Origin: Eledone cirrhosa
Taxonomy: Eukaryota
DNA length: 64,000 nucleotides
Direction: 5' to 3'
Assembly (NCBI GenBank): GCA_964016885.1
Contig: OZ024758.1
Coordinates: 33,046,001 to 33,110,000 of the forward strand
How positions within the stretch are numbered: the stretch's first letter is position 1; each line of letters starts with the position of its first letter. Of the stretch, positions 1-64,000 are shown in pieces. The position numbers and the translations under genes are program-made. Under the pieces are notes generated by a model that was not told the DNA's origin, searched no databases, and saw only the letters and a program-made list of their open reading frames with translations.

Positions 1-263
1 CAGTATGACACTCAAAGAACTACTACAATTCCCAACACTACTTATTTTCAACAACACCCTAATTGTGCAATTCGCATTGCAAGTATATTTCATATAAACC
101 ATGCTATTGATGTTGTAATTTAATAGCTGTTATTAATCTATACTTGAGCTGCTCGCCAGTTACAGACCTAGCATGGATGTTGTACGGACACATTTTTATT
201 GCTGTTGTATTTGAATAATTGTACATGTTGAATAAACTTTACATTTCTGGTAGATATCGAAAA

Positions 264-300
<37 letters not shown>

Positions 301-951
301 CTAGCATTAAAGCCCGGTGTTGCTCGGAGTCAGTAAGTTACCAAAGTTAGGTTGCACTACCCATTTTATGGCAGCACTTTTTTGTCTGCCAGGCACTGGG
401 TGAATGAATTGCAGACCTGGACTGCTGAAGCAGGAGCTGCGCCAGCAGTGACAATTGTAGTTTCGCCTATGGATATTATCTCTGTGCAAAGAAGTGTTGA
501 AATTTATTGTTTCACAGTACTTGCGCAACACGCGCGTAGATGATGCCAGCCGAACAACCGAGCTGCGATGGAGTTGTTCTGCATGGTTGTCTAATGTGTG
601 TTTTCTAAATTTAAGACAGTAGGGAGGGGTGTGATATGGGGGAGAGTTAGCTGCTGTTTCTAGCAGGTTTAGTGACCTCATAGAGGATATTATTGTGTAT
701 AGTAAATAAACTGATACTTCTTTCTTCCACGTTCGTTGATAGATGTTTTTTAAAAAATTTATCGCTATTATTTTTGTTGTTGAATAAATCTATCTGTTGC
801 TTTTGAATAATTGTTGTTTCTTCTGAAATGTAATAAGTTCTCTTCGTCATTGAAGTAAATAAATGTTTGACCGTTCCACACTCAAAAACAAACGTTCTCT
901 CTCTCCCTCTCCCTCTCACTCTCTCTCTTAAAATTTGTAAGTTTAATCATC

Positions 952-1501
952 ATCATTATCTATAAAAGGCAGATTGTTGTTGTTGTGTGTGTGTGTGCAT
1001 GTTCCATATTTATACATTTGCACAATTTCAAACCGATTCGACTCAAAGTCTGTAAGAATGTTGTAAATGGTCTAACTTAGGTCAACGACTATTTATTAAT
1101 TTCAAACTCACCCACAATTACGGAAATAATCGATAAAACTAAATACATGACGCTTTACCCGTCTAATACAATCAGATTCCCTCTCTCTACTCCCCTTCAT
1201 CAGAGAAAGTTGCATTAAAATTCGATGAAACTACATACATGCTGCAACTTTCTCTGATGAAGGGGAGTAGAGAGAGCAAATCTGATTGTATAGAGGGGTA
1301 AAGCATCATGTATTTAGTTTTATCTATTATTTCCGTAATTGTGGGTGAGTTTGAAATAAATAATTAGTCGTTGAACTAAGTTAGACCATTTACAACATTC
1401 TTACAGACTTTGAGTCGAATCGGTTTGAAATTGTGCAAATGTATAAGAATGGATCATGCACACACAGACACAACAACAATCTGCCTTTTATAGATAATGA
1501 T
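952..1501. repeat. ~550-bp near-perfect palindrome (foldback), arms ~260 bp
   Basis: ATCATTATCTATAAAAGGCAGATTG...CATCAGAGAAAGTTGCA (952-1214) is the reverse complement of 1243-1501, with a loop of ~28 nt. Confidence 0.9.
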
Positions 1502-1508
1502 ATATATC

Positions 1509-1563
1509 TGTTAGAACACGAAAAGTGTGAAACAACAGAATGTTCACTTTTCGTGTTCTAACA
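1509..1563. repeat. 19-bp-stem hairpin
   Basis: TGTTAGAACACGAAAAGTG (1509-1527) pairs with CACTTTTCGTGTTCTAACA (1545-1563). Confidence 0.85.
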
Positions 1564-1657
1564 TATATGCCTAGCTTCTTCATAAATTTTTCGGGGATAG
1601 CCGTGGTGGTGGTGATCGTATGTCATTGGCTAATTTTCAACCAATCAGAGTAAGTGT

Positions 1658-1658
<1 letters not shown>

Positions 1659-1722
<64 letters not shown>
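1659..1722. repeat. (TA)n microsatellite
   Basis: Direct reading. Confidence 0.95.
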
Positions 1723-1723
<1 letters not shown>

Positions 1724-3080
1724 TATTCCCCCTCTCTCTATATATATCTTACGCTTTCGCTTTACACTCCTCCCCTTCAATAACACATTTCTCCCTCTCT
1801 ATATATCTCTTCCACTGTTACTTACGCCTGTTTCTCTCTATCTGTTCCGTCTCTATATATATCTCTCTTACTCTTTCGCTTTGCACTCCTCCCCTTCAAT
1901 ACCATCTCTCCCCTCTCTATATATTTGTTACTCTATCGCTGCACGCTCCTCTCCTTCAATATATCAATTACACACGCTTTACACTCCTTTATCCCCAGCG
2001 CCCCTATATATACACCCCCCTCCCGCATCTATATTTTAATGTTCCGTTGCACCGTGAATATATGTGTCTATATATATATACATATATATTGTATATACAC
2101 ATTCATGTATGTGTATACACACTCATGTATGTATATACACTGGTTTTATGTGTGTATTGTAAATTTGTACTGTTAAAACACGAAACTAACATTCGATTGA
2201 CACTTTGATTACCTGTACAGGCAATAGTTATTAGAATGCTGTTGAAGTGTGTATATATTTTTGGGGGACATCCTGTATATACACACATTATATATAATAC
2301 AATAAACAGATAAATACACACATATATATATGAGCTTATTTAATTATAAATATTGTGAATTTTTAACTCAGTTCAATTATATATATAAATGGCTTCTACA
2401 GGACTAGAACTGTTTCATTCGAAAGAAATCATCATAATATTGAGAGGGGGGACTAGATAAAATATTTCAAATCAAATGTGTATAAGTTATAAGTTAAAAT
2501 GTATAAATAGAGACGATAGTGGAGGTATATCTGTTTAGTGGAACAGTAGACGATAGAATTAAATACAGACGAGAATCTCCCTTTAATGAAACAGCAGACG
2601 ATAGAATTAAGGCAATTTAAATTTTAAACATTTGCATTTTTTCCTTTCATCGTTACGGGGTCGATAAAATAAAGTACCAGTAATACACTGTCACTATAAG
2701 TAGACGACTTTCAAATTGAATTGTTGGTTCCATTTCTTTAGTATTTTCAATTGTAGTTATCTACTTAAAAAGCGTTACACGGTTAGAGACATAATTGGTA
2801 AGTTATATCTTCCCTATTAAACCATTGCATTATTTCGCCTACAATAGAACAAAAATGAAATGTTCTTTAAAGAAACAGGAATATAACTTTATAAAAAAAA
2901 AAGTTGCATCCGCTTCTTTTATCATTGATAATTTTTTCGTTTTAATATTAATTGTTTTTTGTAGTTGTTTATATTAAAAATCTTACTGTAATATTTACTT
3001 AAACGAAGGCAGACATCTAAACTTATAGATTAATCTTGAGCGAAGGACTAGATAAATCTCTCTCTCTCTCTCTCTCTCTC

Positions 3081-3262
3081 AACGAAGAATGATAACATTT
3101 CAAGCAAAGAGTTTAATTAGGTAATGACTTACAAATTTGTTTCAGTATATCTTTAATATAATATTATTAACTAATTATTATAATTAGCGCTTCAGGCTTT
3201 GTCTATATACTGAAACAAATTTGTAATTAAACACTTTGCTTGAAATTTTATCACTCTTCGTT
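3081..3262. repeat. Imperfect inverted repeat, probably a Penelope pLTR relic
   Basis: ATTTCAAGCAAAG...TTACAAATTTGTTTCAGTATAT versus ATATACTGAAACAAATTTGTAA...CTTTGCTTGAAAT. Confidence 0.6.
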
Positions 3263-3549
3263 TTGAATTTCTCCTAAGTATTCAATACTCTGTTGAGAAA
3301 TACATTTTACAATTTTCTGGCCTTGTGCCAATAGTAGAAACAATTAATTACTTATATTTATATATATATATATATATATATAGCGTATGATTAGAACTGT
3401 GTTTATTATTAATATTTTAATGGATTTAATGAAAAATTTTAGGTGTTCATATATATATTCTAAAAATGCGCGAAATCGTGAATCCGCGATAGTTGAACCG
3501 CCAAGTAGCGAGGTATCACTGTATATATGTTTAAATATATAGTGTAGCT

Positions 3550-4014
3550 GTGATGTATCTCGTGAGTGAATCGAGACCTGTCACTGATTTTGGTGTCCCC
3601 ACTGCCGATGTGAATGAGCAACGCTGCACTTGTGAATTGGGTCTTGATGTTGCAGGCAGTTCATATACTTACAATGATGCGGTCCCACAAGCTTGTTCAC
3701 ATTCCTGTGCTAATAATCTAGATGGGCGTATTAAATTGGATGTGAAAGCAGCTTACCGGATGCGGAATCGGGAGAAGTTGAGACAAAAACAGGCCGATTA
3801 TAGAGCTGTGAATTTTGCTAAATTAACACAAAAACAGGCCAAGTATAGATGTTCAAAACGGTATGAGTTGGCAAACAAGCAGGCCAAGTATAGATCTGCA
3901 AATTCAGCTATTATATCTCAAAAGCAAGCCGAGCGTAGAGCTTCTAAACGTACCGAGTTGGCTAAAGAGCAGACCAAGTACAGATCTGCAAATATCTTAT
4001 TGCACAAACAATAA
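3550..4014 (+). pseudogene. ORF with 14-aa basic repeats (KQAKYR-like), probably a transposon relic of unknown family
   Basis: QKQADYR/QKQAKYR/NKQAKYR/QKQAERR/KEQTKYR at a 14-aa period; no catalytic motif seen. Confidence 0.3.
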
Positions 4015-4040
4015 TTCTGCACAAATGTTGCTCCATTATT

Positions 4041-4222
4041 TTGGCAGTATTGGTAGAGGGTCGGATGCCATGCTTTCCAGCATAGTTACGTCCCTTTACG
4101 ATCTGAGTTCAAATCCTGCCGAGGTTGACTTTGCCTTTCATCCTTACGGGGTAGATAAAATAAAGTACCAGTAATGCACTGGGTAATTGCTGGCCTTGTG
4201 CCTAAAGTAGACACAATTATTA
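4041..4222 (+). mobile_element. tRNA-derived SINE, family A (Meta-like central domain)
   Basis: A box TGGCAGTATTGGT, B box GAGTTCAAATCC, central GCCTTTCATCCTTACGGGG...GATAAAATAAAGTACCAG and ATT tail; about a dozen copies in the window. Confidence 0.85.
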
Positions 4223-4407
4223 GATCTAATGTTGCAACGATACAGTTAAATGTTGTCTGTGTATTATAAAAAAGATTTGCTTATAATCTTTTCAAATTTC
4301 ATTACGCCAATGATTCAAGCTCAAATTGACATTATCTAAAAAATTGTACAAACAGCGGTGGATTAGCAGTAGTGAACAGATAAATCAGTCAATTTATTAG
4401 GATTGAC

Positions 4408-4900
4408 TTGGCATCAATCAGCAAGACCTTCATTAGCTGCTCTCCAGCCATCTATTTAAAGCTGTATACATCTATGGTACGAATACACTTGGAGTTCGCG
4501 TCATCAGTCTGGAACCCCTATCTTGCTCAGAACATTGACCTCCTGGAAACTGTTCAGAGACATGCAACCAAGCGCATACCCTCCATCAGACACCTACCAT
4601 ACCCTGAATATTTTGCTTCCCTCTGGCAATGGACTTGGTAAACACCCACAAAGTTATTAACCATCCGACCAACAACAACCCCGAACACCTTTTTGATCTC
4701 CATGTGTCTAACACGTGGACATGCCTACAAAGTCAGAAAACAACACAGCTCCCATGACTTTAGGAAATATTTCTTCATGCTCAGAGTTGCATGATGGAAT
4801 GATGGAACAAACTTCCTGCATCAGTTGTTAGCTGATGACACACTGCATCCTTTAAAACCATCATACATTCCGAAATACACCAAAACTACACCTGATGTCC
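4408..4900 (+). mobile_element. CR1/L2-group LINE 3' fragment (degenerate)
   Basis: KLYTSMVRIHLEFASSVWNPY...LETVQRHATKRIP is the typical post-RT region of this group. Confidence 0.8.
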
Positions 4901-5534
4901 CCCTTCCATACACATGCACATATGTGTATATCATGACTCATGCACTGTTCTTTTTTCCTGACGTTTTTATATTACCCTATGTATTATATATGCACTTTTG
5001 ATGAGTTGTAGTGCACCTCAGCATTGTACACAATATTTTCATTATTATTATCATTATTATTATTACACTCATTGATCCATTTTGCACTAACTCTGCATCA
5101 AGCACCCTCACCTAAATATTAACCAATCAAGGATCCAATACAGCTATCTGTTGGATGAGTATTGTATAGTGCCAAAAACGAAACCAATCAGTTTAGCAGA
5201 AAGTTTCCAGACAAGAAACACGCATATTTTGCTATCCTCAAACACGTTTACACATGGCATGAAATATAACTAATCCGAGATGGCTAGGTTTCATCTTCTA
5301 ATTGGATATACGAAATCCATTATGTCTTGACAACAACATGAGGTAACATTATGTTATTCACAGACACACTTTGTACACTGTTCCATATCAGAATGTATTT
5401 CCTTCGTCACATTCACAAACAGTATTGAAAATATGTTCTTCGGCAAATAAAAATATTTTGTTCATAATATTTCAACTAGCGATTGCTCTACTCCACGCAC
5501 GACCACCATAAATTAATGACCAGCTCAACACAAG

Positions 5535-5705
5535 TATTGGTAGAGCGTCAGACACCATGCTTTGCAGTATTGTTATGGTCCTTTGCATTCTAAGTTCAAA
5601 TCCTGCCGAGGTTAACTTCGACTTTCATACTTACTAATTCGATAAAATAAAGTACCAGTAATGGACTGCCGTAATGGATTTGTGCCGAAAAATAGAAACA
5701 CTATT
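5535..5705 (+). mobile_element. SINE family A copy
   Basis: Matches the 4041 copy (GTTCAAATCC; GATAAAATAAAGTACCAG). Confidence 0.75.
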
Positions 5706-6256
5706 AATGTGCAATAAGAGCAAAATATAACGACATTGCTCAATTATTTTATCTAATGTTGTAATAACACAAGGAAATGTTGTTTGTGTATTTTTTTTTA
5801 TATTTGCTCATAGGATTTTACAATTTCGCTCAGCCAACAACTATTAAAAAGTGAGTTGCTTAAGATAACAATTTAATCACAAATTGTTGCTATCTTTTAA
5901 TACACTCCAACAAGTCATCAAATTATGTACAATAAAAACAAATCTTATTAATTTGCTCAGGGAATATAAAGAAAATGTATATACACTGATAATTGCAATT
6001 GTATGTAAATATTTTGTTTTTGTATTGTTTATTTTATGTTTTCTATTATGTATAATATATTGATTTAATATTGATTGTTTTTTGTAGTTGTTTATATTAA
6101 AAGTCTGAAAATATTTTTATACATCTTACACTAATATTTATAAGATAATTTATAATAACAATTACATAATCTAATTACATTACAATGATAATTTATTATT
6201 AATATATATCCTGTTTAACTAGAGTTATTACAAGCGTTGCCTTAAAAAAATATTAA

Positions 6257-7211
6257 ACTAGACATGAAAAATGCGCAAGCTCAAAAGTGCCACAGAATGT
6301 TATAATAAACCTTCAAAAGTGTGGGACTAGAGTTGTTGCTAAAAAATATTGTAATCATTATATATCGTACATTCTGTGGCATCCTTTATAAAAATAGCTT
6401 AAACCAACGAAGCCTTTATTTTTACGCTATTTCACTTAGTTAATTCTTAGAGTGTAACATATAAAAATAAATACATCTATGTTTAATGTAATAACAGCTA
6501 TAAATAATTACGTAATATTATTATCATATACTCATAGTAACAAAATAATTGTGTTGAAAATTAATATGATGCTTATATGAACGATCAAATCTATAATGAT
6601 AATTTCTTAAATATACTAATAGTAAAATAATTTAGTTATGTATTGTTACATTTTCATAGAACTATAATATTAACAATCGTATTGCATTATCAAATTTTTA
6701 TCACTACAAACTTTCATATTGGAATTACCTTAAGCCACTTATTATTACTTCGCTTTCGTACTTTTACAGCTGTAGATATTGCGCTGTATCTTATATCTAA
6801 TATCAATATCTCATGGTAATTTGCATGCAGTGTAAAATAGGTTTATTAATAACTTTAATATGAAATGTATTATACAGGGCTGCGGAGTCGACCAAAAATT
6901 GACTGGCTCCAACTCAGGATCCGATACTCCATTATTTCCTAAATTTCAGCTCCGCAGCTCTGTTATTATATTAATTAATTTATTTTATAGTTGTAAATCA
7001 TATTTTTATATGTTACACTCTAAGAATTAACTAAATGAAATAGCGTAAAAATAAAGGCTTCGTTGGTTTAAGCTATTTTTATAAAGGATGCCACAGAATG
7101 TACGATATATAATGATTACAATATTTTTTAGCAACAACTCTAGTCCCACACTTTTGAAGGTTTATTATAACATTCTGTGGCACTTTTGAGCTTGCGCATT
7201 TTTCATGTCTA

Positions 7212-7213
<2 letters not shown>
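6257..7213. mobile_element. Non-coding element with 213-bp terminal inverted repeats (ACTAG...CTAGT ends)
   Basis: 6257-6469 is a near-perfect reverse complement of 7001-7213. Confidence 0.85.
6875..6962. mobile_element. Small hAT-like MITE nested in the 213-bp-TIR element
   Basis: TIRs CAGGGCTGCGGAG / CTCCGCAGCTCTG; 8-bp flanks GTATTATA / TTATTATA (7/8 match, TSD-like). Confidence 0.7.
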
Positions 7214-7266
<53 letters not shown>

Positions 7267-7290
7267 TATATATATGTGTGTGTATATATA

Positions 7291-7347
<57 letters not shown>

Positions 7348-7423
7348 CAAAGGAATTGTGGTAAGGAACCAGATGGACCACAACGCACCAGAGTACTCAA
7401 TACTTAGGGTAGTAGAGTGGGAA

Positions 7424-9962
7424 ATAGGAAAAAGTATGACCCCGACGGCAGAGCTCAAGCCGTTTCGACGGCTATTTCTGGACTAAATTAGAATTTTTAG
7501 CCTGGTGAATAAATAGCCGAACTTTTCAAGGGGGTACTTCCTGATATAGGAAGGTTGTAGTTGTCAAGAGGATTGGTTAAAATTTGTTGTAAACACAAAT
7601 AAGTCTATCATGGCATTTGGTGGGAGGTAGGGGTGGCTGAACTTGCCTGTAGAACAATAGGGGAGTGAGTGGAGCGGTCAAGCGTTGAAAGTGATATGTA
7701 TACAGCAGATTCTAAGGATAAGGTATGAAGTGGAGGAGGGAGGTTATAGAATAGGTAAATTGAATGAGAGTAGGAGACAAGAAAAGATACTAGAAAGAAA
7801 TTAAAAAATATATAAAATTAGATAGTGAGAAATGAATAAAAAAAATCACAATGCTATCTTGCAATTACAGGTTAATAAGTTGAGAATAGAAAAAACTTGT
7901 AGAAATTGAGTAGTACCAGAAGTGATACAGAATTAAAGGGGTTTAACACGTCTGCTATAAGTAGCTAGTAAAACGTATTCTGCCAATTCTATCTTAAAAC
8001 TACAGGGGTGGGGGAACTGATGCTACAGAGGCCCGATGGGCTGCATCGGGGTAGGCGAAGGGGAAAAGCAGACGAGGAAGAAAATAGGGGTGGAAGGAAA
8101 CAGGGGGAAGAAGAAGACAAAGAGGAATAGAAAAGAAAAGAGATACATCTACCTAAGTAAGCTGGGGTTTCCCCTAACTTATTCGGCAAGTAGGGGGGTA
8201 TCAGCCCTTGTCTACCCACCCGGGTCGTTATGGGGTTTGAGGGCGAGGTAAGTCCTACGCAATCTGTGTTTGCATGCGGTTACCAGTTCCTCTTTCTTGT
8301 TTAGGAGTTGGTCCTTCGAAAACAGCATTTGTAATGTTTCCTCCGAGCATAAGTTACACGGACGGCGTCCTCCCGTGTAAGAGTTAGCTTTAGACAGTAA
8401 GCTCCAAGTGAGAATTAGATAGTGAGAAATGAATAAAAAAAATCACAATGCTATCTTACAATTACAGGTTAATAAGTTGAGAATAGAAAAAACTTGTAGA
8501 AATTGAGTAGTACCAGAAGTGATACAGAATTAAAGGGGTTTAACATGCCTGCTATAAGGAGTTAGTAAAACGTATTTGGCCAATTCTATCTTAAAATTAC
8601 AGGGGTGGGGGAACTGATGCTACAGAGGCCTGATGGGCTGTATCGGGGTAGGTGAAGGGGAAAAGCAGACGCGGAAGAAGATATTTGACGAACACGCGCC
8701 TCATTACAACCAGGCCCTCAAGCGGAGTGGCTTCCGGGAGGAAATATCGTAGTAGCATGTCGCCGGACCGGGTTTCGGAAAGTATGTCGGTGTTGGTAGG
8801 GCCGGGTCTTGAAGTCACACGCGGTTAATCCTATATAAGCTTTGTTGGCGTGTCCGTCCTCACATTGCACTGGTAGATCACGTTACGTTCTCGGCATTTA
8901 TTGTTGAGGGGGCACGTAGATCTATCAGGGCAGTTACACCTGGTCGGTTCTCCACTGATGTCTAGGTTATTTCTTCCGTAGAGGTTGAGTTTTTTGTTGT
9001 TTGAGGAGACGATGTTTTGTGCGAAGTTAGGTGTGGTGCTGTAGGAGAGTTTGATGGTGTTTTTGTTGATTATGTTGTGGTAGGGGTGTTGTAGTGGGAA
9101 GTGTTTTTCGAGGAGTCTAAAGAAGATTTTCCCGATAGGTATTGCCACCTCGGCATTATGGGGAGGATTGAACCACGTTACGTTGCGTGAGTGGTGGTGT
9201 CACCGCTGGATCCGCTAAGGGAAGCTGGATAAAAGGATATTTCCTCCCGGAAGTCACTGCGCTTGAGGGCCTGGTTGTAATAAGGCGCATGTTCGTCGAA
9301 TATCTTCTTCCGCATCTGCTTTTCCCCTTCACCTACCCCGATACAGCCCATCAGGCATCTGTAGCATCAGTTCCCCCACCCCTGTAATTTTAAGATAGAA
9401 TTGGCCAAATACGTTTTACTAACTACTTATAGCAGACATGTTAAACCCCTTTAATTCTGTATCACTTCTGGTACTACTCAATTTCTACAAGTTTTTTCTA
9501 TTCTCAACTTATTAACCTGTAATTGTAAGATGGCATTGTGATTTTTTTTATTCATTTCTCACTATCTAATTTTATATATTTTTTTATTTCTTTCTATTAT
9601 CTTTTATTGTCTCCTACTCTCATTCAATTTACCTATTCTATAACCTCCCTCCTCCACTTCATACACTAGCCTTAGAATCTGCTGTATACATATCACTTTC
9701 AAAGCTTGACCACTCCACCACTCCCCTATTGTTCTACAGGCAAGTTCAGCCACCCCTACCTCCCACCAAATGCCATGATAGACTTATTTGTGTTTACAAC
9801 AAATTTTAACCAATCCTCTTGACAACTACAATCTTCCCACATAAGGAAGTACCCCCTTGAAAAGTTCGGCTATTTATTCACCAGGCTAAAAATTCTAATT
9901 TAGTCCAGAAATAGCCATCGAAACGGCTTGAGCTCTGCCATTGAGGTCATACGTTTTCCTAT
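7424..9962 (-). mobile_element. Penelope-like element relic with inverted and partial-tandem pseudo-LTRs
   Basis: Minus strand encodes VTWFNPP...IGKIFFRLLEKHFP...NTIKLSYS...CNCPDRSTCPLNNKC...VIYQC (8831-9185) and WSLLSKANSY...CNLCSEE...LLNKKEELVTACKH (~8260-8410). 7424-8080 is inverted at 9305-9962 and partly repeated directly at 8414-8745. Confidence 0.85.
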
Positions 9963-10145
9963 ATATATATATATTTATATATATATTTATATATATATAT
10001 ATATGTGTTTTTCGATATATATATGTATATCAACTAGAAATTGATTGACATATATATATCTAAAATAAACACATGAAACAATCACAGGGATAATTTGTAA
10101 AGTGTGTAAGCACACACAGCTAGGTAGGTAACTAATTAAAGTTTA

Positions 10146-10494
10146 ACTAGAACTTCAAATATAGATACTTTTTAAAATGATTAATCTTCCTTGTATATAT
10201 TTCATTAAAGAAATATATTTCTCCATTAATCCGAAATCACAGTAGTCTGTCGATAATCCTATTCACGCCGATGGTACGATCTGTATATTTTTTTTTTAAA
10301 TGCAACATGTGCGACGGGTCATTCACAGATTTGCATTTGCTGTGTAAACACAGTTAGTTAAATCTTCTCCCTTGTTGAAAATCCAGGAGTTGACTACTGC
10401 GATTTACCGATTAATGATGAAATATATTTCTTTAATGAAATATATACAAGGAAGATTAATCATTTTAAAAGGTATCTATATTTGAAGTTCTAAA
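10146..10494. repeat. ~75-bp inverted repeat pair
   Basis: AGAACTTCAAATATAGATAC...CATTAAAGAAATATATTT versus its reverse complement at 10418-10494. Confidence 0.75.
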
Positions 10495-11453
10495 GTGGTC
10501 ATGTACGTGTCATGACAAAAAGCACCCAGTCCACACTGTAAAGTGGTCGTGTAGGAGACATGGTATAACACTCCCAGTCCACACTGTAAATGTGGTTGGT
10601 GTTGGGAAGGGTATCCAACAGTAGAAAACCTGCAAGATACAGTCCTATACGAGCAAGACACGTAGAAGATAGACATTAAATGATGATGATGATGTATATA
10701 TATATTTACTATGATAAACAGTGTCGGTTGATCCAATCAATTAACCGACAACGATGTAATCATGTGGAAGCACTCAACGTCATGGATGCGACAATGCATT
10801 GAGTATATGGTATCAGAAGGAACAGAGATGGTATCCCATATTCAAGATGATTCTATTTCATTGCAATGGAATAGAATTCTATTGAATATGTGATGCCGTC
10901 TCTCTTCTTTTTCTTAATATATATATGTTTGTGTGTGTGTGTAAAATTGAATTAGAAGTTTTCCCCGTATGTTTGACTACAGAAAATAGACTAATAACAG
11001 GGCATATAACCACCCTGAACGAGAAAAATAGGCATCAGCTTCTAATTTAATTTTCAAATTCCGTTCACCCTTACTCATGCTAGCATGGAAAAATGGACAT
11101 TAAATGGAAATGATGATGATAATGATGTTCTAAACATGTTCCTGTCGATTCTGTGTCTCACTTGCATTTAACCAACATAACAGTTCTCTAATATATTGAG
11201 CAAACTGGCATTACAAGAGCAATTCCATCTTAATGTGTGAAATTGCACACCAAAAGGTGGCTGATGAGGTAGAGAGGCAGTTGTCTATTTGTCTTATGAA
11301 ACTTTTTCTGTGTGCAATTTCTGCTCTTATATGTATACACATACATATTGTTATAAAGACTTTGTTAAGATAAGTTTGTTTATTTTCATGTCTCCAAACT
11401 TTTCGGTTTGCATGAGATTGATTTGTATATGTTTATGTGTGTATATATATATA

Positions 11454-11978
11454 TATATTGTTATACTTTGGGAGGGTCATGTTGCCAATAAGAAACACAC
11501 GCACCAGTTGCTTTCACTTCAATTTATTATATATTTATAAATTTACAAATTTACAAACTTATAAATTCCTGGTTGGTTGGTTGGTTGCACAACCAGATAA
11601 TTGTTTATATATAGTCATAGTCCTTTCGTCACACACTCTGTGACCTCTTCAGTGACTGGGGATTCCTTTCTTTGTTTCTGTGCCTTTCCTTTCTTCTATC
11701 CTACGCCATTTTGTTTCTCAAAATTGCGTAGGATAGAAGAAAGGAAAGGCACAGAAACAAAGAAAGGAATCCCCAGTCACTGAAGAGGTCACAGAGTGTG
11801 TGACGAAAGGACTATGACTATATATAAACAACTATCTGGTTGTGGAACCAACCAACCAACCAGAAATTTATAAGTTTGTAAATTTATAAATTTATAAATA
11901 TATAATAAATTGAAGTGAAAGCAACTGGTGCGTGTGTTTCTTATTGGCAACATGACCCTCCCAAAGTATAACAATATC
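11454..11978. mobile_element. ~525-bp palindrome of a dispersed repeat carrying hammerhead motifs (Penelope pLTR-like); related copies at 13160-13480, 34658-34835 and 51715
   Basis: TTGTTATACTTTGGGAGGGTCATG...CCTACG, short loop near 11715, then the mirror-image arm. Confidence 0.85.
11775..11819 (+). ncRNA. Minimal type I hammerhead ribozyme motif (mirror copy on the minus strand at 11613-11657)
   Basis: AGTCA-CTGAAGA-G-GTCAC(agagtgt)GTGAC-GAAA-GGAC-TA-TGACT: stem I, core, stem II, GAAA, UH. Confidence 0.7.
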
Positions 11979-12031
11979 GGTTTCAACACACGATTTCAGA
12001 TAAAGAATCTTGCTAAACAAATTCAGAAACG

Positions 12032-12069
<38 letters not shown>

Positions 12070-12319
12070 ATATAAATGTTGATATATATGTGTGTTGATA
12101 TAAATTTGTTCGTATAGCAAATCATCATCATCGTTTAGCGTGGAAGATAGACGTTAAACGATGATGATGAGCTATTTTCCAGAAATGTTGTTATTCGCGA
12201 TCATCTTAAACGCAGTGAATTCATATTTGTTGGAAGTGTGTCATTGTTATAAAGACTTTGTTAAGATAAGTTTATTCATTTTCATGTCTCCAAACTTTTC
12301 AGTTTACATGAGATTTGTA

Positions 12320-13158
12320 TAATTAGAGAAAGGGTCAAATTAGAAGAGATGCAGTATGGTTTTGTGCCTGGGAAAAGTACAACAGATGCCCTCTTCTTAG
12401 TGAGGCAACTACAAGAGAGGTTCTTAGAGAAGAATAAGCCACTATACTTAGCTTTTGTTGACCTAGAGACAGCCTTTGATAGGGTACCCCGATCTGTCAT
12501 CTGGTGGTCCCTAAGGAAACTAGGTGTAGAGGAATGGCTTGTGAGGACAGTGCAAGTTATGTACAGGGGTGCTGTCAGTAAAGTCAGGGTAGGAATGGAG
12601 TTTAGTGAGGAATTCCAGATACAAGGAGGAGTTCATCAGGGTTCGGTCCTCAGCCTGCTTTTGTTCGTTATAGTCCTCCAAGCCATAACAGAGGAGTTTA
12701 AGACTGGCTGCCCATGGGAACTTCTCTATGCTGATGATCTGGTTCTTATAGAAGAATCAGTAGTGAAGTTAGAAAATAAATTCTGGCTATGGAAATAGCA
12801 GTGGGAATCAAGAGGACTGAGAGTGAACCTAGCTAAGACAAAAGTGTTGATAAGTAGAAAAGAGGACAAAACCCTGATTCCGTCAGAGAAATGGCCATGT
12901 TCGATATGTAGGAAAGGAACTGGCATAAATTCCATAAAATGTACGCAATGCAGATCTTGGGTACACAAGAGATGTAGTGGGATAGCAGGCAAACTAACAG
13001 GTAGGGAGAAATACGTATGCAATAGATGTACAGGGAAAGTTGACAGTAGTAATCGCATTGATAGACACATTTTTCAAATGCAGGTGGGTTCTATAGAAGT
13101 GGTTGATAGCTTCCGGTACTTCGGTGATCAGATTAGCATGGGAGAGGGGTGTTCCGAG
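12320..13158 (+). mobile_element. RTE-clade LINE RT fragment (with internal PHD-like Cys motif), degenerate
   Basis: QYGFVPGKSTTDA...FVDLETAFD...GVHQGSVLS...LLYADD; WPCSICRKG...CTQCRSWVHKRC. Confidence 0.9.
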
Positions 13159-13518
13159 GTGTTTATATATTGTTTATATATTGTCAAAGCTCTTTCGTCA
13201 CACATCATGTCACCTCTTCAGTGACTAGGTTTTTATGTTGTGTCTCTCCTTTGTTCTGTCCTACCATTGAGGTCACAGAATGTGTGATCAAAGAGCTTTG
13301 ACAATATATAAACAACCATCTTGTTATTGAACCAACCAACCAATCAGAAATTTATAATAAATCGAAGTGAAAACCAACAGGTGCATGTGTTTTTATTGGC
13401 AGCATGACCCTCCCAAAGTATAACAATATCTGTTTCAACACGTTTTCAGATAAGAAATCTTACAAAACAAATTCAAAAACAAAGTATATATATATGTATA
13501 TGAAAAATGTATGGATAT

Positions 13519-13841
13519 GGAGGCACATGGCTTAGTGGTTAGAGCATTGGCAATCGAAAGGTTGTGAGTTCAATTCTCAGACCGGGTGATGTGACACTTT
13601 ATTTCACATTGCTCCAGTTTACTCAGCTGTAGAAATGAGATGGTAGGGACTGGGGTCCCTATCATTCCACTGCAAAGTGGACGTGGAGGTGCCACGGCAA
13701 AAAAGCACTCAGCACTCACTGTAAATGAGGTTGGTGTTAGGAAGGGCATCCAGCTGTAGAAATCAAGCCAGAATCAGTTCCCGTCCCACCCTTGCAAGCA
13801 GGGAAAAAGCAGACTTAAAACGAAATGATGATGATGATGAT
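13519..13841 (+). mobile_element. tRNA-derived SINE, family B (CORE-like), with an RTE-derived 3' tail
   Basis: TGGCTTAGTGG and GAGTTCAATTC boxes; ends CCCACCCTTGCAAGCAGGGAAAA...(GAT)n, as does the RTE at 46760. Confidence 0.75.
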
Positions 13842-13864
13842 GCATATATATATGTATGTGTGTG

Positions 13865-13904
<40 letters not shown>

Positions 13905-13909
<5 letters not shown>

Positions 13910-14825
13910 AATGAATAATAACAGGTAGACATCATATAAAGGTAATTTATTCCGAGTGCTTACAAATGTTTCAACAGTAGTTATATAGTCATGCTATGTG
14001 CAAATTGGTAATTATTTGTTTACAGAAACTCAATTTTCAAATGCTGCTTCTACTGTCTCCTCAGAGCAGAATGGTTAAAACGTAAATACCCTTGTATTTC
14101 TTAAAGAAAGTTATTGGGGTGAATAGAGTAGAAAGAGGAAGAGAGAAAGAGAGAGAGAGAGAGAGACATGTAGGGGTTGGAGAAATGGGAGAGAGTGGTT
14201 TGAAGAATACAGATAGCTTAATCAAAATGTTGTGGATAACAGTTCAGGTGGGTTGTGTAATACCCATCTCCTATTTGGTTACGTTATGCTCATCTGTTAC
14301 TAAAATATTTTGTTTTGTAGTGTTGTTTAATTGCTTTAAGTTAAGTATTTTTGTGTATGCTTCAAGGTTTGGTGCGGTGGAGTATGATAGCTTAATAGTC
14401 TTAGGGTTTAGAATTTTACTGTATTTATGGGAACTAGAGAAATGCTTGTTAATTAACTTAAAGAATGAAAGAGATAGTTTTGTACTAATCGAAGCATTAA
14501 AAATGGGATTATACCAGATATACTTTCTACAACGTAATTTATTTGAGTTTGATGATGATTTTCTATTATTAGTATGTCTGGTGGTTCTGCATGTGTGCGC
14601 TTGTATTTCTGTACCCCGGTTACATATTCTTTGATTTTGTGTAGAGCTATGTGTGTTATGGAGATTCTTATCAATGTATTCTATTGTATCCCGGAGTTTC
14701 TGCAAACAAATAATTACCAATTTGCACATAGCATGACTAGGCTGTATAACTACTGTTGAAACATTTGTAAGCACTCGGAATAAATTACCTTTTTATGATG
14801 TCTACCTGTTATTATTCATTTTTTA
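13905..14825 (-). mobile_element. Penelope-like element relic flanked by inverted pLTRs
   Basis: RKYIWYNPIFN...LINKHF...KILNPKTIKLSYSTAPNL; 13910-14030 is inverted at 14694-14822. Confidence 0.8.
13957..14068 (-). ncRNA. Type I hammerhead motif with extended stem II
   Basis: Minus strand: TGCT-CTGAGGA-GACAGTAG...CTACTGTT-GAAA-CATTTG-TA-AGCA. Confidence 0.55.
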
Positions 14826-15019
14826 TCTACACTCCGGAAACTGAGTTTCTTCAACTATTCTTCCATAACTCGTTGAGTAACCCCTCAACGTACGTCAACT
14901 CTATCTAGTGTAGTAATTAAGCATTACTGCATTCAGGATAATCCTAAGCATTTCTTGCATAACCTAATATATATATATATATATATGTACACACACACAT
15001 AAACATTATATATATAATA

Positions 15020-15312
15020 CAAAATGGAGTCATACCCAATGACTAGTGTAGCAGCATCAACTGCTACAAGGATGAAGGAAATGCTCTAAACAGAGTAAAC
15101 TATAGAGTTATTAAGTTGTTTAACCAGGTCATGAAGGTCACAGAAAGAGTTATTGCACAACTGATTTAACCTTGATTAAATGCAATTTGGATTTGTGCCA
15201 GGTAAAAGTACCATAGATGCTCTCTTCCTTGTGAGGCAACTACAGGAGAAGTAGCTAGCTAAAGGTAAACCCCTTTACTTAGCTTTTGTTGACTTGGAGA
15301 AAGCCTTTGACA
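15020..15312 (+). mobile_element. RTE RT fragment
   Basis: Homologous to the start of 12320 (QFGFVPGKSTIDA...VDLEKAFD). Confidence 0.7.
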
Positions 15313-15316
15313 GTAG

Positions 15317-15706
15317 TCATGTAGGTGTCATGACAAAAAGCACCCAGCCCACGTTGTAAGGTGGTTGTGTAGGTGTCATGACAAAAAGTGCCAAGCCCAC
15401 ACTGTAAAGTGGTTGTGTAGGTGTCATGGCAAAAAGCACCCAGCCCACACTGTAAAGTGGTTGTGTAGGTATCATGGCAAAAAGCACCCAGCCCACACTG
15501 TAAAGTGGTTGTATAGGTGTCATGACAAAAAGCACACTTACATACTGTAAGGTGGTTGGCATTAGGAAGGGCATCCAGCCATAGAAACCAAGCCAAAAAC
15601 AGTTCTGTATGAGCCAGACATGGTCACCTGACTTGGCTTGTCTCAATGGGACATGTATAACCCATGCTAGCATGGAAAATGGACGTTAAACGATGATGGT
15701 GATGAT
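15317..15706 (+). mobile_element. RTE-tailed non-autonomous repeat with an internal 48-bp tandem (~4.5 units)
   Basis: GTGTCATGACAAAAAGCACCCAGCCCACACTGTAAAGTGGTTGTGTAG repeated; ends CATGCTAGCATGGAAAATGGACGTTAAACGATGATG. Confidence 0.75.
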
Positions 15707-16571
15707 GGTATGTATATAAGGCACTCAATGGAGATATCTAATAACAATAGCATTATTATCTATAGATGATTTGTCTCATTTTGTTTGATTTTTAATGTAA
15801 TTAAATTTTAGAAATAGATCTGATACATTTTGTGTTCTCTCGATATATATTTCTTTTACATTGTTTTTTTAAAAATTATTATTATTATTATTAGTAGTAG
15901 GAGTAGTAGTAGTAGTAGTAGTAGTATTAAATGTTATTTATTTCTTATTTTCAAATAATTAGAAAGAAAATAAAACAAGACAAGTAGAGAGGGAAAGTGA
16001 TATGAAAGCAAAGCTAAAAACTGACTGGGCGAGGTGAGGGAGATGGACAAACTCTCTCTGTTCTATAAATAACATTTTATCTTTGAAAACGTAAATTATA
16101 TTTTTGATAAAACCTCATAAGGAGAAAAATGGAAAAAAAAAATTCTTAAGAAAGTGATGAATGTTTCATTGTCAATATAAAAAAATATTTTTTACATCTG
16201 AAATTAAATTAGCAAATTATTACAGTTTGAAATGTTCAATTTGCTATATATGAATTCAGTGTCAACTACAGGGATTTGCTCCAGAGAGAGCTACTACTTC
16301 TCTGGACATGTGGTTAGCATGTTTAAAGAAAAAGAATCAGGACAGATTTTTACAGGGAGAGCCAACCAATGAGAAACCCAGAGGTACTCAACAAGCAAGA
16401 TGGTTGGATAACATCCATAAGTTCAGTTAACCACGCTTGCAGATCCAGCCAGATCATTTGGAGATGGTTGCTTGCGTTAATACTTTGTGGGAGGTGTGTT
16501 TGAGGACTCTGCTTTTGCCTTTCACAAATAAGTAGACAAAGGAGGAGGAAGGGGAGGAGGAAATAGCCTAT

Positions 16572-16762
16572 AATTGCTTCTGCTTTTGGCATAAGGCCAG
16601 CAATTATCCCAGTGTATTACAGGTACTTTATTTTATCGACCCCGTAAGAATGAAAGACAAAGTTAACCTCGGCGGGATTTGAACTCAGAATGGCAAGGGC
16701 CGTAACTCTTTGCTGCAAAGCATGGCGTCAGAGCCTCTACCGATACTGCCATCCACCAGCCT
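16572..16762 (-). mobile_element. SINE family A copy
   Basis: Reverse complement of the family A consensus. Confidence 0.8.
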
Positions 16763-17611
16763 ATAAATATAATGAGCCCCTTCAACATAACATCCACAGG
16801 TTGATGATTTGGATTCATTGGTCTTCTAATATTCATTAATATAGCTTATTCTTTAATTTTATTTGGGAAGGGGGGAGTGGGTGGCTCTTGCCAACCTCAC
16901 CTGGGATCCAATTCTTGAAACCATTTCAACTCATACTGTGACACTTGCATATGATGATGGCTTTGAAAAAAATCACAAGATGTGGTTGAAATACTATAAT
17001 ATCAAGATAAAATTGCATGGTCTTTTATAGAAGCTTGTGCAAGGTCATAGAAGTAGAGGTTGTCCAGAGGAAATTTAACAGATCTTGGAGTGATAATGCT
17101 AGATCGAGACAAAGGGAAAGAGTACTGTTGATTGGACCGAGGAAACTCGACTGGTGAGAGCATGACAAGAAGAGAATACAGAAATTCCAGCAACACCACA
17201 TAAAGTGTTGGCTCTTATAGAGGAATGACTACACTGTAAAGTCATTGTGTTGGTAACATGACAAAAAGCGGCCAGACTACACTGTAAATGTGGTTGGCAT
17301 TAGGAAGGGCATTCAGCCGTAGAAACCATGCCAGAAACAGTTCTGACCTGCCTTGACTCAAATGGGACAACCTGTCTAATCCATGCTAGCATGGAAAAAT
17401 GGACATTAAACAATGTTAATGATGAAGACACTAATCGTGAATGTAACATAAAATTACAAGAGGCATTTATAATGAGCTGAGTTCTTACACTAAGCACTAC
17501 AAAGAGATGATGCATCATAAATATCAAATAACTATGTATAAGTTCTTCACCACTCAAGCAGATGTTGATGATGAACTTATAAGAGAGAGGATAGTGTACC
17601 ATAACATCCTG

Positions 17612-17735
17612 GTAAGTGTACCTTATCCTTGTAGTAAGTGTACCTTATCCTTGTAGTAAGTGTATCTTATCCCCATAGTAAGTGTATCTTATCCCCATAG
17701 TAAGTGTATCTTATCCTCATAGTAAGTGTATTTTA
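17612..17735. repeat. 22-bp minisatellite, ~5.5 units
   Basis: GTAAGTGTACCTTATCCTTGTA tandem. Confidence 0.85.
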
Positions 17736-18446
17736 TTCTCTTAGTAACTTCCATTACACCACACCCCCTCACACAGCAGCCATCTTTTGTATTGAAAACA
17801 TATGTAACCTTAAACATTCTAATGTATTCCGATGTATTTCTCTTCAAATGTTTTTTTTGTCCGTCCCCCTTTTTTATGCCCCCATACTGTACTATATTTT
17901 TTTTAGATTGATATTATCATGAAAGTGGATGTATTGTTTTGTTTGTTCTGTTTTTTTTCCTTCAAAAAATTCCATCAGAATGCATCTCAATTTATAACAT
18001 GAAAATCAATGGAAAAATAAATTCCACTTTACAGCAAGATTTTCAGAAATGCATTACTTCTGTCATGTGAGGCATTCCTGTAGAGGTAATACACGAGGGT
18101 GGGCTGGAAAGTTTATAGGTGGAGTATGAAGAAGTGATGCTAGAGCTATGAAATATTTCATGCATATTAAACCGGTCATATCCAGCCAGAACTCTCTCAC
18201 CTCTTTCTGTTTAAACCAGCTGTAACTGGCCGCTCATACCAACATTAAGGTATTGTTCTCAAAATAAATAACATCAAAATCTCGTAGATTCGATATTTAT
18301 TGTGAAAATGGCAATGGACGAAAAAATGCGAGGATAATTTACCAAAGATATTGGCAGTGAAATAAATGGAACTGTTCAGATTTTTTTTTCAATGTGGAAG
18401 ATTATGTAATGAAGTGTGAAAATATTAGAAGTGAAATGAAAAAGGA

Positions 18447-18740
18447 AATAACGTCCAAGACATTTGTATCACTTCTAGATAAATTTTTTTGGATTTCTTA
18501 ACAATGATACTTCCAGTTATGAAATAACGTAAGTTCACCAACCTCAATAATTTTCAAAATGAGCGTAAATAACACTACAATCCATTACCAGAATAACGTC
18601 CAAGACATTTGTATCACTTCTAGATAAATGTTTCTGTAACTTCTCAACAATGATACTTCCAATGATGAAATAACGTTAGTTCAGTAACTTCAGTAATTTT
18701 CAAAATGAGAGTAAATAACTCAACAGTTCATTACCAAAAT
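18447..18740. repeat. ~145-bp tandem duplication; a third partial copy follows the SINE at ~18941
   Basis: AATAACGTCCAAGACATTTGTATCACTTCTAGATAAA at 18447 and 18592. Confidence 0.8.
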
Positions 18741-18930
18741 AATTGTTTCTACTTTTGGCACAAGGCCAGCAATTATCACAGTGCATTACTGGTACTTTAT
18801 TTTATTGATCCCATAAGGATGAAAAGCAAAGTTAACCTTGGTGGGATTTGAACTCAGAACGTAAAGAGCCGTAGCTATGCTGCGAAGCAAGGTGTCCGAC
18901 GCTCTACCGATTCTGCCAATCCACCGCCCT
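18740..18930 (-). mobile_element. SINE family A with a ~17-bp TSD
   Basis: Flanks TTCATTACCAAAATAAT / TTCATTAACAAAATAAT. Confidence 0.85.
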
Positions 18931-19349
18931 TCATTAACAAAATAATGTCCAAGACATTTGTAAGAGCCAATGACTCAGCTTCTTCAGTCAATGAAAGCAT
19001 TGGAGCTTCACTCACAGAAGTTGATTCAGCAGCCAGCTTGACAGCCGAAATAAGTAGCAGTAACAACTATCAATACCATTAACAATAGGAAGGCAATGAC
19101 AGCAACAGTGACAACAATACCAGCAACAACATATATTTCCAGGATTTATAGATTCATTTTTAGCAACATAATTCTATGAGAAACTGTTAACATGCTCACA
19201 TATATACATACAGATCTCCAAAATTTTCCACTGGGAACAACACCTGGTTTTACTTAGCCACCTATTTATTAATTTTTTTTTTCGTATGTCCCCCTCCATA
19301 CCCCACCCCCTTTTTTCTGTCTTGTTTTCTGTTGCCCCCAAATCTGCTG

Positions 19350-22150
19350 TAGGTGGGCTATGAGGCCTTATTAACATCATCACCCTGCCCACATCCACCT
19401 GACTCCATTTTTTCCCCTTACACCCACATATCGCTGAGCCTAACACCCAGGCTGGTGACAACCAGCCACTCGCCCTTGATGCCACTTAGCGCTCCAGTCC
19501 CCGGCTCCACACTCCACCCTCCATCCCCACCAGTCGAGACCTGCAGCACTTGCAGCACCACGAACAGGCAGAAGAGAGGCTGGAACTGTTCGGGGTGTGA
19601 CTGTTTCCACCACCTTACTTGTGTTGGCTTGATGTATCGAGCCTCCAGTGCCATCGCAGCATGGAGATGCAGCAACTGACTCTTCCCCTCATCTGCTCAG
19701 CCGTGGCCATCTGGCACACCACCAGATGAGACAGCGAGCCTCATTGGTCAACATCACTCGGCTCCGGAAGATTCCGCTCAAGATCCCGAGAGCAGCCCGG
19801 GTGCCAGTAACCAATGAACTCGCTTCATCAATTGAGAGGGCCCTTTAAGCCAGTGACTGGGCACACCTCTTTTATTTCACCCCACTCGCCTCCCCAATTC
19901 TGGCGCTGACCGAGGCGGCCTGTCAACAACTGCTTTTGTCAAGGCCAATGTTTCGTCCTTTGGGCAAGTATCCAAGGAGACTATACCCTTGGGTGTCTTC
20001 AATCCTCCACCCAAGGCCAGCGCAAAGCGTTTCCGTGACTGCGTAAATGCTAAACTAATCGAGGGTGATGTCTCGACTGCAGTCAGAGTGGTTGGCTCGG
20101 AGGACACTGTCCTCCAACCCACCAAGGAGGTCTTGGCTGCTCTGTGTTTCCATCACCCTCAGCTGCCCGCCGACCTCAGATGTCTACCACCACCTGATTC
20201 TCACTTGCTCTTTGTGGGTTCCGACACAGACATCATGTCTGCCACCATGTCCTTCCCAGCCAGCAGCACGGAGGTACTGATCGCCTCCGACCTGGCCACC
20301 TCAAGGAGTTATCCCCCTTCTCTGCTGAGGCCAGGCACCACCTTTTGAGCACAATTGTGGCACTCACTAATTGGTTTACTCATGGCACCCTAGACCCTCA
20401 CCCCTGAGGTCTCTTTGTTTTGGCCAGCCTAACCACTCTCAGGAAGGAGGGTGGCATACATACAACCAGACACTTTTTCAACAACTGCCCACCGGAACCG
20501 GCATCCAGGCAGCTCATTGTCAAGCTTGAGATGAGGAATGATTTTAACTGACTACTCCGTGCCTCAGCCGAGCCCCCTCTGCCTACCCGCTGGCCTACCT
20601 GTCATATGGAACCCTGAGCATGCTCCTTGCTGGGGTCCAACAGAGTGATCCTTTGGGACCACATTGCTCAGAATATCATGGCCCCTCTCAAAGTTGGTAC
20701 CTGGATGATGCTACATTGGGTGGGCCTGTGGAGACTTTCTGTCGCGACCTGCGGATGGTGGTTCCTGCTCTGGCAAAATCGGCCTCGAGGTCAACTCATC
20801 CGAGTCAGAGGTGGTGAATGTCAACAACGGTGCTGAGAGCTTTGCAGCATCTGTCTCGGACATGCGGTCTATTCTTTTCCAGGTACAGGTGACCCCTAAA
20901 GAGGATGTCCTCATCCTCGGGTCACTGATCCACCCGCCAGTCAACCGCTCCACCATCAGGTCTAGGCTCCAGCAACTGAAGACCTTCATGAGCAGAGTGG
21001 TCATGACTGACACCCATCCAGCACTCTTCCTGTTGAGGAACTGCTTCGCCATGCCAAAGCTCCTCTATACCCTTCGTAGCGCTCCGTGCTACAGCCACGC
21101 ATCTTTCCTTGCTGACCTCGACACTTGTATCCCAGCGGCAACTGAGGAGATATGCAACGTCAGGTTTGACGACTTTGGATGACAACAGGCCACTTTACAT
21201 ATCAGATATGGTGGCCTTGGCCTCTGGTGCCTGATCTCAGTGGCTTTGCCGGTGTTTCTTTCATTGGTAACCTCATCAATAAGGTTCTCCTAAATGGAAT
21301 CCCCTATGAGTGAGGAACATGAGGCCACCTGCGATACGTGGAACTGGCTTGGACTTAGCCCAGTAAACGTCCCTCCTCCTCCTCTCCTTGCTGATGTCAA
21401 GTCTCCCCAGAGCATATGGGCTGCCATCCAGTGCAACCTGGCCTCAGACAGGCCAGCACACCAGCTCGACCAGCAACGCCTCACATGATTTCGCACAGCC
21501 TCGCAACCCCACAGTGGTACCTGGATCAATGACTTAACCTCCTTCTCTACTGGCGGATAATGATAGTCTGCACATCGAGGTTTACCTGAGGCTTGGCCTC
21601 CGGATCTGCGAACCACACAAATGTTGCTGTGGATCCACTGTGGACTCTTTCAGCCTCTACCCGCTTTCCGGTTACTACAGTGCCGGTCGCCTTCCACACT
21701 GTGCTGCTCAACGAAGTCATAAAACATGACTTGGATGCTGCAGGCTTCCTCGCCCAGCTCAAGCCAGTGAGGCTGGACCGAGGGGACAGCAAATGACTAG
21801 ACGACACAACCATCTTCTCATTCCACGGTGATAAACTCCTCGTCTGGGATGCCACTTGCAGCAACATATTTTCCAACGGCAACCTGGTGCAGTCTGCGAC
21901 TAACCCAGGTTCTGCTGCACTTCAGGCTGAGGAAAGTAAACTCTCCAAGTATCGGTCGCCTTTCTAACAGGTTTGCAGTCGAGCCCCTAGCTGTGGAGAC
22001 TTCTGGTGTCTTTGGCCCTAGGACTACCTCCCTACTTACCACCGTAGGTGCTGAGTGGCTAGCGGCAGGTGAGAGTCTCGCAAGATGGAATGGCTCTTCC
22101 AGTTCATCTCATTTACCATCCTCCGGAGAAATGCCATCTCCATTATGTAA
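19350..22150 (+). mobile_element. Degenerate CRE-clade non-LTR retrotransposon (PHD-like finger, RT, restriction-like endonuclease)
   Basis: CSTC...CSGCDCFHHLTC...WRC; GVQQSDPLG; WYLDDATLGG; ALFLLRNCFAMPKLLYTLRSAP; YGGLGL; LVWDATC; PLAVETSGVFG; ILRRNAISIM-stop; many frameshifts. Confidence 0.8.
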
Positions 22151-23216
22151 ATACTAAAGGGTTAAATTAATGCAGGAAAATGATCAAGCAAAAAGTGGGC
22201 TTTTGCATGGTGAAAATGGTCAAATTGTGTTTGTTGCCCCTTCCACGGAGCTCTTTTGGTCATTCCATGAGAATATCTTGGTCAGCCTATGAACTTTCAG
22301 CTCATCCGTGTACTGATTTTTGTTTTTAGTACTGATTTTAAGAATTTCATACAGAGTCTAAAATTATACAAAATCTGATTGAAAATACGATTTGTTTTTT
22401 TTTCACCCTTGTAGTGCAGTTTGTTTGAATTCTTTAAAAATACCCATCAGCACTGAATTAAATTTTGATAAATTATAAACACTTTTCAGAAAATGTGATT
22501 GTGCTTCAACATAATTTGCATAGTAGGGCTAACATAGTACTTGGTTTGACACCACCATTTTGTACTTGACTACTTTTACTGAAAATCATTCTTTGCAATC
22601 ATTTAGACCAGTGGTCGAAATGATGTCACTAAGATTAAGTTTTAAGATGTGAAAAATACAAACTGAATTTCATTTGAAAGTTCAAATATAAGCTGTCAAA
22701 GTGTCAAGTAAAGTTTAGTAACAAGATTTGTTAAAAATAGCACAATCTGTCAACTGTGTTAAAGAATGAGAGGTAGTTTGTATGTTCAGTTGACCAGGGA
22801 AGTTGACCAGAAGAAACTTTTAACCCTATGTTATATTAACATGTATAAAAAACTCTTTTGAATAAATTTTCAAATTTATGGTAAAAAGTGCAGCAGCATA
22901 TTTTTACTTTTGCAAAAGTGTGCTAAGCATAAAAACGGTTTGGGAACCACTTATTTAGACAATATCCTTTTTATCCCTGCATTTACCAGCAGATGTCCAT
23001 GCTAGATATCAACCACATCAATCAATCCAAGAAAGATCACAAAAGACATAAACAATGCTTTGACTAACTTTAAACAAAAAGCTGTTGTGAGGAATATTTA
23101 ACACTGCTCTATAGACAAATACTGACAGATAGGTACTGATCACCTTGTTATTTGCAATATATTTTCAATTGCTCATCTGTCATATTTCTTATTCTAAGTA
23201 TTTATACTTGGGCGAC

Positions 23217-23480
23217 CAGGAATGGTACTACATAGGTTCTATATCAAAAAAATTCAGGAAACGCTGGTATATGTATGCATTGGCACACGCTGGTCAATAA
23301 AATCTGGCAGCTTGTGGATAACAAAGAAGATTACAAAATAAGCTGGTCTAAATTATCTAATGCCAGGGCTTACACACACGGGATGTCCCACTGCAAATTA
23401 TGTAATATCGAATTACTCCATATTTTACAAATTACTAAATAACAAGATTGAACTGACAATTTACTGCCGGCACATATACC
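23217..23480 (+). mobile_element. Penelope-like GIY-YIG endonuclease C-terminal relic
   Basis: Manual translation with frameshifts: WYYIGSISKKFRKRW...WSKLSNARAY...CKLCNIE...LLNNKIELTIYCRH. Confidence 0.7.
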
Positions 23481-23887
23481 CCAACACATTCATAAACTAC
23501 AAAGCAAAATAGATGAGATTCGATCCAATACTCTGATTGTTTGTATAAACACTACAATTTCCCAGACTTATAACATTTGAAAACTAGGCACCAATAGATA
23601 AACATCTCTCTGATCTCTCTAAAAGGACACAACATTACAATACCTATCTTGCAAACATAGCCATTTGTCTACCATTAACTGCAATAAAACAATTAAACAA
23701 AGTATAAGCAAAATACTTAAAAGGGAAAATCACCCTCCAACGACATCGAAAGACGAACTCTTAACCAATCAGATGCAAGAGTAGCTGACAATCTAAAGAC
23801 ACCTACATTAAATACAAATTCTCTCTCAGTACACAACCTTCTATATTTCCTTCGTCCTCTGGTATCAGTTATTGATTTATTATTACT

Positions 23888-24910
23888 ATTTTCATTCTCT
23901 CTTATCAGCGTCACCGCTCCCCTGCTCACAGAATTGGGAATACTCCCATTCTGCTGCCAGTTGCAGTAGAGTTCTTAATATTGGCCAACGTAGCCAATAA
24001 GAGTAGGAAGTTTAAATGTCTGTGGCCTGGGGTCACCCTGGAAGCGGGGTCACCCTGGAAGCAGAGTCGCCTGCTCAACGACCTCAGGTCTCTGGAAATG
24101 GATGAGATTGCCGTCAGCGAGACCAGGGTTTCCAACACGCGCGCACTAGCCCCCATTTTCGATGACTATCAGATCTTCGCATCTGTTAGCAGGCTGGGAA
24201 TAGGAGGTGGAGTAGCAGTGCTGTTTAGGAAAGGCCTGGATCTTGAGGTAAGGGCGATCTTCACGGACCCGGACGGTAAGTTGGTGGTCTTGGAAGTGAA
24301 AAATAGCGAAGGTGTTGCTTTTAAACTGCTGGCCGTCTACACCCCTACCGGATTTCCCCAATGTGCCAGTGTGGACATGGACCAACCACATAGGTTCATC
24401 TAGATCGTATATACACAGGATCTTCGTAAGGAAAATAGATAGAAATAGTATAGGCTGCCTACTTTTTAAAATGGTCGCCTATTCAGATCACAAATTTATG
24501 ATCTGTATGGTCGACCTAGATAAAACGCGTAGGTTAGGACCTGGTTACTGGAAGCTGAACATGTCATTTCCGGCACGTAACGCTTACAGGGACCGGGTCA
24601 ACAATTTAGTTAAGCAAAAGTTGACAGGAGGGATCGTCAACAACAGATGGTGAGGGGCTCTCAAAAGAGATTTAAGTAACTTTGATAGGGGTTAGCAAAG
24701 AAGTAGCGTTAGAGAAAAATAAAAAGGAGGGGGAGCTGGTAGATAAGTTAGATGAGGCTATTTGTAGTGGCATTGCAACTGACGTGCTAGTGGCGAGAAT
24801 GGCATTAGACCATTTCTTCAATGAGAAACACGAAGGTTGCATTGTCAGAGCTGAGGCACATGCTCTGAGAAAGGAAGGAACCAAAGCTGTTCGATGGGCC
24901 CGTGTGGCCG
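23888..24910 (+). mobile_element. Degenerate relative of the Tx1 element: ORF2 N-terminus/APE on +, preceded by an inverted RT snippet (23888-23966)
   Basis: LLNDLRSL...VAVLFRK...DPDGKLVVL, SRSY, SDHK, GPGYWKLN and HEGCIVR match ORF2 at 38493; 23926-23966 is the reverse complement of 39938-39980. Confidence 0.85.
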
Positions 24911-25024
24911 TGTACGCATCAGTTTAGCGGAATTCAGGCTGTTCAGTTTGTTTACAAACGAACAAAGCGGGCGCTATAATAAGCGTCCGCTAAACTGATG
25001 CGTACATATATGTATGTGTACCTG

Positions 25025-25062
<38 letters not shown>

Positions 25063-25492
25063 TGCTACTGTACGTCTGTATACATATATGTATGTACGTA
25101 TACATACATACTTACATTTAAGTAAGTGCCGTACTAAGAGTGGGAAATGAAATTTCGTTTTCATTTTATTACAACTCATCGTTTTCGGTGCGCCTGACCG
25201 ATTTAACTCACTCGATATGCAAATTAGGCTGCTCAGCCGTTAATTTTCATAAGGAAAGTATATACTTTCGAACGTTCAACTATCTGGCAGATGGGTATAC
25301 GGTGCTGATGATAGCTAACAAGCTTGAAACTAGTACATCGTTCCTGTGTCAGTGTTGAACAAAAAGGTGACGTGGTTGCCTTAACACCATGCGGCATAAA
25401 TTCAGGCTGTTCAGTTTGTTTACAAACGAACAAAGCGGGCGCTATAATAAGTGTCCGCTAAACTGATGCGTACATATATGTATGTGTACCTG

Positions 25493-25534
<42 letters not shown>

Positions 25535-25590
25535 TGCTACTGTACGTCTGTATACATATGTATGTACGTATACATACATACTTACATTTA
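24911..25590 (+). mobile_element. Retrozyme- or Penelope-pLTR-like non-coding element: ~470-bp unit in 1.4 tandem copies with a 5' inverted 21-mer and a hammerhead
   Basis: 24931-25120 is repeated at 25399-25590; TGTACGCATCAGTTTAGCGGA (24911) is inverted at ~24986-25006. Confidence 0.7.
25300..25340 (+). ncRNA. Minimal type I hammerhead ribozyme
   Basis: CGGTG-CTGATGA-T-AGCT(aaca)AGCT-T-GAAA-CTAG-TA-CATCG: intact core, palindromic loop 3, GUA cleavage triplet. Confidence 0.8.
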
Positions 25591-25867
25591 TCATCATCAA
25601 CGTTTAACGTCCGTGTTCCACGCTTGCATGGGTTTGGACGGGGGTAGTCCCACTTGAGGCAAGAGTGATTGTCTTGCTCGCATAGGACTGTCTGGCAGGT
25701 TTTCTACAGTTGGATGCCCTTCCTAACACCAGCCACATTTACAGTGTGGGTCTGGGAGGTTTTTACCGTGTTGCCTACACGGCCACATTACAGCGTGGAC
25801 TGTGTGTTTTTTTGTCGTGACACCTACACGATCTCATTTGTTTCGGTCTGGATGGCGCGGCACCAAC

Positions 25868-25927
<60 letters not shown>

Positions 25928-25931
<4 letters not shown>

Positions 25932-26664
25932 GGTGTAGACAATATTTGTTCGCAATTTTCAACTGCTAATTTTAAGCAAATTTTTTTTACTTCCGTTGTC
26001 ACTCTTGTCTTCATAAAAACAGTGACTATATTTCCATTATTTATTTTCAGAATAATTGATTATGAATAATTTTGAACCTCCAAAATCCGCGCGGGGAGGA
26101 CAAATAAGGAAATTTCAGACTTTCTCAGCGTCAGCAGGAGAATGATGGAAAAGGTCAGAAAGTAATTGGAAGATTCAGGATTCGACTACGAAGCAACATC
26201 AGAGAGGAAAACACATGATCGACGATCTAATGCCCGAGTTCGTCGCTGAAGTTCAGGATATCATCAACAATGAACCTAGCAAGTCAATGCGTGCCATTGC
26301 AAGGGAGAAAGGCGTGGATGAAAAGCTCATTAGGCTGGTGGTACATGAAGATATTCATTACATTTCATACAAGATGAGGAAAGGACAATTTTGGTCAAAG
26401 GCGATGCAAGAAAAGCGACTGAAGCACGCAAAGAAGCTGATCAACAAGTTGAAACACCCACTGGAGCCAGACATGCTGTGGTTTTTCTCCGACGAGAAAA
26501 ACTTCTGCCAAGACCACAAGATCAACTCCCAGAACAACAGGTGGCTCGCTGTCTCATCCAAAGACGTGTCCAGAGTCATGCAGACAAAGTTTCCAGTGAC
26601 AACATTGGTCGTAGGTGTCGTCAGCAGTCAAGGTGACGTCATGCCACCACAGTTCTTCCCTTGA
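25928..26664 (+). mobile_element. Tc1/mariner (maT/DD37D-like) transposase fragment with left terminus
   Basis: TA-CAGGGTG start; SMRAIARE HTH; WFFSDEKNF...NSQNNRW...VMQTKFP...GDVMPPQFF. Confidence 0.8.
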
Positions 26665-26837
26665 TTGCAGAGTCGAGCCAGATCAATACAGATCGAACCT
26701 TGAGCTGATCAATAGCGAAACGCATGTCACTACTCAAACGTAATGAAGACATAAATCGTCCTTTTATTATTATTTACACTCTGCTTAGTTTTACACATTG
26801 TTACAGACTGGAAACTACGTATTGAGTACTCACTTGG

Positions 26838-26877
<40 letters not shown>

Positions 26878-26921
26878 CTAACCCATGCAAGCATGGACAA
26901 TGGACATTAAATAAGGATGTT

Positions 26922-27112
26922 TATTGTTTCTACTTTTGGCACAAGTCCAGCAATTACCCAGTGTATTACTGGTACTTTATCTTACTGATCTCGTAAGGAT
27001 GAAAGGCAAAGTTAACCTCAGCAGGATTTGAACTCAGACCATAAAGGGACGTAACTCTATGCTACAAAGCATGGCGTCCGGCCCTCTACTGATACTGCCA
27101 ATCCACTGCCCT
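26922..27112 (-). mobile_element. SINE family A copy
   Basis: Reverse complement of the family A consensus. Confidence 0.8.
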
Positions 27113-27156
27113 ACATTGCATTCATAATGGCTGCAAATTGCAATCATGTGTCAGAT

Positions 27157-29345
27157 TCAGATGTGTGACGCTTGGATATGGCTTTTCAAGCCTGCTAGAG
27201 ACTTGCACTCCTTCGCACATTGACGACAACTATGGCTCTCCCTGGCCTCAAGTTGCCTGTGAACCATCACAATAATGTGGAGATCATAATTCACTGGTTC
27301 TCTTTCAACATGGCTGTGACTGTGGCTCCTGAGACCAGATTTCCTCAAGCAAATCTTTTCACACTCAGGGCACACCAATTTAGTGGAGACACCGATCGTT
27401 TCGAGAGATACACCAGGGCTTTGATCTTCTCATGCTCTATACATCTATCCTCAAAATTATGGACCCATGATTCACCATTCCACGCCAAGTTTCTCTTTCA
27501 AGAGCTTCTATCTCCCAGTCAGCCACCATCAAACCAATTTTTTTCAATGAGTCCTTTACACAATCTTTGAATCGGAGCTTTGGTTTGTGAGGTGGTCTCG
27601 TACCTTTACAAAGCTTGTTTGGGGATTCAATCATCTTCAATTCTGCAGAGGTGTCCGGTCCATCGTAAACATAATTGGGGGATGATACTTTCTCAAGGAC
27701 CTCAACATCACTCACATGCATCTCCTTTGATACTGAGCATCTTTATGAGACACTGCTGGTGAAATCGTTCCATTCTTTTGATATGCCGTTTGTGGGCAAC
27801 CCCTGTCTCACACGCATACAGCAATGCTGACAGTAAACATGCAACATACACTTTCACCTTGGTCTTCAATGTGATTCTTCGCCTGCACCAAAGATGGTCG
27901 CTGAGCCTTCCAAAAGACACACTTGCAGGTCACACTCAGAGTACCCGCTAAGAGTAGGTCACACTCAGAGTACCCCCTAAATACACAAATCTGCCAGGAA
28001 CCATCAGCTTTTGACCGTATACATATATGGAGGGTTCATTGAAAACTTTATCCGGCACAGGTTGGTACATGACGACAGTCTTCTTCAGATTGATTGTCAG
28101 TCCCAAAGAACTGCACGCATTGGAAAAAGAATCCAAAAGGTGTTGGATGTTACTCTGGGAGTGTGCAAAGAGATCACAATCATCTGCATACAGAAATTCT
28201 CTCATCAAGGTACTCAGTACTTTAGTGTTGGCTGTGAGACACCTAAGGTTCAAAGCTTGCCAGAAGTGCGATATCTAAGATAGATACCGTGTTGACAATC
28301 CTTGAAGGCCATGAAGAAAACTTGCGAAATACAAGGCAAACAAAGTTGGTGCAGGTATATCACCTTGCTTTGACACCATTTTCAACAGAGATTGGCTCAG
28401 ACAGTTTACCTCCAATGTTTACCCATGCCTGCATGCCATCATGAAAGAGCTTGAGTATGTTCACAAACTTTTCAGGACAGCCCAATCTCTCCAAAATAAC
28501 CCACAAAGCCTTCCGATTTGCAGTGACAAATGCCTTGGTCAAATCGACAAAAACTTGATATAAGTCCATGCACTGCTCAATCCATTTCTCTTGATGTTGT
28601 TTGGCTGAGAAGACCATGTCAACTGTGCTTCAGTCATTCCTAAAGCCACATTGGGACTAAGGAAGTACCTCAACAGCAATGTGCTGTATCAGTCTGTTCA
28701 ACAATATCCTGCAAAAGAACTTCCCAGTCACAGATAGCAGCGAGATACCTCTGTAGTTGCCACAATCATCTTTGGCTCCCTTTCCTTTGTAAAGTACCAT
28801 CATCAATGCATCTTTCCAGTCCTGTGGTACATCTTCTTCATTCCAAACATTCACAAAGAGATCAGTGAGGCAGTTTAAGAAGTTATCACCAGCACACTTG
28901 AAGATCTTGGCACTTAGTTCATCCATTCCAGGTGACTTTCTGCTGTTTAATTTGGCAATGGCCTTTGCCACCTCATCAAATGAAGGAGGATCAGCCATTG
29001 CCAGCTTTGTAGGTCTGGATGGAATCGACCGGATGAACTCGTCATCGATTTCTGATGGTCTGTTGAGGAGCTCATCAAAATGGTCATGCCACCTGATCAG
29101 GATTCCTTCGCATCTCTGAGCAATTCTTTGCCGTCTTTTGAGCGAAGTGGTAATATTTGTGGACCAGTTGGACCATAAACCTCCCTGAGCAGATTGTGTA
29201 AGAGCTTCGTATCATGTCTATCTGAGGCCTTCTGGATTTCATCACACTTTTTTCTCCACCAGGTATCTTGCATGGCTCTCAAATAATGTTGCACAGGCGC
29301 CTTGATCTGCTTGGGGGACAGGGCACTCTTGTCAGAATGTGACAC
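27157..29345 (-). mobile_element. RTE (BovB-like) LINE, 5'-truncated and degenerate, with C-terminal C2H2-like fingers
   Basis: KSPGMD, NYRGISLLS, FVDLTKAF, FLYADD, LLYACET, KLRFKDCVK, CPECEKIC...GLRSH. Confidence 0.9.
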
Positions 29346-29369
29346 TCAACAATGTCAGCACTTTACATA

Positions 29370-29775
29370 CATTACACACATACACACACATATCCATCCA
29401 TACATTCACACATCCATCCATACACACACACACACACACATCCATCCATACACACACACACCCATACATACACACATCCATCCATACACACATACACACA
29501 TCCAGCCATACACACATACATCCATACACACACACACATCCATCCATCCATACACATACACGCATCCATCCATACACACATCCATCCACACACACACATC
29601 CATACATACATACACACACACACACATCCACACACACACATCCATCCATACATACATACACACACAATCCATACACACACACACAGTCCATCCATCCACA
29701 CACATCCATCCATCCATCCATCCATCCATCCACACACACACACACACACACATCCATCCATACATACACACACAG
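29370..29775. repeat. Compound (CA)/(CATC) microsatellite
   Basis: Direct reading. Confidence 0.9.
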
Positions 29776-29866
29776 AAGTTACAATTTAATTCATTCATGT
29801 AATAACTAATTACTAACCTCAACAATACAGCCAGACACTATTAGATTAATCAGTGTTACAGGACAA

Positions 29867-30059
29867 ATAATTGTTTCTACTTTTGGCACAAGGCCAGCAA
29901 TTACCCAGTACATTACTGGTACTTTATTTTATCAACCCCGTAAGGATGAAAGACAAAGTTAACCTTCGGCGGGATTTGAACTCAGAATGGCAAGGGCCGT
30001 AACTCTATGCGTCAAAGCATGGCGTCTGACCCTCTACCGATACTGCCAATCCACCCCCC
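29867..30059 (-). mobile_element. SINE family A with a ~19-bp TSD
   Basis: Flanks TGTTACAGGACAAATAATT / TGTTACAGGACACATAATT. Confidence 0.85.
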
Positions 30060-30075
30060 TGTTACAGGACACATA

Positions 30076-30856
30076 ATTATTTGTAGAGTGATCAATATCA
30101 AATTATTTGTAGAGGGATCAATATCAAATTATTTGTAGAATGATCAATATCAAATTATTTGTAGAGGGATCAATATCAAATTATTTGTAGAGGGATCAAT
30201 ATCAAATTATTTGTAGAGGGATCAATATCAAATTATTTGTAGAATGATCAATATCAAATTATTTGTAGAGGGATCAATATCAAATTATTTGTAGAGTGAT
30301 CAATATCAAATTATTTGTAGAGTGATCAATATCAAATTATTTGTAGAGTGATCAATATCAAATTATTTGTAGAGGGATCAATATCAAATTATCTGTAGAA
30401 TGATCAATATCAAATTATTTGTAGAGGGATCAATATCAAATTATTTGTAGAGTGATCAATATCAAATTATTTGTAGAGATCAATATCAAATTAATTGTAG
30501 GGTGATCAATATCAAATTATTTGTAGGGTGATCAATATCAAATTATTTGTAGGGTGATCAATATCAAATTAATTGTAGGGTGCTCAATATCAAATTAATT
30601 GTAGGGTGATCAATATCAAATTAATTGTAGAGGGATCAATATCAAATTATTTGTAGAGGGATCAATATCAAATTATTTGTAGAGGGATCAATATCAAATT
30701 ATTTGTAGAGTGATCAATATCAAATTATTTGTAGGGTGATCAATATCAAATTATTTGTAGAGGGATCAATATCAAATAATTTGTAGGGTGATCAATATCA
30801 AATAATTTGTAGGGTGATCAATATCAAATTATTTGTAGAGGGATCAATATCAAATT
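30076..30856. repeat. 26-bp minisatellite, ~30 units
   Basis: ATCAATATCAAATTATTTGTAGAG(G/T)G tandem. Confidence 0.95.
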
Positions 30857-31840
30857 TCACATTATTAATTTCCGTATTAATATATATTTTTCGTTTATAT
30901 ATAAATATCACAGCTCATCGTTAAGATTGTTAAGGAATCTGATTCTATTAAACTGGTAAAGTCGCAATAATGAAATGATAGACTTTATGGTAAGATTACA
31001 AAAATATGATTTTAATATTAAAATGGAGACTTGAAATAACCTTTTACTAAGTTGATTTACTTGAGATAGTAGGTTGAAAAGTTCATAGGCTGACTATGAA
31101 GGAGTAATGCTAGAGGTGTGAAATCTTGCATGCATTAATTTCAACTCTTGTTATTAATAACTGCATAATTTCTTTCCAAGAACTATGTTGAAAAATAAAT
31201 CTCATTTGGTCATTCCATGAGAGTATCTTGGCCAGTCTGTGGAGTGATGAAGTTGTGAACTCTTGTATGCATTAATTTCAACTCATTAATAACTGCATTG
31301 TTTCTTTCCAGAGACCATGTTGAAAAATAAACCTCATTTGGTCATTCCATGAGAGTATCATAGTCAGCCACCATCGTATTGTAATAGAAAAGAGGAGGAT
31401 TGAAAGACTATAGAATGTTTGAATGTTGAATACTAACATTGGCAAGAGGAAAGAAGAGAAAGTGAGGAAAAGAAACAGAAAATAGGAAAGTGTTGGGTTT
31501 CAGGGAAACAAGAAATATATAAGTTAAACAAATGATATGGCTGGAGAGAATTTGTAAGAGAAAGATGTGTGTGTGTGTATATGTATATCATCATGACCCT
31601 TTTAAGTACATTCTTCCACACTAGCATGGGTTAGACGGGTTGTCCCGTTGTGGGCAATGCCAGGTCAAGTGACCATGTCTTGCTCATACATACAGAACTG
31701 ATTTTGGCTTGATTTCTACAGCTGGATGCTCTTCCCAACACCAACCTCATTTACAGTGAGTACTGGGTGCTTTTTTTGTTGTGACACCTACACAACCACT
31801 TTACAGTGGGAGGGGGGCATATTGTCTATATGCTGCAGCT

Positions 31841-33160
31841 TCAGCTTGTACCCATGGGAGGTCGGGTACCCTGTATTACTGCGCGATGCCAGAGGTCATG
31901 GTCCTGCATCATCGCATTTGAGAGGTGTAATTGGGTAAGGTCGGCTTTTATCACCTCATCCCAGGTCTTCTTGGGTCTCCCCACTCCGCGGCTTCCATTG
32001 ACTTCTAGTGCTCTGCACCGTTTTATGCAGCTGTCATCCTTCATACGCATCGCATGTCCATACCAACGCAATCTCCTCTCCTGCACGCAGCATTTGATTC
32101 CTCTTATGCTCAGTCTCTCTCTCAATTCGTTTATGCTTTGCCGTTCGCGTATATTACTATTACACATCCATCGGAGCATGCTGGCTTCGTTTCTTTCTAA
32201 TCTACGCAAGTCTTCTACACACAGCGTTCAGGTCTCACTACCATGTAACATTGCTGTTTGTATACACGCATCATACAGTCTGCCTTTCATTTTGAGGGAA
32301 AAGCCTTTTGCAGCTAGCAGTGGCAGTAGCTCCCTGAACTTCTTCCATCCAATTCTTACCCTGGTTACTGTACTTTCAGAACACCCACTTCCACTGCTAT
32401 TTTGATCACCTAGGTAGCAGAAGCTGTCTACTGTTTCTACAGAGCCCTACCAGAATTTGGTAGCACTTGTTTCCTGTGGCTGTTTGCTGCTTACTGCCAC
32501 AGTGCAACTGCTACATGTAAGGCCTACATTCTTAGCTAAACTTCTTGAGATCCCACATCTCTTGTGTACCCATAGTTTCCATTTGGGGCAGAGGATGGAA
32601 TTTCTACCTACACCTTTCCTACATACTAAACAAGGCCATTTCCCTGAAAGGATCAGGGTTTGTTTTCTCTTCTACTTATGAGGACCTTAGTCTTTGTCAG
32701 ATTGACTTTGAGACCCCTTCTTTCTAGTCCCTGCTTCAATGTTTGGAATTTCTTCTCTAGTTCCAACATAGATTCAGCTATAAGTGTAAGACCATCAGCA
32801 TACAGGAGTTCCCATGGGCACCAGGTCTTAAGCTCCTCTGTTATAGCCTGCAATACTATAATAAACAGGAGAGGGTTAAGAACAGAGCCCTAGTGTACAC
32901 CAACTTATATGCTAAATTCCTAACTTTGCTGACTGCTCCCCTATACATGGCTTGTATAGCCTTCACAAGCCATTCATCTACTCCTAGTTTTCTAAGAGCC
33001 AACCAGATTATAGCACGGGACGCTCTGTCGAAGGCTTTTTCCAGATCGACAAATACCAGGTAGAGCGGCTTACTTTTAGCTAGGTACTTGTCCTGTAACT
33101 GCCTCACAAGGAAGAGAGCATCAATAGTGTTTTTGCCTGGCACAAACCCAAACTGCATAT
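31841..33160 (-). mobile_element. RTE LINE 3' fragment (same family as 12320 and 46040)
   Basis: QFGFVPGK, VDLEKAFD, ELLYAD, LERNEASMLRWMC, RLRWYGH, GRPKKTW. Confidence 0.9.
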
Positions 33161-33224
33161 CATCTAGATGTGTGTATGTTTCTTTCTCTTTCTCTTAATT
33201 TTGAGTACATTTTTGACCGCAAGG

Positions 33225-34610
33225 TTGTTAAAGAAAAGAAATTGTCATCCCTTGAATTGCAAGAATGTTTTGCAAATTTTGAAGGTGCCAGATATCAGCC
33301 ATTTGTAGTCTATGATTTAGGGAGTTGTGCTCTTTGTCCACAAATCCAAGTTCAGTTATACTTTGGTTCAAGCGGGTTGGTATATAACCTGTAGCTCCAA
33401 TAATGAATGGTATGAAGCTGAAGGTGTATCTTGGATACTGGATCTGCAAACTCCTCATCAATGCTCCGTAGATGTCCTCCTTCTCGTGTATTATTTTTAC
33501 AACGTTGACATCAAGTGGGCAGCTGATCTCTATAACAGAGCACGTTTTCAATGTGTGGTCCCAAGCAACAATATCAGGCCGGTTGTGCTTTAATTTGGTG
33601 GCAGTCTTTATTTTCAGGTTCCACCAGTATTCCTTAGTGCCATCTGTTTCAACATATTCCTCCTCATTTGTTTTTAATTTTGTTTTCCTAAGTGCACTCC
33701 AGATGGTTCTAGCTATCACATCGTGTTTCATAGGGAGGTAGTAACGAGACGACATTCTTTCGCAGTTGGCAACAATGTGGCTAACATCTTTGATCTTTGT
33801 TTTACATAGCCTACATTTATTGTCAGCTGCTGGCCCTCCTCTTTTGTGCAGCAGATATTTGGTAGGGAGTTCTTGTTCCTGTATTGCATAAAGATATCTT
33901 TCAAGGTGGGATGTCATAAACTTGTTGGAACTCCATGCCAGGCTTTTTTAATGATTTATCCCCTCTATGGTCTGTGTTTTCATCTCAGGTACCCATGCAC
34001 AACTTTCTCTGTAAATTGGCCCATTTTTTATGTTGTTCGAACATTGAATAGGATCTTCCAATTTCCCTGGGAGAGAGATTTATATCAGGCCTTATTCCAT
34101 ATCCTACTCCAGATCAGTGGCTATCCTAATGATATTATTTTCTTCATGCTAATAAACCTGGGCAAGATGGTTGCTGACCTTTTTCTCCTGCTAAAGATGT
34201 TGCTTCAGTGTTACTATCCGGGTCTCATATGATGTTAATATGGATTTTAGACTCCGGCCACCTTCCTTGCGTGAGAAGTATAGCCTATCCACATCACCAT
34301 TGATGTTAAAGTTTCTGGTAACACTGAGAGGCTTGCGAGTTCTAACATCCATCTCACTTAGTTCTTGCAATGACCAGTTCAGTAGGCCAAGTGTTAGTGT
34401 TAGGATTGTCACAGCATAAGTATTGTGGGCAATGTACTTGTTGTACGCTGACAGTTCTGATGACCATATTTTCTTTACTCTCCGGAAGTATTCAGTTCTG
34501 GTTCTCTCCTTATTTATGGGTCCATCATATCTGACAATCTCATCCTGTCCAAGATATCTGTAGTTGTCACCTGACTGTAGAGGTTGTATTCTCAAGCCAT
34601 TCATCTCTAG
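33225..34610 (-). mobile_element. R4/Dong-clade non-LTR fragment (CCHC finger and restriction-like endonuclease)
   Basis: YRYLG; DVDRLYFSRKEGGR; AIQEQ; CRLC...HIVANC; KHD; HNRPDIVAWD...IEISCP; PFIIGATG. Confidence 0.85.
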
Positions 34611-34785
34611 ATTTGTATGTATATATATATATATATGTGTATATATATATATATATATAGTTATACTTTGGGAGGGTCATGTTGCAAATAAAAACACATG
34701 CACCTGTTGGTTTTCACTTCAATTTATTATAAATTTCCAGTTGGTTGGTTGGTTGTTTCGATAACCAGAAGATTGTTTATATATT

Positions 34786-34828
34786 GTCAAAGCTCTTTCA
34801 TCACACATTCTGTGACCTCATCAGTGAC
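34786..34828 (-). ncRNA. Minimal hammerhead motif (same family as 11775)
   Basis: Minus strand: GTCA-CTGATGA-G-GTCAC(agaatgt)GTGAT-GAAA-GAGC-TT-TGAC. Confidence 0.6.
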
Positions 34829-34836
34829 TAGGTTTT

Positions 34837-34872
<36 letters not shown>

Positions 34873-35681
34873 GTATATGTGTATATATTTATATATATTT
34901 GTGTGTGTGTGTTAGACAAAAAACATAAAAATAATCTTTCAAGAATAGTAATAATAATTGAACATGGATGAAGAAAGCAAAAGAGATTTTGTTTCTTCAA
35001 AATAATCGTTTTTAAAGAAATTTACATAAATGCAATAAAAAAGTGATTCATAAAAGATCAATAAAATAAAACCTACTAAAGTTCTCAGCCCATTTATTGA
35101 GTAGGTCAATAGCTACAAAACCTCTGCTACACTAAACATTTAACAGCATAATGTTTGTGAATTATAATAACTAATAATAGCAGTTAATGGGAGGCGAACA
35201 AATGACTCTATTACTTTTATTACAAGGTACTAACTGCTGCTGAAACAATTATTGAATTCAACAAAGACATTTTCTTTTCTGTATATGCAACTGAAAGGAA
35301 TATTTCACAAAAGCTCAGAAAGTGAATTGAAAGGGGCTGGACAAACAAATTTTATAACTTGTAAGTTATAGGAAATTACAAACTACTGTAATATTGTAAA
35401 CGTACAAAAGGAGGTGTTGTGAAACTTCAGTTCACAAACTTAATTGATAGGTGTCTTTGAGGCCAAGTGGGAAGTATTAGAGATGGTGTAGATACTGGTC
35501 TGGGGCTCAACACTGGACAGGAGATTCATGTAAGGGTGACCTATTAATCTTTTGATGAAATGTAGTGTACCTGAGCACTGTACACGATAATTTTCATTTT
35601 CTTATTCATAAAGGCCAGTCGTCACCCGAAATGTTTGTAAACTGAAACTATTTTTCCCATATGAAATGTTGAGAGGGACTG

Positions 35682-35860
35682 GTGGTGGTGGTGGTGATGA
35701 TAGTGATGATGGTGGTGATGGTCGTGATGATGATGATGATGGTAGTGGTGACGGTGGTGATGATGATTGATGATGATGATGATGGTGGTGGTGGTGATAT
35801 TGATGATGATGATGGAGGTGGTGGTAGTGGTGATAGTGATAATGGGTATGATGATGATAT
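35682..35860. repeat. (GAT)/(GGT) microsatellite
   Basis: Direct reading. Confidence 0.9.
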
Positions 35861-36005
35861 GAATATATTATGGAAGCAGGTGTTTTAACAGTTGAATGGT
35901 CTTCCTTAGGCAGTTATTCAACTATAAATCTTTCATGTAGATAGATTTCTGCAACAACACAATACTTTCAGTAGGTATGGTTTCAATTTATTAGTTGTCT
36001 GCCAG

Positions 36006-36526
36006 TTTACCTCACATAACATTTACATTACTCTATATATACTATTGTATTGTCACAGTAAAGGCTTTACCTCACATAATATCTCACATAACATTTACAT
36101 TACTCTATATATACTATTGTATTGTCACAGTAAAGGCTTTACCTCACATAATATCTCACATAACATTTACATTACTCTATATATACTATTGTATTGTCAC
36201 AGTAAAGGCTTTACCTCACATAATATCTCACATAACATTTACATTACTCTATATATACTATTGTATTGTCACAGTAAAGGCTTTACCTCACATAATATCT
36301 CGCATAACATTTACATTACTCTATATATACTATTGTATTGTCACAGTAAAGGCTTTACCTCACATAATATCTCACATAACATTTACATTACTCTATATAT
36401 ACTATTGTATTTTCACAGTAAAGGCTTTACCTCACATAATATCTCACATAACATTTACATTACTCTATATATACTATTGTATTTTCACAGTAAAGGCTTT
36501 ACCTCACATAATATCTCACATAACAT
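36006..36526 (+). repeat. 72-bp minisatellite, ~7 units, left of the Tx1 insertion
   Basis: ACATTTACATTACTCTATATATACTATTGTATT(G/T)TCACAGTAAAGGCTTTACCTCACATAATATCTCACATA; period 72 (36091 to 36163). Confidence 0.95.
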
Positions 36527-36737
36527 CTCGTATACGAGAGACGTGTGTTGACGTGTGTGAACAAGCTCGGCTACCGAGTCGGATTTACTTACTCAAAAAG
36601 TGAGTTTTGATTAATTTTTTTATACTGTAATATACGTTAACCCCTTGCCTTGGTCGTCAAACTTTGAGTTTATTTATTTTCGCCCCTTTTTGGGGCGAAT
36701 TTTCCAGTTAAAAATTTATTACGACAAACTAATAGAA

Positions 36738-38471
36738 ATGGACGGAATTTTCACATCTCATCCTAACGTGAAAGCCACGCCCCCTAAGAAAGGTGATACA
36801 GAGAAGCTAGAAGCACAAGGCTCTAAGTCTTCCCTCCTGACTTCTGCAAAAGAAACATGGAACACGGAATTAAAAGAAAAATTTGAAAAAATGGGTGAAA
36901 ACCCAGAAAGTCACATAAACGCAGACAAAAACAACAACGACAATAACAGCAATAGTCACAACACCAACCAAGGAAAAAATAACGATAACACCAAACAAAG
37001 CGAACCCACTACTGGTACCTCCTTTGCACAGGCGGTCCGGAAAACACAAACCTGCAAGCAACTGGACATTACAACTCTGAGAGAAAAGATGAAGGAAGCG
37101 AAACAGTATGTAACTTTCAAAGAAGGAGGAGACTTCACAATCACCTCCCCACAAGAAATCAAAAGAGACACGACGCTAAGAACGATATCTTTCAGAACAA
37201 TTTCCAACATAACAAGGAAACCAACTCAATTATCCCAAAAAGAGATTGAGCTGGTCCTAAAAAATGTGTGGAGTGATATATCGTTCATACAAAAAGGGCC
37301 ACTCTATGGGAATATAACGGTCCTAATGAAGGATCAATTGACGGCCAGGAAATACTCTGTGGCACCAATTGTTTCCAAGCTACATACATTTTCCCCCACA
37401 TATTTAGGGAAAAGAACGCAGAAGATAAGGGTCTCCGGAATCCGGCCAAATGCATGCATTTCCTGGGTACTAACAGGGTTTTTAGAAGACGAGGACGGAA
37501 TCCTCTCAGTAGGAGAAGTCACCACAGACGTTTTCGGCGGTTTGAGCGTGGAGGTTCTGGTCCAAATGAGACCAGAACGAATCGCTAGAATACCACAGAG
37601 GGTGTCCCTCGATGGAGAAACATTTATATATATTTCAGCCGAGGGTAGGAGGCCCATATGTTACTACTGTTCAAGCAGGGGTCATCTAAGGGCTGCTTGT
37701 CCTCAATTGACAAAAAAAAAGGCTCTTTTGCCTACACCCCACACACCACCACCGCCACCACCACCACCACCACCACCACCACCACCACAACAACAAAAGC
37801 AACAGGGAAAAATAACACAAGACACGGCCCCACCCAAAACAACTCCCAAAACACACACAAATACAACAAAACCCCAAAATACACCACTACCCGACAGCAC
37901 GGACGAGGACCCAGCGGAAACGGCACCTAGTGACGAAGAGGGGGAACCCTTCCAACCTGTAAAAAGGAAAAAAAGAAAGCACCACTCGAACATAAACGAA
38001 ACAAACACACAACCACCAACAAAAACAAAACAAACAGAACAAACAAAATCCCCCCCACCCCAAAACATAACACATACAACAAAACGTAAGCACACACAAG
38101 AACAACAAACAAACACAACACAAATAAAACAGTATACATACATTAACACAAATAACAAAGAACTAGTAAAAACAATACACAAAGACCCTTTGGTGGAAAC
38201 TGAAGGACAATTCTTTGCAAGCGCGGCCAACAAACCGCATTTAAAAATGATAAGACTCCCAATGGACACCTATGCAAAACTAAGAGAGAACTTTCCTGAG
38301 GACGTGGGGAAAACATGTACTCGACCCTATAACCGCGTCCTCTTGAAACGTTTCCCCACCCACACCTCACCAAACACCCCCACTCCACCACAGAACAACA
38401 CCCCACCAAACAACCCCTCCAATACGCCCATGGATATTGTGCAACCTGCTCCTCAGGAGCCGAACAGGTAG
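36738..38471 (+). CDS. Retrotransposon ORF1 (gag-like nucleic-acid-binding protein with a CCHC knuckle)
   Basis: First ATG at 36738 within the 36645-38471 frame; SFAQAV motif, CYYCSSRGHLRAAC zinc knuckle, poly-Pro tract, basic VKRKKRK. Confidence 0.85.
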   Translation: MDGIFTSHPNVKATPPKKGDTEKLEAQGSKSSLLTSAKETWNTELKEKFEKMGENPESHINADKNNNDNNSNSHNTNQGKNNDNTKQSEPTTGTSFAQAVRKTQTCKQLDITTLREKMKEAKQYVTFKEGGDFTITSPQEIKRDTTLRTISFRTISNITRKPTQLSQKEIELVLKNVWSDISFIQKGPLYGNITVLMKDQLTARKYSVAPIVSKLHTFSPTYLGKRTQKIRVSGIRPNACISWVLTGFLEDEDGILSVGEVTTDVFGGLSVEVLVQMRPERIARIPQRVSLDGETFIYISAEGRRPICYYCSSRGHLRAACPQLTKKKALLPTPHTPPPPPPPPPPPPPPQQQKQQGKITQDTAPPKTTPKTHTNTTKPQNTPLPDSTDEDPAETAPSDEEGEPFQPVKRKKRKHHSNINETNTQPPTKTKQTEQTKSPPPQNITHTTKRKHTQEQQTNTTQIKQYTYINTNNKELVKTIHKDPLVETEGQFFASAANKPHLKMIRLPMDTYAKLRENFPEDVGKTCTRPYNRVLLKRFPTHTSPNTPTPPQNNTPPNNPSNTPMDIVQPAPQEPNR

Positions 38472-38492
38472 GTCCTTCCTCTTTTAACCAAC

Positions 38493-41400
38493 ATGGCTGA
38501 TATAAGAGTTGGGTGTCTGAATGTACGTGGCCTGGGACTGTCTTGGAAACAAGGCAAACTTTTAAACGATCTCAGGTCGCATAGAATGGATGTAATGGCT
38601 ATTTGCGAGTCCAGGATCAGCAGCGAGCACCAACTGGCGCCCCTCTTCGACGACTTTGAGATCTTCGCATCTCTCTGTCAACCGGGGGGTGGGGGTGGAG
38701 TTGTCGTTCTGCTGCGAAAACACCTGGGCCTCGCCATACAGAAGGTGCACCTGGACCCGGAGGGTCGACTGGTGGTTTTAGACGTCGGCAGTAGTGAAAG
38801 TGGAGCCCTTAGACTAATAGCTGTGTACGCCCCTTTTTGGGCAGCGCGGCCGGAATACTTCCAACGTCTGGAAACTTTTCTGGGAACGTCCCGCTCCTTG
38901 CTTTTAGTGGGGGACTGGAATGGTATCCTGGATGCACGTTGGGACTATGTAGGGGCATGTGCCAATAGAGGGGGGTGTAAAAGCCTCAAAAGGTTAATCG
39001 GCCGATTTGACCTGGCCGATAGATATCGACTAGATTTTCCGACTGTACCACTATGGACGTGGACCAATCGCAGTGGAACATCTAGGTCGTACCTAGATAG
39101 GGTCCTAGTTAGAGAGAACGATAGGGACACATTTAGCTGTCCAAAAATGTTCATGGTTGACTATTCGGATCACAAGTTAGTGACCTGCATAGCCAACCTT
39201 GATAGAACCCATAGACAGGGACCCGGTTACTGGAAGCTGAACTTGTCCTTACCGAGAAGCAAAGCTTACAGTAAACGGATTAGCACGTTAGTTAAGCAGA
39301 GTTTGACAGGGGCAATTGTCAACAACAGGTGGTGGAGCTCTCTTAAGAGAGCAATTAGAATAGAATCGATAGGTTTTAGTCAGGAATTAGCAAGGGATAG
39401 GAACAAGACGGAAAGGGAATTAGTAGATAGAGTAGAAGAGGCGATTAGGAGTGGCAATGTAGCCGGCGTGCTGGCATCAAGAATGGCCTTAGACCAGTTC
39501 TTTGAGGTGAAGCATGAAGGCTGCGTTGTCAGGAGTAAAATACGTGCTCTGGGTAATGAGGGAGCCAAAGCTGTAAGCTGGGCCCGAGTGACAGAGGCAA
39601 AAAGTGGGAACAAGTCCACGATTCGGTCTTTGAAGGACCAGGATGGGCGTGTGATCCTTGAACCTGGGCAGATGTGTGCGGCCTTTCAGCGGCACTTTGC
39701 ACGACTGTTCGAGAGGAGCGGCGCGCCGGGTGAGACTATGGATTTCAATCCATACCTCGACGGTCTGCCGCGCCTCTCGGACGCGGAGGCGAAGTCCTGC
39801 GAAAGGACGATTTCAGCTGCTGAGATAGGGGCGGCGCTGAGCCAATGCGGCAAACGCAAATCCCCGGGTCTCGATGGTCTACCATACGAGCTATATGTAG
39901 CGATGCCGGACTTGTTCTCCGATATCCTCGAAGCGGTCTACTGCAACTGGCAGCAGAACGGGAGAATTCCCAGTTCTGTGACCAAGGGCGTAGTTACGCT
40001 GGTGAGGAAGGATGAGAACAAGGGGGATGACATAAGTAACTTCAGGCCCATAACTCTGCTAAATACAGAGTTAAAGATTTTGGCCAAGGTGTTAGCGAAG
40101 AGGTTGGCGCTTGTCGTTGGAAACCTGGTGGGAGAAGCGCAGACATGCGCAATCCCGTCCAGGTCCATTCACGACAATCTCCACCTTATGCGATACATCA
40201 TAAAGAGGGTAGGGAATGAACCCGGCTTTGGTGGGGCCCTGATCAACTTGGATCAATCTAAAGCTTTCGATAGGGTTGACCATCGTTACCTGGATGCGGT
40301 GCTCGCGGCGGCAGGCTTCGGACCCGTTTTCAGGGGTTGGATTGCTGCGATGCACAGCAGCAACGTCTGCTCAAGGGTCAAGGTGAACGGCCACCTCTCG
40401 GAGCCGTTCCAAATCATGCGATCCATCCGACAGGGATGCCCTCTCTCCTCCCTACTGTATGTGCTGGCTCTTGAGCCACTACTGCGGAAGTTGGAGCGGT
40501 TGCAGGGCATCCCTTTGGAACCGGGATTGCAGAAAGCGGCGTCGGCCTACGCCGATGACGTGACAGTAATGGTGTCGAAAACCTCGCAAATCGGTGAGAT
40601 CGGCACCTTACTGGAGGAATATGAAAGGTTTACAGGAGCCAAGCTGAACCGGGACAAGTCCGTCGGTTTGCAACTCGGAACATGGAGAGGCAAACCGATG
40701 CCCTCCAACGACGTCGTCGGACGCTGGACGGAGGGCCCGGTGAAGCTGCTTGGGGTCTGGTTCGGACCAGACCTCCAGGTGGAGAAAAACTGGAACGAGG
40801 TAACGGCCAGGGTGTTTGCACTCACCCAGAAGTGGGCCCAGTGCAAACTATCCCTGAAAGGTCGAGCGGAGGTGGCGAATACTTATATAGCATCCGTCAT
40901 CTACTACTGCTTGACCGACGTGCCTTGCCCAGTGAAAAGACTCGCCAAAATGGAGTGCGCGCTGTTCCAATTTCTTTGGAACAAGCGGACCCCTTTGGTG
41001 AGGAGATCCATCTGCTGTCAACACCCTTCGAAAGGAGGGCTGGGGATGCCGTGGCTACAGATGCGTAAACACGCATTAAGGCTACGGCATCTCCAGGTAT
41101 TCCTCACCGGTCAACCGGTGTGGGCCCCGTTTGTGAGGCGAGCCTTTCCCAGACTCGTCTCGCTCACCGAGCTGCAATCCTGGGTCAAGCAAAGACCGAG
41201 AAAAGTGGGCGACTGGCACATTGAATGTGCCCAGGCGCTCACGGCCCTCTGGAAAGCGGACCCGGCAATCAGTGGAGACTCCACCTCGACATTCTATAGA
41301 GGGTTGGTACGCAGCAGGTGCGACGATGCTCTCGGAGAAGCTCTAGGCATGGAGGAAGATGAACTGGCCAGTCTGTTCGGTAGGACGTTTGGCCCTGGAC

Positions 41401-41930
41401 CGATGGACAACTTCCAAAAGTCCCTGGCTTGGCAGTGCTACCGAGGGGCTCTACCCGTTCGAGACAAGCTCCACAGGCATGGGAGCCTGGGTAGAGATCC
41501 TTTGAATAAGATCTGTCCGAGATGCGTGCATGATGACGAAACCGTTGCGCACGCATTCGTACACTGCCCAGGCATTGCTGACCTGTGGGGCTATGTGGAA
41601 CGACTACTGTCGAGGGTGGGACCAATCCGGTTGACCACCGAGTCCATTGTCACGATCAAACCGCCTCCCCCTTTCAAAAACGAAGGAGAGGCGGTTTTTC
41701 TCTGTGTGGTAGCCATGGCTAAAGAAGTTGTATGGTGGACGAGGCTGAAAGGGCTGAGGTCAGACACCTTTCTCTCCGGCCAACAACTGGTCCCCTTTTT
41801 CAAATACCATTTTAAAAGAAGGATCAGAATGGAGAGAGAGGTGCTCTACCCCAGCAAGTTTTATGAAAGGTGGGTGAAAGTAGGGAGAATGGCCAGAGTG
41901 AATGGGTCTTCTCTCTATATCAGCCTGTAG
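38493..41930 (+). CDS. Retrotransposon ORF2: APE endonuclease, reverse transcriptase and C-terminal zinc-binding domain (1145 aa)
   Basis: CLNVRG, GDWN, SYLD, SDH; GYWKLN; KSPGLDG, FRPITLLN, DQSKAFD, RQGCPLS, AYADD; GGLG; CPRC...ETVAHAFVHC; no stops. Confidence 0.95.
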   Translation: MADIRVGCLNVRGLGLSWKQGKLLNDLRSHRMDVMAICESRISSEHQLAPLFDDFEIFASLCQPGGGGGVVVLLRKHLGLAIQKVHLDPEGRLVVLDVGSSESGALRLIAVYAPFWAARPEYFQRLETFLGTSRSLLLVGDWNGILDARWDYVGACANRGGCKSLKRLIGRFDLADRYRLDFPTVPLWTWTNRSGTSRSYLDRVLVRENDRDTFSCPKMFMVDYSDHKLVTCIANLDRTHRQGPGYWKLNLSLPRSKAYSKRISTLVKQSLTGAIVNNRWWSSLKRAIRIESIGFSQELARDRNKTERELVDRVEEAIRSGNVAGVLASRMALDQFFEVKHEGCVVRSKIRALGNEGAKAVSWARVTEAKSGNKSTIRSLKDQDGRVILEPGQMCAAFQRHFARLFERSGAPGETMDFNPYLDGLPRLSDAEAKSCERTISAAEIGAALSQCGKRKSPGLDGLPYELYVAMPDLFSDILEAVYCNWQQNGRIPSSVTKGVVTLVRKDENKGDDISNFRPITLLNTELKILAKVLAKRLALVVGNLVGEAQTCAIPSRSIHDNLHLMRYIIKRVGNEPGFGGALINLDQSKAFDRVDHRYLDAVLAAAGFGPVFRGWIAAMHSSNVCSRVKVNGHLSEPFQIMRSIRQGCPLSSLLYVLALEPLLRKLERLQGIPLEPGLQKAASAYADDVTVMVSKTSQIGEIGTLLEEYERFTGAKLNRDKSVGLQLGTWRGKPMPSNDVVGRWTEGPVKLLGVWFGPDLQVEKNWNEVTARVFALTQKWAQCKLSLKGRAEVANTYIASVIYYCLTDVPCPVKRLAKMECALFQFLWNKRTPLVRRSICCQHPSKGGLGMPWLQMRKHALRLRHLQVFLTGQPVWAPFVRRAFPRLVSLTELQSWVKQRPRKVGDWHIECAQALTALWKADPAISGDSTSTFYRGLVRSRCDDALGEALGMEEDELASLFGRTFGPGPMDNFQKSLAWQCYRGALPVRDKLHRHGSLGRDPLNKICPRCVHDDETVAHAFVHCPGIADLWGYVERLLSRVGPIRLTTESIVTIKPPPPFKNEGEAVFLCVVAMAKEVVWWTRLKGLRSDTFLSGQQLVPFFKYHFKRRIRMEREVLYPSKFYERWVKVGRMARVNGSSLYISL

Positions 41931-42167
41931 GTGAAAGAAGAGGAAAAAGAGGAGACGAGGGAAGCACCTACTCTTTGTGCTCCTGAGGAGAAGGGTTACA
42001 CATTTTTTCCGGGGTGTGTGCGACCCATGTTAATGCCCCCTCCCTATTGAGGACTTCGTTTGTTGTTGTTATTTCATTGTTATATTTTTGTACTCGTTAA
42101 TTATATGTAAACTTCCCCCCTTGTATCTGTCCCTACCTTTTGTGCCCTAGTGGCAAATAAAGAAACC

Positions 42168-42878
42168 ACTCTATATATACTATTGTATTGTCACAGTAAA
42201 GGCTTTACCTCACATAATATCTCACATACCATTTACATTACTCTATATATACTATTGTATTGTCACAGTAAAGGCTTTACCTCACATAATATCTCACATA
42301 ACAATTACATTACTCTATATATACTATTGTATTGTCACAGTAAAGGCTTTACCTCACATAATATCTCACATAACATTTACATTACTCTATATATCCTATT
42401 GTATTTTCACAGTAAAGGCTTTACCTCACATAATACCTCACATAACATTTACATTACTCTATATATACTACTGCATTTTCACAGTAAAGGCTTTACCTCA
42501 CATAATATCTCACATAACATTTATATTACTCTATATATACTATTGTATTGTCACAGTAAAGGCTTTACCTCACATAATACCTCACATAACATTTACATTA
42601 CTCTATATATACTATTGTATTTTCACAGTAAAGACGTTACCTCACATAATATCTCACATAACATTTACATTACTCTATATATACTACTGTATTTTCATGG
42701 TAAACACTTTATTTAACATAATGATCTCACATAATACCAAATCTATGAGATTTTGATATTATGTATTTTGAGAACAATACCTTAACATCAGTATGAGTGG
42801 GCAGTTACAGCCGGTTTGAACAGAAAAGGGAGAGAGAATTCTGACCGGATATGACCAGTTTAAATGCTAAAGGGTTAA
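42168..42878 (+). mobile_element. Right part of the 72-bp array (~7.5 units) plus the MITE body and right terminus
   Basis: The array resumes at ACTCTATATATAC, runs into the MITE body, and ends TAAATGCTAAAGGG-TTAA. Confidence 0.9.
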
Positions 42879-43445
42879 TATCACTACGAAACATTGTTTT
42901 TCTTATTACTGAGAAAGAATGAGTGTGTGTGTATGGATGTCTATGTGTGTGTGTATGCGTGTGTATATGGATGTCTGTGTGTGTGTGTATATGCGTGTGT
43001 GTATGGTTATGTGAATATGTATGAGTGTGCATGTATGCATGTGTGTATGTTTGTGTTTGTGTGTGTGTGTTTGTATACATGTGGGTATGTGTGTGTGTGT
43101 TTGTATATATGAGGGTATGTATGTGTATGTATGTGTATGTATGTGTGTGAAGGTGCATGTCTTAGAGGTTAGGGTGCCCAGCTCACAATCATGAGTTCAA
43201 TTCCGAGTGACATGTTTTGTATACGAGAAAGATACTTTATTTCACATTACGCCTGTTTGTTGAATACTCGGACACTTCATGAGCTGGTTGTTCCATTGTA
43301 GGAATAACTGAAAGATTCATAGTCAGAGCCAATGGAAATCTAAGAGAGACACTCTCTCTCACACACCAAGTATCTTGGGCAGCCTATAAACTGTTCAGCC
43401 CACCCTCATGTGTGTGTATGTATATGTATATATCTATCTATCTAT

Positions 43446-43640
43446 CTAAGGCGGGTAAAATTCCCGAGATCCATGGACAAGTTCTCTCCAGCGGTCTCTG
43501 TCCCTCATTATCGCTGCCATATCCTGCATCTCCAACAGACCAGTGTCTGTCCTTAGGGCATCAACATATGTTAACCTTGGTCTTCCTCTTCTAGTGTGTC
43601 CATGTAGGGGCTCCCAAAGGAGCACTGAGTGCAATGTCAA
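43446..43640 (-). mobile_element. RTE-like LINE 3' fragment
   Basis: LLWEPLHGHTRRGRPRLTYVD...RDRWR. Confidence 0.7.
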
Positions 43641-43776
43641 TCAGATTGACTTTGTTAGTTTCAGAAGATCCCGTTAAGGGTGAAAGCAGCGATTCTTTGC
43701 TTAAACTTTAATCTGTTATTTTAATAAATATTTGCTCTACGGTTCTTATAAATTTGATATATATTTATCCTATTAT

Positions 43777-43826
<50 letters not shown>

Positions 43827-44381
43827 GTACACACACACATACACACATATTTATATATATACACACATACATATATATACATATGTATGTATATGTGTAT
43901 ATATATAAGTGTGTGTACATGTGCATACTTACATCTATGTATCAGCTGTGCTAGGGCAAGAAATAATATATATAAGGGTAGGCTGAAAAGTTCCTAGGCT
44001 AACTATGAAGGAGTGATGCTAGAACTGTGAAATTTTACATGCATTAATGTCAACTTAATAACTGCATTGCTTCTTTCCAGAGACTAGGTGGAAAAATAAA
44101 ACTTATTTATGAGAGTATCTTGGTCAGCCTATGAACTTTTCAATCAACTCCAGTAAGCATGCACAAAACAGTTGTTAGATTGTAGAAGTTGTTAGATTGT
44201 AAAAGCATTTAGCTCTTTCTCATTTGTTAAAACTGTATTTGCTAACCACCTTATATAATTGAAATTTATTTTAGCTTTTAAATACACACACAAATTAAAA
44301 TAAGTTTAAAAGATTTGCTTTTAAACTTATTTAAATTTGTATTTCTTATTCCACAATGCTTCAAGCAAACTACAAAACTCT

Positions 44382-44462
<81 letters not shown>

Positions 44463-44676
44463 GTAAAATTCCATTATAATAAATTTTTCAGTATAATGAA
44501 ATTTTTTTTCAATCCCTGGCCACACGCTCGATGTGTTAGGTCGATCCTGTTACAACAAATTGTTTTTAGACCCCGTGAATTTCGTTATGACGGAATTTCC
44601 CAGTATGTGTGAGCCCTGGGTTCAATCGGAGGTAATCATAGTAAGTAAGGTACTCAATACATCAGTAGAGTGTTAA

Positions 44677-44793
44677 CAACAAATTTAATATAGAAATGGC
44701 TTCTACATGATTAGAACTGTTTCATTCAAAGGAAATGATCAGGAATGAAACAGTTCTAGTCCTGTAGAAGTCATTTCTATATTAAATTTATTA
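44677..44793. repeat. Hairpin of a dispersed Penelope-pLTR-like repeat (also at ~2385)
   Basis: AAATTTAATATAGAAATGGCTTCTACA...GAACTGTTTCATTC, followed by its mirror image. Confidence 0.65.
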
Positions 44794-45492
44794 TATATAT
44801 ATATATATATATATATATTAATTCACAAAATGAAACAAAAATACTGTGAGTATTCTGTGTTTATACATCTTATGCCTTTTCTATGTCAACTATAGAAAAC
44901 CATTTCAGATGTTATGTGTGCAGCATGGTGTTGATTTGGAGAAAAGGTGAAATGGCAAAGCAAGTGTTGCTCCTTATATTGCACAAAAGCAAGCAGTCAG
45001 CAGCTGCTGTACTACAACTAAATCACTTGTAAAAACCATAACAATATTAATATTATGACTTGGGGAACAACAACGCTGATATATCTATGCATTAAGTAGT
45101 AGCCTGTTTTCATTCTATGTAGCTTAAGTGTTGCGTGCATAATGTGGTGTATGCTGGTAAAGTTCACTAAAGCAGCAGACAAATCTGATATAAGTTAAAG
45201 CTATCAGCCATTGAATTGATGACTGCTTCAGCTTTAAGCAGTGCAATTAATATCACTTCATCAAATCAACATTTCTTACATGAAAATGTGCATAATCAGA
45301 GTGTCGTAAATAAACATCAGGGAAATCAACTAAGTGTAGCATCAATCTGGCATTCAGTTTTCTTTTGAAACTAAATGATAATAGACATATATTATCATGT
45401 TATATACATATAAATATATACTTATATACAAAATACATACATATACATATATGTGTGTATATATATGTGTGTATATATATGATGATGATGAT

Positions 45493-45523
<31 letters not shown>

Positions 45524-46039
45524 GTATGTATATATATAAATATATATATATATCATCATACATTTGTTGTGCTCATAATTGTTTTGGCATTAATCCACTG
45601 GCTGGATGCCCTTCCTAACACCAGGTGCTTTCCTAACAGACTTGGTGCTTTTATTCGTGCCACCAGCACTAGAGAGGTTGTCTTACTGGACTTTGGGGAC
45701 TTCTCTACTGTGCACCAATTTATTCGGAGTGGTAGCTCTCCTAGACGAGTTGCCTACACTACGGCTTACATCCACCCCGTGACTGCTCTGAGTGGAACTG
45801 GGTTTAAGGTGCTAAGTGCATGAGGAAGTGGTTAGCATACAGGGTCAGGCATGTATACCGGATGTAGTGGAGATGGGTTGGCGGGTGGGAAAGAAAATGG
45901 TGATCTTCTAACACAGCTTTTTATCATATACAAATATGCGCACACACCCGTACATATAGACATATCTTCTTGGGTGTCTTCAACACTAATGATCGTTTTT
46001 AAAAGGAACTGGCATAAATTCTATAAAATGCACACAATG

Positions 46040-46821
46040 TAGGTCCTGGGTACACAAGAGATGTAGCGGGATAGCAGGCAAACTAACAGGTAGGGAGAAA
46101 TATGTATGCAGTAGATGTACAGGGAAATTAGACAGTAGAAGTCGCACTGATAGACACATTTTTCAAATGCGAGAGGGCGCTATAGAAGTGGTGGATAGCT
46201 TCCGGTACCTAGGAGATCAGATTAGCATGGGAGGAGGGTGTTCCGAGGCCATAGTATCTAGAATAAGGACGGGTTGGAAGAAGTTTAGGGAGCTGCTTCC
46301 TCTGTTGACGAAGAAGGGTTTCTCCCTGCGTACGAAAGGCCGGTTGTATGATGCCTGTGTGAGGAGCGCGATGCTGCATGGTAGTGAGACATGGGCAGCA
46401 ACCGCAGAAGATATACGACGGCTGGAGAGAAATGAGGCAAGCATGCTCCGTTGGATGTGCAGTGTAAATGTGCGTGAACGACCCAGCATAAATGTGTTGA
46501 GAGAGAAACTGTGTCTGAGAGGGATAGAATGTAGTGTACGGGAGAGGAGACTGAGGTGGTATGGACATGTGATGCGCATGGAGGATGACCGATGGGTGAA
46601 GAAGTGCCAGGAAATGCCAGTTGAAGGAAGACGTGGTAGAGGTAGACCACGAAAAACATGGGCGGAGGTGGTGAGAACAGACCTCAGATCATTGAAGCTC
46701 ACGGTGGAGATGACGAGGGACCGTGACGAGTGGAGAGATGCTGTGCTGAATAAGACCCGTCCCACCCTTGCAAGCAGGGAAAAGCGGACGTAAAATGATG
46801 ATGATGATGATGATGATGATG
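46040..46821 (+). mobile_element. RTE LINE 3' end with (GAT)n tail, little decayed
   Basis: ORF 46167-46793: VVDSFRYLG...LHGSETW...RRLRWYGHV...GRPRKTW. Confidence 0.9.
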
Positions 46822-46939
46822 AATGTATATATAGTGTATTTTGCAATACACTATATGCTTAATTAAAAGCATGTTGAAGACCATACGCTATTGTTTTAAA
46901 ATAGTGACAATGTCACTTATTTAAATCTTCAGCAAAGAG

Positions 46940-46943
<4 letters not shown>

Positions 46944-46989
<46 letters not shown>

Positions 46990-47215
46990 TATATATATAT
47001 ATACACACATATATAATATATATACATACACACGCACACACATATATATATATACATACATACATACATACACATATATATATATACATACACACATACA
47101 TACACATATATATATATACATACACACATACATACACATATATATATATATACATACACACACACACACATATATATATACACACATACATACACACACA
47201 CACACACATATATTT
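46944..47215. repeat. (TA)/(CA) compound microsatellite
   Basis: Direct reading. Confidence 0.9.
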
Positions 47216-47825
47216 ATATGGTGGCTGCCAACTCGTTTTCGAGTACGGCCACTACTTTATATCCATGTAGGAGAACCCCTACCAATGCGCTGAACGCGTG
47301 TGACTTTTTAGTCCAGCCAGCGACTTGAAAACTAGTACAAACACTACACTTGTGACAATTATTGACACATAGTGCTGGGCCCATAGTACCATGTGACGAC
47401 AAGTGCAGAGAGATCTCTAGATATAAAGCAATGCCTGTGCCGTGAAGCTTTTATAGTGAGCAAAGGCACTGCACAAAGCCAGTCCCACTCTCTTAACCAA
47501 GATGATATTTACCAAAAAGAAGAACAAGTCAACATCATTGGATACCATCAGGGTTGCAGGTGTTATATCAGAGTTTTCCTTCTCCTAGAATTCTGCCTTG
47601 ACAAAGGCTAAGGGGTAATCTCTTTTGGATGGCCATTGACTCTTAAGAGCTCCTTTGCCCTTTGACAGGTTTTGTTTTTAGTCCTGCAGGATGTCCAAAG
47701 TCACCCTCCTCACCAAGAAAGCTTGGTGGGGTTGCCAGTTTAGTCGCCAACGACCAGACCATGAGACAGGTTGTACTGGGATACATGTTACCAGTAGCAC
47801 CAACTGGTGACCTGATATAAATATT

Positions 47826-48489
<664 letters not shown>

Positions 48490-50340
48490 GTATGAAGACT
48501 AACTGTGAGTTATCTAATGTTATTGAATTTCAAAATGGAAATCTTAGCTTAAAATGTAAAAATGATATAGCAGAAATGTTAGTAAAGAATAACAAATGAA
48601 ATGCAGGAAAGTCACAGACTGTCCTGAAGAATAAAATAAAAAAATTAAATCTCAATTAGTTGATGATGTTCCATCAAGATATTATGTTGAAGAAACTCTG
48701 TCAATAATATAATTCCACTAACATGAAATTTTGCACAGAAAATGTTGTTGCTTTTTTAATGTGCATGAATAAATTGTGCCATTGGTTAATTTTCTCTGAT
48801 TAGATTAAATCCCTCAAACTACGCAGTTCGAACATCTAATAGATTATTGCAAGTTCAAAATTAGAGAAGTTGAAAAATGAAATATAAACTTTTAGTTTTG
48901 GGAACTTTCTTTAAACATCAGGAAATGAACAGAAATCATGATTCAATCCAATAAGACCGAACTATATCCCTTACCTTCCTTATTTCTTGAAATTATTTCC
49001 CCTTTTCTTTGAGAATTGCTAACAATTATCAATGGGGTTTTGTTGATTTTCTTCAACAATGAGGAAAATTTCAATTAAGTGAGAAATTTTTGTGTATGAA
49101 ACTCTGTACATCAGCCTTTAACCCTTTCATTACCATATTTCTAAGAAAATACACTGCCAATGTGTTTCAATTGAAAATAACTCCAAATTTGAAAGAATTT
49201 AATAAAATAAATAAGTTTTTCATTAATAAGCTGATATTTAAACCATTTCATCATAATCATTGTAACCATTTTAACGTCCACTTTTCCTTTTAGGAAGGAT
49301 TGTCAGAACTGAAGCAGAGCTACTGACTCCCCAGACAAGTCAGAGATCGATGTCTCACTTATGTATTGTCTCACCTTCCACCAAGTACACAGGAGAGGTT
49401 GTCATGTCTTTGACAACAACCCTTTGTTTGGCAAGATTTCTACAGCACTCTTTACAGGGTGTACTGGGTGCTTATCGTGTAGATCACCAGCACTAGGGAG
49501 GTTGTCATGTCCTTGACATGACTGAGAAACCCTCCCAGTCCTTGTTTGGCAAGCTTTCTACAGTTGCATGCTTTTCCTAACACCAACCACTTTACAGCAA
49601 GTACTGGGTGCATTTATCGTGTAGGTCACCAAATACAGTGTGTTTGCTTTTTATGTGAAGCTGCGTTCATAAACGCGGTGCATAAAGTAAATTCGTGCAA
49701 TTCAAGTCTAATATTTCTAATGAATAAAAAAAAAATTAAAAACCACACGCGTTATAGTGCATTATTCGCGCAAAGTGAATATTTGATAATATTTTTTCAG
49801 GGGGTGTTAAAGCAAATTTGCACACTTCAAGTTCACGTCAAATAAAATTTTGAAGTAAGGTTTTAAAATAAAGATAAACATTTTAAAATGTGCAGTCTTG
49901 TATAAAAAGTCCAGATCAGTTTCAGACAGTTTGTTATCAAAAGAGTTAACATATTTTATATACACAATGTTGACCCACTTGAGTTATTTCCTAGGTTAAT
50001 TTTATTTTTTAATTGTGTATATTATGTACAAATGTAAAATAAATGAACATGTCGAAATACTACTTGATACTCTTCTATGTATATAAGTTGTTTCTGCATT
50101 TGTAATATAAATCTTTCAAAGCTTGATACCTTATTATTCTGTCAGGAAATGGTAGCATTTCCTATTTTTCAGTTAGGTTTGCTGAAGCAAGTGAAATAAA
50201 TGTGCTTTGCCTAATGAATACTGGATTACATTATAATGTAGTGAAGTATGATATGAATTTAAACCATTTTAAAAACAAACTAATGAAGGACGATCTCAAT
50301 ATGACTTGTTCATCTACTAAAAATAGCAACCAAATCTTTC

Positions 50341-50566
50341 TTAACCCTTTAGCATTTAAACCAGCTGTATCTAACCAGAATTCTCTCACTTCTTTCTGTT
50401 CAAATTAGACATAACCAGCTGATAATACTTATGTTAAAGTATTGTTCTCAAAATATATATCAAAATCTCGTAGATTTGATATCATGTGAGATGTTTATGT
50501 GAAATAAAAAGTTTGCCGTGAAAATACAATAGTAAATATAGAGTAATGTAAATGGTAAAGGGTTAA
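50341..50566 (-). mobile_element. piggyBac-like TTAA MITE, single-unit form
   Basis: TTAA-CCCTTTAGCATTTA ... TAAATGGTAAAGGG-TTAA; the body is the reverse complement of 42700-42878. Confidence 0.85.
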
Positions 50567-50702
50567 ATGACATTGTCCTGAATTGAGGAAAAGATGCATT
50601 AGATAATATAATTCTAGATATTTCTAAAAGAGCAAGAATGCTTTTGATTATATGGTTACCTTAGAGCTAAACAACAACAACCATTTTTGAAACTTGAACT
50701 AA

Positions 50703-50764
<62 letters not shown>

Positions 50765-50766
<2 letters not shown>

Positions 50767-51110
50767 GGCGCGTGGCTTAGTGGTTAAAGCATAGGATTCA
50801 CAATTGGGAGGATATGAGTTCAATTTCTGACCGGGTGATGTGTTGTGTTCTTGAGCAAGTCACTTTACTTCATGCTGTTCCAGTTTACTCAGCTGTAGAA
50901 ATGAGTTACGATGCCACTGGTGCTGCCAAGCTGTATTGGCCTTTGCCTTTCCCTTGGACAACATCAGTGGCATGGAGAGGGGAGACTGGTATGCATGGGC
51001 GATTACTGGTCTCCCACAAATAACCTTGCCTGGAATTGTGCTTCAGGATAGAAACTTTATAGGGGTAAATCCCATGGTCATTCATGACTGAAGGGGGTTT
51101 TAACTCTTAC
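50765..51110 (+). mobile_element. SINE family B (CORE-like)
   Basis: GGCGCGTGGCTTAGTGG; GAGTTCAATT; CTTGAGCAAGTCACTT...CAGCTGTAGAAATGAG. Confidence 0.75.
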
Positions 51111-51677
51111 CCTATATATATATATATATATATATATGTATTTGAAAAGAGAAGTAAGGTTCTATACAAAACAGTGGCTATAGAGAAATAGTGAGATTTT
51201 AAATAGCACGGAAGATATATTTAGGATCTCTTTTTCTTCTTTTTTTCCCTTCTTTGATTCATCATCATCATTTTACGTCCGCTTTTCCCTGCTTGCAAGG
51301 GTGGGACGGGAACTGATTCTGGCTTGATTTCTACAGCTGGATGCCCTTCCTAACACCAACCTCATTTACAGTGAGTGCTGGGTGCTTTTTTGCCGTGGCA
51401 CCTCCAAAGTGACATAATTGAAAAAATGAGAGGGCAACTCTTTTAAATAAGAATTTTATAATATATATAAAGTATAACCAGTTTCGATGTATTATTAAAA
51501 TTCATCTTATCAAATGTTGAGTATTACAATTAAAGAGAATTAATAAGAATTAAAAATGAAAAATTAAAGATTTAAAATTAAGTGTTGAGATAAGTTTTTT
51601 TTTTCTTCCTTGTTGAGATGGAAAAAAAAGGAAAACAGCCCGTTAAATATATTTTCTGTGCTATTTCCAATCTCACC

Positions 51678-51716
<39 letters not shown>

Positions 51717-51777
51717 GTTATACTTTGGGAGAGTTATACTGCCAATAAAAATGAAATATATATATATATATATATAT

Positions 51778-53504
51778 ATTATAAAGTGAAATGACAGGAG
51801 GCCAAATATGTTGAATTTCCTTAATTATTTATTCCTGCAAACATTATGCACATTTCAGTGGCCAGGTTGTGTAATAACCCGGTGACATCTTCAGGTGTAA
51901 ATTGCGTAATAGATGTATAACAACAGAATGATGATAAACTTTAAGGAAACAAGCAAAGAAAAAACAGAAGAAAAAGTGTGTGTTTATGTTTTTGACCCAG
52001 AGATGAACGAAGCAGTGTGTTGTTACAATGCCTCTCTGTCTCTGAGTGAAGTTATCTTTAACAAATCCTTCCCGTTAGTTTTGCTAAGCGGGTCGAGGGA
52101 TGTATAGTTTACTTGGTGATCTTTATAACACATTTTACTCATCCTTTACATTCTTTTACTCTCTATGTCCCCAATACATTATACTTTCCATTAAATACTC
52201 TTACGCATATTTACCATTAACTATATGTGTATTTATTTAATTAATTATCCTCCCTACTCCTTGGGATACATTCGCTATATAATATACGATAGTGTCCTCA
52301 TATTATGGTGATAGCCTGGTTTCAATGTCTACTTTGCCTATGTAGATTACATCCAGTATGATTTGGGGACTAACCAGCAGCTAGGGATTGTGTATAGGTT
52401 CTCCTGTCTCATTAAATCCTGCGTTGCTTCAGTTTTGATACTTCTCAACTTTAGCATTAACTTCACTAGTGCGAATAGCTAGAAATACATGACATATATT
52501 ACAACAACAGTTGGCGGTGGGGACCCTTCTAGCTGCACTTGGGGTGCCTGGGTTTGTTTACCTCTTTAGGTGCTTGGAAATAAATTAGATTTCCTTTTTC
52601 TACGGTATAGCATAATACTCGGAACGGTTTGGGAACCTTTGGGCCCTGTATGTTGGGGAGGGGGGTGCCATCTTCAGTTGTTAACTGCCATACCATACTA
52701 CTAATATAACATTGAACTACGAGAGGAACCCAAAGCGGATATTAATTTAATTTAGCTCAACTTATATCATGTTATTTGTTTATTAGGTCCCTGATTTACA
52801 CAACTCTATAATTAGAATCATTAACATAACTGGTCTTTCTAATTAATGATTGCCTAACATACGCTACTCCACTGGACAACTGTGCGAACTCTACTTATTT
52901 AAAACTTAAACATTTTTAAACACTGTTTTAATTTTCAATTCCTAAAATTAACCCCAACTTCTAAACATTTTTAACCGGAATTTTTCTCTACTTTATATGT
53001 TCCTGCCCCCTCCCCCCCCCCCGTATTTTGTATACTTTCCGTGAGTGTATAGACCTTAGCTTGACCCAGGCAGCTTACCGTTCTCTGTAACACGATATTC
53101 TTCACCCCTCCCCTTCTCTGGCCTGCTGTCCAAAGGTTGTTAGAGTTGAAAGGTAGTAGAGTTTCCCCAAGTAAACTAAACATCCCTCGACCCGCTTAGC
53201 AAACTAACGGGAAGGATTTGTTAAAGATAACTTCACTCGGAGACAGAGAGGCATTGTAACAACACACTGCTTCGTTCGTCTCTGGGTCAAAAACATAAAC
53301 ACTTTTTTCTTCTCTGTTTTATCTTTGTTTGTTTCCTTAAAGTTAACCATCATTCCATTGGTATACAACTATTACGCAATTTACACCTGAAGATGTCACC
53401 GGATTCTTACGCAACCTGGCCACTGAAATGTGCATAGTGTTTGTAGGAATAAATAATTAAGGAAATTCACCATATTTGGCCTCCTGTCATTTTACTTTAT
53501 AATA
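51778..53504. mobile_element. Penelope-like relic flanked by ~335-bp inverted pLTRs
   Basis: 51778-52116 is inverted at 53167-53504; internal GIVYRFSCLIKSC (GIY-like motif, + strand, ~52384). Confidence 0.75.
53383..53440 (+). ncRNA. Type I hammerhead motif in the pLTR (mirror copy on the minus strand at ~51841-51898)
   Basis: ACAC-CTGAAGA-TG...CACT-GAAA-TGTGCA-TA-GTGT. Confidence 0.6.
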
Positions 53505-53762
53505 CATTTGACTACGTTCCCGCACTGCCAACATGATTCAACATCAAAAAGGGATGACTTGCATAACGTTGAGTGCTTTTCTCATATTACGTCAAGGTTA
53601 ACATTGCAGAATGACCAATTCTACCCAGTGGTAAACCACCAAATTTAAACGTGTGTGTATGTATGTATATATACATACACATATACATACATGTGTGTAT
53701 GTGTGTATTTACACAAACACACACACACATATATATATGTGTGTGTACATGTATTTACACAA

Positions 53763-53797
<35 letters not shown>

Positions 53798-54344
53798 CAT
53801 ATATACACACATTCATAAGAACGATGGCTACTGCTTCTAAATTTAGTTCTTTCCTAATAATATCGACCAACATTGCACTGAACCGAAATAGATTCCACTG
53901 CAATTAAGTTCTTCGGCAATTTGCATCCAACTGTTGGCAATGATAAAAATCAATGCCATAATTAATGTAAAGTGATTCCACAAATAACATAACAAAAGAA
54001 AACAAAAACAAAGAAAAAAATAAATGTGTTTCTAGAAGCTGATTAAAGATGGTCAATAAACAATAGATTAAATATAAATCGATAAAAGAAAATAAGTTAT
54101 TTTAGAAAGAAAAAAACTAATAATAATAATTTTATTTCTAATAACATTTTTAACAGAAAGGTTTAGTGGAAAATTAGATAGCAGTGACTTAAGCCAAAGA
54201 TCATGACTGACCTAAGTGTTTGTATCTCAAAGGATCCTCTCCAGATCACAAACCCAGGCAAAGTGTTTTGCAGAAGACCAGAGCTTGCCCATACATACCA
54301 GCCTATCCTCTCTGCAAACCATCAAAAATATTAATGAGTTCTTG

Positions 54345-54735
54345 TATAGGCACAAGGCCAGTAATTTGGGGGTAGGCGAAAGTGGGTTAAATTAATCCCA
54401 GTGCATTACTGGTACTTTGTTTTATTGACCCCATAAGGATAAAAGGCAAAACTAACTTTGGCAGGATTTGAACCTAGAACGTAAAGGGCCGTAACTCTAT
54501 GCTGCAAAGCATGGTGTCCGACGCTCTACCGATACTGCCAATATTAATAATATTGGCTTCTGATTTAGGCAAAAGGGGAGGGGGGGGGATCAAACTCCAG
54601 TGTATTACTGGTACTTTATTTTATTGACCATGTAAGGATGAAAGGCAAAGTTGACCTCTGCGAGATTTGAACAAGAACGCAAAAGGAGGTGACTATATGA
54701 TGCAAAGCTTGTTGTCCGACACTCTACTGATCCAC
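54345..54735 (-). mobile_element. Two adjacent SINE family A copies
   Basis: ACTGGTACTTT...GGATTTGAAC motifs occur twice. Confidence 0.75.
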
Positions 54736-54931
54736 ACAGCTACACACGGCTGACATTAAGCAAATAATAAAGACAGCACATCATACAGTATGGGTTTTTG
54801 TCTACTAGAAAATTATGAATACTAAAAAATAAACATTTGAACAAATCAAACATTTGGTGGTGGCAGTAGCAGTAGTAGTATTAGTAGCAGCAGCAGCAAA
54901 GCAACAGTGTTAACAAATTATTGCCACCCAA

Positions 54932-55156
54932 TTAACCCGTTTCCATTACTCTACATTTATTATTATATGTTCATGGTAAAGTCTCTACCGCACATAATTA
55001 TCTTGCATAATATTGAATCTATGACATTTTGATATTATTATTTTTTTTAGAACAATACCTTAACATCAGTATGAGCAGCTGGTTACAGTTGGTTGGTACA
55101 GAAAGAGGTGAGAGATTTCTGGCTGGCAACGGCTGGTTTAATGCCAACAGAGTTAA
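54932..55156 (+). mobile_element. Diverged single-unit TTAA MITE
   Basis: TTAACCC...AGAACAATACCTTAACATCAGTATGAG...AGAG-TTAA. Confidence 0.7.
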
Positions 55157-55378
55157 AACTGGTTCTATTAAAATGTTCAAATTTAAATTCAAATTTCCGC
55201 CTGAAATGTCCTTATTACAAGGTAGCATTAGATTTAAGTAGTTAAATATTTGTCTTTTACTGTTGAGTTGAAAGTTGTTTCATTTATTATTAGCAAAAGA
55301 ACCTGCCATTGCTGAGTACACCTTTTGCCACTTTAAATAACATAACATGCCATTAAATAGCCCCAGAACTCTGCTATT

Positions 55379-55584
55379 TTAACTCTTTAGCATTTACATT
55401 ACTCTATATATAATCTTGTATTTTTATGGTAAACACTTTATTTCACATAATTATCTCACATAATATGGAATCTATGAGAACAATACCTTAACATAAGTAT
55501 GAGTGGCTGGTTATGGTCGGTTTGAACAGAAAGAGATGAGAGAAATCTGGTCGGATACAGCAGGTTTAAATGCTAAAGGGTTAA
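55379..55584 (+). mobile_element. piggyBac-like TTAA MITE, single-unit form
   Basis: TTAA-CTCTTTAGCATTTACATTACTCTATATA...CTCACATAA...TAAATGCTAAAGGG-TTAA. Confidence 0.9.
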
Positions 55585-56177
55585 GGGGAGAAAGATTTAA
55601 ACTATATGATGTCATCATGGAAGATGGCCGTTAAACGATGATGACGCTCCGGGAGCTAATAGCCTATGTATCAAATTTGAACAAAATCGGATGGAACTGT
55701 GGAAATGCATCGCACACAGACAGATATTTTTGTTTATATATAGATTAATTATTAATCGATTACTCTGATAATTAAAACACAAAGACAGTAAATATTTATT
55801 AGAAATATAAAAATGAAAGATGATAATGGCAGTGCTGATTCAGCGTCACAGAGTGTGGGACAAGACTGACTTGAATTACAGGTACAATTTGGCTTCCTAA
55901 CAGTTTCTGTCAACCCAGTTTCACTCACAAGACATGGGTTGACCTAGCACTGTAGTAAATGACACTTTGTCATGATGTCATGCAGTCAGTTTGACCCCAA
56001 AACTTAATGATCATGAAGTGAACCTCTAAACCATTCAGCCATGCTACATCCCGGTCAAAATAGTTTGGACATATAATGTCATGAGATGACACATGCTGAA
56101 TAGAGTAACATGTTGTGGCATTGGAAGAGGGGGGGGTCAGAGAAGATGTAGAAATAAATTATGAAGTATGAGGTCAT

Positions 56178-56675
56178 GTCAAGTGGTCGTGTTGGTGACA
56201 TGATAAAAAGCACACAGTCCACACTAATGTGGTTGAGTTGGTAACACGACAAAAAGCACCCAGTTCACACTGTGAAATGGTTGTGTTGGTGACACGACAA
56301 AAAGCACCCTGTCCACACTGTAAAATGGTTGTGCTGGTGTTGCAACAAGAAGCGCCCAGCCCACACTCTAGCGGGGTTGTATTGATGACACAATGAAAAG
56401 CGTCCAGTCTACATTGTAAAGTGGTCAAATTGGTGACACAACAAAAAGCACCCAGACCACTGTAAAGTGGTCATTTTAGTTGCATGATAAAAGGTACCCA
56501 GTCCACACTGTAAATGTAGTTGACGTTAGGAAGGGTATCAAACTGTAAAAATCAAGCCAGAAACGGTTCTGTATGAGCAACACAGGGTCATCTGGTCTGA
56601 CTTGTCTCACAACAGGACAACTCCTCTAACTCATGCTAGCATGAATGAACGTTAAACGGTGAGGATGATGATGAG
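56178..56675 (+). mobile_element. RTE-tailed repeat with ~7 diverged 48-bp internal units
   Basis: AAAAGCACCCAGTCCACACTGTAAAGTGG units; CATGCTAGCATG...CGTTAAACG tail. Confidence 0.7.
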
Positions 56676-58269
56676 GTCTGATAAACAAGATGAAATAAGA
56701 CTGAGAAGAACAGCAACAGCCATCAGTATACAGACACATTCAACCTTTATCAGCTTGGATGAAAATGGGTGTTAGAACAATAATGATGATAACAATGACA
56801 ATAACAAAAATAGAACTAATAAAAGAAAGGATACTAATTCTAAAGTCTATTTAGCTATATCTTCAAATTATAATGGCTGTAATATTTATTTCCATAATTA
56901 GATTGTCTCTTCAGATCTCTTATTTTGATTGAATTAAGTCAACCCATAAAGGAGGTTAACTTAAGTCATAAAATCTAAACTTATAAAACACAACCTTTAC
57001 ATGATATTTCAATATTATATCAGTAGAAACAATTATATTATATCTGAGTAAATATTTTATATCTAGAATGTCTTGATTTTTTTTTTTATATAGTTTTATG
57101 GTCTTTCTGAACTTATCAAAAACAGATAAATATTATTTTTTACTTATAATTTCATTTCAAAACAAACTAGTTTCTCTTCTTTTCAATGTGAAATCTTATG
57201 TAAGTTTTCATTTCTTCCCAGCATTCTCAAAGTCAAAGAGTCAAAAGGAATTTATTTGTTCTTCAAATATAATACAACAGAAATGAGTATCTCAAACATG
57301 ATATGAAGTATATTCAATATGACATACTTAAAAAATAAAGATCAAATAATAACATAGAAATTAAGCTAGATAACCGAGAATATTTGTAAGTAAATAAAAA
57401 TATCCATATTTATACATAAAAGAACAGAAAGCTATGATGTAAAACAAAAATAACTCAAATTAAGAAACAAGTTAGATGTAAATCAGTAGCATTCCTGATA
57501 GGAATTCAAAATCAAATAAGAGAGAAATTGATTGACTGTAATAGTTCATGAAGACAGCAAAGTTTATATAATCAAATATTATTTTATACAGCTTATACTG
57601 AAAATAATGAATGCATATGGTGCATTAATGATCATCTCTGTTTTTTATGGTTTAGTCAGGAAGACAGGGTTATACCCATGACATTTGCAGTCCTTTGGGA
57701 TTAGATTGATGTGAACTTCAACATCTGTAAGCTGATGTCAAGGAAGAGTGAGTTGAACATAATGTTTGGTGCAAGGGAAAAACACTGTATTAGTAACATG
57801 AGGACAAGAAGTGGGTGTTGGGTTGTCTTGAGTAGAAATGGTATATAATTATCTAGTTCTGGTGAGCAGAGGGGATAGCAATAGCAATGACATAGGAAGA
57901 GTGAGTCTTTGCCATTCATATTTAGGTCATGAATCTTTGGTAATAACTGAAAGAATATGATCACAAATACAAGTGGCCAAAATGGGGTTCCTTTGAAGGG
58001 TCTTTGGAGTAATGTTACTCAATAGAGTACATAGGTCAGATGAGAGAGTCGCTCCAGGTAGAGCTGCTACCGCTATGAATTAAGAGATCACAGTTCTGAT
58101 ACTATGGGCATGTGGTTAGAATGTTTCAAGAAAGAATTGCTGGACAGATGTTACGGGCAAAACCAACTGGCAGGAGACCCAGAGGTAGAGCTCGATTAAG
58201 ATAGTTGGATAACATCCATGAGCTAGGCTGGTCACGCTTGGGAATCCAGCCAGATAATAGCAACATTAT

Positions 58270-58800
58270 CCCAGGTGAGTGGTTAGAGCATTGGGCTTGT
58301 CTTGCTCATACAGGAACTGATTCTGGCTTGATTTCTACAGCTGGATGCCCTTCCTAACACCAACCTCATTTACAGTGAATGCTGGGTGCTTTTTTGCCGT
58401 GGCACCTCCACGACCACTTTGCGGTGGAATGATAGGGACCCCAGTCCTATCATCTTATTTCTACAGCTGAGTAAACTGGAGCAATGTGAAATAAAGTGTC
58501 TTGCTCAAGGAAACAACACATCGCCCGGTCTGAGAATTGAACTCACAACCTTTCAATTGCAAGCCCAATGTTGTAACCACTAAGCCATGTACAGCTATAA
58601 ATATGGTTTCTGATTTAGGCACAAGACCAGCAATTTTAAGGGGAGGGAAAAGTTAATTAAACTGGTGTTTTATTTTATCAACCCCATAAGGATGAAAGGC
58701 AAAGCTAACCTCAACAGGATTTGAACTCAGAAAGTAAAGGGATGTAACTATGCTGCAAAGTATGTTGTCTAACACTCTACCAATATAGCTAATCCACCAC
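58270..58800 (-). mobile_element. SINE family B copy, then a SINE family A copy (~58606-58800) with an 18-bp TSD
   Basis: TGTACAGCTATAAATATG on both sides of the family A copy. Confidence 0.75.
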
Positions 58801-60375
58801 CCTTGTACAGCTATAAATATGAAATATGCTAGGCTGGAGTAGTGCCCCTGTCAAACTTCCAGATATACTATATGAAATAGCTAAAATGTCATGAAGAGCA
58901 AACACTGATTCCACTGCCGCCACCGCCACCACCACCACCACCGCCACCACCACCATCACCATTCTACATTTATTTTCAATATTTGTATGGGTTAGATAGG
59001 TTATCACATTCTGAAGCCAGACATATCAGATGACTGTGTCTCACTCATTAGTTCCATTCTACAGCTTGATGTATAGAAGCCATTTGATAGTGTACTTTTT
59101 ATAGGGAACCAGCATTACAACTTTACAGGATGGACTGATTTCTAAACAAATAATTCAAAGATGCCATCTCTAAAAAACAATAGCTAAGTTAGTGCTAATA
59201 TACTTAATGTAGGAAGGATTTAAAATGCTAACTAGAAATAGCTATTACATTGAATAAAAGTGATATTAGTCAATGACTAATATTACTTTAATTATTTCAG
59301 CAAATAGAAGAGAGAGTATCAGACATTTTATGGTCTTGTTATGACATCCTTACTAACAACTTCACTGCACTTGCCAAACTAATGTTGAAAATATTACTAA
59401 GCAAATGTACAAGATTATACACTGGTTGACATGAAAAATAGAAACTGGAGAATAAAATAATATTAATGACTAGTAGTGAAGTTTTTTTTATTGCATAATG
59501 TCCCTTGCATTACATATGTTAATATTAACTTAATTTTTATTGCCATCATCAAAATCATCGTCATTTTAATGTCCATTTTCCCTGCTAGTAGCAATAATCA
59601 ATAGGTGAGTTAGGTGACAAAAAATGTTGGCACTACGAAGGGCATCTGGACATAAAATATTGGCTTAACAAAGATCCCATGATGTGTATGAGGCCTGGGA
59701 TCGTAAGGTTAACTCCTGCTTTAAGGCCTGTCATTGGGCTTGTAAGGCTAACCCCTGCTTTAACAGAGAAAATGGCCTTAACCTTTTCGTTATCGTATTT
59801 CTGATTAAGTATTCTGTATTTTAAGTAATTAGTGAAGAATGAAAGAAGTATTTACTAAAATTACAATTTCATTAATGTTCTGACAAGGTTTTGAATTAAG
59901 TAGGAAACATTTAAAATGGGTTGTTTTGTTTTTTGTTTCATAAAAACAGAGGTAGTTTTTTATGAAAGGGGTTAAAGGGCTTGTCATTGTTGTAACTATT
60001 GATTACTAAATTAAACACTAACGACATTTGGAAAAAAATACTCAATGATCATCAGTTTGTAGTTCAAAAGTTTAACCCTTTTGATGCTAACACACAAAAA
60101 TCAACCTATGGGTCTATATAACAAAACCACCAATTCTAAAGGGTTCCTATTTGAATTTAAATCTCCCAGCATAATGTTTTTCTTTTTTATAACCTTCTGA
60201 TCAGTTATACCATTTTACAATTTTAATAATGAAATAATAAGTTTAGTAAATCCAACCAAATTCTTCACCAATTAAATAAAGTTTATTTCATTAGAAATAT
60301 GATCATGAAAGGGCTTTAAATATCCTGTAAAGATAAATCAGTTCTGATGTCTTCAAAGTGTGCATCCATCTCATT

Positions 60376-60643
60376 TAATCATGTAGTTCCATGCCATATG
60401 ATTTAAACATGTAGTTTCATACCACATGGTTTAATTATTAGGTTCATGCCACATGGTTTAATTATGTGGTGTCATGCCACATGGTATAACCATGTAGTGC
60501 CATGCCACATGGTATAACCATGTAGTGTCATGACACATGGTAAAACAATGTAGTTTCATGCCACATGGTTTAATCATATAGTTTCATGCCACATAGTTTA
60601 ATCATGTAGTGTCATGCCACATGGTATAACCATGTAGTTTCAT
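60376..60643. repeat. 28-bp minisatellite, ~9 units
   Basis: CATGTAGTTTCATGCCACATGGTTTAAT-like tandem. Confidence 0.85.
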
Positions 60644-60880
60644 AAATACAAAATACCAAAATACTTCTCCAAAAATAGACACTAGCAGTTTTACTGGGTA
60701 CTATAGCAAAAATCTTTCAGTAATGATTTAATGAACTTTATTAGACAATCTGCATGAAAACATCACTGAAGAGATTTTTGCCATTTTTTCCTTGACTAAC
60801 CTAAATTGATTTCTACACTGCTTATGAATGTGTTAACCCTTTTGATAACAACCGGTCCAAAACTGCCTCAGTTCTATGAA

Positions 60881-61066
60881 ATAATTGTTTCTACTTTAGG
60901 CACAAGGCCAGCAATTACCCAGTGCATTACTGGTACTTTATTTTATCGACCCCGTAAGGATGTAAGGCAAAGTAAACCTCGGCGGGATTTGAACTCAGAC
61001 TGTAAAGGGACGTAACTATGCTGGAAAGCGTGGCGTCTGCCTCTCTACCGATACTGCCAATCCACC
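60881..61066 (-). mobile_element. SINE family A with a 17-bp TSD
   Basis: CAGTTCTATGAAATAAT on both flanks. Confidence 0.85.
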
Positions 61067-61131
61067 AGTTCTATGAAATAATGCATCAACATCAGTTTAA
61101 TGCCTATTTTCTATGCTTATATGAGTTAGAT

Positions 61132-61386
61132 CAGAGATTCTCAAACCTTTTGGGCCACTGCCCACCTCACAGCCACAACTCCTATTTATAGAGAGACCTG
61201 CCTATGCACAAATTGTAATAATATAATATTATGTATAAATAAATATATATTTTTCATTTTACTATATAATATATATCATTTGATATTTAATATATTATTA
61301 TATCATCTCTACGCCACCCTCCCATTGCCCCCTGGACATTCTCAACAATCCCCAGAGGGCAGTAGCACTCACTTTGAGAACCTCTG
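61132..61386. mobile_element. hAT (Charlie-like) MITE
   Basis: TIRs CAGAGATTCTCAAA / TTTGAGAACCTCTG; perfect 8-bp TSD AGTTAGAT. Confidence 0.9.
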
Positions 61387-61514
61387 AGTTAGATGGTTTG
61401 TTACATTATGTGACTAGCCAGGTCAGGACAGGTGACTGTGTCTTTCTCATATGGACACATTTTAAAGAGTTCTTATCAAAATTATAATTTTCCATTGTTA
61501 CAAATACCATCTTA

Positions 61515-61655
61515 ATAATTGTTTCTACTTTAGGCACAAGACCAGCAATTCACCAGTACATTACTGGTACTTTATTTTATCGACCCCGTAAGGATGAAAG
61601 GCAAAGTTAACCTCAGCGGGATTTGAACTCAGATTGTAAAGGGACGTAACTATGC
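61515..61655 (-). mobile_element. SINE family A (5'-truncated)
   Basis: Reverse complement of the family A consensus. Confidence 0.75.
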
Positions 61656-62360
61656 TAATGAAATACTGTATATACTTGTATATAAGCCAGGAAATGTGAC
61701 AAAGAAAAAAAAATGATGATAAATTGGCTGTCAACATATTTGAGGTCAATAGTTTGCTGTGATTTTCACCAACTTCAAAATTCTATGTAAATGAGGTGCT
61801 AAAATATTTTCACTTTGGAGGTGAATATTACACTGGTTTCACTTTCAATGTGAAATTCATATTTCCTATTTTTTTTTATGTTTTTTTTAATGAATATGGC
61901 CTTCAAAATGTTATGTCTGAGTAATAGGCAAAAATCATTACATAATGGAATTGTGAAACAAAAACTATACTCTAAACGACACTTAAAACATTTTTAATAT
62001 CAAAATATTAAAACTGTACTCAACAGGGTTTGGAGTTTTGTAAATTGCTCACACATAAAATAGTGGGATCAGCTTATATTCAAGTATCATGATCATCATC
62101 GTTTAACATCAATTTTTCCATGCTGGCATGGATTAGACAAGATATCCTGTTGTGAGAAATGCTAGGTCAGGTGACCATGTCATGTTAATACAGAACCAAT
62201 TTTGGCTTAGTTTGTACAGCTGGATGCTCTTCCTAGAATATATGGTAATTAATCATTTTAGTAAATCCTCCAAAATCTTCATTAATTAATTGAAATATAA
62301 TGTATTTCATAAAAAATACAGTCATGAATGGATTAATGAAACCATCACAATCTGGCAGTT

Positions 62361-64000
62361 TTAACCTTTTAACATTTACATTACTCTATATATACTATTG
62401 TATTTTCACAGTAAAGGCTTTACCTCACATAATATCTCACATAACATTTACATTACTCTATATATACTATTGTATTTTCACAGTAAAGGCTTTACCTCAC
62501 ATAATATCTCACATAACATTTACATTACTCTATATATACTATTGTATTTTCACAGTAAAGGCTTTACCTCACATAATATCTCACATAACATTTACATTAT
62601 TCTATATATACTATTGTATTGTCACAGTAAAGGCTTTACCTCACATAATATCTCACATAACATTTACATTACTCTATATATACTATTATATTTTCACAGT
62701 AAAGGCTTTACCTCACATAATATCTCACATAACATTTACATTACTCTATATATACTATTGTATTTTCACAGTAAAGGCTTTACCTCACATAATATCTCAC
62801 ATAACATTTACATTACTCTATATATACTATTGTATTTTCACAGTAAAGGCTTTACCCCACATAATATCTCACATAACATTTACATTACTCTATATATACT
62901 ATTATATTTTCACAGTAAAGGCTTTACCTCACATAATATCTCACATAACATTTACATTACTCTATATATACTATTGTATTTTCACAGTAAAGGCTTTACC
63001 CCACATAATATCTCACATAACATTTACATTACTCTATATATACTATTATATTTTCACAGTAAAGGCTTTACCTCACATAATATCTCACATAACATTTACA
63101 TTACTCTATATATACTATTATATTTTCACAGTAAAGGCTTTACCTCACATAATATCTCACATAACATTTACATTACTCTATATATACTATTGTATTTTCA
63201 CAGTAAAGGCTTTACCTCACATAATATCTCACATAACATTTACATTACTCTATATATACTATTGTATTTTCACAGTAAAGGCTTTACCTCACATAATATC
63301 TCACATAACATTTACATTACTCTATATATACTATTGTATTTTCACAGTAAAGGCTTTACCCCACATAATATCTCACATAACATTTACATTACTCTATATA
63401 TACTATTATATTTTCACAGTAAAGGCTTTACCTCACATAATATCTCACATAACATTTACATTACTCTATATATACTATTGTATTTTCACAGTAAAGGCTT
63501 TACCTCACATAATATCTCACATAACATTTACATTACTCTATATATACTATTGTATTTTCACAGTAAAGGCTTTACCTCACATAATATCTCACATAACATT
63601 TACATTACTCTATATATACTATTGTATTTTCACAGTAAAGGCTTTACCCCACATAATATCTCACATAACATTTACATTACTCTATATATACTATTGTATT
63701 GTCACAGTAAAGGCTTTACCTCACATAATATCTCACATAACATTTACATTACTCTATATATACTATTGTATTTTCACAGTAAAGGCTTTACCTCACATAA
63801 TATCTCACATAACATTTACATTACTCTATATATACTATTGTATTTTCATGGTAAAGGCTCCCTCACATAACTATCTCACATAATATCGAATCTACGAAAT
63901 TTTCATATTTATTTTGAGAATAATATCTTAACATCAGTATGAGTAGCTAGTTATGGCCACTTTGAATTCTGGCCGGATACGGCCGGTTTAAATGCTAAAG
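62361..64000 (+). mobile_element. TTAA MITE carrying ~21 tandem 72-bp units (uninterrupted array)
   Basis: Starts TTAA-CCTTTTAACATTTACATT, array runs to ~63880, MITE body follows, and the window ends inside the right TIR (TAAATGCTAAAG). Confidence 0.92.

Follow-up and report, generated by a model that had tools for sequence, protein, structure and literature searches.

A young LINE family inserted at a single base within the 72-bp repeat of a piggyBac-derived MITE of Eledone cirrhosa, with a likely target-derived leader

A complete LINE located in the middle of a tandem array, which itself belongs to a MITE, raises the question of whether the element arrived there by chance or recognizes the repeat as its target and, if so, how it is joined to the repeat at both ends. 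We addressed this question for a window of 64,000 nucleotides of the Eledone cirrhosa genome (the whole stretch of DNA that was analyzed) and for the related copies elsewhere in the assembly. An initial annotation had described a two-ORF APE-RT element midway in a 72-bp array, an uninterrupted array near 62361, single-unit MITE copies near 50341, 54932, and 55379, and a missing left TIR in the LINE-bearing MITE copy. All of these were located again: the array has 7.2 units to the left of the LINE and 7.9 to the right, the left TIR is absent at 36006, the first single-unit copy lies on the minus strand, and the right MITE terminus at 42861-42878 reads TAAATGCTAAAGGG-TTAA. The features of the window are as follows.

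36006..36526, plus strand: tandem array to the left of the LINE (repeat measured over 36011-36526), 7.2 units, period 72
36502..36526, plus strand: likely leader of target origin, covering unit positions 41-65 and perhaps beginning at 37 (variant tracts, exact 25-mer)
36502..36562, plus strand: weak predicted 61-nt hairpin (z -2.4) between the leader and LINE nt 1-35
36527..42167, plus strand: full-length, target-specific APE-RT LINE (putatively L1 group, Tx1-like), delimited by its junctions
36738..38471, plus strand: ORF1, 577 aa, one CX2CX4HX4C knuckle, proline/threonine-rich tail
38493..41930, plus strand: ORF2, 1145 aa, with APE endonuclease, reverse transcriptase, and C-terminal zinc finger (Pfam and motifs)
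41931..42167, plus strand: LINE 3' UTR, AATAAA at 42156-42161, without poly(A) tail
42168..42734, plus strand: right part of the array, beginning at the invariant insertion site, 7.9 units
42735..42878, plus strand: MITE body, piggyBac-derived, right TIR at 42861-42874, TTAA at 42875-42878
50341..50567, minus strand: single-unit MITE copy flanked by TTAA on either side
54932..55156, plus strand: diverged single-unit MITE copy
55377..55584, plus strand: single-unit MITE copy
62361..64000, plus strand: MITE with an empty array of 21.0 units (62370-63883), cut off by the window end

The element is indeed complete: ORF1 and ORF2 share the same frame and are free of internal stops. ORF1 has no Pfam match, and its CCHC knuckle lies at aa 308. 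ORF2 matches the Pfam domains RVT_1, Exo_endo_phos, and zf-RVT and carries both APE and RT motifs. Two ORFs, the second combining APE, RT, and a C-terminal zinc finger, make up the architecture of the Tx1 clade. The best solved relative of ORF2 is human L1 ORF2p (E 5e-52), followed by R2 (2e-23), in a library without other clades; a protein atlas yielded only generic RT/APE clusters, and no named Tx1 sequences were among the hits of homologue searches. The AATAAA motif of the 3' UTR ends six bases short of the 3' junction. Both ORFs are open in 26 of 92 copies, and the family is young.

The genome contains about 270 near-identical copies. Exact copies of a LINE-internal 32-mer run exactly into one position of the 72-bp unit in 243 of 273 cases, and there are 32,602 exact empty target sites in 3.0 Gb; thus, the junction is not due to chance. 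In a census where copies were chosen by a LINE-internal motif alone, with flank bases left out of the query, the 3' end fell on the identical base of the unit in 92/92 copies (91 differed at no more than two of 12 bases, and the remaining one had lost 2 bases), and a single copy lacked the last 13 bases of the LINE. The target specificity that the initial annotation had left open after one insertion is therefore borne out across the genome by the flanks of young copies, none of which is random in the census. Tx1 elements have been considered target-specific when more than 20% of their flanks belong to one repeat (PMC4494074, in part); both proportions given above lie beyond that value. Two other readings were rejected: in the copy L055, which appeared to be off target, the unit is interrupted after 15 bases by another element and the array then resumes, and the sequence upstream of L070 and L072, considered as a second site-specific element, is an LTR-like fragment instead.

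The host MITE has TTAA on both sides and TIRs starting with CCC. The genome also contains autonomous piggyBac elements (PF13843, 2.57 kb, with a 561-aa open frame), which share 21 of the first 23 bases with the MITE and are 72-77% alike over 77 bases at the right end. By these shared ends with an intact piggyBac, the MITE is piggyBac-derived, and the suggested likeness to Tx1D holds in this respect. The accompanying idea of an amplifying safe haven did not survive in the sense of MITE transposition, because a divergence of 18% among the host MITE bodies marks them as old and most MITE copies have a single unit.

At the 5' end, one common junction is kept by 92 of 100 copies (about 92% full-length), and in full-length copies seven bases of the upstream unit are missing. 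The 25-base stretch that directly precedes the LINE is of the family type even in arrays of another local type. At unit positions 41-65 before the LINE, 0/28 local variants were kept, whereas 12/23 were kept at the same positions in the first downstream unit, which served as the control (P 9e-6); at unit positions 1-36, the count was 32/48. The exact family 25-mer precedes the LINE in 81 of 92 cases, compared with 584 of 1,379 ordinary units. Four copies (L105, L108, L109, and L182) have a chimeric local/family unit while 10/10 or 12/12 of the neighboring units carry the local variant. Truncated copies have non-family upstream sequence in five of six cases, and a family-type upstream unit is thus not needed for cutting. 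Four other copies (L096, L106, L189, and L190) have a short leader of 12 bases, so the length of the overwritten tract varies. Private variants in the last upstream unit agree with the upstream neighbor in 17/21 cases and with the downstream neighbor in 4/21; some insertions may therefore pair downstream instead of upstream. A 65-bp target duplication as a rule was rejected on the same 17/21 and because the flanking units differ. L105, L136, and L123 resemble long duplications; multi-unit duplications were counted as individual cases only, since their control depended on the test.

These tracts make it likely that the LINE RNA begins with a leader of target sequence that pairs with the upstream unit, in the way suggested for R2. 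The leader hairpin has z from -2.0 to -3.2 in a window picked by eye, and a hairpin of this type was not significant in sister families. Leader variants shared among copies were too few to show tracking with the LINE tree, no joint deletion of the leader and a hairpin arm was seen among copies, and an Rfam ribozyme search of the plus strand at 36300-36900 gave no match, although diverged ribozymes can escape such a search.

Taken together, we consider it probable that this is a young sequence-specific LINE that inserts at a single base within the 72-bp repeat of a piggyBac-derived MITE, that its RNA starts 25-29 bases upstream, and that its cDNA anneals to the neighboring unit and is joined full-length. 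The APE domain would nick the bottom strand at the target site and so prime reverse transcription, and the top strand would be cut 1-10 bases downstream, as deduced from truncated copies. The cDNA end would then anneal to the upstream unit and replace that stretch; tandem arrays, rather than single-unit MITEs, would therefore take whole copies and pass the leader to the next round. The RNA 5' end could arise either from a start site inside the unit or by cleavage.

Three other explanations need to be weighed. The protein alone might set the 5' junction, by a second cut seven bases upstream that requires family-type positions 41-65 and involves no overwriting. The clean 7-base loss and the family-type flanks would be equally expected from such a cut, but chimeric units in uniformly local arrays would not, nor would truncated copies with downstream cuts and variant upstream units, and we regard this explanation as unlikely. 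Far less probable still is a single LINE insertion after which piggyBac transposase or segmental duplication multiplied the MITE-array-LINE composite, even though an intact piggyBac with matching ends is present and a few neighboring duplicates exist (L189/L190; L186/L187, identical over 3.7 kb). The LINEs have a median pairwise divergence of 1.2% (93 sequences; the median was used because rearranged copies distort the LINE tree), whereas the host MITE bodies (n=51) are 18.4% apart, with 3.7% in the closest pair. Unit counts (0-33 upstream and 0-23 downstream of the LINE) and variants differ between sides. Six 5'-truncated copies bear their own duplications of 1-9 bp, each beginning at the insertion site, and a seventh, L363, lies in a single-unit MITE. 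The divergence gap and these duplications indicate independent insertions rather than composite hops, and the gap refutes the composite as the main route.

On the one hand, the lack of poly(A) and the identical repeat on both flanks could mean that the LINE itself supplies the array as its tail and head, or that collapsed repeats gave rise to an assembly artifact. On the other hand, locus-specific variants begin at base 6 past the junction, the flanks lead into different MITE bodies and TIRs, empty arrays are common, and the 100 loci examined are spread over 18 contigs, which leaves this explanation with hardly any credibility. Target-annealed insertion at a fixed site thus remains the preferred reading.

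A separate question is where the arrays come from. Array units across loci are 2-4% from one common type, the MITE bodies of array loci are 11% from the column majority, and single-unit copies are 15% away. It is conceivable, although rather doubtful, that the LINE makes and renews its own target: through its nicks, or through RT copying of array RNA, one young type of 72-bp unit would have spread to thousands of loci whose single-unit MITEs had long been dead. Uniform units in diverged MITEs and multi-unit duplications flanking some insertions speak for it; an old-unit signature in the first array unit of just 1/17 arrays, and no extra cross-locus sameness found in the leader zone, count against it. 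The uniform units could also be explained by piggyBac-induced repair or plain ectopic conversion.

In families about 70% alike, 30/30 copies end in (ATT)n, and the 5' ends of these sister families are likewise preceded by (ATT)n or (CTAT)n. This suggests that the focal family may descend, via a target switch, from an ancestor that targeted microsatellites.

The invariant 5' junction, the likely element-borne target leader, and the microsatellite-targeting sisters are new relative to the initial annotation. The way in which LINEs complete their 5' end has long been debated, and the majority of LINEs are truncated. Here, local variants of the repeat serve as natural barcodes, and the overwritten tract can be read for each insertion from the genome. 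They directly support the idea that an APE-type element joins its 5' end by annealing to the target; the literature examined describes such joining for R2. Intact copies, single-base specificity, and the high rate of full-length delivery recommend this young family as a candidate both for studying the mechanism and for developing RNA-templated insertion tools. Its close relatives that target (ATT)n and (CTAT)n open the change of endonuclease specificity to comparison. LINE-in-piggyBac-MITE nesting also extends beyond vertebrates.

Among known systems, Tx1L of Xenopus laevis reportedly inserts into an internal tandem repeat of Tx1D, and its junction may be a plain target duplication, where the Eledone element has a fixed 7-base loss and an overwritten 25-base tract. 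By analogy, the nested system appears to work like Tx1L/Tx1D, a sequence-specific APE-RT element in a non-autonomous piggyBac (PMC4494074, PMC1950540, both in part): in both, a non-autonomous piggyBac receives independent LINE insertions at a fixed position, although here the host is an invertebrate, the 72-bp target is unrelated, and the MITE is 220 bp long. The crocodilian Tx1-Mar and Tx1-9_AMi, Tx1-type LINEs that prefer Mariner-N4 or Harbinger elements, likewise have truncated copies that demonstrate independent insertions (PMC4494074, in part), but they are old and described as showing a preference, whereas the Eledone family is young and single-base specific. Kibi and Koshi are microsatellite-specific Tx1-clade LINEs of fish (PMC3812793, in part). 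The Eledone sister families also occupy microsatellites, though different repeats, whereas the focal family would have moved to a complex 72-mer. The uniform 5' junction and overwritten target tract are R2-type traits, seen here at the DNA level only. The R2 endonuclease is restriction-like, the R2 target is rDNA, and R2 has an HDV-like ribozyme; the Eledone element has a MITE repeat, an APE domain, and no Rfam ribozyme match. In 5' structure, the element resembles those R2 elements of springtail, earwig, and others whose RNA is cleaved upstream; for these, uniform 5' junctions, such as one with a constant loss of 7 bp of target, formed from RNA with 9-36 nt of target are described (PMC3774820, in part).

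The focal LINE is a full-length APE-RT element lying within an array of 72-bp repeats carried by a MITE (one repeat is referred to here as a unit, with positions numbered 1-72). The main features of the locus are as follows.

36527-42167: focal element, 5,641 bp, flanked by 7.2 and 7.9 array units
36738-38471: ORF1, 577 aa, open, with one CCHC knuckle
38493-41930: ORF2, 1145 aa, open, in the same frame as ORF1
42861-42878: TIR and TTAA of the MITE body into which the array runs
62370-63883: uninterrupted (empty) 21-unit array

The initial annotation had described a complete two-ORF element without stops amid the array, an array running into a MITE body that ends in TTAA, a missing left TIR, a further uninterrupted array of about 21 units and three single-unit MITE copies; all of these were found. 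ORF2 contains the RVT_1, Exo_endo_phos and zf-RVT domains with every catalytic motif that we checked; among solved structures, human L1 ORF2p is the closest relative. The closest named protein belongs to the octopod Argonauta hians (68% across the RT region), which makes an octopod host probable. The sequence shows a TATA-like run (unit positions 5-12) and, following the AATAAA of the LINE, a U-rich stretch; a promoter and a 3'-processing signal, respectively, would be guesses. Elsewhere, the window holds another partial MITE-body copy (18162-18297, minus strand), an RT-like open-frame fragment of a different element just upstream of the focal locus (34191-34676, minus strand), and short arrays with a 48-bp unit (10491-10596, 15320-15535, 56177-56522) or with 26-bp (30 copies) and 28-bp units (30075-30856; 60374-60643). 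The dispersed 48-, 26- and 28-bp arrays may be other element-borne minisatellites.

In the 3.0-Gb assembly (G000), where the window corresponds to C19:33046001-33110000, an internal 32-mer of the 3' UTR occurs in 273 exact copies; lengthened across the junction into the repeat, it occurs in 243, and a 30-mer near the LINE 5' end in 266. We compared 100 LINE copies with their flanks: 92 unselected copies, taken from the first 100 places of the internal 32-mer with 8 inner tandem neighbours omitted, and 8 copies from a junction-selected list. The 3' junction is at one identical unit base in all 92 unselected copies; 91 have at most 2 mismatches over 12 junction bases (one of them without the last 13 LINE bases), and the remaining one has a 2-base loss. 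None of the 92 has a poly(A) tail, and 4 of the 8 omitted neighbours were observed at the same junction. The 8 bases following the junction vary less than elsewhere (3/800 vs 130/10,328 in other units, P 0.03). The flanks, whose tabulation the initial annotation had proposed for its possible target-specific system, are not random, and the focal LINE is target specific. There are 32,602 exact empty sites and 16,351 exact MITE right ends in the assembly, which puts site occupancy at about 1%. On the four largest contigs (C1-C4), 33 of 37 copies (places of the 32-mer) are less than 32 Mb from an end, where 16% would be expected; density on these contigs is 0.023 per Mb vs 0.17 elsewhere. No array junctions were present in 329 kb of loci retrieved for other elements. 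Arrays and LINE may be restricted to distal regions and small chromosomes.

Median divergence among LINE copies is 1.2% (93 sequences), and the 51 readable host MITE bodies are 18.4% apart, with the closest pair at 3.7%. The LINE is preceded by 0-33 array units and followed by 0-23, and in 12 of 100 cases a second copy occurs further down the same array. The 5' end is missing in 8 of 100 copies. Six of these carry duplications of 1-9 bases (as many as 10 if microhomology is counted) that begin at the common insertion site; of the other two, one has its junction where full-length copies do and one borders a different repeat. A 45-bp LINE copy in a single-unit MITE (L363) has a 2-base duplication. 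Truncated copies with short duplications are the signature of target-primed reverse transcription and rule out transposition of the MITE-array-LINE composite as the principal route. Of the 92 copies having a 5' end, 26 retain two open ORFs and 36 an open ORF2. Up to six copies share an array in two runs, L092-L093 (C1:4.22-4.26 Mb) and L147-L152 (C10:40.7-41.4 Mb), where a single 65-base unit separates some neighbours; neighbours are mostly 5-19 bases apart over 3.7 kb and are therefore mostly separate insertions.

In the 92 of 100 copies that retain the 5' end, the junction leaves the upstream unit incomplete by 7 bases. Local variants, defined as those in 50% or more of the neighbouring units, persisted in the last unit before the LINE in 32 of 48 instances at positions 1-36, 0 of 1 at 37-40 and 0 of 28 at 41-65, vs 12 of 23 at 41-65 in the first downstream unit (P 9e-6). 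The 25 bases directly before the LINE (the leader) are exactly of the family type, i.e., the common unit sequence, in 81 of 92 copies vs 584 of 1379 ordinary units, although units within one array are not independent, so that the P value of this comparison exaggerates its significance. At four loci (L105, L108, L109 and L182), a local variant present in every neighbouring unit is missing only from the unit before the LINE, and upstream sequence of non-family type was found beside 5 of 6 truncated copies. The simplest reading, inferred from DNA, is that the LINE RNA would begin at unit position 37-41 and that the cDNA end would anneal to the upstream unit. Several observations count against a single rule: a 12-base short leader in four copies, informative variants matching the downstream unit (4 of 21), a five-unit block repeated on both sides of the LINE in L105 and L136, and five private variants repeated in L123. 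The repeats at these three loci may reflect downstream pairing or unequal exchange after insertion. Together with the first 35 LINE bases, the leader forms a predicted 61-nt hairpin (z -2.4; -3.2 over 109 nt and -2.0 over 151 nt), and the LINE 5' region has no Rfam ribozyme match. At L070 and L072, an LTR-retrotransposon-like fragment adjoins a leader-bearing unit.

Units of the LINE-bearing arrays are 2.8% from one common unit (1,379 units), and those of five arrays located via the MITE end are 1.8-7.8% from it; MITE bodies are 11% from the column majority in both array groups, and single-unit MITE copies are 15% from the array unit. Because array units are close to the common type while the bodies have diverged, arrays across loci look younger than their host MITEs. 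The LINE could be the cause of these young, shared-type arrays, but private variants common to the first and last units occur in only 1 of 17 arrays, and the leader zone is not distinct in local-variant frequency (28 over 25 positions vs 48 over 36), both of which count against this explanation.

Among 30 MITE copies sampled in genome order, with units counted by a parser, 16 were classed as having one or two units (one two-unit copy being grouped with the single-unit ones), 5 bear arrays of 8-23 units, and 8, one of them LINE-filled, had no unit detected. A PF13843 search of the assembly identified piggyBac elements of ~2.57 kb with open 561-aa frames. The MITE is piggyBac-derived, because its ends match those of these elements (21 of 23 bases; right end 72-77% over 77 bases). 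One intact family with the 561-aa frame and near-identical copies (L252-L260, e.g., G000:C1:430502180-430506232) has likely been active recently and is the likely mobiliser of the MITE.

In the same assembly, all 30 copies examined from families ~70% alike terminate in (ATT)n, with (ATT)n before the 5' end in 9 of 11 pattern-fetched copies. Six copies from families 80-85% alike terminate in (CTAT)n, (TCTG)n or AT-rich simple repeats, with (CTAT)n ahead of two 5' ends. A tree of the last 1.5 kb, rooted at the midpoint, places the focal family as sister of the CTAT/TCTG group and the ATT families outside (support 94-100). A target switch from microsatellite to MITE site would be the parsimonious reading of this tree, the root of which is not fixed by an outgroup. 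The loci L311-L360 represent sister LINE families that are large and young and have (ATT)n and (CTAT)n as their specific targets; their copies are often full length and arranged as head-to-tail tandems. The 3' 24-mer of sister families has 3,034 matches within 2 mismatches.

We found no published account of the present system; Repbase, Dfam, subscription papers and supplements, which were outside our search, could hold one or might describe Tx1 elements with a comparable 5' leader. An octopus repeat annotation reports 13 recently active L1-Tx1 families without using the words target, satellite or nested (PMC13282606). The accessible literature also lists Keno, Kibi and Koshi (PMC4640811, PMC3812793), places the Tx group (PMC3747384) and covers SART1 (PMC7265360). 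Xenopus Tx1 has the non-autonomous piggyBac Tx1D as its insertion target, and crocodilian Tx1-Mar resides in Mariner-N4 (PMC4494074); the specificity of the Tx1L endonuclease was confirmed (PMC1950540). Annealing of the cDNA end upstream was proposed for R2 elements that retain 9-36 nt of target sequence on their RNA, and springtail R2 has a uniform 7-bp target deletion (PMC3774820). The focal LINE works like Tx1L/Tx1D, and its 5' joining step appears R2-like. The system is real and target specific, and to nesting of the Tx1L/Tx1D type it would add R2-like 5' joining.
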